Source of the DNA: a bacterium
GTDB taxonomy: Bacteria > Patescibacteriota > Minisyncoccia > Minisyncoccales > CG1-02-41-26
Assembly (NCBI GenBank): GCA_021162885.1
Contig: JAGGXV010000022.1
Location: 57,571 to 121,570, forward strand
Length of the DNA: 64,000 nucleotides
Direction of reading: 5' to 3'
Shown: one piece after another, positions 1 through 64,000 of the stretch
Position numbering within the stretch: the stretch's first letter is position 1
How the letters are laid out: the number at the start of each line of letters is the position of its first letter
The notes under the pieces: generated by a model
What the model was told of the DNA's origin: nothing
Databases searched by the model: none
What the model saw: only the letters and a program-made list of their open reading frames with translations
Program-made: the position numbers and the translations under genes

Positions 1-382
1 TTTCTTCTTTTATCTTCTGGGCATCTTCTGGAGATACTTCTCTTTTTATTACCTCTCCCTTCTCAAATAAAGAAAGAATTTCTCCTTTTTTTTCAGATAA
101 AATATCCTCAAGAAATTCAGCGGTTTTTTCTTTTTCGGTTATTTTTTTAGGAAAGATGTAAACGATGTTTTTCTTTTTGGTCTGAGCTAAAGGTTCGGTT
201 CTTTGAGCAAAAAAAATTTCCCCTCGCTGACCGGGAATTTCCTTGAAAGACACCTGTTGGCCCAAAGCCAAAGCGCTATAAAAATCTCCTTTTTTTATTT
301 GTAAAGAATAAAGCCGAGAAAAAAGGAGAACAAAAGAACCAATAAAAAGGAAAAAAATAACATAGGTTTTCCAAACTTTCAT
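1..382 (-). pseudogene. ftsI: penicillin-binding protein 2 / FtsI, N-terminal portion running off the window, with an apparent frameshift in a homopolymer
   Basis: ATG at about 382 follows the ftsL stop by 16 nt. Product starts MKVWKTYVIFFLFIGSFVLLFSRLYSLQIKKGDFY (TM helix), then ...GQRGEIFF. Frame 0 hits TAA after 78 codons. The neighbouring frame after the A8/T8 run (about 207-216) reads AQRTEPLAQTKKKNIVYIFPKK... to the window edge and matches the PBP2 'RGxIxDRxGxPLA' region. Position matches the canonical mraZ-rsmH-ftsL-ftsI order. Confidence 0.5.
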
Positions 383-397
383 GCTAAAAATTTCTTC

Positions 398-772
398 TTA
401 ATGATTTTCCCTGGCCAAAAGGTCGTAAGATATGGAGATATATTTGATTTCAGAAATCGGAACAAAATTCAATTTCTGAACCTCTTTCTCAATGTTTTCC
501 AAAGAAAGCGTCTTTATTGCTTCGGTCACCAGCATCTCATTTTCTGAAGTAAGTTTTTCGAGATCGCGACTATAATTTTTAACTAAATAGTTTTCTTTGA
601 TCACCAGCCCCACCTGAAATAAATAGAAAGACAAAAGAGGAAGAATCAAGAACAAAACCATTATCAGAGTTAATTGTCGGAAATTCGCCTTCCAAACCTC
701 AATTAGATTTCCAATCTTGGCTAAAAAACTCAAATTTGGAGTAAGTGTTTGATGATTGGTACAGTTCATCAT
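398..772 (-). CDS. ftsL: FtsL/DivIC-like cell-division protein (single TM helix plus coiled coil)
   Basis: 124 aa; hydrophobic segment LTLIMVLFLILPLLSFYLF then heptad-like region. Lies between rsmH and ftsI in dcw cluster order; overlaps the rsmH stop by 4 nt. Confidence 0.45.
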   Translation of the reverse strand: MMNCTNHQTLTPNLSFLAKIGNLIEVWKANFRQLTLIMVLFLILPLLSFYLFQVGLVIKENYLVKNYSRDLEKLTSENEMLVTEAIKTLSLENIEKEVQKLNFVPISEIKYISISYDLLARENH

Positions 773-1650
773 AATAATATCTTGATGGCCCCCCTTAATT
801 TAGCCGATCTTGATCGAGGATTTTTTTGAACTTCTTTAATTGAGGGCCTAATTGGTTTTTTGGTTAAAATCTTCAGAAGACCTTTTTTACTGTTTTCTTT
901 AAAAAAGTTTTTGACAATTCTATCTTCCAAGGAGTGAAAAGAAATAACCACTATCCTCCCTTTTTTGTCTAAAACTTCCAGAGCTTGAGGCAGCGCTTTT
1001 TTAAAATTTTCCAACTCATCATTAACCACAATCCTCAAGGCCTGGAAGGTTTTTCTGCTAAAACGCTTGCTACCGATAATCTCTACTAACTGTCCCGTGC
1101 TCTCTATTGTTTTTTTCTTTCTGGTTTCAACGATTTTTCTGGTAATCCTTCTGGCAAATCTCTCTTCGCCATACTCTCGTAAAATCCTCTCAATTTCCTT
1201 TTCTGGCCATCTATTTACAATTTCTCCAGCCGTCAAATTTTTAATTTTTAATTTTTCATTTTTATTTTCTTTACGGTATCTCATATCAAGGGGCTCCTCT
1301 CTCTGGAAACTGAATCCTCTACCTGATTTTTCCAAATGCCAACTTGACAATCCTAGGTCAAATAAGATTCCATTAACCGGCCCAAAGTTATGTTCTCGAA
1401 CAATCTTTTTAAGATTCGTATAAGAATCGTTCACTAAAATCAACCTGTTTGAAAATTGAAAATTGAAAATTGAAAATTTTTTATAGAGTTCTGGGTCAAT
1501 CTCAATCCCTAAAACCTTACCTTTAGGAGCATTCTTTTCAAGAATTTCTTTACTATGACCCCCCAACCCAAAGGTAGCATCGATAAAATTCTCATTCGGC
1601 TTAACATCAAGATATTCTATAACTTCTTTTTGTAAAACTGGAATGTGCAT
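769..1650 (-). CDS. rsmH: 16S rRNA (cytosine1402-N4)-methyltransferase RsmH
   Basis: MHIPVLQKEVIEYLDVKPNENFIDATFGLGGHSKEIL... is a typical RsmH N-terminus with the SAM-binding motif. The track ORF extends to 1794 through the GC-rich element; the likely true start is the ATG at 1650. Contains an in-frame (GAAAATT)x4 insert encoding FSIFNFQFS at 1447-1476. Confidence 0.85.
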   Translation of the reverse strand: MHIPVLQKEVIEYLDVKPNENFIDATFGLGGHSKEILEKNAPKGKVLGIEIDPELYKKFSIFNFQFSNRLILVNDSYTNLKKIVREHNFGPVNGILFDLGLSSWHLEKSGRGFSFQREEPLDMRYRKENKNEKLKIKNLTAGEIVNRWPEKEIERILREYGEERFARRITRKIVETRKKKTIESTGQLVEIIGSKRFSRKTFQALRIVVNDELENFKKALPQALEVLDKKGRIVVISFHSLEDRIVKNFFKENSKKGLLKILTKKPIRPSIKEVQKNPRSRSAKLRGAIKILL

Positions 1651-1689
1651 AACTCCACGAATTACGAATTTATATGAATAAATATACGA

Positions 1690-1850
1690 ATGGCTTCTGA
1701 GGGCGAGGCAGGCCTGCTGACCATCGACCTCTCGGAGGCCTGCTGGCTTGGTCCCCGCTGAAAGCGGGGCAGCAGGCCGAGAGTGGAGCGGCAATTTTTC
1801 GCTGGAAAAAATTGACCGCGTCCGATAGGCAGTAGGGCCCTGCCGAGCCC
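1690..1850. repeat. GC-rich MITE-like structured element, copy E1 (homologous to 60684-60812)
   Basis: About 160 nt at roughly 65% GC in a 30% GC genome. Begins gaatggcttctgagggcgaggcagg and ends ctgccgagcccttcttac (terminal inverted repeat). Internal hairpins include ctcggaggcctgctgg...ccccgctgaaagcgggg...cagcaggccgagag. Sits between mraZ and rsmH. Confidence 0.5.
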
Positions 1851-1853
1851 TTC

Positions 1854-2285
1854 TTACACTCCCAGTTCTTTCAACCTTTCAGCGATATCTCCTGCTTCTT
1901 TCTCGGTTTTTTGTTTGTAAAAGTTCCAGTTCTTCTCATCCCAAATCTCAATCCGATTATAAAGACCAGCAATAACTACTTTTTTTGAAAGATGAGCATA
2001 TTTTTTTAAATAATCAGGAATTAAAATCCTTCCTAATCTATCTAAATTAACTTCCATGGCGCCTGCCAGCATTATTCTGACAAATCCCCTGGCATCAGCT
2101 TGAGACAATGGCAATTGGGATAACTTTTTAGCCAACTTCTCCCACTCCCTAACTGGATACAAAAATAAACAGTTGTCCAGCCCTCGAGTAACAATCGCTT
2201 TTTTACCCAAAAGCTGTCTAAATTTAGCTGGAATCGCCAACCGCTTTTTATCATCAATTGTATATGTGTATTCCCCTAAAAACAT
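1854..2285 (-). CDS. mraZ: division/cell-wall cluster transcriptional regulator MraZ
   Basis: 143 aa, MFLGEYTYTIDDKKRLAIPAKFRQLL... with the duplicated MraZ domain pattern. First gene of the dcw cluster. Confidence 0.85.
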   Translation of the reverse strand: MFLGEYTYTIDDKKRLAIPAKFRQLLGKKAIVTRGLDNCLFLYPVREWEKLAKKLSQLPLSQADARGFVRIMLAGAMEVNLDRLGRILIPDYLKKYAHLSKKVVIAGLYNRIEIWDEKNWNFYKQKTEKEAGDIAERLKELGV

Positions 2286-2289
2286 AAAT

Positions 2290-2480
2290 TTTAGTTATCC
2301 ACAATTCTGCCTAGTTATCCCCACATTTATCCACAATTTCCCATCTGTTTCCATTTTCTCTCCATTTTGAACCAAAGTCAATCACTTCTCTACACTTTTT
2401 AAAACCCTTATTTTTATTGAAAAATCAAGAAAAATTCTATTTTATGGATTATTTTTCCACAGATTTTCCACAATTGGCTA
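2290..2480. promoter_or_regulatory. cluster of TTATCCACA / TTATCCCCACA / TTTTCCACA boxes (DnaA-box consensus; alternatively MraZ GTGG direct-repeat operator) upstream of mraZ
   Basis: Perfect TTATCCACA at about 2295 and 2328. TTATCCCCACA at 2315. Two TTTTCCACA 11 bp apart at about 2453-2475. All within the mraZ upstream region. Confidence 0.4.
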
Positions 2481-2506
2481 GAAACAAAAAACCACCTCTT
2501 AAAAGG
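2477..2506 (-). terminator. rho-independent terminator after the surface-protein gene
   Basis: Minus strand reads ccaccttttaagaggtgg (hairpin) followed by TTTTTTG. Confidence 0.4.
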
Positions 2507-2649
2507 TGGCGGATTCTTTCAAAGATAACTAAGAGGCCAAGAGCACTTGCTGAAGGGAATATTTAAGTAAGGACGAGGGTGACTGCAAGGCAGCTTACCC
2601 GAGCCCCCCCTTTTTTTTGCTCCCTGAAGCAAATTGCCCGAGCCTCTAA

Positions 2650-4761
2650 TTACTCTTTGAAATATCCTTGAGTTTTGAGTTGAGAAATTTTTCTTTTCAA
2701 ATTCTTTTTTGCTCGGTATTCAGCTATTTCTCTTTTTCTTTTTTCTGTCCATTTATCTAAGGCAATAAATTTCGATTTGAGAATCCAAACTACAGCAAAT
2801 GCTATTCCCAAAGGAAATAAAACGGAATCTAAAATTCTATTGGTAATACCGGTGGGAACTTCAGTAATAATTCCAGCCACCGCTTTTCTTCGAACCCTAA
2901 CTTTACAGCTATCAGTATCGGAAGTTTCCTCGTTATAAGCTCGGGCAGTGTTGATTAGCTCAGTTTGGCCGTAGCCAAATTTTCTTTCAGAAGCGACTTT
3001 TGCTCGAAAGATAATTGTCTTTGACTTTCCCGGCGACAAATCTCCTATATTAATAGCGGTTTTGGTTATATTTTTGGTTTCAGGAACATTATCTATTTCT
3101 AAATTACCTTGATAGATTATTTTTGATGGCAAATCATCTTTTACCTTTACATTTTGAACCACCGCATCACCAGTTGATTTGACTACTATCTTAAAAAGCA
3201 ATTCATCTCCAGGGTTAGCACTTCTGTAGATGTTATACCATTTGCTATCTCCCCGAGACAGATTCTTGACTGATTTTGCAACACTTAACTCTCCTTCACC
3301 TAAACTTTTTACCCTTAAACTCCATTGACAATTTTTATTAGAAGAATCTCCATCAAGCCCGATGACGATATCTGAAGAAGGGGTTCCTTGCCAAGTTTTT
3401 GTCCAATAGTTATTTTCTCTAGAATATATTTTACTGCAGCCAGAACTGTAAATAACCAAATCATTTACATTACAACCTGCTCCTGACCAACTCAATTCAA
3501 CTTTAATTTTTTTACCAGCAGATTCTCGAACTTTGTAATATTTCCAATCGCCATTGTTCAAACAACCATCTCTTGAGTCGCCAATATACATATAACCATC
3601 AGGATTGGAACAGCTTGAAGTGCTTTTTGAACAAACTTCCTCCTCTTCTTGGTTAAGCACTAAAACTTGCATGCTATCAGAATCACTAAGCCCTTTATCG
3701 TCAGTAACAGTTAAGGTACAAGTGTAGGTTCTGTCATAACTGACTTCTGGTGCCGTGAAACTTGGTTGAGCAATATATCTGTTGGAAATATAACCTCCGG
3801 TACAGGACCATCGATAGCTTATTGGGTCTCCGTCAGGATCAGAGCCAGAGCCTTCTAAAGTTATTGAGTGGCTTTCGTAAACCTCTTTATCGGGCCCTGC
3901 AAAAGCCGTCGGTGAGTGATTGATATTATCCACTTTGGTAGTTACGATATTGCTTTCCAATGGCTCTGTTTCAGAGCTATCAATAACCGCTTTGTTGTAA
4001 ATGTAAGTTGTGCCAACCGGAAGACCATCTTTAATTCTAACTTTAAATATCTTAGTGCTCGAATCGCCTGCCTCTAAAGTCCCAATATTCCAGCTGATTT
4101 TTCCCCCAGAAACACTGCCTCCATCATTATCGTAAATATCAAGATAATTCTCGTCGTAATCATCGGATATTACTACCCCAGTGGCTGCGGCTTTCCCAGA
4201 ATTTTTGTAAGATAAAATATAACTTAATATTTCACCTGGTTGAGCCGTACTTTTATCAACCGATTTGCTTATTGAGAGTTCTGGAGTAAAAATTTCTTTA
4301 AGAGAAAAAGTTGCTGATATGTTGCGCACGCTATTTGCTTGGCCCGGCCAGTCATGGGTGTTCCAGCGATGGTCAACTCTAAGTGTATGCACCCCAGCAC
4401 TAAGGTCTCTTTCTCCTAAATTCTCATTTATATAACAATCTGTTCCGCAATCATGTGTTGTGCCAATATATTCTCCGTCAACAAAAAATTTAACTTGTTC
4501 GTGCTTTTGTATCTCGGGGCCATTGCAGTAAGCGTTAAGATAGAGGTCGTATTTTCCCCCATAAGGTAAATTAATGGTGGTTGTTCGCGAATGGATTGGA
4601 TGGTAATCGTCCCAAGCGCAAACTCCTCCTCCAAAATCTGCTGTGTATTCAGCAATATAGCTCTGAGCAAAAGCAAAATTTAAAGGCAAAACTATCCCTA
4701 TTAGAACTAAAGATAACATTTTGCTAGAGATTATTAGTTTGTTTTTGTTTTCGTCAGTCAT
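2650..4761 (-). CDS. large secreted cell-surface protein with DUF11/CARDB-like repeats and a PKD domain, C-terminal TM anchor and charged tail
   Basis: 703 aa. N-terminal signal/TM (LSLVLIGIVLPLNFAFA). PKD-like PDGDPISYRWSCTGG. C-terminus ...EVPTGITNRILDSVLFPLGIAFAVVWIL then KSKF...KRKREIAEYRAKK (sorting-signal-like). Confidence 0.6.
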   Translation of the reverse strand: MTDENKNKLIISSKMLSLVLIGIVLPLNFAFAQSYIAEYTADFGGGVCAWDDYHPIHSRTTTINLPYGGKYDLYLNAYCNGPEIQKHEQVKFFVDGEYIGTTHDCGTDCYINENLGERDLSAGVHTLRVDHRWNTHDWPGQANSVRNISATFSLKEIFTPELSISKSVDKSTAQPGEILSYILSYKNSGKAAATGVVISDDYDENYLDIYDNDGGSVSGGKISWNIGTLEAGDSSTKIFKVRIKDGLPVGTTYIYNKAVIDSSETEPLESNIVTTKVDNINHSPTAFAGPDKEVYESHSITLEGSGSDPDGDPISYRWSCTGGYISNRYIAQPSFTAPEVSYDRTYTCTLTVTDDKGLSDSDSMQVLVLNQEEEEVCSKSTSSCSNPDGYMYIGDSRDGCLNNGDWKYYKVRESAGKKIKVELSWSGAGCNVNDLVIYSSGCSKIYSRENNYWTKTWQGTPSSDIVIGLDGDSSNKNCQWSLRVKSLGEGELSVAKSVKNLSRGDSKWYNIYRSANPGDELLFKIVVKSTGDAVVQNVKVKDDLPSKIIYQGNLEIDNVPETKNITKTAINIGDLSPGKSKTIIFRAKVASERKFGYGQTELINTARAYNEETSDTDSCKVRVRRKAVAGIITEVPTGITNRILDSVLFPLGIAFAVVWILKSKFIALDKWTEKRKREIAEYRAKKNLKRKISQLKTQGYFKE

Positions 4762-4816
4762 AAATTTTATGATTAAATTTTATCACTTATTATATTCTTT
4801 GTCAAGAGGAGAGTTA

Positions 4817-5428
4817 CTAAATGGGTTTTGCTAAAATAGCCAATCTTTTGAAATCTTTTCCCGGTGGCCAACATGTTATAAGCACTAATTGGGAATTATC
4901 TTTATTGTTTTCTGACAAGAAGTTTTGACCATTTTGGGGATAAAAAATATTTTTATCATAAACTTGATAAACATACTTGCGATTCCTGTAATAAATAATA
5001 ATTTCATCTCCCTTTTGTAATTCATCTAAACGACTGAAAACATCGTCATAATTTATCTTTGGCCAGTTAGGAGGCGCGCTGTGGCCAAAAATTAATGTCC
5101 TGCCATGCTCGTTTGGCAAAGAATAATCTGGATGTAGCAAAACTCCTTTTTTTAAGGCATTTTTAAAATCTTTTTCATTGTTGCTTTCAGTAAAAATAAT
5201 TGGAGCTTCAATTCCAATTTTAGGAATCTCAATAGAGTTTTCTTTATCAAAATAACTCTCTTTTCTTAACTTCTCCTCGGATTTGTCTTTTTGGAAAAAA
5301 TCAGAGACCTGAGCAGAAATAACTCTATAATTAAAAATCCAGGAAATATCGTTCCAGTTTACAATCAAAAAACTTACCAGAAATATAGAAATAAAAAACT
5401 TGTAAAGATGTTTGATATCCTCTTTCAT
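4817..5428 (-). CDS. sortase-family transpeptidase
   Basis: 203 aa with N-terminal TM. His motif TLIFGHSAPP, catalytic Cys motif LVLITCWPPG (TLxTC), downstream Arg (KDFKRLAIL). Adjacent to the candidate substrate. Confidence 0.55.
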   Translation of the reverse strand: MKEDIKHLYKFFISIFLVSFLIVNWNDISWIFNYRVISAQVSDFFQKDKSEEKLRKESYFDKENSIEIPKIGIEAPIIFTESNNEKDFKNALKKGVLLHPDYSLPNEHGRTLIFGHSAPPNWPKINYDDVFSRLDELQKGDEIIIYYRNRKYVYQVYDKNIFYPQNGQNFLSENNKDNSQLVLITCWPPGKDFKRLAILAKPI

Positions 5429-5433
5429 ACCTT

Positions 5434-6402
5434 TTAATAAATACCTAAGTTATGCGGAATGAATTGAATTACAAAATCTTTGCTTATGAAGATGAACAAA
5501 ACCAATATGGCTCCAATGAGAACTGTTTTTAAAATTAAATCTTTATGTTGAATGTCAAACCTGACAAAAACATTTAAAAATAAAGCAGAAACAATAAAAA
5601 TCAATGAATAGGATATAATTTTGTGCAATAAATTATTATATTTTTTTGTCATAAATTTCAAAAAATTAAAGAAAGTGCTGGTTTCTCCTTTAACTTCTTC
5701 TTGAATATCTCCTTGTTTTTGTCTTTGTTCCGATTTTTGCTCTGGTTCTGTTTCTGGAGCTGAGACGGGAGCTGTTTCGACAACTCCTTCAACCCTCTTT
5801 TTTTTCGGTTCAACAAGTGATTGTTGGGGCGAACCAAAAAGCTGAACAACCACTGTCGCTTCGTTTCCTTTAAAATTTCCCTTTAAAATAGCAATTCCAA
5901 TATCTTGGTATTTCGGATTTAAGAGATTTGCTCTATGAGAAGGAGAATTGTCCCAGGCTCGATAGATTTCTTCTGAATCCAGAAATCCTATACCTAAATT
6001 CTCCCCTGCTACTTGATAATTATAATTTGCCTTTCGGAACCAGTACCAGGGAGTTGTTCCATCGGGACTTTGGTGACTAAAATAACCTTTATTGAGCATA
6101 TCTTGAGCTTTAAGCTGAGCTGCTTTATTTAATAGCGGGTTTTCTCTCAGTGGGTTAAGGCCTAAATCCTTCCTTTGTTGATTAGTCAGTTCAATTAAAG
6201 TAATTCTTGAAATCTCAGCGAAAAAGGGTGTGTTTGGAAAATAAAACAGAAAAGAAATAAAAACAAACTTTAAAAGAACTACAACCAAAAGATAATAAAA
6301 TAAAAATTTGCTCTCTAAAAACTTCGGCCGATAACTATTTTCCTCACAGGGAACAAATATTATTTTTAGTTTTACAGCAATCTTTTTGAACTTCGATTTC
6401 AT
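5434..6402 (-). CDS. CAP/SCP/PR-1-like domain protein (YkwD-like), membrane anchored
   Basis: 322 aa. NQQRKDLGLNPLRENPLLNKAAQLKAQDMLNKGYFSHQSPDGTTPWYWF...GENLGIGF...NSPSHRANLLNPKYQDIGIAI matches the CAP domain. N- and C-terminal hydrophobic segments. Confidence 0.6.
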   Translation of the reverse strand: MKSKFKKIAVKLKIIFVPCEENSYRPKFLESKFLFYYLLVVVLLKFVFISFLFYFPNTPFFAEISRITLIELTNQQRKDLGLNPLRENPLLNKAAQLKAQDMLNKGYFSHQSPDGTTPWYWFRKANYNYQVAGENLGIGFLDSEEIYRAWDNSPSHRANLLNPKYQDIGIAILKGNFKGNEATVVVQLFGSPQQSLVEPKKKRVEGVVETAPVSAPETEPEQKSEQRQKQGDIQEEVKGETSTFFNFLKFMTKKYNNLLHKIISYSLIFIVSALFLNVFVRFDIQHKDLILKTVLIGAILVLFIFISKDFVIQFIPHNLGIY

Positions 6403-6509
6403 ATTAATACCTCTATTAATATTATACTAATATTTTTAATAAAAGTCAACCTCCAAAATTTACTGGAGGTTGATAACTTTTTACCGCTAAAAAGAGTTTC
6501 TAAATTAAC

Positions 6510-7673
6510 TTATTCTTCAGGAAAACTCTCTAATAATTTCTTAAGTTCTTCCATTTCTTCTGGAGAAGGAAGTTGTTCGGAAGGATTTTTTTCCGGGGTT
6601 GAGGAAAAAAGTCCAGAACTCTGAAGCGATGATTCTTGAGGAGAAAATCCAAATACTCCCGAGGGTAAAATTTCCTCCAAGGGTTTGAACTCTCCAGGAG
6701 CTTCAATTTTTAACTCTTGATTGAAATCGGAAAATTTAAAATCAATCGCCATTTTTATTTTTGCTTGCTCCGCTTCAGTCTCTTGGAATTGCTCAAACTG
6801 ACTTAAATTTATTTCTTTTTCTCCTTTAATTCTTCTTAACCAACTATTCCTACTTATCCAAACCTCAAAAGTTATCGGTCCAACTTTACTGAAAAACTTC
6901 TCAAAATTTTGAGGCAAACTAACCATTGCTTCTTTCAATTTTTCTTCGTAACTGACTTTCTCTTCCTCGGGCAGATACTTTTTAAGTCTTGGTAAGAACT
7001 CCAAAATCACCTCTTTAACTTCTTCTTTTTTCAAACTAACCAAAAGGTGGTTAACTTTAACTCCATCAATTTCTTCTGTGCCAAAATCTTTTTCAATTTT
7101 GAAAAACTTTCTTCCTTTCAAAGCCTCAACAAACTCTTCAACCATTTCTTTTGTTTTCTCTTTATCGGTAGATTGAGTGGTGGTTGGAATTTTACCTTGT
7201 AATCTTTGGGTTAGCGATTCTTTACTGATTTTGAACCATTGATTTTTAAATTCTTCCAAACCTTGAGCCAGAAAAGGAATAGTTGGTAAGCGGTTAAAAA
7301 CGAAATAGAGGTCTCCCTCAATAGTTCTCAACTCGCCAGCAAAACAAAACTCTATCCCTTCACTTCCCAAAGTTATTTCAAAATCAGAAGAACTTTTCGC
7401 ATTTTTAATATCTAAATTGTTCAAAAAATCAGCAGAAATCTGAAAACTCTCGGTTCTTTCTTCCCCAACTTCCTCAATAGTAAAGTCAATATCTCCCTCA
7501 GTTTTCAAACTCTCCAATTTTATCATTTCAGCCATTGCTCTCTCAACCATTTCTTCTCGAGAAGAAACAAAAGGATTCCAGAGAGGGTTCCAAAGTTGAG
7601 TATAAAGAGCCAGCAATGTTCCCCCAATCGCCACCACGATAACTATTGGTATTAAAATTTTAAGTTTTGGCAT
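6510..7673 (-). CDS. hypothetical secreted/membrane protein, acidic
   Basis: 387 aa, N-terminal TM (ILIPIVIVVAIGGTLLALY). No recognisable domain. Confidence 0.4.
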   Translation of the reverse strand: MPKLKILIPIVIVVAIGGTLLALYTQLWNPLWNPFVSSREEMVERAMAEMIKLESLKTEGDIDFTIEEVGEERTESFQISADFLNNLDIKNAKSSSDFEITLGSEGIEFCFAGELRTIEGDLYFVFNRLPTIPFLAQGLEEFKNQWFKISKESLTQRLQGKIPTTTQSTDKEKTKEMVEEFVEALKGRKFFKIEKDFGTEEIDGVKVNHLLVSLKKEEVKEVILEFLPRLKKYLPEEEKVSYEEKLKEAMVSLPQNFEKFFSKVGPITFEVWISRNSWLRRIKGEKEINLSQFEQFQETEAEQAKIKMAIDFKFSDFNQELKIEAPGEFKPLEEILPSGVFGFSPQESSLQSSGLFSSTPEKNPSEQLPSPEEMEELKKLLESFPEE

Positions 7674-7681
7674 TTCTCTTA

Positions 7682-10237
7682 TTATCTTTTAGTAATGATT
7701 AAACTAAAATTTTTAGGATTAACCTTAACCATATCTCCCCTTTTTAACTTACCACTTAAAATTGCCGTTGCCAAGACATTTTCTACTTTATCTTGAATTA
7801 CTCTCCGCATCTCCCGTGCTCCAAATTCTGGGGAATAGCCAAGCTCTGCAATTTTCTCTTTTAATCCTTGAGTAATCTCAAATTCTATCCCCTTATCTCT
7901 TAAATTTTCCGCCAACTTTTTAAGCATTAACTGGGCAATATCTAAAAGATTTTCTCGAGAGAGAGGTTTAAAAACAACTATTGCATCAAAACGGTTAATA
8001 AATTCTGGTCGAAAAATTCCTTTTTTCAAAAGATAGTCCAAAAGATCTTCCTTGATAATATCCAATTTTTTATCTTCAGCAATGTCTTCTCTAATAACCT
8101 CTGCTCCCGCATTACTGGTAGCAATAATAATAGTATTTCTAAAATCGACTTTTCTCCCATCTCCTCCGGTCACCCATCCTTCATCTAAAACTTGTAAAAA
8201 CAAATTTAAGATATTTGGATGGGCTTTTTCAATTTCATCAAAAAGAATTAAAGAAAATGGATTTTCCCTAACCGGAGTTGTCAAAAGTCCTTCTTGTTCC
8301 CTGCTTCCAATCAATCTTTTGATATCGCGAAGATTCTGAAACTCTGACATATCTAATCTTATCATTTTTTCTTCTCCTTTAAAATAGATAGCGCTTAAGG
8401 CCTTTGAGGTTTCGGTTTTGCCAACTCCAGTGGGTCCAAGAAACAAAAAACTGCCTATCGGTCGGTTTCTCACTTGAATCTCTGCTCTGGCTCTTCTCAA
8501 AGCAGCACTTATTTCTTTAACCGCCTCTTGCTGGTCAATAATTCTTTGATGAATTAATTTTTCTAAATTCAACAAAATCTCTTTCTCTCTAACTTCAAGT
8601 TTTTCTAATGGCATTTCAATTCTTTCTGAAACTACTTTCTTAATATGTTCTGGCAACAGAACCGGACTTTTGGTTTCTCTGCTTAAATAAACCATTGCTT
8701 CATCCAAAACATCAATGGCTTTTTTGGGAAAGGGAATATCAGTAATATATCGAGCCCCCAATCTTAAAATTTCCCGCAAGGCCTTGTAACCAATAAATCT
8801 TTTGAATTTTCTTTCAAAAAAAGGAACGTAATTTTCCAAAAATCGCAAAGTTTCAGCTTGAGAAAGCTCTGATACTTCAACCTTCTCAAAAAGATTTAAG
8901 AGAGAAGGATTCCTTTCAATGATTCGGTGAAGACCATCGTAAGTGGTAATAGCAATAATTTGAAAGGTAGAAAGAGGCAAATAGCGAGCCAAAACCTTAG
9001 AGACATTTATTGTTCCTGGTTTTGGAATTTCAGAAACGAAATTATGAAATTTATCAATAACCAAAATTACATTCCCGGCCCTGACTGCTTCAGCAAAACA
9101 GCTATCTAAAGTGGTTTCGGCTTGCTCAAAAGAACGAATTTGGGCAGCCAAACCGGTGAGGTCAAAATCTAAAACTCTTTTGTAATTTATAGTTGGTGAC
9201 CCTTTTCCTAATAAGGCTTTTTGAGCTAACCCTTCAACAATACTTTTCCTCCCTACTCCTGGTTCCCCAACCAACAAAACATTATTCTGTTCGGTTTTTT
9301 CTAATATCCTCTCAATTTGTTCAAGTTCTTTTTGATGACCAATAATTTCTCTGAAACCTGTTCTTTTTAACTTCTCTCTCAAATCTAAAGAATAAGTATC
9401 CAAGTTCAAAGTAAAACCAGCGGCCCAATCTCGGCCAATCGAACCTTTCTTCAATAAATTCTCATACTCCCAAAACTTCTTAGATTTTGAAACTCTCTTC
9501 TCTACCCTCTCAAACCAATCGGCTAAATTCTTAATATCCTCTTTTTTAAGGTCTTCCTCAATTAAAATTTTTTGAAAAAACGGATCATTTTCAGCAAAAC
9601 TTATCAAAATATCCCCTACTCCAATTCTTCCTTTTCCTCTCTGAAAAGCAATTTTTCCAGCAGTAAACAAAATATCTTCAAAATCGTCTCTGGTATCTTT
9701 TCCTTTTTTAATTTCCCTTAAAATTTTTTTGAGAGATTTTTTTATTGCTTTTAAATTCAATTCCCCTCGACCAAAAATAAAATCAATTTCTTTGTTTTTG
9801 CTTTTCAATAAAGAATATAACAAAGCGGGTCGCAGAATTTTTCTGACCTTCTTTCTTTTGGCAAATTTTAAAGTTGAGAAACAAACTTTCGCTGCTTCAA
9901 AATCCAAAAAGCCAGCAAAATTAAACTCCTCTGGCCTGAGGAGAGCTTCTGAAAGTGGATACTTCAATTTTGGTCTTCTCAATTTTCCTTCAAAAAAGAG
10001 ATCAACTTGCCAAAAAAAGACCAAAAAAGTTAAAGAAAAAAGAAATCCTCCAAAAAATCTGGCCGCAGCATTTTCTGAAAGAACTCCAGTAAAAACTCCA
10101 ACTAAAAATACCGAAAAAAAAGCCAAAGTCAAAACAAAAAACAAAATCTTAAAAAACCTCCGCTTTTTAAATATCAGATGTCTTTCCCATTTCACTGCCT
10201 GATAAATCCCAGTGGCTTTTAAATTAAAGTTAATCAT
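7682..10237 (-). CDS. Clp-family AAA+ ATPase (ClpA/ClpB/ClpC-like, two nucleotide-binding domains) with N-terminal membrane segments
   Basis: 851 aa. D1 Walker A VLLVGEPGVGRKSIVEGLAQK. D2 Walker A FLFLGPTGVGKTETSKALS. Sensor ILFDEIEKAHPNILNLFLQVLDEG. N-terminal 90 aa hydrophobic (FFKILFFVLTLAFFSVFLVGVFTGVL...). Confidence 0.75.
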   Translation of the reverse strand: MINFNLKATGIYQAVKWERHLIFKKRRFFKILFFVLTLAFFSVFLVGVFTGVLSENAAARFFGGFLFSLTFLVFFWQVDLFFEGKLRRPKLKYPLSEALLRPEEFNFAGFLDFEAAKVCFSTLKFAKRKKVRKILRPALLYSLLKSKNKEIDFIFGRGELNLKAIKKSLKKILREIKKGKDTRDDFEDILFTAGKIAFQRGKGRIGVGDILISFAENDPFFQKILIEEDLKKEDIKNLADWFERVEKRVSKSKKFWEYENLLKKGSIGRDWAAGFTLNLDTYSLDLREKLKRTGFREIIGHQKELEQIERILEKTEQNNVLLVGEPGVGRKSIVEGLAQKALLGKGSPTINYKRVLDFDLTGLAAQIRSFEQAETTLDSCFAEAVRAGNVILVIDKFHNFVSEIPKPGTINVSKVLARYLPLSTFQIIAITTYDGLHRIIERNPSLLNLFEKVEVSELSQAETLRFLENYVPFFERKFKRFIGYKALREILRLGARYITDIPFPKKAIDVLDEAMVYLSRETKSPVLLPEHIKKVVSERIEMPLEKLEVREKEILLNLEKLIHQRIIDQQEAVKEISAALRRARAEIQVRNRPIGSFLFLGPTGVGKTETSKALSAIYFKGEEKMIRLDMSEFQNLRDIKRLIGSREQEGLLTTPVRENPFSLILFDEIEKAHPNILNLFLQVLDEGWVTGGDGRKVDFRNTIIIATSNAGAEVIREDIAEDKKLDIIKEDLLDYLLKKGIFRPEFINRFDAIVVFKPLSRENLLDIAQLMLKKLAENLRDKGIEFEITQGLKEKIAELGYSPEFGAREMRRVIQDKVENVLATAILSGKLKRGDMVKVNPKNFSLIITKR

Positions 10238-10295
10238 ATAGCTTCCCTAACGCGCCAGGGTAGTTGCCCAAGCAACTTAGCCGAGCGTTCTTAAC

Positions 10296-10694
10296 TTAAA
10301 TTAAAAATTTTAAACCAAAATAAAAACCCAAAATCAGTAAAATTGGCGAAAATAACCAAACTAAGAAAACAATTAGGCCTGCCAAAAAAATAGCAACTTC
10401 AATCACTAACCCAATAATAATCACCACGGTCCGAACCAAAGCCCCCAAAATGCGAGAAATCATATTGCCAACAAAAACGCTGAAATATCTCTTAATGTCA
10501 AATCCTCGAGGATAAAACTCCCGATACCTTCGCCAATGAGAGAAAAGAGTTTTCGCCAAAAGTCCGATTGAAAAATAATTAAAATTAAAAACTAAAAAAT
10601 TCTTGAATGCTTTCAAAATTCCTTTTGGGGCATCGTAAAAATGCCAAACCAACAATTTCAAAAATATATTCCTTTTAGGTGATGCCTCAATCAT
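10296..10694 (-). CDS. hypothetical small membrane protein
   Basis: 132 aa, two to three hydrophobic helices. Confidence 0.35.
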   Translation of the reverse strand: MIEASPKRNIFLKLLVWHFYDAPKGILKAFKNFLVFNFNYFSIGLLAKTLFSHWRRYREFYPRGFDIKRYFSVFVGNMISRILGALVRTVVIIIGLVIEVAIFLAGLIVFLVWLFSPILLILGFYFGLKFLI

Positions 10695-10768
10695 TTTAAC
10701 TCAACTTTTTATAATTCCTATTATTTTTCACGATCGTAAACAACGGTAGAATTGATATTTTAGTTATT

Positions 10769-11104
10769 TCACAAAAGTTTAATTCCTAAACTTGATAATT
10801 TTCCAGCCCCAAAAACTAAAATCCCCATAAAAATCGACCAGGCAATCAAATTAAAAAGTTTTGGCAGGAAATCCGAAGGTAACATCTTCTCAAACTGTTC
10901 TTTGATAACCTGTTGCATTTGTTCTTGCATTTGTCCTTCAAGACCAGCTTTCTCTTGCTTCAAAGAAACCTCCTCTGCTTCTGGAGTTTTAAAAATCTCA
11001 TATGGGGGCTTTTTAGCCGTAAAAATCTCAAAAGACGACCAAATCCCCCAAATTATCACCAAAACCCCTATCAAAAAGAGAGTCCAGCCAATTACCTTTT
11101 TCAT
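10769..11104 (-). CDS. hypothetical small membrane protein
   Basis: 111 aa, TM helices at both ends, Q/E-rich middle. Confidence 0.35.
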   Translation of the reverse strand: MKKVIGWTLFLIGVLVIIWGIWSSFEIFTAKKPPYEIFKTPEAEEVSLKQEKAGLEGQMQEQMQQVIKEQFEKMLPSDFLPKLFNLIAWSIFMGILVFGAGKLSSLGIKLL

Positions 11105-11237
11105 AGTTTTAGAAAATTACTGACCTTTATTAAATTATATCAAATTAATTGTAAACAAAAAAGGAGAGGAAGAATAGAATCTTTAAAAAGATTTCCCTTC
11201 ACTCTCCTTGATTCAACCTTGCCTTTTCCCTTGGGAC

Positions 11238-11510
11238 TTACTTCTGTTCATCAAGTATCTCTTGATAGATTCCGATAATCAGTCCATGGAGCTTCTCCGG
11301 GTTAACCCCTATCTGCTTTGCCACATTGGGGATTTCCCGTTTTAAGCTCCCAAGTTTTACCTGACGCTCAGCCAGAAAAAACTTGAGTACTTCTCGTTCT
11401 AAATTTTTAGCCACTCTTTTCCACCTCCTTTTTTTATTTTTTGTACCCGAAAAATTATTAAGGTGCTTGGAAGGACTCCTAGGAATGGATTCCTTTCTTC
11501 GTCTTTCCAT
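11238..11510 (-). CDS. hypothetical basic small protein (possible HTH)
   Basis: 90 aa, very basic N-terminus (KKRRWKR); possible helix-turn-helix REVLKFFLAERQVKLGSLKREIPNVAKQIG. Confidence 0.3.
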   Translation of the reverse strand: MERRRKESIPRSPSKHLNNFSGTKNKKRRWKRVAKNLEREVLKFFLAERQVKLGSLKREIPNVAKQIGVNPEKLHGLIIGIYQEILDEQK

Positions 11511-11563
11511 CTAAATTATAGAAAAAAATTGCCCCTGTCAAGGACAATTTTGTTATTTCTTAG

Positions 11564-11665
11564 TTGAAATTTTGCATTTTACAAATTCAATTCCAATTTT
11601 ATTTTTTATTTTCACTTTTATTTTCAGTTTTTATTTTCACTTTTATTTTCACTTTCCCTCCAAAC
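11564..11665. repeat. tandem TTTTATTTTCAC(T) repeat (4-5 units), AT-rich intergenic
   Basis: ttttattttcacttttattttcagtttttattttcacttttattttcac. Confidence 0.6.
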
Positions 11666-11707
11666 ATTCATTCAATAATTCGAGACGATCGCACCGAATT
11701 ACAGAAT

Positions 11708-12280
11708 CTATCTGTTGAAAGTCGATTTAAGGTTAAAATGTTGTTTAAGGTCAGAGTCATTATCTATTTTTTCTATTACCAAAAATCTAATGTCTCCACC
11801 AAAATCTCTCTTCCATAATTTAAGTAAGGTTTTTAACTCTCTTTCGAAATCAAATGGCGCAACCCAAACACTTTTTTGAAGCTCTCGGAAACCCATCTGA
11901 TAAAGCTCTTTTCTTAAAAAGTTTCTATCCCTTCTATCCAATTCAGGTATATCAAAAATAATACCTCGCCATTTTCCATCCCATTTTTTAACTTTTCCCT
12001 TATTTCTTTTTTTAATTATCAATTTGATAATCTTTTCTCTTCCTTTTTGAGTAAGATAAAGTTTGTCATTTTTATATTTAAAATATTTACTTCTTTTCAA
12101 ATAAGAAATATCTTTAGACAACCGTGGTTTAGAATAGCTACCAAATGGCCCTTCTCCCCTCAGAAAACGATGAGGATCAATTGCTATGGTTGCCCCTAAA
12201 CTTAGAAGCCCTACTGAAGTTTCGCCCAAATAAACCAAAATCTTTTTAATTAATGAATCTTCTTTAAATGGTTTAGCCAT
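11708..12280 (-). CDS. PaaX-family-like regulator domain protein (Cas2-like fold)
   Basis: 190 aa. WDGKWRGIIFDIPELDRRDRNFLRKELYQMGFRELQKSVWVAPFD matches the PaaX C-terminal / Cas2-like core motif W.G.W..v.fDipE...R..LR..L...Gf..LQ.SVw. Confidence 0.4.
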   Translation of the reverse strand: MAKPFKEDSLIKKILVYLGETSVGLLSLGATIAIDPHRFLRGEGPFGSYSKPRLSKDISYLKRSKYFKYKNDKLYLTQKGREKIIKLIIKKRNKGKVKKWDGKWRGIIFDIPELDRRDRNFLRKELYQMGFRELQKSVWVAPFDFERELKTLLKLWKRDFGGDIRFLVIEKIDNDSDLKQHFNLKSTFNR

Positions 12281-12440
12281 AAAAACTATCTCTCTTTTTC
12301 TATAATTGCAGACGATCGTCGCAAATAATAGAATAACTTTAGTTTAATTATAACCTATAACTAATTATTAACATACAACTATACAAAAATATAAGATAAA
12401 AATATAAGGTTAGAAATACAAAAATTAAAAAAATAAAAAA

Positions 12441-12514
12441 TGGGCGGTAGTGGATTTGAACCACTGACCTCACGTATGTGAAACGTACGCTCTTACCAAC
12501 TGAGCTAACCGCCC
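12441..12514 (-). tRNA. tRNA-Val (anticodon CAC)
   Basis: Minus strand GGGCGGTTAGCTCAGTTGGTAAGAGCGTACGTTTCACATACGTGAGGTCAGTGGTTCAAATCCACTACCGCCCA: cloverleaf with anticodon loop TTCACAT and T-loop TTCAAAT. Confidence 0.8.
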
Positions 12515-12553
12515 TCCTTATAGTTTAATGCATTTATTTTTTAGTGTAAAGCG

Positions 12554-13489
12554 TTGTATAATGAAATTAAGATGAGGTTTTTTGAATTTCATTTTAATCC
12601 TGTTAAATTCCACGAAACGGGAATTTCGCTGAAGGCGAAATTATTTAACAGGGTGAATCCCCAAATTAAAAAAGAAGATACTATCTTTGATAGTTTTTGT
12701 TTTGTACCAGAAACAAAGGCAGAGGAAGATTTGGGATATTTGTATTTAATTGGAGAACTAAAAAATGCCTTACCCAAAAAAAATGAAGATCTTTTAACTA
12801 ATCTTGCTGAAATTATTAAACAAAAATACTATAAACTCCCTTTGGAATCACCGGGCGATAACTTCAAACAAAGTTTGGAGAAAGCCAATGAATTTTTAGC
12901 TCAAGAGATTAAAAAAGAAAATGTGAGTTGGCTGGGAAACTTAAACTTTGCTGTCGTTTCTTTAACTCCAGATTTCTTAATCAATTTCTCTAAAGTTGGC
13001 AATTTGAAAATTCTTCTTTTGAGAAATAAAGAAATTTTTGATATTGGGGAGCAAATAAACTCTGTTCCCTCCCCCGCTAAAACATTTCCCAATGTTGTTG
13101 AGGGAAAATTAGAAAAAGGTGATAAAATATTGTTGCTAACCCAAGAGCCTTTTGAGGTTTTTAAAAAAGAAGAGATTCTCCAAAACTTAACCGATATCAA
13201 AAAACCAAGAAAAATAAAAAAGATTTTCAAAGAAAAAAAGAAAATCTTAAAAGAAATTTTTGGTGCTTGTCTTTTGATAATTCCTGAAAAAAAGGGAATT
13301 TTAACCAGAAAGATTTATCTCCCCAAAATCCTCCCCAGCGTTAATTTGCGAGGACCGTTCAAGATTTTTAACTTTCCACAAAAAATTTTCTCTCAATCTC
13401 CTGTCTTGCAAGAAAAATTCAAAAAAGCCTCGCTTGCCATTTTAATTTTAATTATTGTTTTAGTTCTTGGCTGGTTAATTTTTAGATGA
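12554..13489 (+). CDS. hypothetical protein with C-terminal TM anchor
   Basis: 311 aa; C-terminal hydrophobic SLAILILIIVLVLGWLIF; no recognisable domain. Confidence 0.35.
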   Translation: MYNEIKMRFFEFHFNPVKFHETGISLKAKLFNRVNPQIKKEDTIFDSFCFVPETKAEEDLGYLYLIGELKNALPKKNEDLLTNLAEIIKQKYYKLPLESPGDNFKQSLEKANEFLAQEIKKENVSWLGNLNFAVVSLTPDFLINFSKVGNLKILLLRNKEIFDIGEQINSVPSPAKTFPNVVEGKLEKGDKILLLTQEPFEVFKKEEILQNLTDIKKPRKIKKIFKEKKKILKEIFGACLLIIPEKKGILTRKIYLPKILPSVNLRGPFKIFNFPQKIFSQSPVLQEKFKKASLAILILIIVLVLGWLIFR

Positions 13490-13521
13490 GAAAAAATCAA
13501 AAATGGCAAGTCATAGTTATG

Positions 13522-13959
13522 TTATGGCCTGCCATTTAAATTTAATCTCTTTCTCATCTTTTTCAACTCTGAAATTAGCTCTTCAATTCCGCTTCGTATT
13601 CTTATCTCCTGTGTGATAATCACAGAAGTATCCTCTTTTTCTAAAGATTGCATTTTTTGTTTAACCTCTTTCAACCTTTTTTCCGTGTGATATAAAAAAT
13701 CTCTCACCTCTTGTATTTTTGTTTTTGAAAGCAATTCTTCTATCCATTCAAGTTTCCTTCTTATCTTTTCTTTCTCTGCTTCTTCAGTTTTCTTTGCTTT
13801 TTCTAATTCCTTGACCTTTCTTTTTAAAGTTTTTATTCGTTTTCTTCTTAATTTCGCTGCGAGACCATCTTTTCTTTTCATCTCTCTCCACGCCTCCTCT
13901 AAAATTCTTTTTTGGTCAGGATTTCTTATTCCTATAAAAATGGGTAATTTAAAGAACAT
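13522..13959 (-). CDS. hypothetical basic coiled-coil protein
   Basis: 145 aa, K/E/R-rich heptads. Confidence 0.35.
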   Translation of the reverse strand: MFFKLPIFIGIRNPDQKRILEEAWREMKRKDGLAAKLRRKRIKTLKRKVKELEKAKKTEEAEKEKIRRKLEWIEELLSKTKIQEVRDFLYHTEKRLKEVKQKMQSLEKEDTSVIITQEIRIRSGIEELISELKKMRKRLNLNGRP

Positions 13960-14049
13960 TTTAATCGCCTCCTCAGATATTTTAAAATTAAAACAGTGGT
14001 ACTTCTCTATTCAAAATACCACTGTTTCTAAAAATGTCAACGACTAATC

Positions 14050-14595
14050 TTATTTTAGTTCAACTTTTGCGCCTGCTTGCTCAAATTTCTTTTTTATCTC
14101 TTCTGCCTCTTCTTTCTTTACATTCTCTTTAATCATCTGCGGCTCTTTTTCTGCAGCGTCAACTAAATCTTTTGATTCCTTCAATCCTTTTTGAGTGATA
14201 TCTCGAACAACTTTTATCACTTCAATTTTTTTAGCACCAACCTCTTGGAGCTCAATGTTAAAAACAGTTTTTTCTTCAGCAACCGCTTCTGTTGAAGCTG
14301 CTCCTCCACCAGCAGGAGATGAACTAACCACTTGAGGAATAGCCGAAACTCCAAATTTCTCTTCTAAAATTTTAACTAATTCTGCCAAATCAACAACTTT
14401 CATCTTCTCGATTTCTTCAACTATTTTTTTGAATTTCTCTGGCACTTTAACTTCTTTCGGTTTTTCTTCTTTTTCTTCTGGTGTTTTCTCTTTTATTTCC
14501 TGTTTTGGAGCTTCTTCTTTTTTAGGCTCTTTTTCTTTTTTAGCTTCTTCTTCTTTTTTCTTTTCTTCAGCCATAATTTTGTTAATACATTTCAA
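14050..14595 (-). CDS. rplL: 50S ribosomal protein L7/L12 with K/E-rich N-terminal extension
   Basis: [73 protein letters not shown]. Track start is TTG; about 60 aa KE-rich leader. Confidence 0.8.
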
Positions 14596-14627
14596 GCGAC
14601 CGCTTAAAATGTTATTACAATTAAATT

Positions 14628-15155
14628 TTACTGAGTGACCTTTATTTGGCTCAAAATATAAATTAGTTTTCTCAAATTTCCTTTTAAAATGTTCGCCAGT
14701 CCTGAAATTGGACTTTGTAAACTCCCAACTAATCTTGCCAAAAATTCTTCTCTTGTAGGAAGCTGAGCTATTTCCATTACTTTTTCTGGAGTCAAAAACT
14801 CATTTCCCAAAATTCCCCCCAGAATTTTCAAATTCTCATTGTCTTTGGCAATCTTGTAGCAAATTCTAAAAGGCGCTATTTCATCTTCAAACCCAAAAGC
14901 CAAAGCCAGCTGCCCTTTAATTTTTTCAATTTCTTCCAAAAAATCTTCTTTTTTTAAATTCTTGAGAATATTTTTTAATAAAGTTTTTTTGACAACCTGA
15001 AAAGAACCTTCCAACTCTTTTAGCTCTTCTCTTAATTGCCAGAGGATTGGAGCTTGTAAGCCGCTAAAATCAACAAAAACAATTGATTTCTGCTTCTGGA
15101 TTTTTTCTTTTAAGTCCTCAATTATTTTTTGTTTTTGTTCTCTACTCTTTGCCAT
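14628..15155 (-). CDS. rplJ: 50S ribosomal protein L10
   Basis: [35 protein letters not shown]... is a typical L10 N-terminus. Track ORF starts at an upstream TTG inside the leader; ATG for MAKSREQ is at about 15155. Confidence 0.85.
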
Positions 15156-15331
15156 ACTAAATAAAGAAAAAATGTCTACACCGTAGACATTAATATTACT
15201 TTTGCCTCGATAGGATTTATTTACCCTGTGAAACAATTTCGCTTCAGTAAAATTCTTTTAAAAACCATCGAGTTTCAATTTAACAGGGTAAACCTATTGT
15301 CTACGGCTATCTTATTTAACTATACACTAAT
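15156..15331 (-). promoter_or_regulatory. candidate ribosomal-protein L10 (rplJL) leader RNA
   Basis: Structured 5' UTR directly upstream of rplJ. Hairpin tgtctacaccgtagaca. Long stem tttaccctgtgaaacaatttcgcttcagtaaaattcttttaaaaaccatcgagtttcaatttaacagggtaaa. Confidence 0.45.
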
Positions 15332-15886
15332 TTAAAAATTTTGCAATACCCTAACAATTGTCTCCCCAAATTTCCTTGCTGCTTCCGGCCCGTTTGCCGT
15401 AATAATTTTTCCATCAATTGCTACTTGCTCAGCTTGATAATTTGCCCCTTCCTCTTTTAAAATTTTAACCGCTGATTTGTCTAATCTGCTTGACCAAACC
15501 GTTGCCTTTTTGTCTTTTAAAACCCCAGCCCTTGCTAATATTGCTGGTGCAATACAAATTGCTCCAAGAAGTTTATTTTGAGAAACCGCTTCCTTGGCAA
15601 TTTTATGACATCTTTCATCGTTTATATATTTTGCTGCCCCCGATCCTCCAACAAAAACAATTACATCAAAATCTCGAACATCCAATTCATCTAAACTTAA
15701 ATCTACATTTACCACTCCCCCATAACTCCCTATCGCTTTCTCTTTTTTACTGCTCACAATTTTAACTTGAGCTCTTGCTGCTAAAAAAATACTCCGAGGA
15801 ATAAAAAGTTCTTCGTCTCGAAAATCCTGCTGAGCAATTATCATCGCAATTTTTTTATTGTTTTTTTTGTTTGAAAATTGAGTCAT
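15332..15886 (-). CDS. DJ-1/PfpI family protein (class I glutamine amidotransferase-like)
   Basis: KKIAMIIAQQDFRDEE...DVIVFVGGSGA...LLGAICIAPAILARAG (nucleophile-elbow Cys). Track N-terminal extension (EFSIFNYQFS) is a translation of the GAAAATT repeat; start at MTQFSNKK (about 15886) or MIIAQ (about 15844). Confidence 0.75.
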   Translation of the reverse strand: MTQFSNKKNNKKIAMIIAQQDFRDEELFIPRSIFLAARAQVKIVSSKKEKAIGSYGGVVNVDLSLDELDVRDFDVIVFVGGSGAAKYINDERCHKIAKEAVSQNKLLGAICIAPAILARAGVLKDKKATVWSSRLDKSAVKILKEEGANYQAEQVAIDGKIITANGPEAARKFGETIVRVLQNF

Positions 15887-15914
15887 TGAAAATTGATAAT
15901 TGAAAATTGAAAAT

Positions 15915-16964
15915 TCACTGTAAATATTTCGCTCTAGCAATGTTATGTTCTCTCAAAGTTTTACTAAAGATGACTTCTCCTTCAGGTGTTGTCAAATAGA
16001 ACCAATAAGGACTGTCTTTATAATAAACTGCGGCTCGGATAGCTTCAAGTCCAGGATTACAAATGGGGCCAAGGGGCAAGCCATAATATTTATAGGTATT
16101 CCAGGGAGAATCAATATTCATATCTTCTTTAGTTAACTCCGAGCTGGCTTTACCAGTCAGATAGGTTAAAGTCGCGTCAACTTGCAAAGGCCAACCACTT
16201 CTTAATCTTTTCCACAAAATTCCAGCTGCTACTTGACGATCCTCATAACTTTTTATTTCGTCTTCCAATAAAGAAGCCATAGTTAAAACTTCATGTAAAG
16301 TTTTACCCTGAGAGGCAATTTCTTCTCGTAAATCAGGGGTAATTTTTTGCTCGAAATTCTGAAGCATTTTTCTGACAATCTCCCCTACTGGTGCTGCCGG
16401 ATCAATCTCATAAGTATCGGGGAAAAGATAACCTTCCAAACTCACCTCATTTGGTTTCTCTTTTAAAAATTCAAACTCCTCAGAAAAATCCATTGGCTGA
16501 GGCAAGTCAGAAACCTTCGTATAATCAACGGCCGGGAACCCAGTCACCTCAAAAAGTTCTTCGGCCTGAAACATACCCTTGTTTTCAAAATACCAACCAA
16601 TATCTCTCAAATCCCAACCTTCAATAATAGTAATTTTTTCTTTAATTGTGTCGCCCTGAGTTAACTTGTTGAGTATCTGAGGAATATTCATTGACGAGGT
16701 CAAATTATATTTGCCTGCTTGAAGTTTTCTGGCTGAGTTCAACGCCAAAGCAGATAACTCAAACAAAAATCTGGATTTAACCAGGCCTTGTTTTTCCAAA
16801 TCAGAAGCAATGTCTCGCAAACTTTGCCCTTTTTCAACTGAAAAGAGAATTTCAGTTTGGGTTCCGGGTTCTTTGGGCAAATAAATTCCTTGCCAAAGCC
16901 AAGCCCCAATCAAAATCAAAACTAAAATAATTAGAATATAATATTTTTTAGAAAATTTTCTCAT
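15915..16964 (-). CDS. mltG: endolytic murein transglycosylase MltG (YceG family)
   Basis: 349 aa. N-terminal TM. YLFPDTYEI and SPWNTYKYYGLPLGPICNPGLEAIRAAVY are YceG-like motifs. Confidence 0.8.
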   Translation of the reverse strand: MRKFSKKYYILIILVLILIGAWLWQGIYLPKEPGTQTEILFSVEKGQSLRDIASDLEKQGLVKSRFLFELSALALNSARKLQAGKYNLTSSMNIPQILNKLTQGDTIKEKITIIEGWDLRDIGWYFENKGMFQAEELFEVTGFPAVDYTKVSDLPQPMDFSEEFEFLKEKPNEVSLEGYLFPDTYEIDPAAPVGEIVRKMLQNFEQKITPDLREEIASQGKTLHEVLTMASLLEDEIKSYEDRQVAAGILWKRLRSGWPLQVDATLTYLTGKASSELTKEDMNIDSPWNTYKYYGLPLGPICNPGLEAIRAAVYYKDSPYWFYLTTPEGEVIFSKTLREHNIARAKYLQ

Positions 16965-16977
16965 AATTTATTATCAA

Positions 16978-17625
16978 TTACCTGTCACCTGTCACCAGAG
17001 GCACAAAAGCAAAGCCAGGATATTCTTTTGATTTAAATTTCATTTCTGAAATTTTCTCAAAAAGCCAGATGGAAGAACCAATCGGACTGACAATCTTGCC
17101 ACCAATTTTCAATTGAGTTTTCCACGCTGGAGGTATCTCTTTTGCCTCAGCCGAACACAAAATTTTATCAAAAGGAGCCTCTTTCCAATAACCCTTGGAG
17201 CCATCAGCACAAATAAATTCAACAATCCCCTTCTCTATATAATTATACTTAGAAACATTTCTTTCTCCAAACTCTTTTAATTCAGGCACTATTTCAATCG
17301 CAATCACCTTTCCGTTTCCGTCAATTTTTGATTTTAGCTCTTTTTCGCTCACTACGTAAGCGAGAAGAGCTGTTGTCCAGCCCGAGCCAGCCCCTACATC
17401 CAAAACTTTATCACCTTTTTCTGGAGCCAAAAGCTCTATCATAAAAGCCACCACCAATGGCTGAGAAATGGTTTGACCGTAACCAATAGACAAAGCCTCA
17501 TTCAATTCAGCCAAATCTTTCATATCCTCTGGCAAAAAATCAACTCTTTTTATTTTGCGGAAAGCTTCAATAATCCTTGGAGTCCGTAACCACCCTCCTT
17601 CAATTAAAGAATCAATTAGTCTCAT
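16978..17625 (-). CDS. pcm: protein-L-isoaspartate O-methyltransferase
   Basis: RVDFLPEDMKDLAELNEALSIGYGQTISQPLVVAFMIELLAPEKGDKVLDVGAGSGWTTALLA is the PIMT signature. Confidence 0.85.
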   Translation of the reverse strand: MRLIDSLIEGGWLRTPRIIEAFRKIKRVDFLPEDMKDLAELNEALSIGYGQTISQPLVVAFMIELLAPEKGDKVLDVGAGSGWTTALLAYVVSEKELKSKIDGNGKVIAIEIVPELKEFGERNVSKYNYIEKGIVEFICADGSKGYWKEAPFDKILCSAEAKEIPPAWKTQLKIGGKIVSPIGSSIWLFEKISEMKFKSKEYPGFAFVPLVTGDR

Positions 17626-17630
17626 TTCTA

Positions 17631-17963
17631 TTATTTGCGACGATCGTCGAGTTTTATAGAATTATCTTTAGGATAAAAAGAGGATTTTTTGATGATGATT
17701 TTGTAAATACTTTCGATAAAGTCGCCCCCGGCATACCCGACGATAAAAGCCAGAGCGGGAGTAAAAAAACTCTGATACGTAAACCCAATTTCCTTAACAG
17801 CAGCCGCTACCGATATTCCGATTATCCCCGATAAAAAACTCATCCCCAAAAAATATTTCAAGTTAAAAGGAACATCTTTATAGCTAAATTGATGCTTAAT
17901 AAACCCAATTAATCCCCTTACCACTCCGCCAAAAAATCCAGCGATTAAAACAGAAAAATACAT
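17631..17963 (-). CDS. hypothetical small membrane protein
   Basis: 110 aa with 3 TM helices (GxxxG-rich). Confidence 0.4.
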   Translation of the reverse strand: MYFSVLIAGFFGGVVRGLIGFIKHQFSYKDVPFNLKYFLGMSFLSGIIGISVAAAVKEIGFTYQSFFTPALAFIVGYAGGDFIESIYKIIIKKSSFYPKDNSIKLDDRRK

Positions 17964-17968
17964 AAATT

Positions 17969-18073
17969 CTACCAGCTAATAAAAGCACCGATGGTCTCGG
18001 GATAACCTTTTACTAAAAAATAAACAGCAATTATAAAAAATATAACTACAACTATAAAATCAATTATTTTCAT
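17969..18073 (-). CDS. putative 34-aa membrane peptide translationally coupled to ychF (ATGA start/stop overlap)
   Basis: MKIIDFIVVVIFFIIAVYFLVKGYPETIGAFISW. Its ATG overlaps the ychF TGA. Confidence 0.25.
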   Translation of the reverse strand: MKIIDFIVVVIFFIIAVYFLVKGYPETIGAFISW

Positions 18074-19137
18074 ATTTTTATTTCAATAACATCGCCATCT
18101 CTTAAAACATAATCTTTACCGACCGTTTTCAAGAGCCCCTGTTCTCCGGCTTTTTTCCAACTGCCAACTTCAACCAATTTTTGCCAAGCTATCACTTCCC
18201 CCCTAACAAATTTTTCCTGAAAATCACTGTGAATTTTGCCAGCGCCTTGTAAAATTGTGCTCCCTTTCTCTATAGGCCAAGCCCTTGTTTCTTCTTTGCC
18301 AACAATGGTGAAAAAACTTATTAGATTTAATACTTCATAGCATTTTTTAATCAAATTATCAAGCTTTGGTTCTGCTAAAGCCAATTCTTTTCTTTCATCT
18401 TGAGAAAGTTCTGTTTTGTCCAATTCATCTCTTAAATTCATTGCCAACCAATCGCTTCCCTCTTTTGTTAATTCTTTTTTTAAATCTTGAGGAACTTCCT
18501 CCTCGTCAGAGTTTAAAAGATAAATTTGAGGTTTGGCGGTTAATAAAAAAAGATCCTCTACAAATTTCTTTTTTTCTGGCTCAAAATCCTTTAAAAAAGC
18601 GATAACTGCTTTCCCTTGGTTTAATTTTTCTTTTAGAAAGTTTAAAATCTCAAATTCAATTTCTGCCCCTGTTTTTTTGGCTTTAACATCTTTTTCAATT
18701 TTTTGCAATCTTCGTTCAATTGTTTCTAAGTCCTTAAAAATCAACTCGCTCTTTATTGTCTCGATATCTCTTTTGGGATTAATTTCACCATCAACATGGG
18801 CTATCTGTTCTGCTTTAAAACATCTAATAATCTGCAACAAAGCATCACACTCTCTGAGATGAGCCAGAAACTGATTACCCAAACCCTCTCCCTTATGAGC
18901 CCCTCGGACCAAACCAGCCACATCAACAAATTTAATCACCGAGGGTAAAACTTTTTTAGGTTGAGTGATTTGGGCTAATTTTTTTAATCTCTTGTCAGGA
19001 ACCTGAACTATCCCAACATTTGGTTCAACCGTACAAAAAGGATAGTTTGAGATATCAACCTTCTTTTTGGTTAAGGCCTGAAACAAGGTTGATTTGCCAA
19101 CATTAGGCAAACCAAAAATTCCAATCGAAAGTGACAT
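18070..19137 (-). CDS. ychF: ribosome-binding ATPase YchF (Obg-family GTPase)
   Basis: MSLSIGIFGLPNVGKSTLFQALTKKKVDISNYPFCTVEPNVGIV...; C-terminal TGS domain VLRDGDVIEIKI. Confidence 0.9.
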   Translation of the reverse strand: MSLSIGIFGLPNVGKSTLFQALTKKKVDISNYPFCTVEPNVGIVQVPDKRLKKLAQITQPKKVLPSVIKFVDVAGLVRGAHKGEGLGNQFLAHLRECDALLQIIRCFKAEQIAHVDGEINPKRDIETIKSELIFKDLETIERRLQKIEKDVKAKKTGAEIEFEILNFLKEKLNQGKAVIAFLKDFEPEKKKFVEDLFLLTAKPQIYLLNSDEEEVPQDLKKELTKEGSDWLAMNLRDELDKTELSQDERKELALAEPKLDNLIKKCYEVLNLISFFTIVGKEETRAWPIEKGSTILQGAGKIHSDFQEKFVRGEVIAWQKLVEVGSWKKAGEQGLLKTVGKDYVLRDGDVIEIKI

Positions 19138-19192
19138 AAAAGTTAATTTTTAATTAGCAATTAGAATCTTCACTAACCTTCACTATTTTAGT

Positions 19193-19705
19193 TTAATTCT
19201 CAAACTCTTCAAAAGAGACTATTTCTTCAAAACTTTTTCTTGATTTCGGCCCCGCTTTGTCAGCGGGAAAACCCAAAGGCAAAAGGGCAACCACTTTACA
19301 TTCTTCTGGTATGTGCAGAATCTTTTTTACTCTATCCTGATTAAAAGCACCAATCCAACAAGTGCCAAGTCCTTCTTCAACTGCTTGCAAAGTCATATGG
19401 TCAACAGCGATTGCCAAATCAACAGCGAAAGCGGGAACTCCACAGCCCATAATATGTTCTGGATTTAAACTAACTGCTGCAATAACCACCGGGGCTTCAG
19501 CAACAAAACTTTGTCCAGCGGCTTCTGATAATTCTTTCCTCTTTTTTTCATCTTGCACAACTACAAATTTCCATTCTTGCTCATTGTGAGCAGAAGGAGC
19601 CAATCTTGCTGCCTCTAAAACCTTTTTTAATTTATCTTCTGGTACTGGGTCGGGTCTGTATTTCCTAACGCTTCTTCTATTTTTTATTGCTTCAAAGACC
19701 TCCAT
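19193..19705 (-). CDS. nitroreductase family protein
   Basis: MEVFEAIKNRRSVRKYRPDPVPEDKLKKVLEAARLAPSAHNEQEWKFVVV is the nitroreductase-fold N-terminus. Confidence 0.8.
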   Translation of the reverse strand: MEVFEAIKNRRSVRKYRPDPVPEDKLKKVLEAARLAPSAHNEQEWKFVVVQDEKKRKELSEAAGQSFVAEAPVVIAAVSLNPEHIMGCGVPAFAVDLAIAVDHMTLQAVEEGLGTCWIGAFNQDRVKKILHIPEECKVVALLPLGFPADKAGPKSRKSFEEIVSFEEFEN

Positions 19706-19716
19706 GTTAGAAGTTA

Positions 19717-20100
19717 TTATATTTTAAATTTTTTAGTTTCAATTTTTCTTACCTGACTCTCTCCTATCCCAAAATGATGAGCAATTTCGTGCCAAACTAC
19801 TCTTTTTACTAATTGACGAATCTTTTCTTTTGAACCTCCGGCTTTCTTTTCTATTGGTTTCTGGAAAATAGTAATTTTATCTGGTAAAACCCCACTATAA
19901 AAAGTGGTTCTCTTTGTCCTTGGCACTCCCTGATAAAGACCTAAAAGAGAAAGATTTTTATGGTCTCCACCAAAATCGCGAAGCGATTTTGGTGGAGATT
20001 CTTCAATCACAATATCAACATTATCAAGCTTGTCTCTAAATTTTTTAGGGATGGCTCTGATTCCCTCTGAAACAAGTACTTCAAATTGGGCTCGGGTCAT
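19717..20100 (-). CDS. zincin-like metallopeptidase (DUF1025/PF06262-like)
   Basis: 127 aa. LLGLYQGVP...RVVWHEIAHHFGIGESQV with HExxH zinc motif. Confidence 0.5.
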   Translation of the reverse strand: MTRAQFEVLVSEGIRAIPKKFRDKLDNVDIVIEESPPKSLRDFGGDHKNLSLLGLYQGVPRTKRTTFYSGVLPDKITIFQKPIEKKAGGSKEKIRQLVKRVVWHEIAHHFGIGESQVRKIETKKFKI

Positions 20101-20103
20101 AAA

Positions 20104-20424
20104 TTAGAGTAACTTCTTTTGAGCAAGATTTCTTGCGATTTCTTGGGCTATTTTTTTTCCTTGAAGGGTCAATGAAAAAGAAATTTTTGGGTCGCCTTTA
20201 ATTAGTTTTCTCTTTCTCAAAGTTCGCAAAGGCCGATCAAGCTTTCTGGCATCAGGCCATTGAGGATAACCTTTTAAAGCAAAAACTTTGGGAAATCGAT
20301 TAAAACTTTCTTTGACCAATTTCTCGAAAGAACATTTCCCCTCAGAAGAAGAATACAAACTGAAGAGAATCAAATCATTTATGGAGTTTAATTTTCTTGT
20401 TGGCATACGGCTCCCGTAGGACAT
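20104..20424 (-). CDS. hypothetical protein
   Basis: 106 aa, basic; no recognisable domain. Confidence 0.3.
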   Translation of the reverse strand: MSYGSRMPTRKLNSINDLILFSLYSSSEGKCSFEKLVKESFNRFPKVFALKGYPQWPDARKLDRPLRTLRKRKLIKGDPKISFSLTLQGKKIAQEIARNLAQKKLL

Positions 20425-20595
20425 TGTTAATAAAAAACATTGTTCTCTTTTTAAAATCTAATGGGTAATAAAATACAAAAACCCAGTATGACAACTTTGA
20501 AAGGAAAATTTCTTTGAAATTTTCTTATTGCCTGGCAGAACATTCAAAGTTGCTCTACCGACCATGCCTAAAATACAATTTGACGTCCTACGGGG

Positions 20596-20667
20596 CGGGG
20601 GTACCAGGATTCGAACCCGGAAGTCGGCTTTTGGAGAGCCGCAGTTTACCATTAAGCTTATACCCCC
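20596..20667 (-). tRNA. tRNA-Trp (anticodon CCA)
   Basis: Minus strand GGGGGTATAAGCTTAATGGTAAACTGCGGCTCTCCAAAAGCCGACTTCCGGGTTCGAATCCTGGTACCCCCG. Anticodon loop CTCCAAA; acceptor GGGGGTA/TACCCCC. Confidence 0.75.
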
Positions 20668-20756
20668 TTGTCGTCTCGCCTCACTCAACTCCGGGATCTC
20701 TTTTTCTTTTGAAAAAAAAGAAAAGGTGTCCAACTTCCAAAAGAAAATAGAATAAA

Positions 20757-20918
20757 CTATTTCTTCATTTCTTTATGTAACGTGTGTTTCCTGCAAAATT
20801 TGCAAAATTTTTTCAACTCTAATTTTCCCTCAACATTTTTTGACTTGCGAGTATAATAATTAATTCTTTTACACTCAGAACACTGAAGTTTTATAAATGG
20901 TTTTTTCTTTTTTGCCAT
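20757..20918 (-). CDS. rpmG: 50S ribosomal protein L33
   Basis: [50 protein letters not shown] with zinc-ribbon Cys pairs. ATG at 20918. Confidence 0.85.
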
Positions 20919-20936
20919 GATTGTCTTATATTGCTG

Positions 20937-21009
20937 AGCCAACGCGCGGATTTGAACCGCGAACCTACCCCTTACCATGGGGTTGCTCTACCGACTGAGC
21001 TACGTTGGC
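20937..21009 (-). tRNA. tRNA-Thr (anticodon GGT)
   Basis: Minus strand GCCAACGTAGCTCAGTCGGTAGAGCAACCCCATGGTAAGGGGTAGGTTCGCGGTTCAAATCCGCGCGTTGGCT; anticodon loop ATGGTAA. Confidence 0.8.
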
Positions 21010-21026
21010 ATTAAAAAATTAAAGCT

Positions 21027-21617
21027 TTATTGAACTTCTCTAATCATCTTAAAAATCTTCTCCTTTAATTTTTTATTGGTTACAGTTATATTCAATACTC
21101 CAAATTTACTCTTTTTTCGGTAAGTCCCTTTTCCTTGAGGAGGTATCCTAATTATTTTACCAAGCTGGTCCTTTTTAATTCCAAGATGTTGCTCCCAAAA
21201 TTTTATGGCCTCTTTTTCATTACAATCATTAAATAAAGTTAGATAATATCCAAATTTTTCTTCTTTAGTACCGCATATCTCTACTAAAAATTCCCGAAAT
21301 TTCTTAATGAGTTGAGGGTCACTATTACTCATTCGAACGGCTGTATTATTACTACTTTTATCCCCTTCGCCCCAGTATAAACCTAACCCGATTCCTTTTA
21401 ATAAAATTTCCTCCTTATTGAGCTTATTTTTGATCTCAAATGGATCACCATTTGGATTTCTTTTGACATAAGTAGCTTCGCTCATCGATCTCCGTGGAAT
21501 GCCAAATTTTCTCATCCAATAAACGATTTTTTCATATTTCCACCCTGTTCTATCAGAAATTTCCATCATTGATAAACCACTCTTATATAGTTTTTTTAAT
21601 TTTTCTTTGGGCAACAT
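21027..21617 (-). CDS. free-standing LAGLIDADG-like homing endonuclease with N-terminal HTH, paralog of 62296-62982
   Basis: LYKSGLSMMEISDRTGWKYEKIVYWMRKFGI (HTH). GIGLGLYWGEGDK (LAGLIDADG-like). NSDPQLIKKFREFLVEICG. Shares motif order with the second copy (YWSEG..., NSDPKMILLMLRWFKEIC). Flanked directly by tRNA-Tyr (1 nt away) and tRNA-Thr (17 nt). Confidence 0.5.
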   Translation of the reverse strand: MLPKEKLKKLYKSGLSMMEISDRTGWKYEKIVYWMRKFGIPRRSMSEATYVKRNPNGDPFEIKNKLNKEEILLKGIGLGLYWGEGDKSSNNTAVRMSNSDPQLIKKFREFLVEICGTKEEKFGYYLTLFNDCNEKEAIKFWEQHLGIKKDQLGKIIRIPPQGKGTYRKKSKFGVLNITVTNKKLKEKIFKMIREVQ

Positions 21618-21701
21618 TGGGTGTGAGTGGAGTCGAACCACCTGGGCTCAGAGAGCTATGGTTTTACAGACCATCCCCGCGCCGTACGGGACTACACACC
21701 C
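21618..21701 (-). tRNA. tRNA-Tyr (anticodon GTA), long variable arm
   Basis: Minus strand GGGTGTGTAGTCCCGTACGGCGCGGGGATGGTCTGTAAAACCATAGCTCTCTGAGCCCAGGTGGTTCGACTCCACTCACACCCA. Anticodon stem ATGGT/ACCAT with loop CTGTAAA. Confidence 0.8.
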
Positions 21702-21735
21702 TTTTATTTTTCTAATTTTAGCAAAAAATTTTGGT

Positions 21736-22413
21736 TTATTCAATGATTTTGCTGTGTTTTTTCCGCCATTCTTCAATTTTTTTGTGATTTCCAGATAAAA
21801 GGACTTTGGGTACTTTCCATTGAACTCCTTTTTTTGGTTCAAAAACTTCGGGCCTGGTATATTGAGGATATTCTCGAAATCCTTTCTCTTTGGTAATTCT
21901 TTCTTCTAATAGTTCGGATTTGCCAATAACTCCCTTAATCAATCTTGCCACTGTTTCAATAAACACTAAAGCGGGCAACTCACCGCCCATTAAAACATAA
22001 TCTCCTATCGAAATCTGTTCATCGCAGAGATACTTTGCCACCCTTTCGTCAATCCCTTCATACCTGCCACAAATTAAAATTAACTGCTCAAGTTTTGCAA
22101 ATTGACTTGCCATTTTTTGATTAAATTTTTTCCCTCGCGGGGTAAACAAAATCACTCTCGATTTGGGATTTGGGATTTGTTTGGGATTTCTCAAGCTGGA
22201 AACCGCTTTAAATATAGGTTCCAGCTTGAGTATCATTCCCCTACCCCCACCAAAAGGTTTGTCATCAACCTTTTTGTGTTTGTCTTCAGTAAAATCTCGG
22301 AGATTATGAACTTTAATTTTTATCACTCCTTTTTCTTGAGCTTTTTTTAAAATGGAATGTTTGAAATAAAAATCAAAAATCTCGGGAAAAATGGTAATGA
22401 TGTCAAATTTCAT
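21736..22413 (-). CDS. trmD: tRNA (guanine37-N1)-methyltransferase TrmD
   Basis: [41 protein letters not shown]...[12 protein letters not shown]...; contains in-frame GGGATTT repeat insert ([13 protein letters not shown]). Confidence 0.9.
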
Positions 22414-22481
22414 AAAAATGAAAAAACGAAAACGGCGCTATCTTTATAATAGCACCGTCTCCGCGAGAATTCAATTGGAAG

Positions 22482-22802
22482 TTATAGCTTTAAATCTTCC
22501 AATCCTTCTTCTTTCTTTTCTGGAGCCTTCTCTTTTGCGGGAGCTTTTCCGCCGGCGGGCTCTTCAATCTTTAAGTTAACTCTGGCATGATTCTTGAGCC
22601 CAACAATCCGGACAAGATTCCTGATTGCTCTAGCGGTTGCTCCAGCCTTGCCAATAACAGCGCCCATATCTTCAGGATGGACTTTTAGGCTGAGCAAGAC
22701 TCCCATCTCATCCACTTTCCGGTCCACTTTAACATCATCAGGATGATCAACCAAAGCCTTAACTACGTACTCCAGAAATTCTTTATCAGTCTCTTTTGCC
22801 AT
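22482..22802 (-). CDS. KH-domain RNA-binding protein (YlqC/UPF0109 family)
   Basis: MAKETDKEFLEYVVKALVDHPDDVKVDRKVDEMGVLLSLKVHPEDMGAVIGKAGATARAIRNLV. Usual neighbour of rpsP/trmD. Confidence 0.75.
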   Translation of the reverse strand: MAKETDKEFLEYVVKALVDHPDDVKVDRKVDEMGVLLSLKVHPEDMGAVIGKAGATARAIRNLVRIVGLKNHARVNLKIEEPAGGKAPAKEKAPEKKEEGLEDLKL

Positions 22803-23206
22803 ATTCTTTATCTTTGAATTCAATTATTCACTTTTAATCAGTAGCTCGACCTTTCTTTCCTCCGATCTCCTCAATAATTCAGAGAGTCGGTCCTTGAAGA
22901 AAAGCTACATTTTTCATTTTACCCATTTAACAAAATATGTCAAGGGAAATCGCAAAAACTGCCACAAGCAGGATATCAAATAAGCTTTTCTCCAGGAAGC
23001 TGCCAGCAGGTCCCAGAATGATACGAGCATTTTCTGAGAAAGCGAGGAGAGAGATTTTTGTCTCAGGCAATTGCCAGAGACAACTTTCTCGTCTAATGCC
23101 TGATCTGGATTCAGTCCCTCGGGGGAGGGGCTAAAACCTGCTGACAGCTCCCTGAAGAAAAACCCATTTTTAATTTTACCATTTTTTTTCTTCTCCGTCA
23201 AACTCT

Positions 23207-23278
23207 CCCAGTCTCCTAAACCCAGAATAATTAACATTTCGGCACAATCGTGCCCATTTGTTAACGATTGATTTTGTT
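23207..23278. promoter_or_regulatory. 58-bp repeat R1 containing palindromic operator TTAACATTTCGGCACAATCGTGCCCATTTGTTAA (second copy at 27785-27852)
   Basis: Near-identical to 27785-27852 (3 mismatches). Imperfect palindrome with a GCAC-AATC-GTGC core. Lies at the left edge of the GC-rich island. Confidence 0.45.
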
Positions 23279-23364
23279 TCAATTTGGAAAGCTTTTTAAA
23301 GCATTTCAAGTCCAGAATAAATATTTGACACTCTCTTTTAGAATTGCTAAACTGAAGTTAGGAT

Positions 23365-23529
23365 ATGCAAAAAGCAACCACTCAACCAAAAACTAAACTA
23401 CCTCGAATTCAAACCCCAAAAGAAATTCTGAAAATCTGGGAAAGAGCTCGAGGAATATGGAAAAGCAAGAAACTCGACCCTATTAGGTATCTCAAGAAAA
23501 CTCGCAAAGAATGGGAGAAAATTTTGTAA
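23365..23529 (+). CDS. putative VapB-like antitoxin (54 aa)
   Basis: MQKATTQPKTKLPRIQTPKEILKIWERARGIWKSKKLDPIRYLKKTRKEWEKIL. Stops 4 nt before the PIN-domain gene. RGIWK...DPI.Y..K.RKEW pattern resembles small antitoxins. Confidence 0.45.
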   Translation: MQKATTQPKTKLPRIQTPKEILKIWERARGIWKSKKLDPIRYLKKTRKEWEKIL

Positions 23530-23532
23530 TCT

Positions 23533-23904
23533 ATGTTTACTCTCGATACCAATATTATCATTTATTATCTTAAAGATGAATCTAAAGTATTAAAATTTTT
23601 GCGTGAGGAGATTTTAGCCGGCTCACGCTTTTTTATTTCAACAATCACCGAGGCAGAGCTTTTTGGTTATCCTCAAATTACTTCTGAAGAGGCAATAAGA
23701 ATCAACGAAGTTTTAGCCACTCTTTCAATTATTCCTATCGATTCTCAAATAGCCAGATTGGCTGGTCTTTTCAAAAGAAAATATCAGATTTCTCTTCCTG
23801 ATGCCATTATTGCTGCCACCACCTATCTCACTAATTCCACTCTTGTTACTCGCAATATTCGAGATTTCCAAAAAATCAAAGAAATTAAAGTAAAATCTAT
23901 TTAA
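23533..23904 (+). CDS. vapC: PIN-domain toxin VapC
   Basis: MFTLDTNIIIYYLKDE...TITEAELFGYP...ISLPDAIIAATTYLTNSTLVTRNIRDF with PIN acidic residues. Confidence 0.8.
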   Translation: MFTLDTNIIIYYLKDESKVLKFLREEILAGSRFFISTITEAELFGYPQITSEEAIRINEVLATLSIIPIDSQIARLAGLFKRKYQISLPDAIIAATTYLTNSTLVTRNIRDFQKIKEIKVKSI

Positions 23905-24039
23905 CCCTCATCCAATATTTATTTTCAAAGAACTCACTTACAGATTTCCCGTAAGTTTTTTTTATTCCCAATCTCCTAAATCCAGAATAGTTTACCCCAT
24001 TAGAAATGGAATTTCTAAGCAGAGTAAATTCCAAACTTG

Positions 24040-24215
24040 GGAGATTAGGGAAGGAGGGAGATAAAGTGCGAAAAAACTCTTCCTCCTTCCTTATTATTTC
24101 AACCCTTATCTTTTTACAGCCGGCCAGGGTAACTCCGGCTAACCTTTTAGTTTTAGTTCCTCTTCAGAACTATGGCAGTCGGCTACTGTCAGGAATCTTT
24201 GCCGCCTTTTCTCAC
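24040..24215. repeat. about 175-bp repeat, copy A (shared with 25205-25365), begins with purine/pyrimidine hairpin GGAAGGAGG...CCTCCTTCC
   Basis: gggaaggagggagataaagtgcgaaaaaactcttcctccttccttattatttcaacccttatctttttacagccggccagggtaactccggctaaccttttagttttagttcctcttcagaactatggcagtcggctactgtcaggaatctttgccgc is nearly identical in both copies. Confidence 0.6.
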
Positions 24216-24231
24216 CGTGTTACCACGGGAA

Positions 24232-24729
24232 TCACGGCTTATCGACCCTTTCCAAGGCCGATTTTTTACTGTCCAATTTCTGTCCAACCACTACCGCCCA
24301 TTTCCCGGTTCGAATCGCCGCCTCAATTTCTGCTTGGGGTAGATCCGGAGTAATCAACTTGAACGAATCTTCCGGAATGAAATCCACAAGAGAAAGAGTT
24401 GGTTTCCACTCTCTCAGCCCCATCCAGATATTGCTCCTTTCCTGCCGGGAAAATCCAGAATAAACCCCAGCCCGATCAAATGACCCAGCAGGAATAAAGA
24501 CCTTCACATCCCATTTCTGTTTCAACCCAGCAAGAATTCCTTGAATTGCTACTGGTGTCCTGTCCTCATTCCATGGTTCTGAATTCCACTCTCCTCGAGC
24601 GGTCCAGAATTTCAGCTCCTTATAGATAGATTCCGGTTTCCGGCCAATCTCCTCCGACAACCGATAAACTCTTAACACAAAATTAAGCCCGATAAAAACA
24701 AGAACTTTCATTTTTTCACCTCCTTTCAT
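24232..24729 (-). CDS. hypothetical protein (GC-rich island)
   Basis: 165 aa; GC-rich codon usage unlike the host genes. Confidence 0.35.
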   Translation of the reverse strand: MKGGEKMKVLVFIGLNFVLRVYRLSEEIGRKPESIYKELKFWTARGEWNSEPWNEDRTPVAIQGILAGLKQKWDVKVFIPAGSFDRAGVYSGFSRQERSNIWMGLREWKPTLSLVDFIPEDSFKLITPDLPQAEIEAAIRTGKWAVVVGQKLDSKKSALERVDKP

Positions 24730-24730
24730 T

Positions 24731-25078
24731 TCATTTCTTTAACCAGCCCGGTATCGGGACCTCTCGGCCATCTCGCCGAGAGAGCCCTAACTCTTCAAGC
24801 GTAAACTCAAAGAGTACGGCTCCCCGGGAGATGTAACGAGAACATCTTCCTCGTTGGCGAAGAATCTCCTTCTTCACCAGCTCCCGGGCTTCATCCTTCC
24901 GGCCATCTCGAATCAGCTGGATAACCGGAAGATGCCTCCCCTCCGCGAACTTAATTTGTGGATCACCCGGGGAGTAGGCAATCCACAAATCCGGACGTTT
25001 GAAGGGGTTAACTACATAAACAACCCCTTCATCCGCCTTTCGGCCCCGGGGAGGGCCGAGGGATTTAAAAAATTCCAT
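24731..25078 (-). CDS. hypothetical protein (GC-rich island)
   Basis: 115 aa; tightly packed after previous gene. Confidence 0.35.
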   Translation of the reverse strand: MEFFKSLGPPRGRKADEGVVYVVNPFKRPDLWIAYSPGDPQIKFAEGRHLPVIQLIRDGRKDEARELVKKEILRQRGRCSRYISRGAVLFEFTLEELGLSRRDGREVPIPGWLKK

Positions 25079-25204
25079 TTTATCCTCCTTTCCCTGCCTG
25101 CCATTACTGTACTGGTCAGGTCTTACGGGAAAACTCCGTTTAAATTTTTAATCTACTAACCGTTTAAATTTAGAATCTTACTATTCTAAACTTAAATTGG
25201 TTAG

Positions 25205-25365
25205 GGAAGGAGGAAGATAAAGTGGGAAAAAACTCTTCCTCCTTCCTTATTATTTCAACCCTTATCTTTTTGCAGCCGGCCAGGGCGCTCCGGCTAACCT
25301 TTTAGTTTTAGTTCCTCTTCAGAACTATGGCAGTCGGCTACTGCCAGGAATCTTTGCCGCTCTCT
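25205..25365. repeat. about 165-bp repeat, copy B; followed by about 140 nt not present in copy A before homology resumes at cacggcttatcgaccctttgcc
   Basis: See copy A. Plus-strand ORFs over the two copies are in different frames, so the repeat is likely non-coding. Confidence 0.6.
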
Positions 25366-25527
25366 ACCGGGTTGCTGCTGCCCTCCGATTGGTTACGGTT
25401 GAGACAACCTTGGCCCGCAGTTCCCCGTTGTTTACGGGACTGCCCTTCGGCTTCTCGGGCTTACCTCGCTATCATCCCGAGTCGCCTAGACACACGGCTT
25501 ATCGACCCTTTGCCAGGGCCGGGGTTA

Positions 25528-25794
25528 CTACCTCAAAACCTCCCAATTTGTGACCTCCCAAATTCCATAATGGGAGGCCACATCCCCCACACAGGCTTTC
25601 ACCCATGTGAGGACAGAAAACAAACTCATCTGAGGTAGCAACCCAGCGATCGAGAGTTCCAACTCCCCCTTTTTTTTCGGGGTGAGCTGGACGCCCTCGA
25701 TCGCCAGCTCACTTAAAATGTACTTCCGCAATGATTCCGGAAAAGAATCCGGAAACTCTTTTCCGTCATTGCGGAAAATTTTTATTTTTAACAT
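25528..25794 (-). CDS. hypothetical small protein (island)
   Basis: 88 aa; good RBS ggaggtgagaggATG; C-terminal half overlaps the hairpin-rich region. Confidence 0.25.
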   Translation of the reverse strand: MLKIKIFRNDGKEFPDSFPESLRKYILSELAIEGVQLTPKKKGELELSIAGLLPQMSLFSVLTWVKACVGDVASHYGIWEVTNWEVLR

Positions 25795-26023
25795 CCTCTC
25801 ACCTCCATTTTCTCCCCGTCGGGCTCCAAGGCCTTAATGGGGATTGATGCGAGGCCGCTATTCGCGAAATTAGTGGTAAATTCGCGCAAATTCGCGAATA
25901 ACCACGAACACCGGCCTCGCTTCAATTATCCTAAATTACATCTCCTTTCTCAATTCACTAAAATTTAATTAATGGACTAAGAAGGAAGGTGGAAGAAAAT
26001 GGAAACTTTCTTCCACTTTATTT

Positions 26024-26395
26024 CTATTTCTTTTTGTAATAAAACTTTATCGCTTCTTCCACTATCTCAGGAAACTCCGCCTGAGGGTCTTTATCCTTTT
26101 CTGATTTCCAAATAGCAGCTCCAATTGGACAATAGCCAATTCCATAAACTGCATTTTTGCAGACCTTTGGATATTCAGGAGTGTCATGGATTTTACACCT
26201 GGCCTGAATCCATTTATTCCCTTTTTTGTGCCGTCGAACAAGATACTTACAATAGCTACAATCCGATTTCCAGGATCCATCGGGTAATTCCAAAGAATAA
26301 CTCCAACAACACCAGCCGCATCGGAGACAAATAAATGTCTCTCTTGCCATTTTCAGAAACTCCTTGAATTTCTCATAATCAAACTTTTCTGCCAT
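26024..26395 (-). CDS. YkgJ-family putative zinc/iron-chelating Cys-rich protein (CxxCGxCC, PF03692-like)
   Basis: FICLRCGWCCWSYSLELPDG...CSYCKYLV...ARCKIHDTPEYPKVCKNAVYGIGYCP. Confidence 0.55.
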   Translation of the reverse strand: MAEKFDYEKFKEFLKMARETFICLRCGWCCWSYSLELPDGSWKSDCSYCKYLVRRHKKGNKWIQARCKIHDTPEYPKVCKNAVYGIGYCPIGAAIWKSEKDKDPQAEFPEIVEEAIKFYYKKK

Positions 26396-26720
26396 TTTTT
26401 ACTCCTTATAATTTTTTTTTCAAAAGAACTATTTTTTACTCACCCTCCTTACTCAACTCCTTATTTCAGTATAAGGAACTAAGTATGAAGGGGGAAGAAA
26501 AGTAATGAGTAACTTTCTTCCCCTTTTTTTCTAATTGTCCGGGATGTCGGCCGACTTCGAAGGCGCCGACTCTGGCCCTCCCTTAAGGCACGGCTCACCA
26601 AAGGGTTCGCCGTGGAGGTTATTCGCGTAGGACCTTATTTCGGGTTACCCCTTATTCGTGTCCTACCTTATTTCCCTCACCCCAGGCACTAACCCGGCCT
26701 GGCGGGTAATTGCAGGGCGG

Positions 26721-27041
26721 TTACACCTTTACCACATCTCCTACCTTAACGGTAGGAGAGTGGCTTTCCACTACCACCCCACCCAATCTTGGGTCAAAAC
26801 ATCCGACCCAAGTAGTGGGGTGGTAGTGGTGAACCAGCGTGGCAAAAAGCCACACTGGTCCCCGCCCCGAGAGGATGACCCCTTTTTGAGGGTTGACCTC
26901 CGGGGCGGATTTCACCACCCCTTCGAGCTCTTGGGGAGTTAAACTCCCCTCGAGCTCAAACCTGACAAGCGTGAATTGCTCACGCTCATCAGGAAAAAAT
27001 TTCATTTTTCTCACCTCCTTTCCCGAATCCGCAATTTTCAT
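26721..27041 (-). CDS. Csx3/Crn3-like protein (CRISPR-associated cyclic-oligoadenylate ring nuclease / deadenylase family), standalone
   Basis: FTLVRFELEGSLTPQELEGVVKSAPEVNPQKGVILSGRGPVWLFATLVHHYHPTTWVGCFDPRLGGVVVESHSPTVKVGDVV matches the recalled Csx3 core (GV.ISGRGP.WL...LVH..H...WV..FDPRLG..VVV.SH). Alternative start M13 at about 27005. Confidence 0.5.
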   Translation of the reverse strand: MKIADSGKEVRKMKFFPDEREQFTLVRFELEGSLTPQELEGVVKSAPEVNPQKGVILSGRGPVWLFATLVHHYHPTTWVGCFDPRLGGVVVESHSPTVKVGDVVKV

Positions 27042-27092
27042 TCCGAACTCGGGAAATTAGGGAAACCCGAGAGTGTAAAGGTTTCCCTTATT

Positions 27093-27713
27093 TTATTTTT
27101 TATTATCACCTCCTTTCCAAACGACAGCATAGGGAGTGAAAAAGTAATCTGCTTCCCATCCGCCGTCGTAATTAATGTCCCCAAACCTTTTCTTCCCCAT
27201 ATAGGCAATATGCCTCAGGGGATTAAATTTTTCCGGTTTGGGTTTTATCAGCTTCCGCCCTATCCAATTCTGTCCACAAATCCACCGGTCAGCTTCTACC
27301 CAACTGTAAGCCACAACTTCAGCCCAGTTCACTTCCACAATCTGCCAGTTCACTTCCGGGTACTCTTCCTTTACCTTAGGAAAATCAGCTGCTTTTATTG
27401 CCCAGCCCCAGACTCCAGTATCTAGTACCCGCTCCGCTTGAGAATTATCGTAATTAGGATTCCGAATGAACAACAAATCCATCAGGGGACAAATCACATC
27501 TTTCCAGCCAGCAGTGGGTAGTTTCTTCCAGTTGCAGATCGGCATTCCTAACTTGCCACTCTTTTCTCCACAAATCACACATTTCCAATACACCGTTCTC
27601 CGATCAGCACAGTCCCGATAGCATCCTGCATTAACCCACGGACATTCCCCATACCTTAATGCCTTTAAGACATGGGTATGGGTTACCCCAACTTTTTTTT
27701 TCATCTTTCTCAC
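27093..27713 (-). CDS. hypothetical Cys-rich protein (island)
   Basis: 206 aa. N-terminus GECPWVNAGCYRDCADRRTVYWKCVICGEKSGKLGMPICNWKK; Trp-rich C-terminal domain. Confidence 0.4.
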   Translation of the reverse strand: MRKMKKKVGVTHTHVLKALRYGECPWVNAGCYRDCADRRTVYWKCVICGEKSGKLGMPICNWKKLPTAGWKDVICPLMDLLFIRNPNYDNSQAERVLDTGVWGWAIKAADFPKVKEEYPEVNWQIVEVNWAEVVAYSWVEADRWICGQNWIGRKLIKPKPEKFNPLRHIAYMGKKRFGDINYDGGWEADYFFTPYAVVWKGGDNKK

Positions 27714-27784
27714 CTCCCTCCAGCCAACTATTTCTAATTAACTAAAGGGAGGCGAGAAATTCCATATTCAATTTTCAAACAACA

Positions 27785-27900
27785 TCCAGTCTCCTAAACC
27801 CAGAATAATTAACATTTCGGCGCGATCGTGCCCATTTGTTAATGATTATTTCTTGTTTTAATTTTGTAACAAATCTCTGCGATCGTAAGATTTTGTTACA
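27785..27900. promoter_or_regulatory. two tandem palindromic operators with GCGATCG cores upstream of the 27713 gene
   Basis: O1 TTAACATTTCGGCGCGATCGTGCCCATTTGTTAA is a copy of R1. O2 is TGTAACAAATCTCTGCGATCGTAAGATTTTGTTACA. Confidence 0.45.
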
Positions 27901-27962
27901 CTTTATTCCGAACTTGGGAGATTGGGGAACTTAATAAGTTGTGCCTCCTTTCAGTTCCCCGG

Positions 27963-28346
27963 TTATCTATTGTTGAGAGTGCGGCGAGTCCAGTGGGGCT
28001 TCCGAAATTTTTTTACCGCTGGAAAATTCTGGAGAATTTTTTCCACTCGAGCGAGAAACTCTTTCACCAGTTCCTGCCCATTTCCATTTCGAAAAGCAAC
28101 TTCAAGCTCTGTTCCGCTCATCCACATCGGGATAATTCCTCTCTGAAGCGAATCCATTCCTTTTCCATTGAGAATCGCTTTTCTATTCACTGAGAATTGA
28201 ATCGGAAGCCAACTTCCATCGTGTCGAACCCAGAAATCTACCTTGAATTTTTCGTCTTCTGCTCGAGTAGCCCGTCGAACCTCAGTCCCGTTGCGATCCA
28301 GAAGCTCAACCATCCATTCCTCGGCCTTCAAACCGAACTTTTTCAT
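27963..28346 (-). CDS. hypothetical protein (island)
   Basis: 127 aa, no recognisable domain. Confidence 0.35.
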   Translation of the reverse strand: MKKFGLKAEEWMVELLDRNGTEVRRATRAEDEKFKVDFWVRHDGSWLPIQFSVNRKAILNGKGMDSLQRGIIPMWMSGTELEVAFRNGNGQELVKEFLARVEKILQNFPAVKKFRKPHWTRRTLNNR

Positions 28347-28468
28347 CCTTTCTCACCTCCCTTTCTTCTTTCTCAATCCCCTACCTTGTAAGGGACTAAG
28401 AAAGAAAAGGGATGGACTTTGAATTGAGTGCTTCTCTCCAGCCATCCCTTCTGGAGAGAGTTATTGAG

Positions 28469-29083
28469 TTACCATTTTCCGTTGAAAGGGTACACTTTCT
28501 CCACCCGGACATGAGAGAATAACTTAGTATTCTCTAGTCGATCCAAGGTATCCATTAGAATTTCAACCGGTTTCTTTAGGGGTTCCTTCCCAATCCAGTC
28601 ATTACCCAATTCTACAATCGCCCGCACGTAATAGGATTCCGGAGACCAAGTTTGCAAGCCCTTGGCTTCTAATCTATCCGCTGCTTCCTGATCTATCCCG
28701 ACAGACAAATTCATAAGCAAATTGCCATCGGAATTACAATATAGAAACCACTTGAAAGGATTCCCTCTATAGAATCCAGTGCCATATCCGAACCTTCTCG
28801 CCCATGCATGTTTTCCGTCCTCTTCATAAGAACTCTCGAACCTTGTCTCGCACAACTGGAAAAAACTCTCCTGTGCCTTCAATGTATACAGTTCTCCCCG
28901 CAACACCCCAGCTTCATTTTTAATCTTTACCACTTCATTTTCCAGTTCTATTCTTGCAGTTTCCAGAATCTCCACCTTTCCCTTCCATCTCTCCACTTCT
29001 TTCTGAAGAGAAGAGATATAGAATGCTCCGACTGCCACAACGACAGCCAATCCAACTGCCAGACCAATCATACCCTTAGTCAT
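28469..29083 (-). CDS. hypothetical membrane-anchored coiled-coil protein (first gene after the structured leader)
   Basis: 204 aa. N-terminal TM MIGLAVGLAVVVAVGAFYI, coiled coil, then a W/Y-rich globular domain. RBS aggaggaaaggtATG. Confidence 0.4.
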   Translation of the reverse strand: MTKGMIGLAVGLAVVVAVGAFYISSLQKEVERWKGKVEILETARIELENEVVKIKNEAGVLRGELYTLKAQESFFQLCETRFESSYEEDGKHAWARRFGYGTGFYRGNPFKWFLYCNSDGNLLMNLSVGIDQEAADRLEAKGLQTWSPESYYVRAIVELGNDWIGKEPLKKPVEILMDTLDRLENTKLFSHVRVEKVYPFNGKW

Positions 29084-29099
29084 ACCTTTCCTCCTAATT

Positions 29100-29955
29100 T
29101 TTATTCTCCTTCTATTTTAGCAAGGAGTGCACCGCGCACTTTCGGCCAACAACTTACTTTTGGACAGCAAGTGTTGGTTGGCGCGTCCGCCGATGAAAGT
29201 GCACGGGCGCACTCATTACTAAGGTTGAGAGGGGCGGAGGCGAGCGAAATTCACTTTTCTTCTCCTCGGAGAGAAAAGTCAACCTCACTCCTTATTTACG
29301 TCCCTTAGCGGGAAACCTCACATTACATTTACCCCTGATTGCCGCAACCTGTCTTTTAAGGTACTGACTCTCTCCTCTGAGAGAAGGATGGAGGAGAATT
29401 GATTAGGAACTGAGGAAGATTGAGGCCAAAATTTTTAATCTCCTAAGGGAGGGGCTTGCCTTCTTCCTCAAAGCCATTTTATTGCCTACCGAGTAAGGGC
29501 ACACAAAGCCACAAACCAAGCCAGGCATTTTAGCTCACATTCCGCTTTCAGCGAAATGACTCTCTCCTCCATCCTTCTCCCCCAGAAGTTTTTCAACCTC
29601 CGGAAGAGTTCCTTATTAAGTTGGAAGGTGCTTTCTCCTCAAAATTCTTTGAATTTTGAGGACCCCACTTTCGCCAGCGACTCCTTCCGCTTTTAGCGGG
29701 AGTCGTGCTCGCTGGCGGCCAAAGGAGACTTATCTCCTTTGGAATTCTTTTTTTTAAACAAACAGGCGGCTCTCGGAGAGAGCCGCCTGTTTGCTAAATT
29801 TTCGTTATAAAGCTCTATAACGAACGGCTTTTTTTCCGCCACGCTTTTACCGCGCGACGACTCTCTCCTCTGCCCCGTTAGATACGAAGTTATCTAACTG
29901 GGGTCTTTTTTTTTATTTTTATTTAATTTGGAAGAGCTTTTTTATTTTCTCCAGA
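29100..29955 (-). ncRNA. about 850-nt hairpin-rich untranslated leader / candidate ncRNA downstream of the triple promoter
   Basis: No ORF of 60 aa or more on the minus strand. Strong hairpins: aaacaggcggctctc..gagccgcctgttt; cgccagcgagcacgactcccgctaaaagcggaaggagtcgctggcg; ccaaaggagataagtctcctttgg; cctcaaaattcaaagaattttgagg. GAGGAGAGAGTC recurs three times; inverted copies lie about 190 bp apart. Confidence 0.3.
29873..29920 (+). terminator. plus-strand intrinsic-terminator-like hairpin plus T9 run; on the minus strand it sits just downstream of the P1 transcription start
   Basis: ccccgttagatacgaagttatctaactggggtcttttttttt. Confidence 0.35.
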
Positions 29956-29962
29956 CACTTAC

Positions 29963-29991
29963 ATTATAGCATATCGTTAAATTCTTGTCAA
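29963..29991 (-). promoter_or_regulatory. perfect consensus sigma70 promoter P1 (TTGACA-17-TATAAT)
   Basis: Minus strand ccTCTTGACAagaatttaacgatatgcTATAATgta. Confidence 0.7.
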
Positions 29992-30030
29992 GAGGTTTGA
30001 AGGAATTTTCATCTTTTTGCAACCGCTTTA

Positions 30031-30059
30031 ATTATAGTATATTTTCATATTCTTGTCAA
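30031..30059 (-). promoter_or_regulatory. perfect consensus sigma70 promoter P2 (TTGACA-17-TATAAT)
   Basis: Minus strand TTGACAagaatatgaaaatatacTATAATtaa. Confidence 0.7.
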
Positions 30060-30111
30060 GGACATTTGCATTCTTTCAACAAATTTCTTCTCACACTCTC
30101 AGACATTTTTA

Positions 30112-30140
30112 ATTATAGCAAATTGAATTAGTTTTGTCAA
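30112..30140 (-). promoter_or_regulatory. perfect consensus sigma70 promoter P3 (TTGACA-17-TATAAT)
   Basis: Minus strand TTGACAaaactaattcaatttgcTATAATtaa. Confidence 0.7.
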
Positions 30141-30159
30141 GAGCTAAACAACTTATTTA

Positions 30160-30759
30160 TTAATTAAAACCAAATCTGCGTATTTTTTCTGAGGTGCAAC
30201 AAATTTTTTGTGCATTCTTAACGCTCTTTAGCCATTGCCAAAGAACGCTCTCTTTCGTTCTTCCTCTTTCTTTAATGTCTCGATTCATTCTTCTTTGAAG
30301 CCGTAATTTTTCGGGAGCTTCCACAAACACTTTAAGATCAAGTTCTCCTCTCAAAGCCCTATTTAAAGCAAATAACCCCTCAACAATTATCACTTTTGAG
30401 GGGAAATAACTCTCATACCTCACTCTTTTGCGAATAACAAAATTATAAACTGGCTTTCTTATTACCTTACCTTTTTTCAAAAGTTTAAGATGTTTTTTTA
30501 ACAAACTCATCTCAAAAGCCGAGGGACAGTCAAAATTTCTATCTTTCATCTTATCAATTCCAATATAATAGTCATCCATTAGAAAAATTTTAGCCCCTGT
30601 AGCTTTTGAAATGGCTACCGCTACATATCCCTTTCCTGAACCAGAACCTCCAGCAATTCCAATAATAACTACTCCTTTTCCTTTTTCTATTAGTTCTTTT
30701 ATGGAATCTATGATTTTATTAATTCCCTGTTTTAGATTAAATATTTTTTTCTTCCTCAT
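30160..30759 (-). CDS. udk: uridine kinase / phosphoribulokinase-family nucleoside kinase
   Basis: P-loop VVIIGIAGGSGSGKGYVAVAISK; PRK/Udk-like fold. Confidence 0.6.
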   Translation of the reverse strand: MRKKKIFNLKQGINKIIDSIKELIEKGKGVVIIGIAGGSGSGKGYVAVAISKATGAKIFLMDDYYIGIDKMKDRNFDCPSAFEMSLLKKHLKLLKKGKVIRKPVYNFVIRKRVRYESYFPSKVIIVEGLFALNRALRGELDLKVFVEAPEKLRLQRRMNRDIKERGRTKESVLWQWLKSVKNAQKICCTSEKIRRFGFN

Positions 30760-30794
30760 GAAACCTCACTCAGTTTTTTCTTTTGTTTCTTCCT

Positions 30795-31370
30795 TCACCT
30801 CTTTTTTTCCTTATCTTCAGAGGGAGCACTCGCTTTCAGGATGGTATCTGGTGTTTCAGCGGAAGCTTCAGCAGCGACGGATTTCTTCTCTTCTTTCGGC
30901 TCTTCCTCTTGTTTCTCTTTCTGGGTTTTTGGTTGTTTTGGTGGAGTTTTTTCTTCTTTCACCTCTTCTTTTGGTTGCTCTTCTTCCTTTTTTTCCTTTT
31001 CTGGTTCTTTCGATGCCTCTCCAGATGGCACCTCTTTCCCTTTTTCTTCAGTTTCTCTGGCTTCAGCTTTTTCCTCTTTTGCTGCCTCTTTTTCTTTCTT
31101 TTTTGACTTTTTATGAACATCTATTTTCTTTCCTTTAATAATCCCCTCCTTTACTAATAAATTATGAACACTTTCAGATGGTTGAGCGCCAACACCTAAC
31201 CAATGTTTAATGCGTTCTGCCTTCAATTTTTTCTCTTTAGTTAGAGGATTAAAAAATCCAAGAATTTCCAAAAACCTGCCACCTCTTGGTGGATTCTTTT
31301 TGTCGGTAACCACTATTCTGAAAAATGGCTGATTCTTTTTTCCAGTGCGTAAGAAACGAATGACTAACAT
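30795..31370 (-). CDS. rpsP: 30S ribosomal protein S16 with about 100-aa K/E-rich C-terminal extension
   Basis: MLVIRFLRTGKKNQPFFRIVVTDKKNPPRGGRFLEILGFFNP... then KEKEAAKEEKAEARETEEKGKE... tail. Confidence 0.85.
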   Translation of the reverse strand: MLVIRFLRTGKKNQPFFRIVVTDKKNPPRGGRFLEILGFFNPLTKEKKLKAERIKHWLGVGAQPSESVHNLLVKEGIIKGKKIDVHKKSKKKEKEAAKEEKAEARETEEKGKEVPSGEASKEPEKEKKEEEQPKEEVKEEKTPPKQPKTQKEKQEEEPKEEKKSVAAEASAETPDTILKASAPSEDKEKKR

Positions 31371-31380
31371 AGCTAATAAT

Positions 31381-31535
31381 TTTCAACTTACAATTTTCAA
31401 CTTACAATTTTCAATTTTCAATCAAGCTCCAATTTTCCAATTTTCAATGAAATTCACTCCGAGATTAGCAAAGAACTGTTTGAAAATTGGGTAATTGAAA
31501 ATTCATTGATAATTGGTCATTGAAAATTGATAATT
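31381..31535. repeat. intergenic inverted-repeat element built from ATTTTCA / TGAAAAT heptamer repeats (family seen at many intergenic sites)
   Basis: Left arm (t)tttcaacttacaattttcaa... Right arm ...tgaaaattgggtaattgaaaattcattgataattggtcattgaaaattga. Can fold into a long imperfect hairpin. Confidence 0.6.
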
Positions 31536-31539
31536 TAAT

Positions 31540-32259
31540 CTACCAATTTTTAACTTTTAAAGCTTCTCGAGCTGCTGCTTCTTCTGCTTCCTGTTTCGAA
31601 CTTCCCTCTCCTTCAGCAACCAATTCCTCTCCCAAAAAAACTCCAACCACAAAATGTTTGGCATGGTCAGGCCCCCATTCTTTCAAAACTTTATAGGTTG
31701 GAGTAATTCTCACTCTCTCTTGAGCCTCTTCTTGAAATCTCGATTTGGCATCTCGCCAACCTCCTTCTTTTAAAATCTTGGATAGCTGGTTAATCAAATG
31801 AGTTTCTATAAATTCCCGAACCTTTCCCAACCCTTGGTCAAGATAAAAAGCCCCTAAAAATGCCTCAAAAGTGTTTGCTAAAATATATTCTCTGGCTTTC
31901 CCGGTATCTTTTGCTTCACCGCGAGAAAGCAAAAGATATTCTTCAAAACCAAGTTTCTTTGCCGTTCCAGCTAAACTTTGAGCGTTAACCAAGGCCGCTC
32001 GCCAATTGGTCAATTCACCCTCAGACCTTTTTGGATATTTCTGATAAAGATATTCTGTAACAATTAGTTCTAAAACCGCATCTCCTAAAAACTCCAATCT
32101 TTCATTGTGGGGTAGCGAAAACTTTGGGTTTTCGTTTAAATAAGACCTATGGACGAATGCTTGTTTTAATAAATCCTTATTTTTAAATTCAATGCTTAAT
32201 TTCTTTTCAAGTCTTTTGAAATCTGACACAAAATTTCTGTAACGTCCAACATATAACAC
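31540..32259 (-). CDS. rnc: ribonuclease III
   Basis: ERLEFLGDAVLELIVTEYLYQKYP signature plus C-terminal dsRBD. Confidence 0.9.
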   Translation of the reverse strand: MLYVGRYRNFVSDFKRLEKKLSIEFKNKDLLKQAFVHRSYLNENPKFSLPHNERLEFLGDAVLELIVTEYLYQKYPKRSEGELTNWRAALVNAQSLAGTAKKLGFEEYLLLSRGEAKDTGKAREYILANTFEAFLGAFYLDQGLGKVREFIETHLINQLSKILKEGGWRDAKSRFQEEAQERVRITPTYKVLKEWGPDHAKHFVVGVFLGEELVAEGEGSSKQEAEEAAAREALKVKNW

Positions 32260-32307
32260 AAGGAAGATTGAATTTTATCTTGGGTTACAAGTTACACGTT
32301 ACAAGTT

Positions 32308-32733
32308 TTACAAATTCTTTTCCATTTCTTTGTAAATAGCGCCCAACACCCCATTAACAAATCTTCCCGAGCTCTCTGAACCAAAACTTTTGGCTAACTC
32401 AATTGCCTCGTTTATAGCAACTTTTGGCGGCACTTCTTTTTTATCGCCAAACAAAAGTTCAAAAAGCCCAATTCTTAAAATATTTCTATCAACAATGCCT
32501 AACTGTTCAACTGGTCGTTCGGGAGCCGCCTTTTCAATAATTTTATTAATCTTGGTAAAATTTTTGACTATTCCTTTAGAAAGCCTGTTGATAAAATTTT
32601 TTTCATCAAAATCGCCACCGAATTTTTCAATATTTCTTTTGACAATCTTACTCAAATCAGAAGTCCGGTGGTAAAAATCCCACTCAAACAATGATTGCAA
32701 AACAATAGAACGTGCTAAATGACGCGATGCCAT
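32308..32733 (-). CDS. nusB: transcription antitermination factor NusB
   Basis: [20 protein letters not shown]... Track N-terminus MIIKF is translated heptamer repeat. Confidence 0.8.
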
Positions 32734-32984
32734 AAATTTAATTATCAATTTTCAAGCACCAATGAAGCTCCAACTTCCAATTTTCAAACCTTGTTTTTGC
32801 TTGATTTCATAATGCTTGAAAACAATCTATTCTCTCATCTTTTTGTTGATGCTGTTATCTGGTATTTTTTTCATAAGTTCGATTACTGCTTCGACAAACC
32901 TTGAGGTTTTTTCCTCTAAATTATAGTTTTTGGAATTTGGTACTTGAGATTTCACTGAAAATTAAAATTTAAAAATTGAAAATT

Positions 32985-33284
32985 TTAAAACTTTTTCTGT
33001 GATAACTCCTCTAAGGTCAATGGTCTCTCTTTTTCTTTGCCTTTTTCCTTTCTTTCTCTTTCTTTTATTTCTTTTTCCCGCTTTTTTCGCTCTTTCTTTT
33101 CAAGCTTTTTCAAAACATCAATAACCTCCACCCTCTTATAATAACCACAGTTTGGACAAACGGTGTGGGGACGAGTTGGCTTGCCACACTTTGGACAGGT
33201 AACAAGAGAGGGAGATTTTAAAAAAATGTGCATCCTTCTTTTATTCCTCTTCGATTTTGTCGTATGTTTTTTGGGTACAGCCAT
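32985..33284 (-). CDS. rpmF: 50S ribosomal protein L32 with K/E-rich C-terminal extension
   Basis: MAVPKKHTTKSKRNKRR...CPKCGKP...CPNCGYY zinc ribbon. Confidence 0.85.
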   Translation of the reverse strand: MAVPKKHTTKSKRNKRRMHIFLKSPSLVTCPKCGKPTRPHTVCPNCGYYKRVEVIDVLKKLEKKERKKREKEIKERERKEKGKEKERPLTLEELSQKKF

Positions 33285-33324
33285 ATAACCACTTTAACAA
33301 ATGTTAAAAATTTTTCAAGGGTTG

Positions 33325-33450
33325 CTAATTTTCAATTTACAATTTACAATTTTCAATCAAATCCCAATTTTCAATTTTCAATTATCGTTTGAAAATTAAA
33401 TCATTAAAAATTCATTGAAAATTGGTCATTGAAAATTGAGAATTTCCTTC
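33325..33450. repeat. intergenic heptamer inverted-repeat element (ATTTTCA...TGAAAAT)
   Basis: ttgctaattttcaatttacaatttacaattttcaatcaaatcccaattttcaattttcaattatcgtttgaaaattaaatcattaaaaattcattgaaaattggtcattgaaaattgagaattt. Confidence 0.6.
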
Positions 33451-34040
33451 ACCGGCCTGAATGTTTTTCGGTGTATCTTGCAAGGGCCATATTTTTTTAA
33501 CATTTTAAAATGCAATTTCGTTCCATAACCCTTGTGTTTATCAAAGCGATATTGAGGATATTTTTTATGATATCTCAACATTGCTCTGTCTCTGGTAACT
33601 TTAGCCACAATAGAGGCAAGTTTTATCAGAAACACTTTTTCATCGCCTTTTATAATTGACTTTTGAGGAAATTGCGAATCTATCCTAAAATTTCCATCAA
33701 TCAACAAAAATTTTTCTCTCGTTAAATCATTGCTATAGCAGTAATTCGACGATAGTTTTTTCTCTAAATTTTTTACTGCTTTTTTCATTGCTAATTTTGT
33801 CGCTTTGAAAATATTTATTTTATCTATCACCTTCTCAGAAACCCGTCCTATCCCCCACTCAATCTCTGGTGATTTTTTTAAAATCTCAAAAATCTCTTGC
33901 CGTTTTTTAGGACTAAGTTTTTTTGAGTCCTTCAACGTATTTGAAAATTGAAAATTGAAAATTGAAAATTTCTGGGCTGTAATTGCACAAGCAATTACCA
34001 GGCCAGCTAATGATCCTCTCCCTGATTCATCGATTCCCAT
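33426..34040 (-). CDS. rnhB: ribonuclease HII
   Basis: MGIDESGRGSLAGLVIACAI...; contains in-frame GAAAATT repeat insert (FSIFNFQFS). Confidence 0.85.
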   Translation of the reverse strand: MGIDESGRGSLAGLVIACAITAQKFSIFNFQFSNTLKDSKKLSPKKRQEIFEILKKSPEIEWGIGRVSEKVIDKINIFKATKLAMKKAVKNLEKKLSSNYCYSNDLTREKFLLIDGNFRIDSQFPQKSIIKGDEKVFLIKLASIVAKVTRDRAMLRYHKKYPQYRFDKHKGYGTKLHFKMLKKYGPCKIHRKTFRPVKEILNFQ

Positions 34041-34114
34041 AATTATTTTCTTTTTGTATTTGCAATACATTTTAGAAAAAAGTATAATATATTAATTTAT
34101 TATACCAGAGTTAA

Positions 34115-34786
34115 ATGGCAGATAAAAACATACTCTCTCAGATCGACATCGAAGAGGAAATAAGAAAAGCAGAATTTGAGGGAAGAGAAACGAATTTCAG
34201 GGGAAAAGTCCTTTCCTCACTTTCTCTTTCAGAAAGAACAATCGACACCGGCTTGGATCTGAGTGGAGCGGTCATTTTGGGCTCAGTTTCTTTTGAAGGA
34301 ACAACCATCAAGGGCAATTTAAATTTTAACCAGGCTATTATCAGAGAATCATTTTATTTTGGCTCAGCAGTCCTTAATGGAGATTTGAATTTAAAAGGAA
34401 CGGTCGTTAAGGGAGTAATCAATCTGGTTGGAGCTAAAATAAAAGGTAATTTGAATTTTGAGGAATTAAAAGTAACTGGCTTTTTAAGTTTGGCTAAAAC
34501 CCAGGTTGGTAGAGACGTTAATCTTCAAGGAATAAAAGTTAACGATTCTTACCACTCGGGATTAATCGTTAAGGGGGATGTTTATTTAAGAGAAGCCGTA
34601 ATTAACGGAAGTTTTCAGTTAAATAATTCTTTTGTTGAAGGATCTTTGGATATGCTCAGAGCTTTTATTGGCAGCGACGTTGATTTGACAGGAGTTAATA
34701 TTCAGGAGTTTTTGGTTTTGAAAGAAACTGACATCAAAGGTGAATTAAACTTAACCAAAGCAAAATATAAAGAATTGGTAAAATAA
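34115..34786 (+). CDS. pentapeptide-repeat protein
   Basis: 223 aa of A(D/N)LxG-type tandem pentapeptides (GAVILGSVSFEGTTIKGNLNFNQAII...). Confidence 0.7.
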   Translation: MADKNILSQIDIEEEIRKAEFEGRETNFRGKVLSSLSLSERTIDTGLDLSGAVILGSVSFEGTTIKGNLNFNQAIIRESFYFGSAVLNGDLNLKGTVVKGVINLVGAKIKGNLNFEELKVTGFLSLAKTQVGRDVNLQGIKVNDSYHSGLIVKGDVYLREAVINGSFQLNNSFVEGSLDMLRAFIGSDVDLTGVNIQEFLVLKETDIKGELNLTKAKYKELVK

Positions 34787-34806
34787 GAGAAAATAATCAT
34801 AAAATT

Positions 34807-37800
34807 ATGATAAAATTCACCCATTTACATGTTCATAGTCACTACTCTTTATTGGATGGCCTGCCCAAGATCGATGAAATTCTGGACTATGTCAAAAAAC
34901 TTGGTATGGATGCGGTAGCCCTGACCGACCATGGAGTTTTATACGGAGCAGTTGAATTTTATAAAAAAGCGAAAAAAGCAGGGATAAAACCAATTATCGG
35001 TTCTGAATTGTATATGTCTTTTGAACGAATGTTTCAAAAACGGCCTAATATTGATGACAAAAGATACCACTTGGTCTTGTTAATAAAAAATGACCAGGGC
35101 TATAAAAACTTAGTCAAACTCATCAGCCGAGCTCATCTGGAGGGTTTTTATTACAAACCAAGAATTGACGAAGAACTTTTAGCAGAGCATGCTCAAGGTT
35201 TGATTGGTTTATCTGGTTGTTTGCAAGGAAAAATCCCCCAATTAATCATAGCGAATAAAATTGATGAAGCCAAAAGAGTGGCACAAAAATACCAAGAGAT
35301 TTTTGGTCAAGACAATTTTTATCTTGAGATTCAAGACCATCCTAACCTCAAAGAACAAAAAAAAGTAAATCAAGTGTTAATCGAATTTTCTAAAACGCTG
35401 GGCATTCCTTTGGTCGCCACTAATGACGCTCATTATTTAAAACCAGAAGATGCCCAAGCCCAAGACATTTTGATGTTAATAAATACCGGAGCCAAAGAAG
35501 ATGACCCCGAAAGATTAACTATGAGAGCCGATGATTTTTCAATAAGGTCTCCAGAGAAAATGGCAAATTCCTTCAAAGAAACACCAGAAGCCCTTGAGAA
35601 CACCCAAAAGATTCAAGAGCTTTGTAATTTTAATTTTAAACTAGGCGAAACAAAACTTCCCTATTTTGAAGTTCCCAATGGCAAAACTGCAGATGAGTAT
35701 CTAAAAGAACTTTGCTATCAGGGTTTAGAAAATCATAAATCTCAGATTAAAGACAAGAAAAAAGCCATTGAAAGATTGGAACACGAACTTTCAGTAATCG
35801 CAAAAACTGGCTTTGCCTCTTACTTTCTTATCGTTCAAGATTTAGTTAATTGGGCAAAACAAAATCACATAGTATGTGGCCCCGGTAGAGGAAGTGTCGG
35901 AGGTTCAATAGTTGCTTATCTTTTGGATATTACTGAAATCAATCCCCTCAAACATGGCCTTTTGTTTGAAAGATTTTTAAGTGGTCAAAGAATCACTCTC
36001 CCTGACATTGACCTTGACTTCACTGACCGAAGAAGAGACGAGGTAATAAATTATGTCAGCCAAAAATATGGTAGAGATAAAGTAGCCCAAATCATCACTT
36101 TTGGAACAATGGCAGCAAGAGCGGTAGTCAGGGATGTAGGAAGGGCAATGAAATTGAGTTACAGTTTTTGCGATAAAATTGCCAAGATGATTCCTTTTGG
36201 TTGGACCCTTGATGAAACTTTGGAAAAAAATTCAGAATTCCGTCAACTTTATCAAACCGACGAAAAAGTCAAAGAATTGGTTGATTTTTCCAAAAAACTT
36301 GAGGGTTGTGCCAGGCATGCTTCAACTCATGCTTGCGGAGTAGTCATTTCCAAAGAAAATCTGCAAGATCTGGTTCCCCTCCAACATCCCACCCAAAATG
36401 ATAAGAATATTGTTACCCAGTACGAAATGCATTCAATCGAAGATTTAGGACTTTTGAAAATGGACTTTTTGGGCTTGAAAAACTTAACCATTATTGAAGA
36501 TACTTTAGCTAGAATTTTTAAGGTCCAAGATAAAAAAATAGATATTGAAAAAATTCCTTTCGACGACAAAAAAACTTACCGACTTCTGCAGCAAGGTCAA
36601 ACAACCGGGGTTTTCCAAATGGAAAGCGAAGGTTTCAAAAGATATTTAAAAGAACTAAAACCAACTCAGTTTGAAGATATAATAGCTATGGTTGCTCTCT
36701 ATCGACCAGGTCCTATTCAATTTATTCCAGAGTATATTGAAAGAAAACGCAAAAGAAAAAAAGTTCAATACTTACATCCAAAACTAAAACCAATTTTAGA
36801 AAAAACCCAAGGAATTTGTATTTTTCAAGAACAATTGATGCAAATTGCCAGAGACTTAGCAGGATTTTCTCTGTCTGAAGCAGATGTTTTAAGAAAAGCC
36901 GTTGGCAAAAAAATAAAAAGTTTACTTATTAGCCAAAAACAGAAATTAATAAATGGGATGATAAAAAATGGTATAAAAAAAGAAATCGCTCAAAAAATCT
37001 GGGATTGGATTTTACCTTTCGCTCATTATGGTTTCAACAAAGCCCATAGCGTGGCTTACGGAATGATTGCCTATCAGACCGCCTATTTAAAAGCTCACTT
37101 CCCAGTTGAATTTATGGCTGCCCTTTTAACTTCAGAAAAAGCAGATATTGAAAGAATTGCTTTTTTGATAGAAGAATGCAAAAATATGGGAATTGAAGTT
37201 TTGCCCCCAGATATAAACGAAAGTTTCCGGAATTTCTCGGTAATTCCCGGAAAAAAACAAATCAGGTTTGGGCTCTTGGCTATTAAAAATGTCGGGCACA
37301 ATGTGGTTGAAGCAATAATAAAAGAAAGAGAAGAAAAAGGAAGTTTCAAATCATTTGCTGATTTTATTTCAAGAATTCATTCAAAGGACTTAAATAAAAA
37401 ATCTTTAGAGAGTTTAATCAAAGCAGGAGTTTTTGATAGATTCGAAGAAAGAAATAAACTTCTAACCAATCTTGAGGAAATTTTAAACTATAACCGCGAT
37501 ATGCAAAGGGCCCAACTCAATGGTCAAAAAAGTTTGTTCGATAGAATTTCAAATATAATCCCCTCTTTCCGGTTAAAACCAGCAAAATCAAGTGATCTGC
37601 AGCAAAATTTGTTGTGGGAAAAAGAACTTTTAGGTCTTTACATTTCCTCCCATCCTTTAGAAAGATTTAAAAATATTTTACAAAACAAAACTCTCCCCCT
37701 CCGGGAATTAAAAAATGGAAACTTCAATCATAATATTAGAGTGGGAGGAATAATTTCTCACATCAAAAAAATCCTAACTAAAAAAGGTCAACCTATGCTT

Positions 37801-37983
37801 TTTATGAAACTGGAAGATTTAACTGACAAAATCGAGGTAATTGTCTTTCCTTCTGCGCTTGAAAGAAATCCCACTTGCTTTCAAGAAAATAAAATTGTTT
37901 TTGTCACCGGCAAGGTCGAGAACTGGCACAACCCTCCAAAATTGATCTGCGAAGATATCGAAGAAATTTTAGAAGAAACATAA
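34807..37983 (+). CDS. dnaE: DNA polymerase III alpha subunit
   Basis: PHP domain FTHLHVHSHYSLLDG; polymerase core; OB-fold at C-terminus. Confidence 0.9.
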   Translation: MIKFTHLHVHSHYSLLDGLPKIDEILDYVKKLGMDAVALTDHGVLYGAVEFYKKAKKAGIKPIIGSELYMSFERMFQKRPNIDDKRYHLVLLIKNDQGYKNLVKLISRAHLEGFYYKPRIDEELLAEHAQGLIGLSGCLQGKIPQLIIANKIDEAKRVAQKYQEIFGQDNFYLEIQDHPNLKEQKKVNQVLIEFSKTLGIPLVATNDAHYLKPEDAQAQDILMLINTGAKEDDPERLTMRADDFSIRSPEKMANSFKETPEALENTQKIQELCNFNFKLGETKLPYFEVPNGKTADEYLKELCYQGLENHKSQIKDKKKAIERLEHELSVIAKTGFASYFLIVQDLVNWAKQNHIVCGPGRGSVGGSIVAYLLDITEINPLKHGLLFERFLSGQRITLPDIDLDFTDRRRDEVINYVSQKYGRDKVAQIITFGTMAARAVVRDVGRAMKLSYSFCDKIAKMIPFGWTLDETLEKNSEFRQLYQTDEKVKELVDFSKKLEGCARHASTHACGVVISKENLQDLVPLQHPTQNDKNIVTQYEMHSIEDLGLLKMDFLGLKNLTIIEDTLARIFKVQDKKIDIEKIPFDDKKTYRLLQQGQTTGVFQMESEGFKRYLKELKPTQFEDIIAMVALYRPGPIQFIPEYIERKRKRKKVQYLHPKLKPILEKTQGICIFQEQLMQIARDLAGFSLSEADVLRKAVGKKIKSLLISQKQKLINGMIKNGIKKEIAQKIWDWILPFAHYGFNKAHSVAYGMIAYQTAYLKAHFPVEFMAALLTSEKADIERIAFLIEECKNMGIEVLPPDINESFRNFSVIPGKKQIRFGLLAIKNVGHNVVEAIIKEREEKGSFKSFADFISRIHSKDLNKKSLESLIKAGVFDRFEERNKLLTNLEEILNYNRDMQRAQLNGQKSLFDRISNIIPSFRLKPAKSSDLQQNLLWEKELLGLYISSHPLERFKNILQNKTLPLRELKNGNFNHNIRVGGIISHIKKILTKKGQPMLFMKLEDLTDKIEVIVFPSALERNPTCFQENKIVFVTGKVENWHNPPKLICEDIEEILEET

Positions 37984-38039
37984 AATTTCTTCTCCCACCC
38001 TACGCTCGCTTTCGCTCGCGTGGATAATTGAAGAAACCG

Positions 38040-38118
38040 AAGAGAAATAATTTTCAATTTTCAATTATCAATTTTCAATTTTCATTGAATTCCCAATTTT
38101 CAATTTTCAAACTTAAAA
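38040..38118. repeat. ATTTTCA heptamer repeat array between dnaE and thrS
   Basis: aattttcaattttcaattatcaattttcaattttcattgaattcccaattttcaattttcaaac. Confidence 0.6.
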
Positions 38119-38119
38119 T

Positions 38120-39868
38120 ATGTCAATAAAAATTGATACCATTAGACACTCCCTTGCCCATATTCTAGCTGCGGCGGTTCAGGAATTATATCCTGGAGCT
38201 AAGTTTGGAATTGGACCGTCGATTGAGAATGGATTCTACTATGACTTTGACCTACCCAAAACTTTGACTCCCAAAGATTTACCGAAAATTGAGAAAAAGA
38301 TGAGAGAACTAATTAAACAGGACATCAGATTTGAAAAGAAAATTATTTCAAAAAATGAAGCGAAAAAGATATTTAAAGCACAACCCTATAAATTGGAATT
38401 AACAGAACAAAAATCAAAAATACCTATTAAAAATCAAATTAAAAATCAAAAATTGTCTATTTATAAACTCGGGAATTTTATTGACCTTTGCAAAGGGCCT
38501 CATGTTAAATCAACAAAAGAAATCAGCCCAGAAATATTTAAATTAACCAAAATCGCCGGCGCTTACTGGAAAGGTTCAGAAAAAAATCCAATGCTAACCC
38601 GTATTTATGGAGTAGCTTTCCGAACCAAAAAAGAATTAGAAAATTATTTAAAAATTCAAAAAGAAGCCGAAAAAAGAGACCATCGAATTTTAGGCCAAAA
38701 ACTAGCACTTTTTGTGTTTGACGAGGAAGTCGGAGCCGGCCTCCCTCTATGGCTTCCAAAAGGTGAAACTCTGCGCCATATTATTGAAGAATATCTTTAC
38801 CGTGAATTAAAATCTCAAGGATACCTTTGGGTAAGAACTTCTCATATTGGTCGACTAAAACTTTGGAAAACTTCGGGACATTGGGAACTTTACAGAGAAA
38901 ACATGTACTCTCCTATTGAAATTGAGGGAGAAAAATACTTATTGAAACCAATGAATTGTCCTTTCCATGTAAAAATTTATAAGTCAAAAATTCGCTCTTA
39001 CAAGGATTTGCCTTTTCGATTGGCTGAATTGGGAACTGTTTACCGCTACGAAAAATCCGGAGTTTTACACGGTTTAACCAGGGTTCGCGGTTTTACTCAA
39101 GATGACGCTCATATTTGGTGCACTCCCGAGCAACTAAATGCAGAACTCGAAAGGATTCTGAAATATGGATTAAAAATTCTAAAAGCATTTGGTTTCAAAG
39201 ATTTTAATATTTATTTGTCAACTAGACCGGAAAAATATGCCGGAACTTCCAAAGGTTGGCAAAAAGCAACAAATTGCTTGAAGTATGTTTTGAAAAAACT
39301 TAAATTGGAATATCAAATTGACAAAGGTGGTGGAGTTTTTTATGGGCCAAAAATAGATATTAAAATAAAAGATAGCTTGGGTAGAGAATGGCAATGCACA
39401 ACAATTCAGGTTGATTTTAATTTACCCGAACGTTTTAAAATAACCTATATTGACAAAAACGGTAAAAAGCGTCAACCAATTATGATTCATCGAGCTCTCC
39501 TGGGTTCTTTGGAAAGATTTATTGGAGTTTTACTTGAACATTATGGAGGAGCCTTACCTTTATGGCTCTCCCCTGAACAGTTTTGGGTAATTCCAGTAGG
39601 CACCGTCCATCGAAAGTACGCTAAAGAAATCACTGAAAAACTGAAATCAGAAGGTTTAAGAGTTAAAACGAAAATCGAAGCTGAAACTGTTTCCAAAAAA
39701 ATAAGAGATGGTGAAATCCAAAAAATCCCCTATCTTTTAGTTGTTGGCGACAAAGAACTGGCTGAGAAAAATGTCAGAGTCCGTAAGCGCGCCAAGGGCG
39801 ACTTAGGACAAATGTCCTTGACAAGGTTCTTAGAAAAAGCGAAAATGGAAATAGAACAAAAAAGCTAA
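38120..39868 (+). CDS. thrS: threonyl-tRNA synthetase
   Basis: Editing-domain HSLAHILAAAV; class II motifs; anticodon-binding domain. Confidence 0.9.
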   Translation: MSIKIDTIRHSLAHILAAAVQELYPGAKFGIGPSIENGFYYDFDLPKTLTPKDLPKIEKKMRELIKQDIRFEKKIISKNEAKKIFKAQPYKLELTEQKSKIPIKNQIKNQKLSIYKLGNFIDLCKGPHVKSTKEISPEIFKLTKIAGAYWKGSEKNPMLTRIYGVAFRTKKELENYLKIQKEAEKRDHRILGQKLALFVFDEEVGAGLPLWLPKGETLRHIIEEYLYRELKSQGYLWVRTSHIGRLKLWKTSGHWELYRENMYSPIEIEGEKYLLKPMNCPFHVKIYKSKIRSYKDLPFRLAELGTVYRYEKSGVLHGLTRVRGFTQDDAHIWCTPEQLNAELERILKYGLKILKAFGFKDFNIYLSTRPEKYAGTSKGWQKATNCLKYVLKKLKLEYQIDKGGGVFYGPKIDIKIKDSLGREWQCTTIQVDFNLPERFKITYIDKNGKKRQPIMIHRALLGSLERFIGVLLEHYGGALPLWLSPEQFWVIPVGTVHRKYAKEITEKLKSEGLRVKTKIEAETVSKKIRDGEIQKIPYLLVVGDKELAEKNVRVRKRAKGDLGQMSLTRFLEKAKMEIEQKS

Positions 39869-39869
39869 T

Positions 39870-39965
39870 TATCAATTATCAATTATCAATTTCCAATTTT
39901 CAATTTTCAATCATTGTTTAAAGTTAATTCGTTGAAAATTGGTCATTGAAAATTGAGAATTTTAA
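39870..39965. repeat. heptamer inverted-repeat element (AATTATC/ATTTTCA...TGAAAAT)
   Basis: taattatcaattatcaattatcaatttccaattttcaattttcaatcattgtttaaagttaattcgttgaaaattggtcattgaaaattgagaatttta. Confidence 0.6.
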
Positions 39966-39970
39966 GGCAT

Positions 39971-41254
39971 ATGTCCAAACTAATAAAACTCTCTATTTTA
40001 ACGGTTGGTTTAATGTTTCTTTTTGGATCCGTGGCTTTAGCTCAAGACGTGCCAAACGAAGTAGAACTTGACGAAACTGTAAAACCAGAAGATTTAGAAG
40101 TTTCAGAACCAACTTTGCTTCCAGACAGTCCATTTTATTTTTTGAAAAATTGGGGAAGAGCTATCCGAACTTTCTTTGCACTTCGACCAATTGATAAAGC
40201 AAATTTGAGGTTAAAATTTGCTTCAGAAAAACTTCTTGAGGCAGAGAAATTAGCCCAAAAAACAAAAAAAGCGGATATTCTTAAAAAAGCAACAGAAAAT
40301 TACAACAACGAAATAGAAAAACTTAAAAATGTCGCTGACAGAATAAAAGAAAAAGCGGAGCAAAATCCCAAAGTTGGCAAATTCTTAGACAAATTTACAA
40401 AACAGACAATTTTACACCAAAAAATCCTTGAGAAATTAGAACAACAAGTTCCCACCACTACTCTCCAAAAAATAAAACAAGCCAGAGAAAAACATTTAAA
40501 AAGATTCGGAGAAGTAATGCAAAAATTGGAAGAGAAAACAAAAATTGGAGAAAGATTATCTAAAATTTTAAGAGAAATGAAAGGAAGCGAGTTTAAAGAA
40601 GTTAAGGCTTTACAAATTTTAAAAGAATTACAAAAAAGAGTGCCAGAGGCTGCAAAAGAAGGAATTAAAAAAGCCCAAGAGAATGTAATGAGAAGATTAA
40701 AAGAAAGGTTAGAAAAATCATCAACCTCAACCCAAGAAAAATTGAAAAAATACATTGAAAAAATTCGCGGCAATCCCGAAGGAAAAATGGAAATTTTACA
40801 AGATATTAAATCGGCTTTAAAAAATCGACCAGAAATCAGAAAAAAATTGGAAAATGTTAAGGAAAAAATTTTAGAGAAAATTCAAGAAAGAGGAAAGAAA
40901 CTCGGTTGTCCGGAGATTCAAAAGCCAGCGCCTAATTTTTGTCCTAAAGGGCGAATCGTCCCCCAAAGAGACAATAAGGGCTGCATCGTGAAATTTCGCT
41001 GTATTGTTCCTGGCGAAGAAGAAATACCTTCGCCAACTTCTACCCAAATACTCCCCAAAAAACTAGTTTGTGTAACTTTATGGGATCCTGTTTGCGGTAA
41101 AGATGGCAAAACTTATTCTAATGCCTGTTTCGCAAAAGTGGCTGGAGTGGAAATCGCCCATAAGGGGGTTTGCGAACAACCTTTGAAAAAAATTGAGCAA
41201 AAATTTGAAGAGAAAATTGAAAATTTTAAGCAGAAAAAAACACCACAAAAATAA
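39971..41254 (+). CDS. secreted coiled-coil protein with two C-terminal Kazal-type protease-inhibitor domains
   Basis: Signal peptide MSKLIKLSILTVGLMFLFGSVALAQD. Kazal-like CPKGRIVPQRDNKGCIVKFRC and CVTLWDPVCGKDGKTYSNACFAKVAGVEIAHKGVC. Confidence 0.55.
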   Translation: MSKLIKLSILTVGLMFLFGSVALAQDVPNEVELDETVKPEDLEVSEPTLLPDSPFYFLKNWGRAIRTFFALRPIDKANLRLKFASEKLLEAEKLAQKTKKADILKKATENYNNEIEKLKNVADRIKEKAEQNPKVGKFLDKFTKQTILHQKILEKLEQQVPTTTLQKIKQAREKHLKRFGEVMQKLEEKTKIGERLSKILREMKGSEFKEVKALQILKELQKRVPEAAKEGIKKAQENVMRRLKERLEKSSTSTQEKLKKYIEKIRGNPEGKMEILQDIKSALKNRPEIRKKLENVKEKILEKIQERGKKLGCPEIQKPAPNFCPKGRIVPQRDNKGCIVKFRCIVPGEEEIPSPTSTQILPKKLVCVTLWDPVCGKDGKTYSNACFAKVAGVEIAHKGVCEQPLKKIEQKFEEKIENFKQKKTPQK

Positions 41255-41300
41255 ATTTGAGCTCTTTGAAAATCCTCCTGCTTAATGAAAGGAGGAGAAA

Positions 41301-41702
41301 ATGAAAGACCTCAGAGATTTTTTTGAAAAAATAGATAAAATTTTGAAAGACAAAAAAATCAATACCGATCTTTTTGTTGAAAAGTTTAACGGACAGTACG
41401 GGAAAATACGAGACGGTCCGGAATTAGAAAAATTTAAAAAAGATAAACAACAATACCTGATTGAGCGAGCACGGCTGCTCGCTTTGGCCTCACACTTAAA
41501 TGAGTTAAGAAACTCAGGATACAGAAAAGACCAATTGACGAAGTTGGCTGTGGAAGTTGAAATGCAAAAAGAGAGATTTATAGAATGGACAGAAGATAAA
41601 TATAGAAAATGGAAACCGCTTTGGGACAAATTAAGAAAGGAGAGAGAAATTGAAGAGAGAGAAATTAAAAGAAAGTTCGGGCTCAAACCCGAACCCGAAT
41701 AA
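41301..41702 (+). CDS. hypothetical coiled-coil protein
   Basis: 133 aa, K/E-rich. Confidence 0.35.
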   Translation: MKDLRDFFEKIDKILKDKKINTDLFVEKFNGQYGKIRDGPELEKFKKDKQQYLIERARLLALASHLNELRNSGYRKDQLTKLAVEVEMQKERFIEWTEDKYRKWKPLWDKLRKEREIEEREIKRKFGLKPEPE

Positions 41703-41805
41703 AAAAGCAGGAGGATATAGATGCCCTGGAAAAATTATTTTAAATTATCTTTAAAAAATTCCAGGGCATCTTTTAATTTCCGAACAAATATTATAAGATG
41801 TTTTT

Positions 41806-43167
41806 ATGAAGTATTTTATCATTACATACGGCTGTCAAATGAACAAATCGGACTCTGAACGAATTGCTGCTGTTTTAGAAAAAATCGGTTACAAAAATGC
41901 CTCAAAGATAGATGAGGCAGATTTAATTGTGGTTAATATGTGCTCTGTCAGGCAATCAGCAGTTGATAGAGTTTACGGACTTCAACCAATGTTTAAAACT
42001 CTAAAAACTAAAAACTACAAACTACAAACTATTTTAACTGGTTGTATTCTAAAAAAAGATAGAAAAAAATTTATTGAATATTTTGATTATATTTTAAATA
42101 TCAAAAATCTAACAAGATGGTCTAAAGTCCTTGCTACCCCAAACTCACTTAACCAATCCACGATCGTTAGTGATTTAAGTCAATCTGGAAATTACCTTAA
42201 AATTAAGCCAGAATATTCATCTTTTCCAATAGGCTATGTGCCTATTTCTACTGGCTGTAATAACTTCTGTTCTTATTGCGTTGTCCCCTATACTCGGGGC
42301 CCCGAGATTTGTCGGCCGGTAAAAGATATTATATCTGAAGTAAGAGATTTAGTGAAAAAAGGATATAAAGAGATTTGGTTGTTGGGACAAAATGTTAATA
42401 GTTACAACTCCCAAATATCCATAAATGTGAATTCGCGAATATCCGCGAATAAAATTCGTGAAGATTCACGAGATATAAATTTTCCAAAACTCTTAAAAAT
42501 AATCAATAATATTCCGGGGGATTTTTGGATTAGGTTCACTTCTTCCCATCCGAAAGATTTTTCTGATGAATTAATTGAAGCAATGTCCCGCTGCAAAAAA
42601 ATAACTCCCTATTTAAATCTGCCAGTCCAGTCAGGAGATAACGAAATCTTGAAAAAGATGAATCGGAATTATACAGTTGAGTATTATAAAAATTTAGTTA
42701 AAAAAATCCGTCAGACATTCGCAAAAATTCGTGGTAAATCCGTGTCTATTAGTATTTCAACCGACATCATTGTTGGGTTTCCGGGCGAAACTAAAAAACA
42801 ATTCAAAAATACTGTTCGCCTTTTCAAAGAAATCAAATTCGATATGGCTTACATCGCCCAATACTCTCCTCGTCCCGGGACTGCTGCCTTTAAGATGAAA
42901 GACGATGTCACAAAAGAAAAAAAGAGAGAAAGAGAGAAAATTTTAACTGAGGTTTTAAAGAAAACCGCTCTGGCAAAAAATAAAAAATTAATCGGCAAAA
43001 CAATCACCATCTTGCCAAGTGAATATAAAAATGGATTTTTAATCGGCAAATCTTTTCATTACAAAACGGTAAAATGGGTGGGCTCAAAAGATCTAATCGG
43101 CAAATTCGTTAGAGTAAAAATCACCGATGCTCAACCATGGGGATTAAAAGGAAAATTACTAAAATAA
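41806..43167 (+). CDS. miaB: radical-SAM methylthiotransferase MiaB (MiaB/RimO family) with TRAM domain
   Basis: MTTase N-domain; CNNFCSYCVVPYTRG (CxxxCxxC). miaA is adjacent. Contains in-frame ATTCGCGAAT-family insert (NSRISANKIREDSRD). Confidence 0.8.
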   Translation: MKYFIITYGCQMNKSDSERIAAVLEKIGYKNASKIDEADLIVVNMCSVRQSAVDRVYGLQPMFKTLKTKNYKLQTILTGCILKKDRKKFIEYFDYILNIKNLTRWSKVLATPNSLNQSTIVSDLSQSGNYLKIKPEYSSFPIGYVPISTGCNNFCSYCVVPYTRGPEICRPVKDIISEVRDLVKKGYKEIWLLGQNVNSYNSQISINVNSRISANKIREDSRDINFPKLLKIINNIPGDFWIRFTSSHPKDFSDELIEAMSRCKKITPYLNLPVQSGDNEILKKMNRNYTVEYYKNLVKKIRQTFAKIRGKSVSISISTDIIVGFPGETKKQFKNTVRLFKEIKFDMAYIAQYSPRPGTAAFKMKDDVTKEKKREREKILTEVLKKTALAKNKKLIGKTITILPSEYKNGFLIGKSFHYKTVKWVGSKDLIGKFVRVKITDAQPWGLKGKLLK

Positions 43168-43194
43168 AAAGTGCCTATATATCAACTTTCTTGA

Positions 43195-43635
43195 TTATAG
43201 GCACTTAGCAAATACGATAACCATAAGGCCTATCTTTCCTGTATTCCCAGCAAGAATAAGAGTTAATCCATAATACCAAGGGACTCTCGCTAGTTTTACA
43301 GCAACAATTGTCGCTGGAGTCACATAAGGTATGTAAGGAATTAAGTTTAGGGTAGCTAAAAATAAATAAAAGAATAGATTTCCCCTTAATTGAGATATCT
43401 TTTCTCCCCATTTCTTAGCTAATTGACTTAATTTTAGCCGCTTTCTTATCATATCTATTCCTTTGAAAATTCCGCTAAAAAGTAAGTAGTTCAGTATCAC
43501 TAATCCGTCTGAAATTATAACCATTACCAAAAATGTATACATACCTTCTTTTCCTGCTTCTATCCAAGAGATAATAGCAAAATCTGTATAAGTAAAAGCT
43601 AACAACCAATTTATAATTTCCCAAAAAGCTTTCAT
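43195..43635 (-). CDS. hypothetical membrane protein
   Basis: 146 aa, 4 TM helices. Confidence 0.35.
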   Translation of the reverse strand: MKAFWEIINWLLAFTYTDFAIISWIEAGKEGMYTFLVMVIISDGLVILNYLLFSGIFKGIDMIRKRLKLSQLAKKWGEKISQLRGNLFFYLFLATLNLIPYIPYVTPATIVAVKLARVPWYYGLTLILAGNTGKIGLMVIVFAKCL

Positions 43636-43705
43636 TTTCTCCTCCTTTTTAAATTTTTAAAGTAATTACTTTGTTAATTTACTACCTTATATTTTAATAA
43701 ATATT

Positions 43706-44611
43706 ATGTCAAGGATAACGAAAAAACTTATTGTTATTTTAGGACCTACTGCTTCAGGTAAAACTGCTTTATCTATAAAACTTGCTAAAAATTTTAATGG
43801 CGAAATTGTTTCAGCCGATTCAAGGCAGGTTTACAAAGGAATGAACATTGGAACTGGAAAAGTAACAAAAAAAGAAATGCAAGGAATCAAACATTATCTT
43901 TTGGATGTTGCTTCGCCAAAAAGACGATTTTCAGTCGCCCAATACCAAAGGTTAGCTCTTGAGGCAATAAATAAAATTTTGAAAAAAAATAAAGTCCCCT
44001 TTTTGGTCGGTGGTTCGCCTTTTTATATTTACTCGGTAGTTGAAAAATGGATTTTTCCTAAACTTAAACCAGACCAGAAATTAAGAAAGGAATTAGAAAA
44101 AAAATCAGCAAAAGAACTTTTTCAAATATTAAAAAAATTAGATTCAAAAAGAGCGAAAACAATTGAGAAAGAAAATAAAAGAAGATTAATTAGAGCGATT
44201 GAAATTGCTAAAAAATTAGGAAGGGTTCCGCTATTAAAAAAAACTCCCCAATTTAATTGTTTACTGATAGGGATTAAAAAATCTAAAGAAGAACTTAAAA
44301 AATTAATTGAAAAGCGTCTCTTGAAAAGATTAAAAAAAGGAATGATAGAAGAAGTTAGAAAATTAAGAAGAGAAGGACTTTCTTGGCAACGTCTTGAAGA
44401 ATTTGGATTAGAATATCGCTGGATTGCAAAATATCTCCAAGGAAAAATAGATTATGAAGAAATGATAAAGAATCTCCAAAAGGATATTGAACATTTTGCC
44501 AAACACCAGATGACTTGGTTCAAAAAAGATAAAAGAATTAAATGGACGCCATCCACCCACCATCCTTATAGGTGGGCAAAAAAATTAATAAAAGAATTTT
44601 TAAAAAAATAA
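43706..44611 (+). CDS. miaA: tRNA dimethylallyltransferase MiaA
   Basis: LIVILGPTASGKTALSIKLAKNFNGEIVSADSRQVYKGMNIGTGK. Confidence 0.85.
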   Translation: MSRITKKLIVILGPTASGKTALSIKLAKNFNGEIVSADSRQVYKGMNIGTGKVTKKEMQGIKHYLLDVASPKRRFSVAQYQRLALEAINKILKKNKVPFLVGGSPFYIYSVVEKWIFPKLKPDQKLRKELEKKSAKELFQILKKLDSKRAKTIEKENKRRLIRAIEIAKKLGRVPLLKKTPQFNCLLIGIKKSKEELKKLIEKRLLKRLKKGMIEEVRKLRREGLSWQRLEEFGLEYRWIAKYLQGKIDYEEMIKNLQKDIEHFAKHQMTWFKKDKRIKWTPSTHHPYRWAKKLIKEFLKK

Positions 44612-44768
44612 AGAGGAGGGTTTCAGAACCTCCTCTTTTCGTTAATTAGCTTTTTCCTTCTTTTTCTTTTTTCCTTTTTCTGTAAAAAAATCACAATAGC
44701 TCCTTTTTTAATCGCTGTGAAAGAAATAGGTGTTTCTCCTTCACCTTCTAGATTTACTAATACCTCAT

Positions 44769-45002
44769 TTACCTCATTTTCCATTTTTTCCCTTCCTCCT
44801 TTCTTTCTAAATTTTGTTTTATCTTTCTCTCTCTTCTTTGCCACCTTCTTAATGATTTCTTTTTCCTGATCCGCCTTTCCTTACTTGGTGAAATTCTCTC
44901 CCGATGTCTTCTCATATCTTTTGACAAACCACTCTCCTCGCAGAGAGATTTAAAGTATTTTAACGCCTGATGCAAAGATCCATCTACTTTTATTTCAATC
45001 AT
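44769..45002 (-). CDS. rpsU: 30S ribosomal protein S21
   Basis: MIEIKVDGSLHQALKYFKSLCEESGLSKDMRRHRERISPSKERRIRKKKS... matches S21 (ALRRFKRSCEKAG...RRREFYEKP). Confidence 0.65.
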   Translation of the reverse strand: MIEIKVDGSLHQALKYFKSLCEESGLSKDMRRHRERISPSKERRIRKKKSLRRWQRRERKIKQNLERKEEGKKWKMR

Positions 45003-45040
45003 ACATCTCACCTCCTTTTTAAAAGATCATTATTTAAATC

Positions 45041-46144
45041 TTATAAATAAATCTTTTCAATAAGATATTTTGTTCCAGAAACGTTTAACTTTTGGAAAAA
45101 GAATCGGAATTTCTCTTCCAATTCCTCGCAAATTTTATCAATGTTTTTTTGAGGAATACTCCAGATATCTTTTTTGAAAGCACCTAAAGCTCTTTTTCTA
45201 AATTTGTAAATAAATTGTTCCTCGGAATCGGACGGTTTTTTCTTTTTCCAGAATTTCTCTTTTAACCAAGAATATATTTTCTCTCTCAAATCTTTTGGAA
45301 AATAATCAGAATCGTAAATTATATTTTGAAATTGAGTGGCCAAGTGAATTTCGCAACAGCCGGTTTTTGGAAACCTCTCAAAATATTTTTCAGGAAGTGT
45401 TGAAGCTCCATGCTGGACAGCCCCGGCCATACCATACTTTTTAGCTTCTCTTGATAATTCTGTCAAGGTGTCAAAATCAGCTTCAATCTGTTTAAGATGA
45501 CCCGAAGGAAGAACAATCCCGCCGTGTGAGGTACCGGTTTGAACCGCAACTTTAATTATTCCTTTAACTCCTTTATATTTCGAGATTTCGCTTTGATAAG
45601 TTTTAGCAAACTCTTTGAATTCTTCTGAAGTGGTATTTTTACCCCCTATCTTACTTATTTCCCCGCCAATTGTAATTTCGATTGACTTTGGTTGTAAATT
45701 TCTTATAAAAAAAGTTAAACTTGCTGTTTTTTTAGCATTTTCTTTTAAATTATCAAAAACTGAGCCATCAATATCGATATTAAAAAAACCTGCCTTAATT
45801 GATTCTTTGATTAGATTTTTTAAATTTTTTGAGTTTGCTTTAAAATGATCTCCCTGAAAAAAAAGAGGCCCCTCAAATTTTTCTTTAAGGGCCGCCTCAG
45901 TCACATTTTTAACATATTCTTTTGGAGATTGATCGGTATAATTTATTTCCGATTGAGCAAGTTCTAAAATAAAAGCTCCCGCCTCTTCTTTTTTTGCTGC
46001 TCTAAAAAGGGCTCGAGCAACATCGAAAGTTAAAGTTCTTATATTAAAAGCAGGAACAGTAAATCCTTTGAATTCTCCTTTGGCTATTTTTTCATAAAGT
46101 TTTTGCGTTGAAGTTAAAACCATAGCTTCCAAACAAACTTCCAC
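45041..46144 (-). CDS. class II aldolase family protein (FBA/tagatose-bisphosphate aldolase-like)
   Basis: FNIRTLTFDVARALFRAAKKEEAGAFILELAQSE and VQTGTSHGG / AVQHGASTLP resemble class II FBA motifs; weak. Confidence 0.45.
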   Translation of the reverse strand: MEVCLEAMVLTSTQKLYEKIAKGEFKGFTVPAFNIRTLTFDVARALFRAAKKEEAGAFILELAQSEINYTDQSPKEYVKNVTEAALKEKFEGPLFFQGDHFKANSKNLKNLIKESIKAGFFNIDIDGSVFDNLKENAKKTASLTFFIRNLQPKSIEITIGGEISKIGGKNTTSEEFKEFAKTYQSEISKYKGVKGIIKVAVQTGTSHGGIVLPSGHLKQIEADFDTLTELSREAKKYGMAGAVQHGASTLPEKYFERFPKTGCCEIHLATQFQNIIYDSDYFPKDLREKIYSWLKEKFWKKKKPSDSEEQFIYKFRKRALGAFKKDIWSIPQKNIDKICEELEEKFRFFFQKLNVSGTKYLIEKIYL

Positions 46145-46149
46145 ACCCC

Positions 46150-46182
46150 CCCCCGCAGCGTGCCCGCTGCGGGGGGTCGTGC
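46150..46182. repeat. isolated GC-rich perfect hairpin
   Basis: ccccccgcagcgtgcccgctgcgggggg between gatB stop and next start. Confidence 0.5.
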
Positions 46183-46184
46183 AT

Positions 46185-47753
46185 TTATTTTTGCTTTACT
46201 AATAATTTTTTAAGAAGTTGAAGAATTATTTGTGGATTTGCCTTGCCTTTGGTTTCTTTCATCACTTGACCAACCAAAAATTGCAAAGCGGCTTCTTTTC
46301 CTTTTTTATAATCCTCCACTGGTTTTTTATTTTTATCAATCACTTCTCCAACTATTTTCTCCAACTCTTCTTCATCACTTATTTGTCTTAACCCCTTATC
46401 TTTCACAATCTGGGAAGGGTCTTTGCCAGTGCCAAACATTTCTTTTAATAAAGTTTTGGCAATTTTACTTGAGATTTCGCCAAGATAAATCATACTGACA
46501 AATTCAGCAAAATTTTCAGCAGTAATTAAAAAGTTCTTGTCACTAACAGAAACTCCCTTCAAAAGTCCCTGGAGATCAGTTGTTATATAATTTGAGGCCA
46601 ACTTAACTAATTTTTTAAGTTCTCTATTCTTAACTTTCTCTTTAAATCTCTTTTCTTTAACCCAATTAGTCAATTCTGAAATCACTTTTTCAAAGTATTC
46701 TCCCAAATCTTTCTGAGAAACATAAAGTTCTATTTCTTTATCAGAAAGCCCGTATTCCTTTTCAAACCTCTCTCTCCTCGATTGAGGTAATTCGGGAATT
46801 TCCATTTTAATCTCTTTTAAAAACTCTTTTTTAAGATTTAGAGGTGGCAAGTCAGGCTCTGGAAAATAGCGATAATCATAGGCCTCTTCCTTTTCCCTTT
46901 GAGCCAATGTTATTTCTTTTTTCTCGTCCCAGCCCCTGGTTTCCTGAACAATTTTTTTGCCTTTTTTTAAAATTTCACTCTGTCTTTTAATCTCATATTC
47001 AATTGCCTTCTCTACTGCCCTTAAAGAATTCAAATTTTTTATTTCCACTTTCGTCCCCAATGTTCGCGAATTTGCACGAATTTTATTCGCGGATATTCGC
47101 GAATTTTCATCCGTGGGCATTAGCGAGATATTTACTTCCGCCCTCATCTCCCCTTTCTCCATATTAGCTCCAGAAACACCTAAATATCTTAAAATCAGTT
47201 GCAACTCATGAACAAATGCGCGAGCTTCTGCAGCTGATTCAATATCCGGCTCGGTTACCAACTCCATTAAAGGAATTCCAGCTCTGTTAAAGTCCACTAA
47301 AGAATAATCTTTTCCTTCAGGATGTATTAGTTTTCCAGTATCTTCTTCCAAATGAATGCGTTGAATTCTTATCTTCTTTAATTTTTTATTTTTAATTTTA
47401 TTTTTTGAGATTTGAGATTTGAGATTTGAGATTTCAAGATAGCCCCCTTTGCCCAACGGAGCATTATACTGTGATATTTGATATCCTTTTGGTAGGTCAG
47501 GATAAAAATAATTTTTCCTTTCAAAATGGGTTGCTTTTTGAATCTGACAATTCAAAGCTATCGCAGTCTTTATCGCTTTTCTTACAGCAGTTTTGTTAAT
47601 AACCGGTAATGTTCCTGGATGTGCCACGCAGATTGGACAGATGTTCACATTCGGTTGAGTTTCATCAGGATCATTTTCACAAGAACAAAACATCTTGGAT
47701 TTTGTCCTAAGTTCCACATGTATTTCCAGACCAATTGTTGGCTTATAGTTCAT
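46185..47753 (-). CDS. gatB: aspartyl/glutamyl-tRNA amidotransferase subunit B
   Basis: MNYKPTIGLEIHVELRTKSKMFCSC...; contains two in-frame repeat inserts (GAGATTT array and ATTCGCGAAT family, ENSRISANKIRANSR). Confidence 0.9.
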   Translation of the reverse strand: MNYKPTIGLEIHVELRTKSKMFCSCENDPDETQPNVNICPICVAHPGTLPVINKTAVRKAIKTAIALNCQIQKATHFERKNYFYPDLPKGYQISQYNAPLGKGGYLEISNLKSQISKNKIKNKKLKKIRIQRIHLEEDTGKLIHPEGKDYSLVDFNRAGIPLMELVTEPDIESAAEARAFVHELQLILRYLGVSGANMEKGEMRAEVNISLMPTDENSRISANKIRANSRTLGTKVEIKNLNSLRAVEKAIEYEIKRQSEILKKGKKIVQETRGWDEKKEITLAQREKEEAYDYRYFPEPDLPPLNLKKEFLKEIKMEIPELPQSRRERFEKEYGLSDKEIELYVSQKDLGEYFEKVISELTNWVKEKRFKEKVKNRELKKLVKLASNYITTDLQGLLKGVSVSDKNFLITAENFAEFVSMIYLGEISSKIAKTLLKEMFGTGKDPSQIVKDKGLRQISDEEELEKIVGEVIDKNKKPVEDYKKGKEAALQFLVGQVMKETKGKANPQIILQLLKKLLVKQK

Positions 47754-47887
47754 ACAAAAATGAATGACTAATTAACCTAATCAATATCAATGGCCAATGT
47801 CTAATGACTAAATGACCAAAATTAAATAAAGATTAGACATTTAGGAATTGGGATTTGATTAGAAATTAGCCATTAGAAATTAGGAAT

Positions 47888-48550
47888 TTACTTTTTCTTC
47901 CTCTTGTATTGTTTCATTATCTCAACTCCCAAGCTTGTCCCAATGATGTCAGCTCCCGCTTCAACCATCATTAACAAATCTTTGTAAGTTCTGATCTTTC
48001 CAGAGGCCTTTATTTTCAACCCCGGCGCCCCCTCTCTCATAATTTTTAAATGCTTGGCTTTTTCTTTTAATTCAATATGCTCTAAGGGGTCTTTCTCAGT
48101 AGCTGTTTTCACACAAAAAGCACCAGCTTTCTTAACTATTTCTGAGGCCTTTTTGATCTCTTCATCAGTTAAATATCCCGAACCAATAATTACTTTAGTG
48201 GGTAAAATTTTGCAGATTTCCTTCAAATCCTTTAAGATATCGTCGTATCTTCCATATTTCATATCAATAATATTCATTACAATATCCAATTCATCTGCTC
48301 CATCTTTTTTGGCTTTTTTGCACATTTCCACTCTTTTTGAATGAGAACTTAACCCCATTGGTGGATCAATTAGAACAACCGTTTTAACACCCGCGCTCTT
48401 CAACTCATTATGAACCAACCTAACCCATTCTGGATTGCAACAAACTCCCCGAAATTTATATTTTTTAGCCTCTTGACAGGTTTTTTTAATATCTTTCTCT
48501 CTCGCTTTTGGGTCTATATTTGTATGGTCAATAATTTTTGCTGGATTCAT
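47888..48550 (-). CDS. deoC: deoxyribose-phosphate aldolase
   Basis: Schiff-base lysine region FCVKTATE and ...KIKASGKIRT...GADIIGTSLG. Confidence 0.7.
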   Translation of the reverse strand: MNPAKIIDHTNIDPKAREKDIKKTCQEAKKYKFRGVCCNPEWVRLVHNELKSAGVKTVVLIDPPMGLSSHSKRVEMCKKAKKDGADELDIVMNIIDMKYGRYDDILKDLKEICKILPTKVIIGSGYLTDEEIKKASEIVKKAGAFCVKTATEKDPLEHIELKEKAKHLKIMREGAPGLKIKASGKIRTYKDLLMMVEAGADIIGTSLGVEIMKQYKRKKK

Positions 48551-48593
48551 AACTTCGCTAATTTGCCAAAATTTGACTCGCGAATATTCGCAA

Positions 48594-49307
48594 CTAACTT
48601 ATTCGTGAAATTCGTGGTAAATTAGTGGATATTCGCGATTTAATGTCTTTAAAAACTTCTTTAATAGACCTTTCTCCATTTATCGTATATACATTTTCAA
48701 ACCGAGAAGGTAAAATTTTGTAAATTTGCCAAACTTTTTTAAGTTTTTCTTTCACCTCAAAAAGGGTTCTATCCGTCCCCCTTTTTTGAATCCTCTTTAA
48801 ACAAACTTCGGGAGAAACCACTAAAATAAAAGTTAAATCAGGCAGTAAAAACTCATCATTTATTTTAATCAACCAATTTAAATCTAATCCTTCTGCTGTT
48901 CCATAAGCAAAGCTTGAAAAGAAATAACGGTCAGAGACAACAATTTTATTTCTTTTTAAAGCTGGAATTATTACATTTTTCTGGTGCCAATCTCTATCTT
49001 TAGCAAATAACTCTTGAAGTTCTTGTGAAGAAATTTTTTCTTTTTTAGTTAAGATTTTCTCGATTTTCTTTCCTGCTTTCGAATCTTTTGTCGGTTCTTT
49101 TGTTTTTAAAACCTGATATCCTTTCTTTTTTAAAAATCCGGTTAAAAGTTCAACCTGAGTTGACTGCCCCGACCCATCCAGTCCCTCAAAAACAACAAAC
49201 CTCGCACTTTTTACCCGACGCAAAATAGGCTTACCATCCAATGAAATAAACCATGTTTTTTGAAAAAGGTACGGGGTAAGTTTTCTCAGGTAAGAGTTTT
49301 TAATCAT
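48594..49307 (-). CDS. tmk: thymidylate kinase
   Basis: FVVFEGLDGSGQSTQ P-loop. C-terminal tail ...NLPRISRIS is encoded by ATTCGCGAAT-family repeats; N-terminal 34 aa may be an extension. Confidence 0.8.
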   Translation of the reverse strand: MIKNSYLRKLTPYLFQKTWFISLDGKPILRRVKSARFVVFEGLDGSGQSTQVELLTGFLKKKGYQVLKTKEPTKDSKAGKKIEKILTKKEKISSQELQELFAKDRDWHQKNVIIPALKRNKIVVSDRYFFSSFAYGTAEGLDLNWLIKINDEFLLPDLTFILVVSPEVCLKRIQKRGTDRTLFEVKEKLKKVWQIYKILPSRFENVYTINGERSIKEVFKDIKSRISTNLPRISRIS

Positions 49308-49316
49308 ATTTTAAAT

Positions 49317-50162
49317 TTATTTCTCTTTTTTTTGAATTTTCTGAGCAAAATAAACATTTCTTAAAAGCAAACTAACTGTTAAGGGACCCAAACCACCGGG
49401 CACCGGAGTCAAAAATGATGCCTTTTCTTTTACGCTTTCTCTGGCAACATCGCCAACTAATTTGCCCTTTTTCGTTAAAGTTATCCCGCCATCAATCAAA
49501 ATAGCTCCTTTCTTTATCATTTTACCTTCTATTAAATTAGGTTGACCACAAGCAACAATAATTACATCAGCTAATTTTAACTTCTTTTCAATTTCAGAAA
49601 GAGAATAATTTTTCTTTATCAAATAGTTTATTTTTATTTTTTTTCTTTCTAAAAAATTCTTTAGCGTCTGGCCAAAAATTCCAGAGTTAACCAAAGCTAA
49701 TATTCTCTTTTTCTGATAGGATTTTTTAGCCCCTCGCAAAGCAAACAAAATAGCCGATGGCAAAACTGGAAAAAAATATGGCTTCCCCTTTTTCAATGAC
49801 TTGACTGAAAGAAAACCATCAACATCTTTTTTGGGATTAATCTTTCCAATAATTTTATCAGTATCAAAACCTTCTGGCAAAGGTAACTGGACGAGAATTC
49901 CATTAACCGAAGGGTCGAGATTCAGTTTTTCTATTTTTTCAATAATTTTTTTCTGAGATACGCTTCTTTTATACTTAAATAACTTCACTTTTATCCCAAC
50001 AATTTTAGCCGCTTCTTTCTTTTTTCTGATAAAAAGTTTTGAGGCCTTGTTTTCTCCAACCAAGATAACCGCTAACCTGGGAACAATTTTTTCTTTTTTG
50101 ATTTTCTTTTTTAAATCAAAAATTATTCTTTCGGCTTCCTTTTTACCATTGAAAGTCCTCAT
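49317..50162 (-). CDS. folD: bifunctional methylenetetrahydrofolate dehydrogenase/cyclohydrolase
   Basis: ...GGITLTKKGKLVGDV...PVPGGLGPLTVSLLLRNV. Confidence 0.85.
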   Translation of the reverse strand: MRTFNGKKEAERIIFDLKKKIKKEKIVPRLAVILVGENKASKLFIRKKKEAAKIVGIKVKLFKYKRSVSQKKIIEKIEKLNLDPSVNGILVQLPLPEGFDTDKIIGKINPKKDVDGFLSVKSLKKGKPYFFPVLPSAILFALRGAKKSYQKKRILALVNSGIFGQTLKNFLERKKIKINYLIKKNYSLSEIEKKLKLADVIIVACGQPNLIEGKMIKKGAILIDGGITLTKKGKLVGDVARESVKEKASFLTPVPGGLGPLTVSLLLRNVYFAQKIQKKEK

Positions 50163-51435
50163 AAATAGGGAATTTTTTTGTTAATTTTTTAACTTCCTCA
50201 GCCACTTCTTTTTTTACTTTCTGATTGTCAATATTTTCTATCACTTCTAAAATCAATCTAACTACCTTTCTCGCTTCTTTCTCCCGAAATCCTCTGGTAG
50301 TGATGGCTGGCGAACCCAATCTGATACCCGAAGGATTGTAAGGAGGCCCTTTGTCAAAAGGGATGGCGTTTCGATTAACAAAAATGCCAACTTTATCTAA
50401 TTCGTCTTGAATTATTTTTGAGCCAATTCCAAAAGGAGAAATATCTATAACCATTAAATGATTGTCAGTTCCTCCGCTGATTACCCGAATTCCTCTTTTT
50501 TTAAATTCTTCAGCCATAACTCGGCTATTGCGGATAATCTGTGCTTGATACTTCTTAAAAGCCGGTTTCATCGCTTCAAGAAAGCAAACTGCTTTACTAG
50601 CAATAACATGGTCTTGAGGTCCACCTTGAATTCCGGGGAATACTGCTCTGTCAATCTTTTCTGCTAAATTTAATTTTCCTTTTTTATCTAATCTATCCTC
50701 AATTTTTGATAAAATCAATCCACCTCGAGGACCTCGTAAAGTTTTATGAGTGGTAGTGGTAACAACATCACACCACGGAAAAGGATGAGGATGCAATCCA
50801 GCGATAACTAAACCAGCGATATGAGCAATATCAGCCATCAAATAAGCTCCGACTTCGTCGGCAATCCGGCGAAATTTTCTAAAATTAAGTTTTCTTGAAT
50901 AACTGGTCGTGCTGGTGATAATTAATTTTGGCTTGAATTTCCGGACTTTTCTTCTGACCTCTTCAAAATCAATTCTTTCCGTTTTAGGGCTTACTCCATA
51001 ATGCCAGAATTTATAGAATTTAGTAGAGAAATTAACTGGCGAGCCGTGAGTTAAATGACCGCCGGCTTTCAAATCAATTCCTAAAACTCTATCGCCTGGC
51101 CTCAAAAGAGCCAAATAGCAGGCAGCATTTGCTTGAGAGCCAGAATGAGGCTGAACATTGGCATGTTCAGCTCGGAAAATTTTTTTTGCTCTTTCAATCG
51201 CTATTTCTTCAATTTGGTCAATAAACTTATTTCCGCTGTAGTATCTTTTTTGAGGATAACCCTCAGAATACTTATTACTTAAAGGAGTTCCCATTGCTTT
51301 CAAAACAGCCGGACTAGCATAATTCTCTGAGGGAATCAAAACTAAACCATTTCGCTGGCGAGCGATTTCTTTTTTAATTAAAGCGTAAATTTTAGGGTCA
51401 GTTCTTGATAATTGCATTATAGTCAATTCTAACAA
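50143..51435 (-). CDS. glyA: serine hydroxymethyltransferase
   Basis: PLP site TTTTHKTLRGPRGGLI. Confidence 0.9.
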   Translation of the reverse strand: MLELTIMQLSRTDPKIYALIKKEIARQRNGLVLIPSENYASPAVLKAMGTPLSNKYSEGYPQKRYYSGNKFIDQIEEIAIERAKKIFRAEHANVQPHSGSQANAACYLALLRPGDRVLGIDLKAGGHLTHGSPVNFSTKFYKFWHYGVSPKTERIDFEEVRRKVRKFKPKLIITSTTSYSRKLNFRKFRRIADEVGAYLMADIAHIAGLVIAGLHPHPFPWCDVVTTTTHKTLRGPRGGLILSKIEDRLDKKGKLNLAEKIDRAVFPGIQGGPQDHVIASKAVCFLEAMKPAFKKYQAQIIRNSRVMAEEFKKRGIRVISGGTDNHLMVIDISPFGIGSKIIQDELDKVGIFVNRNAIPFDKGPPYNPSGIRLGSPAITTRGFREKEARKVVRLILEVIENIDNQKVKKEVAEEVKKLTKKFPIYEDFQW

Positions 51436-51483
51436 ATTTTTAGTGCCGAGGACTTTTGAAAGCTCTTATTTTTTAACTTAAAA

Positions 51484-52821
51484 TTACTGTCTATTTTTCT
51501 TTCGGTAGTAACCACAATCTCTGATTTCTGGACATTTCCCATAAGTTATGCATTGGGGTTCGGCCCAATCTTGGAACGCCGGAATCGCTTTCTTGATGTC
51601 TTTGGCAATTTTTTTAGCAATAAAGCGAATTTCCCATTGGGCCTTCGTGCAGGTTCGCTTGCCAATACTGTGGATGGCGTTCCAACCGTTAATGTGCACC
51701 CAATCGTAAATTTTCAAACAATGAGGTAAAACTCCAACTGCTTCTGATTTCGCAATCCCCTGTTTTGTTAATTCTTTGTAAAGATTCAACAGCGAAAAGT
51801 AAAGTTTTTTATATTCTGAAGCGAAGGCGGAGTTTTTTATAGAAGGAGGGATAATCATCCTTTCTTCAGGGTGAGAGATGGCGTCTTGGGCCGCCTCATA
51901 AATTGATTCTACACTTTGGTTCCAAGTTCTCTGCCTGGTGGCTTGATGAAAACAGACAAGAGACATTGGCACCAAAAACTCAAAATGAAGATGTTTCAGA
52001 TTGGCCAGTTCCGCTTCATCTCTACCTCTCACTGCCTGCTTTAGGGTTTTCGGAGTAATTTTAAAAGGTGACATCCAACCCAAAAGCCGGGGCATTGTTG
52101 GATCTTTCTGAGATGAATTGATTAGATTTTTTAAGGTCGGGTTTTCCAAAGCGAAAAGTTGGGAAGAAGGATACCAAGAAAGAACTTCGTAGTTAAAGCC
52201 GTAATCTTCAAAAAGATAGGGAGCCACATTTGAGGCCTGATTAATCATTTCATCAACGACCTCGGTTGAAACCCTGGGAACGCCCGGACGATGAGCCATA
52301 GAAGAAATGTGACATAACTCCCGAGCATTGCCGGTGGTTGTAATGTTGGTCTTAGCGTAAAGCGGAAGGACGAACCTGGCATCTTCAGCCGGGATGCCAC
52401 CTCCACAGCCCTTTTCGTATAAATCAAAAGTTCGGCTAAGCAATTTCCTTGCTTTATTGGCCAAGGCCGAGTTCTTTACCGCTTCAGGCAAATAAAACCC
52501 TCGGCTTGCTTTGGCTCGTCTAAATGATTGCTGAAGGTGCTCCAGATATTCGGCTGAACAGAGGAAAAGAGTAGTTATTCTGGGAACATTTTCTATATTG
52601 AAAGTAAAGTGAACCTGATCTCCTACAGAACCATGACCCCGGCCGAAACTATTTTTGAGCATGACTCTCTCTTTCTTAAGCCGTTCTTCTTTTGGCAATT
52701 TCAAAAGCTCATCCAATATCTGGGAAGCAGATTTCTCATCAAAACATCCCAGAGCCGCCGCCACCGCCAGAGTTTGGGCCTGAGAGGGATTGCCTATGAG
52801 TTTAACCTTAAATTCTCCCAT
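51484..52821 (-). CDS. thyX: ThyX-like FAD-dependent thymidylate synthase, tandem-duplicated Thy1 domains (445 aa)
   Basis: GRGHGSVGDQVHFTFNIENVPRITTLF... (Thy1 fold). Canonical RHR..S motif replaced by CSAEYLEHLQQSFRR. Sits in the dTMP cluster. Confidence 0.65.
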   Translation of the reverse strand: MGEFKVKLIGNPSQAQTLAVAAALGCFDEKSASQILDELLKLPKEERLKKERVMLKNSFGRGHGSVGDQVHFTFNIENVPRITTLFLCSAEYLEHLQQSFRRAKASRGFYLPEAVKNSALANKARKLLSRTFDLYEKGCGGGIPAEDARFVLPLYAKTNITTTGNARELCHISSMAHRPGVPRVSTEVVDEMINQASNVAPYLFEDYGFNYEVLSWYPSSQLFALENPTLKNLINSSQKDPTMPRLLGWMSPFKITPKTLKQAVRGRDEAELANLKHLHFEFLVPMSLVCFHQATRQRTWNQSVESIYEAAQDAISHPEERMIIPPSIKNSAFASEYKKLYFSLLNLYKELTKQGIAKSEAVGVLPHCLKIYDWVHINGWNAIHSIGKRTCTKAQWEIRFIAKKIAKDIKKAIPAFQDWAEPQCITYGKCPEIRDCGYYRKKNRQ

Positions 52822-52906
52822 AAATTTTCCATCACTTTTTCAATCTCTTTGTAAAAGATAGCAAAAGCCCAATACAATAAGCTCATTGCCATCCTCTTTC
52901 GAAGGA

Positions 52907-53446
52907 TTATAAAAGGCCATCTTTTAAACCTTCTTTTATATTTAAATCCGTTCCATATTGGAATCTGTCGTCTAAAACATCTTTTTCCTGCCAATCTTTG
53001 ACCCAATCTTTGATGTAGAAAATTTTATACTTTCCGTCCCGGGTTGCGGAAATTACCCGATTTAATCCGGCATTAATGATCATTTTTTTGCAAATAAAAC
53101 AGGGGAAAGAGTCAATCACTTTCCCCTCTCTGTCGGTTTCCCAAATATACATATCGCCTCCCAAAACTGAACTTCCGCTTCTGGCTGCGTTAATTATACA
53201 ATTCATTTCAGCATGCACAGACCGGCAAATTTCATAATGCCTGCCGTGAGGAATTTTTAATTTATCTCGCAAACATTCCCTTCTTTCTAAACAATCCTTC
53301 GTCTTTCGTGGAGCACCAATATAGCCAGTAGCAACTATAACATCATCTTTAACGATGAGCGCCCCTCCTTTATTTCTAAAACAAGTTGCCCTCTTACCAA
53401 CTTCTCTGGCGAGATTTAGATAGTATTCTTCTTTTGAAGGTCTCAT
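52907..53446 (-). CDS. dCMP deaminase (ComEB-like cytidine/deoxycytidylate deaminase)
   Basis: HAEMNCIINAARSG...PCFICKKMIINAGL zinc motifs. Confidence 0.75.
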   Translation of the reverse strand: MRPSKEEYYLNLAREVGKRATCFRNKGGALIVKDDVIVATGYIGAPRKTKDCLERRECLRDKLKIPHGRHYEICRSVHAEMNCIINAARSGSSVLGGDMYIWETDREGKVIDSFPCFICKKMIINAGLNRVISATRDGKYKIFYIKDWVKDWQEKDVLDDRFQYGTDLNIKEGLKDGLL

Positions 53447-53470
53447 AAATTTGATACTCTTATATAGGAA

Positions 53471-53893
53471 TTACTCAACCGTAATTCCCATGTTCTTGGC
53501 TGTACCCTCAATAATTTTCATCGCTTTCTCGATGTCATTAGTGTTTAAATCGGGCAATTTCTTTTTAGCGATCTCTCGCAATTGAGCTCTGTTGATTTTG
53601 CCAACTTTCTTCCGATTGGGTTCGCCAGAACCTTTCTCAATTCCGGCTGCTTTTTTTAGAAGTTCGGAAGTTAAGGGGGTTTTTAATTTAAAACTGAAGG
53701 TTCTATCTTCAAAAATGGTCACTTCAACAGGAAGGGTAAAACCTTCCTGGCCTTTGCTTGCCTCGTTAAACTTTTGGCAAAAATCTCCGATATTAATGCC
53801 ATGTTGAGCCAAAGCTGGCCCGATAGGTGGAGCCGGAGTTGCTTTACCAGCTGGAATATGTAGTTTTACAATAGCTTGTATTTTTTTTGTCAT
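53471..53893 (-). CDS. rplK: 50S ribosomal protein L11
   Basis: [35 protein letters not shown]... Confidence 0.9.
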
Positions 53894-53915
53894 AATTTAA
53901 GCACCACTTAACTGC

Positions 53916-54461
53916 TCATAATTTTTTAATCTGTAATGAGTCCACTTCAACCGGAGTGTCCCTGCCAAAAATATTTATCAGAACTTTAATTTTTCCCCTC
54001 TCTTCATCAATCTCTGAAACCTTTCCCTCAAAATCTTTAAAAGACCCATCGGTAATCCTGACTAAACTCCCGGGAGTGACATCAATTTTATATTGAGGAG
54101 CCTCAACTCCCATTCTTTTTTTCAGAATTTCAATCTCTTTTGGCGAAACCGGAATAGGAGTGGTTCCTGCCCCAATAAAGCCGGTTACTCGGGGGGTGTT
54201 ACGAACCACATACCAAGAGTCGTCAGTAACTATCATCTCTACTAAAACATATCCGGGATAAATTCTCTCCTCAATTACTTTCCTTTTACCATCTTTAATT
54301 TTAATCTTTTTTTCTTTTGGAACTAAAACATTAAAAATTTTGTCTTCCATGCCCAAACTCTCAATGCGGTGTTTTAAATTTCGAGCCACCGCATCTTCTT
54401 CTCCCGGATAGGTATGTAAAACATACCAGTTTCTTCCTTGTTTTATTTTTTGCCTTGGCAT
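53916..54461 (-). CDS. nusG: transcription termination/antitermination factor NusG
   Basis: NWYVLHTYPGEEDAVARNL... NGN domain; KOW GSLVRITDGSFKDFEGKV. Start at MPRQK (about 54461); track extension runs into GC-rich sequence. Confidence 0.85.
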   Translation of the reverse strand: MPRQKIKQGRNWYVLHTYPGEEDAVARNLKHRIESLGMEDKIFNVLVPKEKKIKIKDGKRKVIEERIYPGYVLVEMIVTDDSWYVVRNTPRVTGFIGAGTTPIPVSPKEIEILKKRMGVEAPQYKIDVTPGSLVRITDGSFKDFEGKVSEIDEERGKIKVLINIFGRDTPVEVDSLQIKKL

Positions 54462-54567
54462 ATTTCTTCCCCCTCGCTCCCCTTCGCTTTGCTCAGGGTC
54501 GCTCGGCTCAGTCAAAATAAAATATTTCTGCGTTTTTTGTTTGTGTTTTTATTTTTAGTTTTTTATT

Positions 54568-54762
54568 TTAAAAAATGAATTTTCCTAAAATTTTCAAAAA
54601 AATAAAATCTAAAATTCCCAAAAAAGCTGCCACTGCCACTGAAATACCAATAACAATCAAAGTGTAACGAAAGGTCTCCTGTCTTGTGGGCCAGTCAATT
54701 TTTTTGGCTTCTTGCCAAACTTCTTTAAAGAAAGTTTTAATTTTCTCAACAATTTTTTTCAT
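54568..54762 (-). CDS. secE: preprotein translocase subunit SecE
   Basis: 64 aa; WPTRQETFRYTLIVIGISVAVAAFLGILDFIF. Confidence 0.7.
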   Translation of the reverse strand: MKKIVEKIKTFFKEVWQEAKKIDWPTRQETFRYTLIVIGISVAVAAFLGILDFIFLKILGKFIF

Positions 54763-54902
54763 TTGTTTTAAAAAAGCCCTCTGGGGCTCTGATCTAATAA
54801 TAAACCCCTACTTGAACTTTGTCAAGATCGATTTTAGAAAGGTAAAGAAGATTTAGAAATTAAAAATTTAGGATTTCGAAATTCCTTTTACAAAGCGAAA
54901 GG

Positions 54903-57900
54903 CTATATATCCAAGTTCTTTACTTTTTTAGCATGAACCTGAATAAACTTTTTCCTCGGCAAAACTTCTTTCCCCATCAAAATGTCAAAAATATGATCAG
55001 CGGCTTTGGCGTCTTCAATAGTTACTTGAAGTAATATTCGATTCTCTGGATTCATAGTCGTTTCCCAGAGTTCTTCGGGGTTCATCTCTCCCAACCCCTT
55101 GTAGCGCTGAATATTAATACTCTTTTCTTCTTTCTTCGTCTTTTTAATATCAGATAAAATCTCTTGTTTGTCTTGCTCAGTATAAGCATATTCTGTTCTT
55201 TTCCCTACTTGGATTTTATATAAGGGTGGTTGAGCAATATAAAGGTATCCTTTTTCAACCACTTCTCTGAAATAGCGGAAAAACAAAGTTAAAAGAAGCG
55301 TCCTTATATGGGCACCATCGGTATTCTTAAGAAGAACTCCACCAGGACTGGCAATAAAATTCTGATCTCCTAAAACAGAAAGGTCATAGACAAATTTGTC
55401 TTTAATATTTTTTAGCTTTTTAATGCTTTTTACTTTAAGTCCGACGAAATCTTGAGAAATGGGTTGGATATATTTTCCAATAACTTTTTTATAATTTACT
55501 TCTTTGAGAAGATACATTTCTAATCTTTCAGCATCTTTATGATCCTGCCAAACATTTTTAGTTTTCCATAAATAATCCACTGTAGATATTGATAAATCAT
55601 AAGATTTAAAATTAGACCTGATAAGCTTCCCGTCTTTGCTGTAATGGTTTTTGGTTTGATTAACACCATAAGCTGGAAATATTCCCCATTGCCGAAAAAT
55701 AGTAAGTATTCCTTCAATCAATCTCTGCGAAGACAAACGCCAGCCATAAATTGCTTTAGTTTTACTGGTTTTTTTACTTGTCCAAACTATAATAAAGCCA
55801 TCGCTCTGAAGCAATCCTTTAAGGAGTGCCGTTTGAATTTCTCTTTTTGTATTGAAAAATATATCTGGAATAAACTTCTCATTTGCTCTCTTGCCCAGTA
55901 CTCCAAGCTTTGCAAGAAGTAACCGAAACTCAAAAGAATGAAAGTGTAACTGAATATTATTCTCTTTCTTATAATCTAAAATAGGTTTAGCATTAAACTT
56001 TTCTTTTATAATCCGGGAAAGATTTTTAATATATTTACTTTCTTTTTCTTTGTTTAGAGAAAATGCAAACCTATTTGGATTCTTATCTTCGGGTATTGCA
56101 CAGCCATCTCCTAAAAACCAGCCAATTAAATACGCTAAATCTTTATCTAGCTTAAATTCAGTTTTAATTTTGTGAGTATGATTTCCGTAATAAAATTTGG
56201 CGGATTCAGGAAATTTATTTCCTTTCCAATCTTCTAAAGGAATATAAACATTACAATTGATTCGATAAAAATCCTGATTAATTTGGTTTAAATAATTTCG
56301 GAGGAGAGCGAATCTTGGCATTACATTGTCAAATTTCTCCTCCCATTGCTGGATTACTCCTCTTCCTACTTTAACTAAATTCTCCATTTTTAATCTTGAA
56401 ATTTGGTTTTTTACTCTTTCTTGTTTTAACTTCTGAAAATAATATTTTGGAATCTCTATCCAAGCAGAAGAAGGAATTTTTTTTAGTACTTCCTTTTTCA
56501 CCTTTACAGAAACATTTTTTGGTTTTTCCTTTAAAAGAACACTTTTTAAATCAATAATAAAATCTTTATCTTGACGCGGAAATAATCTTGGAAATATTAA
56601 GAGATCTCCCCTCTTAATATCTTTTGTTTTCTTAGTTCTAATCTTTTTGTTTTCATAAACATAAACGCTATGACAATCAGTTACTTTAACAGGGTAACCA
56701 CAATAAGTTTTAATTTCATATAAATCTGTCCTTAAGGGATGACGGATCGTCTGTAAAATTTCTTTAAGTTCTAGTTTTTTTGTCTTCAGATTGCAAGTTA
56801 AAACCTTGTATTTTGTGGTATCGTCGCAATTTTCAATAAACTCGCCGGCTTGGGTGCAAAAGAAACTCTTCTTTTCTTTGTCATAAAGGAAAATTGAAGT
56901 ATCTCCGGTTATTGAGTCCGCGTCAGTCATTATTATAATTCGGTGATACCGCAGTTTGTTTATGTCAAAATCTTGAGCGATGGCCGTACCCAAAGCAATG
57001 ATTAAAGATTTTAATTCTTGGGAAGCTAAAATTTTATCTAACCTCGCTCTTTCAACATTCAAAATCTTTCCTTTTAAAGGCAGAATTGCTTGAAACGTTC
57101 TGTCTCTGGCTTGTTTTCCACTGCCACCAGCCGAATCACCTTCAACAATATAAAGCTCAGAGTCCTCAGGATTTTTAGAAGAGCAATCAGCTAATTTTCC
57201 GGGCAAAGTTAAACCTTCCAAAACTCCTTTTCTTAAAACTGTAGTTCTGGCTGCCTTGGCCGCTCTCCGAGCTCTGGCTGCTAAAAGACAATTCTCAATA
57301 ATCGCTTTGGCATCTTGGGGATTTTTTTCCAGAAAATCAGCTAAACCTTCTGAGAAAACGCTATCAACAACGGTCTTGGCTTCAGGGTTACCAAGTTTTG
57401 CCTTGGTCTGACCTTCAAATTGAGGTTCTTTTAATTTTACCGAAATTGCTGCCACCAATCCCTCTCTAACATCTCCCCCACTAAAATTTTCCTCTTTTTC
57501 GGAAAGGTAGCCATTTTTTCTGGCATAATCATTCAGGACTCGAGTCAAAGCAGTCCGGAAACCAGTCAAATGAGTCCCACCCTCGCCTGTAAAAATATTA
57601 TTGACAAACCCTTCTTCAAGAGCCTCCATCTCTTTAGCATATTGAAAAGCGACCTCAACTAAAATTCCTTCTTTCTCTCCTCGAGTATAACAAATGTTCT
57701 CGTGACGAACTTCCCCGTCCCCAATTAAATATTTAATGTAAGAGCGAAGTCCTCCTTCAAAATAAAAGTTATATAAAGTTGGTGGAGATTCTCGCTCGTC
57801 CCGAACACTTATTTTAACTCCCGGAGTTAGATAGGCCTGTTGACGGAGATGATTTAAAATCCTTTCCGAGTTAAAGTAAATACTCCTGAAAATCTCTGGA

Positions 57901-58457
57901 TCAGGTTCAAAAATGACGGTGGTACCTGACTTTTTACACTTCCCAATTTTCTTTACTTTTGTGATTGCCTTGCCTCGAGAGTATTCTTGAGCATATCTCT
58001 CTCCCTGCCGACAAACCTCCACTCTCATATACTTTGATAAGGCACAAACAACTGAAACCCCCACGCCGTGCAAACCACCAGCTACCTGATAGGCTTTTCC
58101 TCCAAATTTCGCTCCAGCATGCAAAGTGGTCATTACTGTTTCTAAAGCAGATTTACCAGTTTGAGGATGCTTCTCAACCGGAATCCCTCTGCCATTGTCT
58201 TCACATCTAACTCTATTATCTGGAAGAAGAGTAATCTTTATTTCGTTGGCGTAACCAGCCACGCATTCGTCAATTCCGTTATCCAATACTTCCCAGATTA
58301 AGTGGTGTAAACCTTCGGGACCTGTTGAACCGATATACATTCCCGGCCTTTTTCTCACCGGCTCCAAACCCTTTAAGACATATATATCCTCGGCTGTGTA
58401 TGACTCCTTTTTAGTTTTCTTTTTTGCTTTTTTAGAAGGCATGGTTTTAATTTTCAA
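54903..58457 (-). CDS. gyrB: DNA gyrase subunit B precursor containing a 531-aa intein
   Basis: GHKL ATPase N-terminus ...GLHHLIWEVLDNGIDE... Toprim ...RYHRIIIMTDAD | intein | TDGAHIRTLLLTLFFRY... C-terminus. Extein total about 653 aa. Confidence 0.9.
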   Translation of the reverse strand: MKIKTMPSKKAKKKTKKESYTAEDIYVLKGLEPVRKRPGMYIGSTGPEGLHHLIWEVLDNGIDECVAGYANEIKITLLPDNRVRCEDNGRGIPVEKHPQTGKSALETVMTTLHAGAKFGGKAYQVAGGLHGVGVSVVCALSKYMRVEVCRQGERYAQEYSRGKAITKVKKIGKCKKSGTTVIFEPDPEIFRSIYFNSERILNHLRQQAYLTPGVKISVRDERESPPTLYNFYFEGGLRSYIKYLIGDGEVRHENICYTRGEKEGILVEVAFQYAKEMEALEEGFVNNIFTGEGGTHLTGFRTALTRVLNDYARKNGYLSEKEENFSGGDVREGLVAAISVKLKEPQFEGQTKAKLGNPEAKTVVDSVFSEGLADFLEKNPQDAKAIIENCLLAARARRAAKAARTTVLRKGVLEGLTLPGKLADCSSKNPEDSELYIVEGDSAGGSGKQARDRTFQAILPLKGKILNVERARLDKILASQELKSLIIALGTAIAQDFDINKLRYHRIIIMTDADSITGDTSIFLYDKEKKSFFCTQAGEFIENCDDTTKYKVLTCNLKTKKLELKEILQTIRHPLRTDLYEIKTYCGYPVKVTDCHSVYVYENKKIRTKKTKDIKRGDLLIFPRLFPRQDKDFIIDLKSVLLKEKPKNVSVKVKKEVLKKIPSSAWIEIPKYYFQKLKQERVKNQISRLKMENLVKVGRGVIQQWEEKFDNVMPRFALLRNYLNQINQDFYRINCNVYIPLEDWKGNKFPESAKFYYGNHTHKIKTEFKLDKDLAYLIGWFLGDGCAIPEDKNPNRFAFSLNKEKESKYIKNLSRIIKEKFNAKPILDYKKENNIQLHFHSFEFRLLLAKLGVLGKRANEKFIPDIFFNTKREIQTALLKGLLQSDGFIIVWTSKKTSKTKAIYGWRLSSQRLIEGILTIFRQWGIFPAYGVNQTKNHYSKDGKLIRSNFKSYDLSISTVDYLWKTKNVWQDHKDAERLEMYLLKEVNYKKVIGKYIQPISQDFVGLKVKSIKKLKNIKDKFVYDLSVLGDQNFIASPGGVLLKNTDGAHIRTLLLTLFFRYFREVVEKGYLYIAQPPLYKIQVGKRTEYAYTEQDKQEILSDIKKTKKEEKSINIQRYKGLGEMNPEELWETTMNPENRILLQVTIEDAKAADHIFDILMGKEVLPRKKFIQVHAKKVKNLDI
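55323..56915 (-). mobile_element. GyrB intein with LAGLIDADG homing-endonuclease domain (inserted after the Toprim DAD motif)
   Basis: Intein N-terminus SITGDTSIF... LAGLIDADG motifs LAYLIGWFLGDGCAIPED and LLKGLLQSDGFIIVW. C-terminus ...GVLLKN followed by Thr +1. Confidence 0.7.
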
Positions 58458-58595
58458 TTTACAATTTTCAATTTACAATCAATTCCCAATTTTCAATGAT
58501 TTAATTTCCAAACAAGAATAAACAAAGATTGAAAATTTGGTCATTGAAAATTCATTGAAAATTGGTACTTGAAAATTGAAAATTTACTTACGTAC
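58445..58595. repeat. heptamer inverted-repeat element between gyrB and pheT
   Basis: ttttcaatttacaattttcaatttacaatcaattcccaattttcaatgatt...gattgaaaatttggtcattgaaaattcattgaaaattggtacttgaaaattgaaaattt. Confidence 0.6.
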
Positions 58596-60683
58596 TTCCC
58601 AGGCCGGTCTTTCTTCCAGAGCTTTAATTATTTTTTGATGAATTTTATCAATTTCTCGGGAAGATAAAGTTCTATCTTCGGCTTGATAGATTATATGAAA
58701 AGCAAAATTCTCTTTACCTTCAGGAATTCCTTCGCCTGAGTAAACATCAAAAAGATCAACATCCCGCACCAATTTTCCTCCAGCTGCATTTATAATATTT
58801 AAAACTTCCACTGTTTTCGTCCCAAGGGGAACCAAAACCGCCAAATCTCTAACGGCAGCTGGGTGAACTGAAATTGGCTGATATTCATGTTCCTCACAAG
58901 CAAATTTTTTCAATTTTTCGAAATTAAGATCGAACACAAATACTTTCTCGGCAATCTTTAATTGTTCTAAAATGTTTGGATGAATTTCCCCCAAAAATCC
59001 AATTTCTTTACCATCGATTTTAATTTCGGCACTTTTTTTGGGATGCCATATTCCAAAGTGGGATTCTTCTGGAGTTTGTTGATAATCGTCAAACCAAACA
59101 TTACTAATTCCTAATTTATTAAGCAACAATTCCACTACTCCCTTTAACTCATAAAACCCCTCATTACCTATCCCTTTCCTTGTTAGTACTCCTCCTAACA
59201 TCTTTTTTTCTAAGATTTGAGATTTGCGATTTGAGGCTTGAGACTTCTTAAATGTTTTTCCAATTTCAAAAATTTTAATTTCATCAAAAAATTTTAAGTT
59301 TTCTTTAACATTTTTTAGCAAATTTGGAATCAAACTCGGCCTCAAATATCTGTTAAAAGAACTAATTGGATTTTCTAATTCCACTACCGCTGATTTACGC
59401 TGCCAAAACTGATAAATGCTAATATCTTTTTCACCAATAAAAGAATAATTGTAAATTTCAGAAAATCCTGTCTCTTTTAAAATATCTTTTACATTTTTCT
59501 GCCAAAAAAGCTCTTCATTTTTCTCGGGAGGAATTAAAGCGGCTTGAGGAAAAACTAAAGGGATATTTTCGTAACCATAAATTCTCCCGATTTCCTCAAT
59601 TAAATCTTCCTGAATAGAAACATCTAATCTTCTGGTTGGTACTTCTACTGTTAAAATTTTCAATTTACAATTTTCAATTTTCAAACCTAATGATTTCAAA
59701 ATTCTAATTACTTTTGACTCAGAAATATTAACTCCTAATAATCTTTCAACATACTTTAAATCTAGTTTAACTTTCTTAGGACGGGTTTTCTTTGGATAAA
59801 AATCAACCATTCCTCCAACAATCTTGCCATCGGCTATTTTTTGAACCAAAGAACATACTCTCTTTTGAGCAAAATCAATCAAGTTGAGATCAATCCCGTT
59901 CTCAAAACGCCAGGAAGCATCGGTTTTCAGTTTTAATTTTCGAGAGGCCTTCCGAATTACTCTTGGATTAAAACTAGCCGCTTCAATAATTATATTTTTT
60001 GTCTTATTGTCAATGCCAGTACTCTCGCCTCCTTTTATTCCCGCGATAGCAATTGGCTTTTCCGCATCAGCAATCAGCAAAATATCTTTATCTAAAGTAT
60101 AAGTTTTATCATCTAAGGCAGTAATTTTCTCTCCCTTTTTCGCCCTTCTGACAATTATCTTCTTTTTTTGGATTTGGGATTTGGGATTTAAGCTTTTGAT
60201 TTTATCTAAATCAAAAGCGTGTATCGGCTGTCCGGTTTCTAACATCACATAATTTGTTATGTCAACAATATTGTTGATTGGCTCCAATCCACAAACTTTC
60301 AATCTCTCTTGAATCCACTTCGGCGAAGGTTTCACTTTCACCCCCAAAATTACTTTTGCTGTATAACGCGGGCAATCCTCTTTATTTTCAACTTCAACCC
60401 CAATAAAATCTTTAGCTTTTAAATTTTTATTTTCCTTTATTTCAGAATCTGGAATTTGAAATTTAGAATTTGTAAGAACAGCGCACTCCCGAGCTATTCC
60501 AAGATGAGAAAAACAATCAGGAGCCCGATTGGGTAAAACATCAATGTCTAAAATCCAATCCTTTCCTACACGTTTTACTTCCTCTACTTCAAAACTATGT
60601 AAAGTCAAAATCTCTGCCAATTTCTCAGGAGTTGGCATCTTTCCATTTATATAATCTTTTAACCAGTTATAAGAGAATATCAT
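58584..60683 (-). CDS. pheT: phenylalanyl-tRNA synthetase beta subunit
   Basis: MIFSYNWLKDYI...; B3/4 and B5 domains; carries at least four in-frame heptamer-repeat inserts. Confidence 0.9.
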   Translation of the reverse strand: MIFSYNWLKDYINGKMPTPEKLAEILTLHSFEVEEVKRVGKDWILDIDVLPNRAPDCFSHLGIARECAVLTNSKFQIPDSEIKENKNLKAKDFIGVEVENKEDCPRYTAKVILGVKVKPSPKWIQERLKVCGLEPINNIVDITNYVMLETGQPIHAFDLDKIKSLNPKSQIQKKKIIVRRAKKGEKITALDDKTYTLDKDILLIADAEKPIAIAGIKGGESTGIDNKTKNIIIEAASFNPRVIRKASRKLKLKTDASWRFENGIDLNLIDFAQKRVCSLVQKIADGKIVGGMVDFYPKKTRPKKVKLDLKYVERLLGVNISESKVIRILKSLGLKIENCKLKILTVEVPTRRLDVSIQEDLIEEIGRIYGYENIPLVFPQAALIPPEKNEELFWQKNVKDILKETGFSEIYNYSFIGEKDISIYQFWQRKSAVVELENPISSFNRYLRPSLIPNLLKNVKENLKFFDEIKIFEIGKTFKKSQASNRKSQILEKKMLGGVLTRKGIGNEGFYELKGVVELLLNKLGISNVWFDDYQQTPEESHFGIWHPKKSAEIKIDGKEIGFLGEIHPNILEQLKIAEKVFVFDLNFEKLKKFACEEHEYQPISVHPAAVRDLAVLVPLGTKTVEVLNIINAAGGKLVRDVDLFDVYSGEGIPEGKENFAFHIIYQAEDRTLSSREIDKIHQKIIKALEERPAWEVRK

Positions 60684-60812
60684 GGCGAATAGCTTCTAAG
60701 GACAAGGCAGGTTCGCTCTCCATCGGCCTCTCAGAAGCAGCTGAATACGGTCTCCGGCCGAAGGAAGGAGTCAGCCGCCAAGCGCAGAGCTGACTGCCGA
60801 GTCCTTACTTTA
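60684..60812. repeat. GC-rich MITE-like structured element, copy E2 (homolog of 1690-1850)
   Basis: gaatagcttctaaggacaaggcagg...ctgccgagtccttactttatc. Terminal inverted repeat CTAAGGAC(a/t)(a/c)GGCAG. Internal hairpin gtcagccgccaagcgcagagctgac. Confidence 0.5.
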
Positions 60813-61865
60813 TCAGAATTGTTTTAAAAATCTTAAATCGCCGCTGTAAAATAAACGGATGTCGTTAATTTTATATCGGAGCATAGCCAGTCTGTCCAGA
60901 CCCACTCCGAAAGCAAATCCTTGCCAGTTTTTTGGGTTAATGCCAGCCGCTTTAAAAACATTTGGGTGAACCATCCCCGCTCCCAAAAGTTCAGTCCAGT
61001 TTCCTTTTTTTTCTCCACGAATATCAATTTCAAAACTTGGCTCAGTAAAAGGGAAATAACTTGGTCGCAATCTAATTTCAATTTTGGTTTTAAAAAATCT
61101 TTTTAAAAATTCTTCAATTATTGCTTTAAAGTTTGCTACCGAAACATTTTCGTCAACCATTAAACATTCGAGCTGATAGAACTGAATCTCATGGGAAGCA
61201 TCGGTTGCCTCGTGCCGGAAACATTTTCCTGGGACCACAATCCTCAAAGGAGGACTGTGCTTTTCCATATAACGAATCTGTACCGGACTGGTATGCGTCC
61301 GCAAAAGAAGTTTTTGAAATTTCGAATTTTGAATTTTAAATTTGTTTGGGATTTGGGATTTGTGATTTGGGATTTTTTGGTTGCGAAGCAACCAAAAGGT
61401 GTCCCAAAAATCTCTGGCTGGATGATCTTTGGGAATATTTAAAGCGTCGAAATTGTACCATTCTGTTTCAACCTCCGGTCCCAGAACCACTGAAAATCCC
61501 AACGATTGAAAAATCTCCAAAACTTCTCTCTGAACTAAAGTCAAAGGATGCAAATGGCCAACTCCTAACTTCTTTCCAGGGCGTGTCACATCGATTTTCT
61601 CTTTCTCAATTTTTTGCTTTCTAAGTTTTCCTTGGAGTTCTTTTAATTTCTCTTTTATCATTTCTTCAACCTCCCTTTTTACCAGATTGGCTTCCTTGCC
61701 GAGTTTCTTTTTCTCTTTCTCTGAAAGCCCTTTTAACGAACTAAAAATTCGGCTAATCTCCCCTTTCTTACCCAAATATTTCTTAAAAATCTTGTCCAAT
61801 TCTTTCAAATTCTTGGCTTTTCTTATCTCTTTTTGAGCTCTGGTTTTTAGTTCATTTAAGTCCAT
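60813..61865 (-). CDS. pheS: phenylalanyl-tRNA synthetase alpha subunit
   Basis: ...LLLRTHTSPVQIRYME... class II motifs; in-frame heptamer insert NQKIPNHKSQIPNKFKIQNSKFQK. Confidence 0.9.
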   Translation of the reverse strand: MDLNELKTRAQKEIRKAKNLKELDKIFKKYLGKKGEISRIFSSLKGLSEKEKKKLGKEANLVKREVEEMIKEKLKELQGKLRKQKIEKEKIDVTRPGKKLGVGHLHPLTLVQREVLEIFQSLGFSVVLGPEVETEWYNFDALNIPKDHPARDFWDTFWLLRNQKIPNHKSQIPNKFKIQNSKFQKLLLRTHTSPVQIRYMEKHSPPLRIVVPGKCFRHEATDASHEIQFYQLECLMVDENVSVANFKAIIEEFLKRFFKTKIEIRLRPSYFPFTEPSFEIDIRGEKKGNWTELLGAGMVHPNVFKAAGINPKNWQGFAFGVGLDRLAMLRYKINDIRLFYSGDLRFLKQF

Positions 61866-62131
61866 ATTATTCTTTCATTTTACCCTAATTTTCAACAAGA
61901 AACAAGCTATAGTTATCCACAAAAAAACTCTGGAATATCTATTTCCAGAGGAACAAATAAGGACAATTTTCATTGTTATAAACCCTTTAAAAATGTTTAA
62001 TTGGATGGTAGATGGCAAAGTTCAAACAAACTTTGACTAAAATCTAATACGTAAAATAATGGCGATCGTCTCTGTCTTACATATTCACTGAAACAAAAAG
62101 CCAAGCGTTTGAGCTTGCTTTTTTTGTACTG

Positions 62132-62205
62132 CGCGGGCGATCGGATTTGAACCGACGGTCTCCACTGTGACAGAGTGGCGCTTTAAACCACTAAGCTACG
62201 CCCGC
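62132..62205 (-). tRNA. tRNA-Asp (anticodon GTC)
   Basis: Minus strand GCGGGCGTAGCTTAGTGGTTTAAAGCGCCACTCTGTCACAGTGGAGACCGTCGGTTCAAATCCGATCGCCCGC. Confidence 0.8.
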
Positions 62206-62212
62206 ATTTTCA

Positions 62213-62283
62213 TGTCGGGGGTGGGAATCGAACCCACATTAACCGCTTATGAGACGGCTTTAGAAACCACTCTACTCCCCGAC
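62213..62283 (-). tRNA. tRNA-Met (anticodon CAT; elongator-type or Ile2-type, not initiator-like)
   Basis: Minus strand GTCGGGGAGTAGAGTGGTTTCTAAAGCCGTCTCATAAGCGGTTAATGTGGGTTCGATTCCCACCCCCGAC. Anticodon loop CTCATAA; T-loop TTCGATT. Confidence 0.65.
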
Positions 62284-62295
62284 ATCATCAACGCA

Positions 62296-62982
62296 TCATT
62301 TAATCCCCTTCGCTAACCCTTCAATCCAGCCATGAATCCTTCTTCTTAGTTGAGTGCCCTGCCGAACTGTGATTCTCAAAGTACCATAATAGTTATTATA
62401 ATTTGAGTAAATCTTTTTGGTTTTGCTTTTTATTAAAACCGTTTTATTAAATTGTCCAACTGGAATCTTGGTAAGATCTGACCAATAATTCTCTACTTCT
62501 TTAGTTCTATCTTTATGAGTTTCATTTATTTTAACCTGTAGAGAAATATCATCATCTGAAACCTTACAAATTTCTTTAAACCATCGTAACATTAACAGAA
62601 TCATTTTCGGGTCTGAATTTGTAAAACCGACCTGCTCTCCACCAGAATATGTATATCCTTCGCTCCAATACATGGCTACTCCGGCGATGAAAAGATCTCT
62701 TTTGCTTAACTTACCAATTTCCTTTATCCCCTGTTTTCGCAAAAGCGCTACTTCTTTTATTCTTTCTTTTCTTATTCTTTCTAAAAATTTCATTCTTCCT
62801 TTATAACTTCCGGATTCTTGTCTTTTGGCTAACCTCTCAATTTGTTCTGGACCAAGTTGAATATTGCGGCACCACGAACTTACAGTACTTTTGGCTATAT
62901 TTAACTTCGCAGAAATTTCATTTATGCTTCTCCCTTTCTTGCGTAGTTTAAGCGCTTTATTTTTTTCTATAAATCTAACCAT
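62296..62982 (-). CDS. LAGLIDADG-like homing endonuclease with N-terminal HTH (second copy), downstream of a group I intron-like core
   Basis: LRKKGRSINEISAKLNIAKSTVSSWCRNIQL (HTH). IAGVAMYWSEGYTYSGG, FTNSDPKMILLMLRWFKEIC share motif order with 21027-21617. Confidence 0.5.
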   Translation of the reverse strand: MVRFIEKNKALKLRKKGRSINEISAKLNIAKSTVSSWCRNIQLGPEQIERLAKRQESGSYKGRMKFLERIRKERIKEVALLRKQGIKEIGKLSKRDLFIAGVAMYWSEGYTYSGGEQVGFTNSDPKMILLMLRWFKEICKVSDDDISLQVKINETHKDRTKEVENYWSDLTKIPVGQFNKTVLIKSKTKKIYSNYNNYYGTLRITVRQGTQLRRRIHGWIEGLAKGIK

Positions 62983-62989
62983 GAACCCA

Positions 62990-63400
62990 CCGTAATATAT
63001 ATTATTTAATTATACCGTGGGTCCAAAAATATCGCAATGTAGATAAACTTGTTGCGGGGCTGGGAATTGCACCCAGGTCTCGAGGTTCTTTAATGTTAGC
63101 CATTTGTTTCCAAATGGAACGGACTATACCATTCCCCTTCTTTTAATCAAAAGAAGGGGACTCCCATTATAGTCTCTGAACCTTCCAAGCACATATAGCG
63201 TTATATGCTCGGCTTGGCTGCTGATTACCCCACCCACTATGCTAATTGTAGATATTATTCCTTGCTTAGAGGACGGGTTTCTCAGCAATTTAGGGAATTT
63301 TTCACGAAATGTTGCCATTTCGAGCCACAAAGTCTTATGGGCCTCGCAAGATACTACTTCTCCACCCCGCGATTTCATTTTATATTAAATTTAAAAGAAA
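62990..63400 (-). ncRNA. group I intron-like ribozyme core (P, Q, R, S elements, P8 and P9 hairpins)
   Basis: Minus strand: P AAATTGCTGAGAAACCC; Q TAATCAGCAGCC; R GTTCAGAGACTATAATG (Tetrahymena GTTCACAGACTAAATG); P8 CCCCTTCTTTTGATTAAAAGAAGGGG; S GGTATAGTCCG (AAGATATAGTCGG); P9 CCATTTGGAAACAAATGG. Located immediately 5' of the homing-endonuclease ORF. Confidence 0.5.
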
Positions 63401-63407
63401 TTCAACC

Positions 63408-63971
63408 CTAAAATATCTCCAAATCTTTAAAAACTTTTTCAAAGGTATCGATAACTTCTTCTGCTTTTTCTTTTGACAACAGATAATCAGGGTCACGAGC
63501 GATATCCTGACAAACCTGAACAGCTTCTTTGACCGATGAAAGATTTGAAATATCATCTTCAGTTAACTTCTCCAATCTCTCGGTTAAACTTTCTCCAGCA
63601 AAACCAGCTCTTTTTAAAATATTGTCAAACATCTCTAATCCTTCAAGTAAGCTAAGTTTTTGTTGGGCTGGAGTACCTTTTTTAAATCGTTTTTTAATCT
63701 TTTCCCATTTTCTGGCTATTCTCCTTTGGCTAAAGTCTCGGAAAGATGAAAAATCCCCAAAATCTTCTCCCATTACCTCGTTAAGGTAACTGGATCTGGC
63801 AAGAAGATACAAAATAGCCAGAAAAAACAAAACAGAAATAGTAATGCAAATTATTTTTAAAACAAAAAGTTGCTCCTGAAGTTGAGGAGAAACGAGAAAC
63901 TGAAAAATCTCTTTGGCTTTCTGAATGGGTTGGCCAAGATTAGTTGTTTTTGGGACAATTTCTGACCACAT
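63408..63971 (-). CDS. hypothetical membrane protein
   Basis: 187 aa, one TM (LKIICITISVLFFLAILYLLA); acidic C-terminal domain. Confidence 0.35.
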   Translation of the reverse strand: MWSEIVPKTTNLGQPIQKAKEIFQFLVSPQLQEQLFVLKIICITISVLFFLAILYLLARSSYLNEVMGEDFGDFSSFRDFSQRRIARKWEKIKKRFKKGTPAQQKLSLLEGLEMFDNILKRAGFAGESLTERLEKLTEDDISNLSSVKEAVQVCQDIARDPDYLLSKEKAEEVIDTFEKVFKDLEIF

Positions 63972-64000
63972 TTTCTTATTCGCTTAAACTAATTTTTCAG

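What the first reader, a model, noticed from the sequence alone, without database searches (positions are those of the whole stretch)
62296..63400. Group I intron-like ribozyme core immediately upstream of the second LAGLIDADG gene, with no obvious interrupted host gene
On the minus strand, between the stop of an unknown membrane-protein gene (63408) and the endonuclease ORF (62982), the sequence contains in the correct order the group I P, Q, R and S consensus elements plus P8 and P9 hairpins (R GTTCAGAGACTATAATG; S GGTATAGTCCG; P AAATTGCTGAGAAA; Q TAATCAGCAGCC). The endonuclease ORF would lie in the 3' (P9) extension. Yet the downstream tRNA-Met (62213-62283) is intact and the upstream gene ends cleanly, so the exons are unclear. 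This could be a free-standing or degenerate intron-endonuclease unit, an intron in a 3' UTR, or a twin-ribozyme-type arrangement.
Basis: partly seen in the sequence, partly recalled or inferred. Interest (0 to 1): 0.6.

Follow-up and report, generated by a model that had tools for sequence, protein, structure and literature searches.

The report
Self-splicing intron inside initiator tRNA gene
The ribozyme is real, but it is an ordinary-type group I intron splitting the anticodon loop of the initiator methionine tRNA gene of a Parcubacteria (CPR) bacterium, and the neighbouring "endonuclease" gene lies outside the intron as an optional, probably mobile cassette.

Summary
The group I core is confirmed: Rfam Intron_gpI scores 69.2 bits against a cut-off of 50. 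In 21 relatives, 97% of cells pair and 43 of 62 pairs show compensatory changes.

The "missing" host gene is the initiator tRNA-Met gene. The 5' exon is 63371..63337, the intron is 63336..63088 (249 nt, inserted after CAU) and the 3' exon is 63087..63051, all on the minus strand. In-silico splicing gives a clean tRNA-Met(CAU) with a C1·A72 mismatch.

The 228-aa ORF (62982..62296) is not in P9. It starts 68 nt after the 3' exon and has its own promoter. It combines an N-terminal HTH with a divergent domain that resembles LAGLIDADG only weakly: the best PDB sequence hit is I-DmoI, with no Pfam or Foldseek support.

- Every informative ORF-anchored locus with at least 41% identity (about 29, Parcubacteria) carries an intron-split tRNA-fMet next to the ORF. 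Two intron types occur, at two positions.
- In an intron-anchored sample, 18 of 42 scorable loci lack the ORF, so it is an optional ~0.7 kb insertion. Some copies are decayed.
- The ORF has lower dS than the nearby pheS gene.

Best reading: a free-standing homing-endonuclease-like gene paired with an ORF-less intron, resembling phage "collaborative homing". Endonuclease activity and target site are untested.

The parts
63377..63405 (-). Promoter-like site (TTGAAT-17-TAAAAT) just upstream of the tRNA-fMet 5' exon
   Evidence: Consensus scan. The -10 box ends 6 nt before the first tRNA base (63371). This is a consensus match only.
63337..63371 (-). 5' exon of the initiator tRNA-Met (tRNA-fMet) gene. 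It covers the acceptor 5' strand, the D arm, the anticodon stem 5' strand and the loop up to CAU.
   Evidence: The sequence is CGCGGGGTGGAGAAGTAGTATCTTGCGAGGCCCAT and ends in the U that forms the invariant U·G pair of P1.
63088..63336 (-). Group I intron, 249 nt, with no ORF, inserted between tRNA positions 36 and 37 (after anticodon CAU). It ends in the conserved terminal G.
   Evidence: Rfam hit at 69.2 bits. Splice sites come from in-silico splicing with ARAGORN. The terminal G and the U·G pair are invariant in 21/21 sequences.
63325..63340 (-). P1: 5' exon end plus first intron bases (63340-63335) paired with the internal guide (63330-63325)
   Evidence: Three of six pairs show compensatory changes (exon C/U co-varies with guide G/A), and the U·G pair is 21/21.
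63161..63297 (-). P3 (63297-63293 with 63165-63161), enclosing the P4-P6 domain.
   Evidence: All 5 P3 pairs and all 7 P6 pairs have changes on both sides. P4 is nearly invariant.
63122..63174 (-).
   Evidence: P7 is invariant except for one compensatory A-U to G-C change in L009. All 7 P8 pairs are compensatory.
63100..63117 (-). P9 hairpin
   Evidence: 6 of 7 pairs have changes on both sides.
63051..63087 (-). 3' exon of tRNA-fMet: AA of the anticodon loop, anticodon stem 3' strand, variable region, T arm and acceptor 3' strand, ending ...CCCCGCAAC
   Evidence: The anticodon stem 63346-63342 pairs with 63085-63081 in 100% of cells, and 4 of 5 pairs are compensatory.
63009..63037 (-). Sigma-70-like promoter of the ORF (TTGCGA-17-TATAAT)
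   Evidence: TATAAT sits at a fixed -32/-33 from the ATG in most same-strand relatives.
62983..63024 (-). Inverted repeat or hairpin. The left arm GGACCCACGG lies in the promoter spacer, and the right arm ACGGTGGGTTC ends directly before the ATG.
   Evidence: A 12-13 bp stem is kept in relatives through compensatory changes, with z-scores between -3 and -7 in most.
62296..62982 (-). Free-standing 228-aa ORF: an N-terminal helix-turn-helix plus a divergent LAGLIDADG-like domain (motif LFIAGVAMYWSEGY, with E108 conserved)
   Evidence: Pfam finds only the HTH. The family profile's best PDB sequence hit is I-DmoI at E 6.6e-4, and hhalign gives probability 58%. Foldseek finds no LAGLIDADG match. 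dN/dS is 0.10-0.16.
62213..62283 (-). Intact tRNA-Met(CAU) with a paired 1-72 position, the next gene in the cluster. It starts 12 nt after the ORF stop codon.
   Evidence: In ORF-less relatives this tRNA starts 7-23 nt after tRNA-fMet.
62131..62205 (-). tRNA-Asp(GUC), the last gene of the cluster, followed by a terminator-like hairpin (62117-62102)
21027..21614 (-). Paralogue of the ORF (25% identity, motif GLGLYWGEGDK), wedged exactly between tRNA-Tyr (21701-21618) and tRNA-Thr (21009-20936). There is no intron nearby.
   Evidence: family HMM E 7e-28.

Best explanation
Shown. [quoted passage not shown] The internal guide pairs with the last bases of the 5' exon (...CCCAU) and makes the U·G pair that marks the 5' splice site. 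The intron ends in the conserved G. Joining the exons restores a normal 72-nt tRNA.

The gene order on the minus strand is promoter, tRNA-fMet[intron], promoter, ORF, tRNA-Met, tRNA-Asp, terminator. The 228-aa ORF is a separate cassette of about 0.7 kb with its own promoter, sitting between tRNA-fMet and tRNA-Met. Relatives carry the same intron with or without this cassette.

Inferred. The ORF encodes a homing-type endonuclease built from a helix-turn-helix domain and a divergent single-motif LAGLIDADG-like domain that probably dimerises. It belongs to a large family that sits next to tRNA genes. Its likely target is the uninterrupted, naturally palindromic anticodon stem-loop DNA of tRNA-fMet genes. 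An intron inserted there (type A at 36/37 or type B at 33/34) destroys the site and protects the carrier. Repair of a cut intron-less allele would then copy both intron and ORF, as in 'collaborative homing'.

The hairpin over the ORF's promoter and start codon probably keeps expression low on read-through tRNA transcripts.
For: Intron and host gene:
- Rfam scores 69.2 bits.
- ARAGORN calls tRNA-Met(CAT) with C1·A72 and A11:U24 after in-silico splicing.
- The same split gene is found in 28 of 34 ORF-anchored genome loci and 55 metagenome loci.
- In the alignment, 97.1% of cells pair, 43/62 pairs are compensatory and the anticodon stem co-varies across the intron.

ORF outside the intron and optional:
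- The gap from 3' exon to ATG is 18-89 nt.
- In the intron-anchored sample, 24 loci have the ORF, 18 lack it with adequate flanks and 13 are undetermined.
- tRNA-Met starts 7-23 nt after tRNA-fMet in several ORF-less loci, against 705-774 nt in most ORF-bearing loci.

Mobile or selfish signature:
- Three copies are truncated or frameshifted: L033, L086 and L049.
- ORF dS is 0.97 and 1.23, against 3.1 and 3.3 for pheS 1-3 kb away in the same genome pairs. ORF amino-acid identity exceeds PheS identity in all 5 pairs.
- The ORF occurs on either side of tRNA-fMet, always with its promoter end facing the tRNA gene.
- Paralogues abut tRNA-Tyr/Thr, Gln, Trp and Thr, and one lies inside a phage tRNA array.

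Link to the intron:
- All ~29 informative ORF-anchored loci with >=41% identity have an intron in the anticodon loop.
- Both intron types occur, and the ORF clusters do not follow intron type.

Nuclease-like domain:
- I-DmoI is the top hit of an unbiased profile search of PDB sequences. The alignment places YW(G/S)EGxK against YVAEGDK.
- E108 is conserved in >=90% of 83 diverse members.

Precedent: collaborative homing of F-CphI with the psbA intron (PMC6083498; review PMC3984707).
Against: - No cleavage activity or target is known, so the target assignment is inference.
- No intron-less tRNA-fMet allele from this clade was recovered. 'ORF always with intron' could therefore simply reflect an intron fixed in the clade.
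- If the intron is fixed, a nuclease aimed at intron-less alleles would have no targets. Its strong purifying selection (dN/dS ~0.1) would then be hard to explain.
- Paralogues sit beside intron-less tRNA genes, so the family does not generally need an intron for immunity.
- LAGLIDADG homology is weak. There is no Pfam hit, Foldseek finds no LAGLIDADG fold (top TM-score <=0.43) and hhalign against I-CreI finds nothing.
- The lower dS could partly reflect codon or RNA-structure constraints.
Confidence: 0.5

Rival explanations
1. The ORF is a free-standing homing endonuclease, but its target is something other than the intron insertion site. Candidates are the tRNA-fMet/tRNA-Met spacer, a flanking tRNA exon or the intron itself. 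On this view the intron is an old resident, fixed in this clade, and plays no part in protecting or moving the ORF ('intron-less homing', as for T4 seg and mob genes).
For: - The intron is common without the ORF (18 of 42 scorable loci). Such alleles would be the natural recipients.
- Paralogues sit between intron-less tRNA genes in the window, in other loci and in a phage tRNA array.
- No intron-less tRNA-fMet allele was seen.
- Intron identity does not track ORF identity: WIN and L001 share 68.5% in the intron but 80% in the ORF protein.
Against: - The ORF is found on either side of tRNA-fMet, so the anchor is that gene and not the spacer to tRNA-Met.
- Two unrelated intron types at two positions of the same 7-nt loop accompany one ORF lineage. 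That pattern is expected if interruption of the loop is what matters.
Confidence: 0.27
2. The ORF is a domesticated host factor. It could be a trans-acting maturase that helps the tRNA-fMet intron fold, or an HTH regulator of the tRNA cluster that binds the inverted repeat over its own promoter. On this view it no longer acts as a mobile nuclease.
For: - Purifying selection is strong (dN/dS 0.10-0.16) and protein identity is higher than for PheS.
- The ORF is distributed across many Parcubacteria lineages, always beside the intron-split, presumably essential initiator tRNA gene.
- It has an HTH domain and a conserved palindrome over its promoter.
- LAGLIDADG proteins are known to moonlight as maturases (PMC3384342).
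Against: - 43% of scorable intron loci have no adjacent ORF, and some ORF copies are truncated or frameshifted. The intron therefore does not need it in cis, and it is dispensable.
- The same ORF lineage accompanies two different introns.
- Paralogues sit next to intron-less tRNAs.
- The conserved acidic residue of the motif is kept.
- dS is lower than in neighbouring genes, which points to horizontal exchange.
Confidence: 0.15
3. One reading: a free-standing or degenerate intron-endonuclease unit with the ORF in a P9 extension, an intron in a 3' UTR, or a twin-ribozyme arrangement.
For: Only the proximity of the ribozyme and the ORF on the same strand.
Against: - The exons are identified and splice to a canonical tRNA.
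- The 3' splice site is 106 nt upstream of the ATG.
- ORF-less relatives have the same intron ends.
- The window has only one Intron_gpI hit.
Confidence: 0.01

Closest known systems
Cyanobacterial tRNA-fMet group I introns (Synechocystis PCC 6803, Gloeobacter and others; Biniszkiewicz 1994 and Paquin 1997, as cited in PMC8450103 and PMC1995217)
   Same: [quoted passage not shown] Standard tRNA finders miss the gene, so it appears 'missing'.
   Different: The host here is a Parcubacteria (CPR) bacterium. The Synechocystis intron carries its endonuclease (I-Ssp6803I, PD-(D/E)XK, 150 aa) inside the intron, whereas here the intron has no ORF and the associated gene is outside it and of a different fold family.
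Other bacterial tRNA anticodon-loop introns (tRNA-Leu(UAA) of Anabaena, tRNA-Ile of Azoarcus, tRNA-Arg; subgroup IC3; PMC3984707)
   Same: Small introns of about 200-290 nt in the anticodon loop. The exon anticodon stem forms next to P1, and that stem co-varies across the intron here, which fits the reported need for exon pairing in Anabaena (Zaug 1993, cited in PMC3984707).
   Different: The host tRNA and insertion positions differ (36/37 and 33/34 of tRNA-fMet). Subgroup assignment was not tested.
Collaborative (trans) homing: F-CphI with the psbA intron of cyanophage S-PM2, and mobE with I-TevIII in T4 (PMC6083498, PMC2790892, PMC3984707)
   Same: [quoted passage not shown] The ORF is optional among relatives.
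   Different: Known cases are in phages and in protein-coding genes, with Endo VII or HNH enzymes. This one is in a bacterial chromosome and in a tRNA gene, with a LAGLIDADG-like protein. Cleavage at the intron insertion site is not shown here.
Free-standing homing endonuclease SegB in the phage T4 tRNA gene cluster
   Same: An endonuclease gene wedged between tRNA genes. The one phage relative found here sits in a 15-tRNA array.
   Different: SegB is a GIY-YIG enzyme. There is no sequence relationship.
I-DmoI and single-domain LAGLIDADG endonucleases of CPR rRNA introns (I-ShaI; PMC11270868)
   Same: A single motif of the form G-x-x-x-Y-W-(G/S)-E-G-x-K aligns with the second LAGLIDADG motif of I-DmoI (YVAEGDK). 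The predicted order of helices and strands starts alpha-beta-beta-alpha-beta. The host group (CPR) is rich in such enzymes.
   Different: The ORF does not reach any Pfam LAGLIDADG model, Foldseek finds no LAGLIDADG structure, there is an extra helix between strands 3 and 4, an N-terminal HTH is added, and the gene is not intron-encoded.

Membership tests
Group I intron (Rfam RF00028) | Covariance-model score at or above the curated threshold over the full model | tested here: met
   69.2 bits against a threshold of 50, model positions 1-253. Relatives score 56-93 bits.
Group I intron (Rfam RF00028) | Conserved core helices P3-P9, including the P3/P7 pseudoknot, supported by covariation | tested here: met
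   97.1% of cells pair and 43/62 pairs are compensatory. P7 has one compensatory change and is otherwise invariant.
Group I intron (Rfam RF00028) | 5' splice site after a U that pairs with G in P1, and intron terminal G | tested here: met
   The U·G pair is 21/21. The last intron base is G in 21/21.
Group I intron (Rfam RF00028) | Removal restores a functional host gene | tested here: met
   The spliced sequence is called a 72-nt tRNA-Met(CAT) by ARAGORN in the window and in 28 genome loci.
Group I intron (Rfam RF00028) | Self-splicing activity | not testable with these tools
   This needs in vitro transcription and splicing, or RNA-seq.
Bacterial initiator tRNA (tRNA-fMet) | CAU anticodon, mismatch at 1:72, A11:U24, and G:C pairs at the bottom of the anticodon stem | tested here: met
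   The window tRNA has C1·A72, A11:U24 and only two G:C pairs at the bottom of the stem (G30:C40, G31:C39), with A29:U41 above them. The canonical three G:C pairs are therefore not complete. Position 33 is C and the T loop is UGCAAUU, both unusual.
Subgroup IC3 tRNA introns | Subgroup-specific peripheral architecture | not tested
LAGLIDADG homing endonucleases | Match to a curated LAGLIDADG sequence model | tested here: not met
   No Pfam LAGLIDADG_1, _2 or _3 hit in the ORF, in 48 homologues or in 10 distant members.
LAGLIDADG homing endonucleases | Motif helix ending in a conserved acidic residue, with remote homology to solved members | tested here: inconclusive
   A profile of 83 members against all PDB sequences has I-DmoI as its top hit, at E 6.6e-4. 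hhalign gives probability 58% and E 9.6e-5. Comparison with I-CreI finds nothing. E108 is kept in >=90% of members.
LAGLIDADG homing endonucleases | alpha-beta-beta-alpha-beta-beta-alpha fold | tested here: not met
LAGLIDADG homing endonucleases | Site-specific double-strand DNA cleavage | not testable with these tools
   This needs a biochemical assay.
Collaborative homing module | A free-standing endonuclease gene adjacent to, but outside, an ORF-less intron | tested here: met
Collaborative homing module | The endonuclease gene is optional among otherwise syntenic relatives | tested here: met
   24 loci with the ORF against 18 without it. The ORF-bearing loci carry a clean insertion of about 0.7 kb.
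Collaborative homing module | The endonuclease cuts the intron-less allele at the intron insertion site, and the intron protects the carrier | not testable with these tools
   The only indirect support is that the ORF is always found with an interrupted anticodon loop, of either intron type.

The most novel reading that the evidence does not exclude
This may be the first cellular (non-phage) and first tRNA-gene example of collaborative homing. On this reading, a large unannotated family of HTH plus LAGLIDADG-like endonucleases (about 2,900 clusters at 50% identity) targets tRNA genes in CPR bacteria and their phages. Its tRNA-fMet-specific branch would have driven two different group I introns to occupy the anticodon loop of the sole initiator tRNA gene across Parcubacteria.
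Probability: 0.4. Interest if true: 0.7.

Novelty: new variant of a known kind. Interest (0 to 1): 0.55.

Why it matters
- Annotation. The initiator tRNA gene of many Parcubacteria is split by a group I intron, so tRNA finders miss it. ARAGORN did so here. These genomes then look as if they lack tRNA-fMet, which affects completeness estimates and ideas about translation initiation in CPR bacteria.
- Biology. An essential, probably single-copy gene depends on ribozyme splicing across a whole clade.
- Mobile-element evolution. The locus offers natural states with and without the endonuclease-like cassette, two intron types at two positions, and both gene orientations. This is the material needed to test how free-standing endonucleases and ORF-less introns become partners.
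- Protein families. A large Pfam-less family next to tRNA genes becomes a concrete candidate for new site-specific nucleases.

Tried and rejected
- ARAGORN with introns allowed on the unspliced sequence found nothing. Splice sites had to be found by enumerating U...G junctions and testing each with ARAGORN.
- Pfam, NCBIfam and PHROGs on the ORF gave only HTH hits.
- Searching PDB sequences with the single protein or the shallow alignment A1 gave only HTH hits.
- hhalign against I-CreI gave nothing.
- Foldseek against the PDB, with the full model and with the C-terminal domain model, gave no significant fold match.
- The two-stretch family members that were scanned looked like two fused HTH-plus-domain units where both HTH regions were visible, not like single-chain double-motif enzymes.
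- My first automatic typing of metagenome loci mislabelled several tRNA-fMet introns as other tRNAs. I corrected this by inspection and by a stricter filter.
- 65 of the 120 metagenome hits to the 18-mer core were not resolved as type A tRNA-fMet introns. The few I inspected were other group I introns. All 65 were set aside.
- The original papers on the cyanobacterial tRNA-fMet intron are not in the library. Its exact insertion position could therefore not be compared.
- A literature search found no report of tRNA group I introns in CPR bacteria.
- Transposase or IS element was considered and rejected. Only the HTH region matches transposase models, and there is no DDE domain and there are no terminal repeats.
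Full report
**Observation**

The Rfam group I intron model matches 63347..63100 (-) over its full length at 69.2 bits, against a gathering score of 50 (E 1.8e-15). It is the only such hit in the 64 kb. The ribozyme core is therefore real.

**Host gene**

Reading the flanks shows two halves of a tRNA. Upstream of the ribozyme is CGCGGGGTGGAGAAGTAGTATCTTGCGAGGCCCAT. Downstream of P9 is AACCTCGAGACCTGGGTGCAATTCCCAGCCCCGCAAC.

Joining 63371..63337 to 63087..63051 gives a 72-nt tRNA-Met(CAT) that ARAGORN calls. It has a C1·A72 mismatch and A11:U24, the marks of a bacterial initiator tRNA. ARAGORN finds nothing on the unspliced DNA. The intron is therefore 63336..63088 (249 nt), inserted between positions 36 and 37 of the anticodon loop.

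**Comparative support for the intron**

The neighbouring ORF was used to fetch 34 genome loci, all from Patescibacteria/Parcubacteria assemblies: Nealson-, Portnoy-, Staskawicz-, Adler-, Nomura-, Giovannoni- and Vogelbacteria, and Paceibacter.
- Rfam finds a group I intron above threshold beside the ORF in 21 of them.
- Inspection and junction enumeration with ARAGORN recover a cleanly spliceable tRNA-Met(CAT) in 28 of them.

An alignment of 21 'type A' introns (A3) was scored against a P1-P9 structure that includes the P3/P7 pseudoknot and the exon anticodon stem.
- 97.1% of cells pair, against 79% in column shuffles and 35-45% when partners are slid.
- 43 of 62 pairs have changes on both sides.
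- The splice-site U·G pair is present in 21/21 sequences, and the terminal intron G is invariant.
- The anticodon stem, whose two strands lie on opposite sides of the intron, pairs in 100% of cells, and 4 of its 5 pairs are compensatory. This independently confirms the exon assignment.

A second intron, 'type B', occurs in 8 loci. It sits between positions 33 and 34 (5' exon ...GGCU, 3' exon CAUAACC...). Five of these reach the Rfam threshold.

**The ORF is outside the intron**

The 3' exon ends at 63051 and the ATG is at 62982. Between them lies a sigma-70-like promoter, TTGCGA-17-TATAAT (63037..63009). There is also a 12-13 bp inverted repeat whose left arm is the promoter spacer and whose right arm ends just before the ATG. 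In same-strand relatives TATAAT stays at -32/-33, and the stem is kept through compensatory changes.

A second promoter-like site precedes the 5' exon, and a terminator-like hairpin follows tRNA-Asp. The unit on the minus strand therefore reads: promoter, tRNA-fMet[intron], promoter, ORF, tRNA-Met, tRNA-Asp, terminator.

The function of the hairpin is inferred. It could hide the start region on read-through transcripts, while transcripts from the ORF's own promoter lack the left arm. It could also be an operator for the HTH protein.

**What the ORF encodes**

Pfam, NCBIfam and PHROGs see only an N-terminal helix-turn-helix. The C-terminal 140 residues define a large family without a Pfam model: 2,916 clusters at 50% identity with E <= 1e-3.

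Evidence for a LAGLIDADG relationship:
- A profile of 83 diverse members (A4; consensus RDLFxxGxALYWGEGxK...FxNSDPxMI...WL), searched against all PDB sequences, gives the LAGLIDADG enzyme I-DmoI as its top hit (E 6.6e-4).
- hhalign aligns the motif with the second LAGLIDADG motif of I-DmoI, YVAEGDK (probability 58%, E 9.6e-5). The typed I-DmoI sequence was verified against the PDB.

Evidence against it:
- Foldseek of two AlphaFold models finds no LAGLIDADG structure.
- I-CreI does not align.

I therefore call the domain LAGLIDADG-like and do not file it as a member. The motif's acidic residue (E108) is kept in >=90% of members.

**Is the ORF tied to the intron?**

In the ORF-anchored set, every informative locus with >=41% identity (about 29) has an intron-split tRNA-fMet next to the ORF.
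- In most type A loci, and in L025 and L028, the tRNA gene is 18-89 nt upstream on the same strand.
- In L020-L024, L029 and L030 it is divergent, with the 5' exon 86-258 nt from the ATG.

The reverse sample was anchored on the intron. A metagenome scan with the 18-mer core gave 120 loci, of which 55 are type A tRNA-fMet introns. Of those, 24 have the ORF (16 downstream, 8 divergent), 18 lack it despite adequate flanks, and 13 cannot be scored.

In several ORF-less loci tRNA-Met begins 7-23 nt after tRNA-fMet. In most ORF-bearing loci the gap is 705-774 nt. The ORF is therefore a discrete, optional cassette of about 0.7 kb, and the intron does not need it in cis.

**Signs of a selfish, mobile gene**

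- Three copies are truncated or frameshifted: L033, L086 and L049.
- Intact copies are under purifying selection (dN/dS 0.10-0.16).
- Synonymous divergence from the window is 0.97 (L001) and 1.23 (L005). For pheS, 1-3 kb away in the same genomes, it is 3.1 and 3.3.
- ORF amino-acid identity exceeds PheS identity in all five comparable pairs. This suggests horizontal exchange after the hosts diverged. Codon constraints are a caveat.
- A paralogue in the window (21614..21027) is wedged exactly between tRNA-Tyr and tRNA-Thr.
- Other members abut tRNA-Gln, tRNA-Trp and tRNA-Thr.
- The single IMG/VR relative lies inside a phage array of 15 tRNA genes.

**Mechanism proposed**

The anticodon stem-loop DNA of tRNA-fMet is a natural palindrome (CGAGG-CCCATAA-CCTCG), which suits a dimeric single-motif enzyme. 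The same region is the target of I-Ssp6803I in cyanobacteria (PMC1995217, PMC3384342).

Both intron positions fall in the central 7 bp. ORF clusters do not follow intron type: type A divergent ORFs are 50-55% identical to type B-associated ones but only 42-46% identical to type A same-strand ones. What stays constant is an interrupted loop, not a particular intron. This favours 'the intron protects the carrier' over a co-evolved maturase.

This matches the collaborative-homing scheme described for phage F-CphI and the psbA intron (PMC6083498, PMC3984707). The steps 'protein cuts DNA', 'target is the loop' and 'intron protects' are inferred, not shown.

**Weak points**

- No intron-less tRNA-fMet allele from this clade was recovered. 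The intron could simply be fixed, and the ORF's target could lie elsewhere (rival 1).
- Strong conservation and the HTH-plus-palindrome arrangement keep a domesticated regulator or maturase alive as a minority view (rival 2).

**Comparison with what is known, and novelty**

Group I introns in bacterial tRNA-fMet genes are known from cyanobacteria (cited in PMC8450103 and PMC1995217). The intron itself is therefore a new member of a known kind, in a new phylum.

I found no report of tRNA introns in CPR bacteria. The detailed CPR intron survey covers rRNA genes only and never mentions tRNA (PMC11270868).

The pairing with a free-standing, Pfam-less LAGLIDADG-like gene, in a bacterial chromosome and in a tRNA gene, is a new variant of an arrangement known only from phages.

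**Verdict**

Interest is moderate (0.55).

Noticed in passing
window 21027-21614 (-), with tRNA-Tyr 21618-21701 and tRNA-Thr 20936-21009: A second member of the same HTH plus LAGLIDADG-like family (25% identity, motif GLGLYWGEGDK) fills the gap between tRNA-Tyr and tRNA-Thr exactly. Its ATG directly follows the tRNA-Tyr 3' end and its stop codon is 18 nt before tRNA-Thr. There is no intron nearby.
   Followed up: partly
window 54903-58457 (-): The gyrB gene carries an intein (Pfam Intein_splicing, E 2e-19) with weak LAGLIDADG_2 and LAGLIDADG_3 matches in its middle part (residues about 770-850). This is a third homing-type element in the window.
   Followed up: no
window 63051-63087 and 63337-63371 (-); same in most type A loci: The initiator tRNA is unusual in three ways. 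Position 33 is C instead of U in the CCCAUAA-loop variants. The T loop reads UGCAAUU, with G where the universal U55 normally is. Only two G:C pairs close the anticodon stem. A few relatives (L008, L009, L028) have a canonical GGTTCRA T loop.
   Followed up: no
L155 2501-3136 (IMG/VR UViG_3300033562_000573): The only viral relative of the ORF family (31% identity) lies inside a phage array of 15 tRNA genes in 5.6 kb, between tRNA-Gly(UCC) and tRNA-Thr(UGU).
   Followed up: partly
L035 (Ga0172381_10018537), around the pattern match at 4600-4617 (-): The same 18-nt core (AGGTTCAGAGACTATAAT) occurs in a different group I-like intron. The translated 3' flank looked to me like a DnaK N-terminus, which would suggest an intron in dnaK. 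No search was run on this flank. 65 of the 120 metagenome hits were not resolved as type A tRNA-fMet introns and were not examined further.
   Followed up: no
L121 7258-7935 and 8254-8928: Two family members lie in tandem (56% and 38% identity to the window ORF) downstream of one intron-split tRNA-fMet.
   Followed up: no
L011, L012, L014, L016, L033 (Staskawiczbacteria-like loci); alignment A3 columns 15-37 and 100-165: Type A introns differ by optional peripheral insertions. One is an extra hairpin between the 5' splice site and the internal guide. The other is a P5 extension of about 60 nt that is present in about half of the sequences. The window's own P5 extension has a different sequence from the common one.
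   Followed up: no
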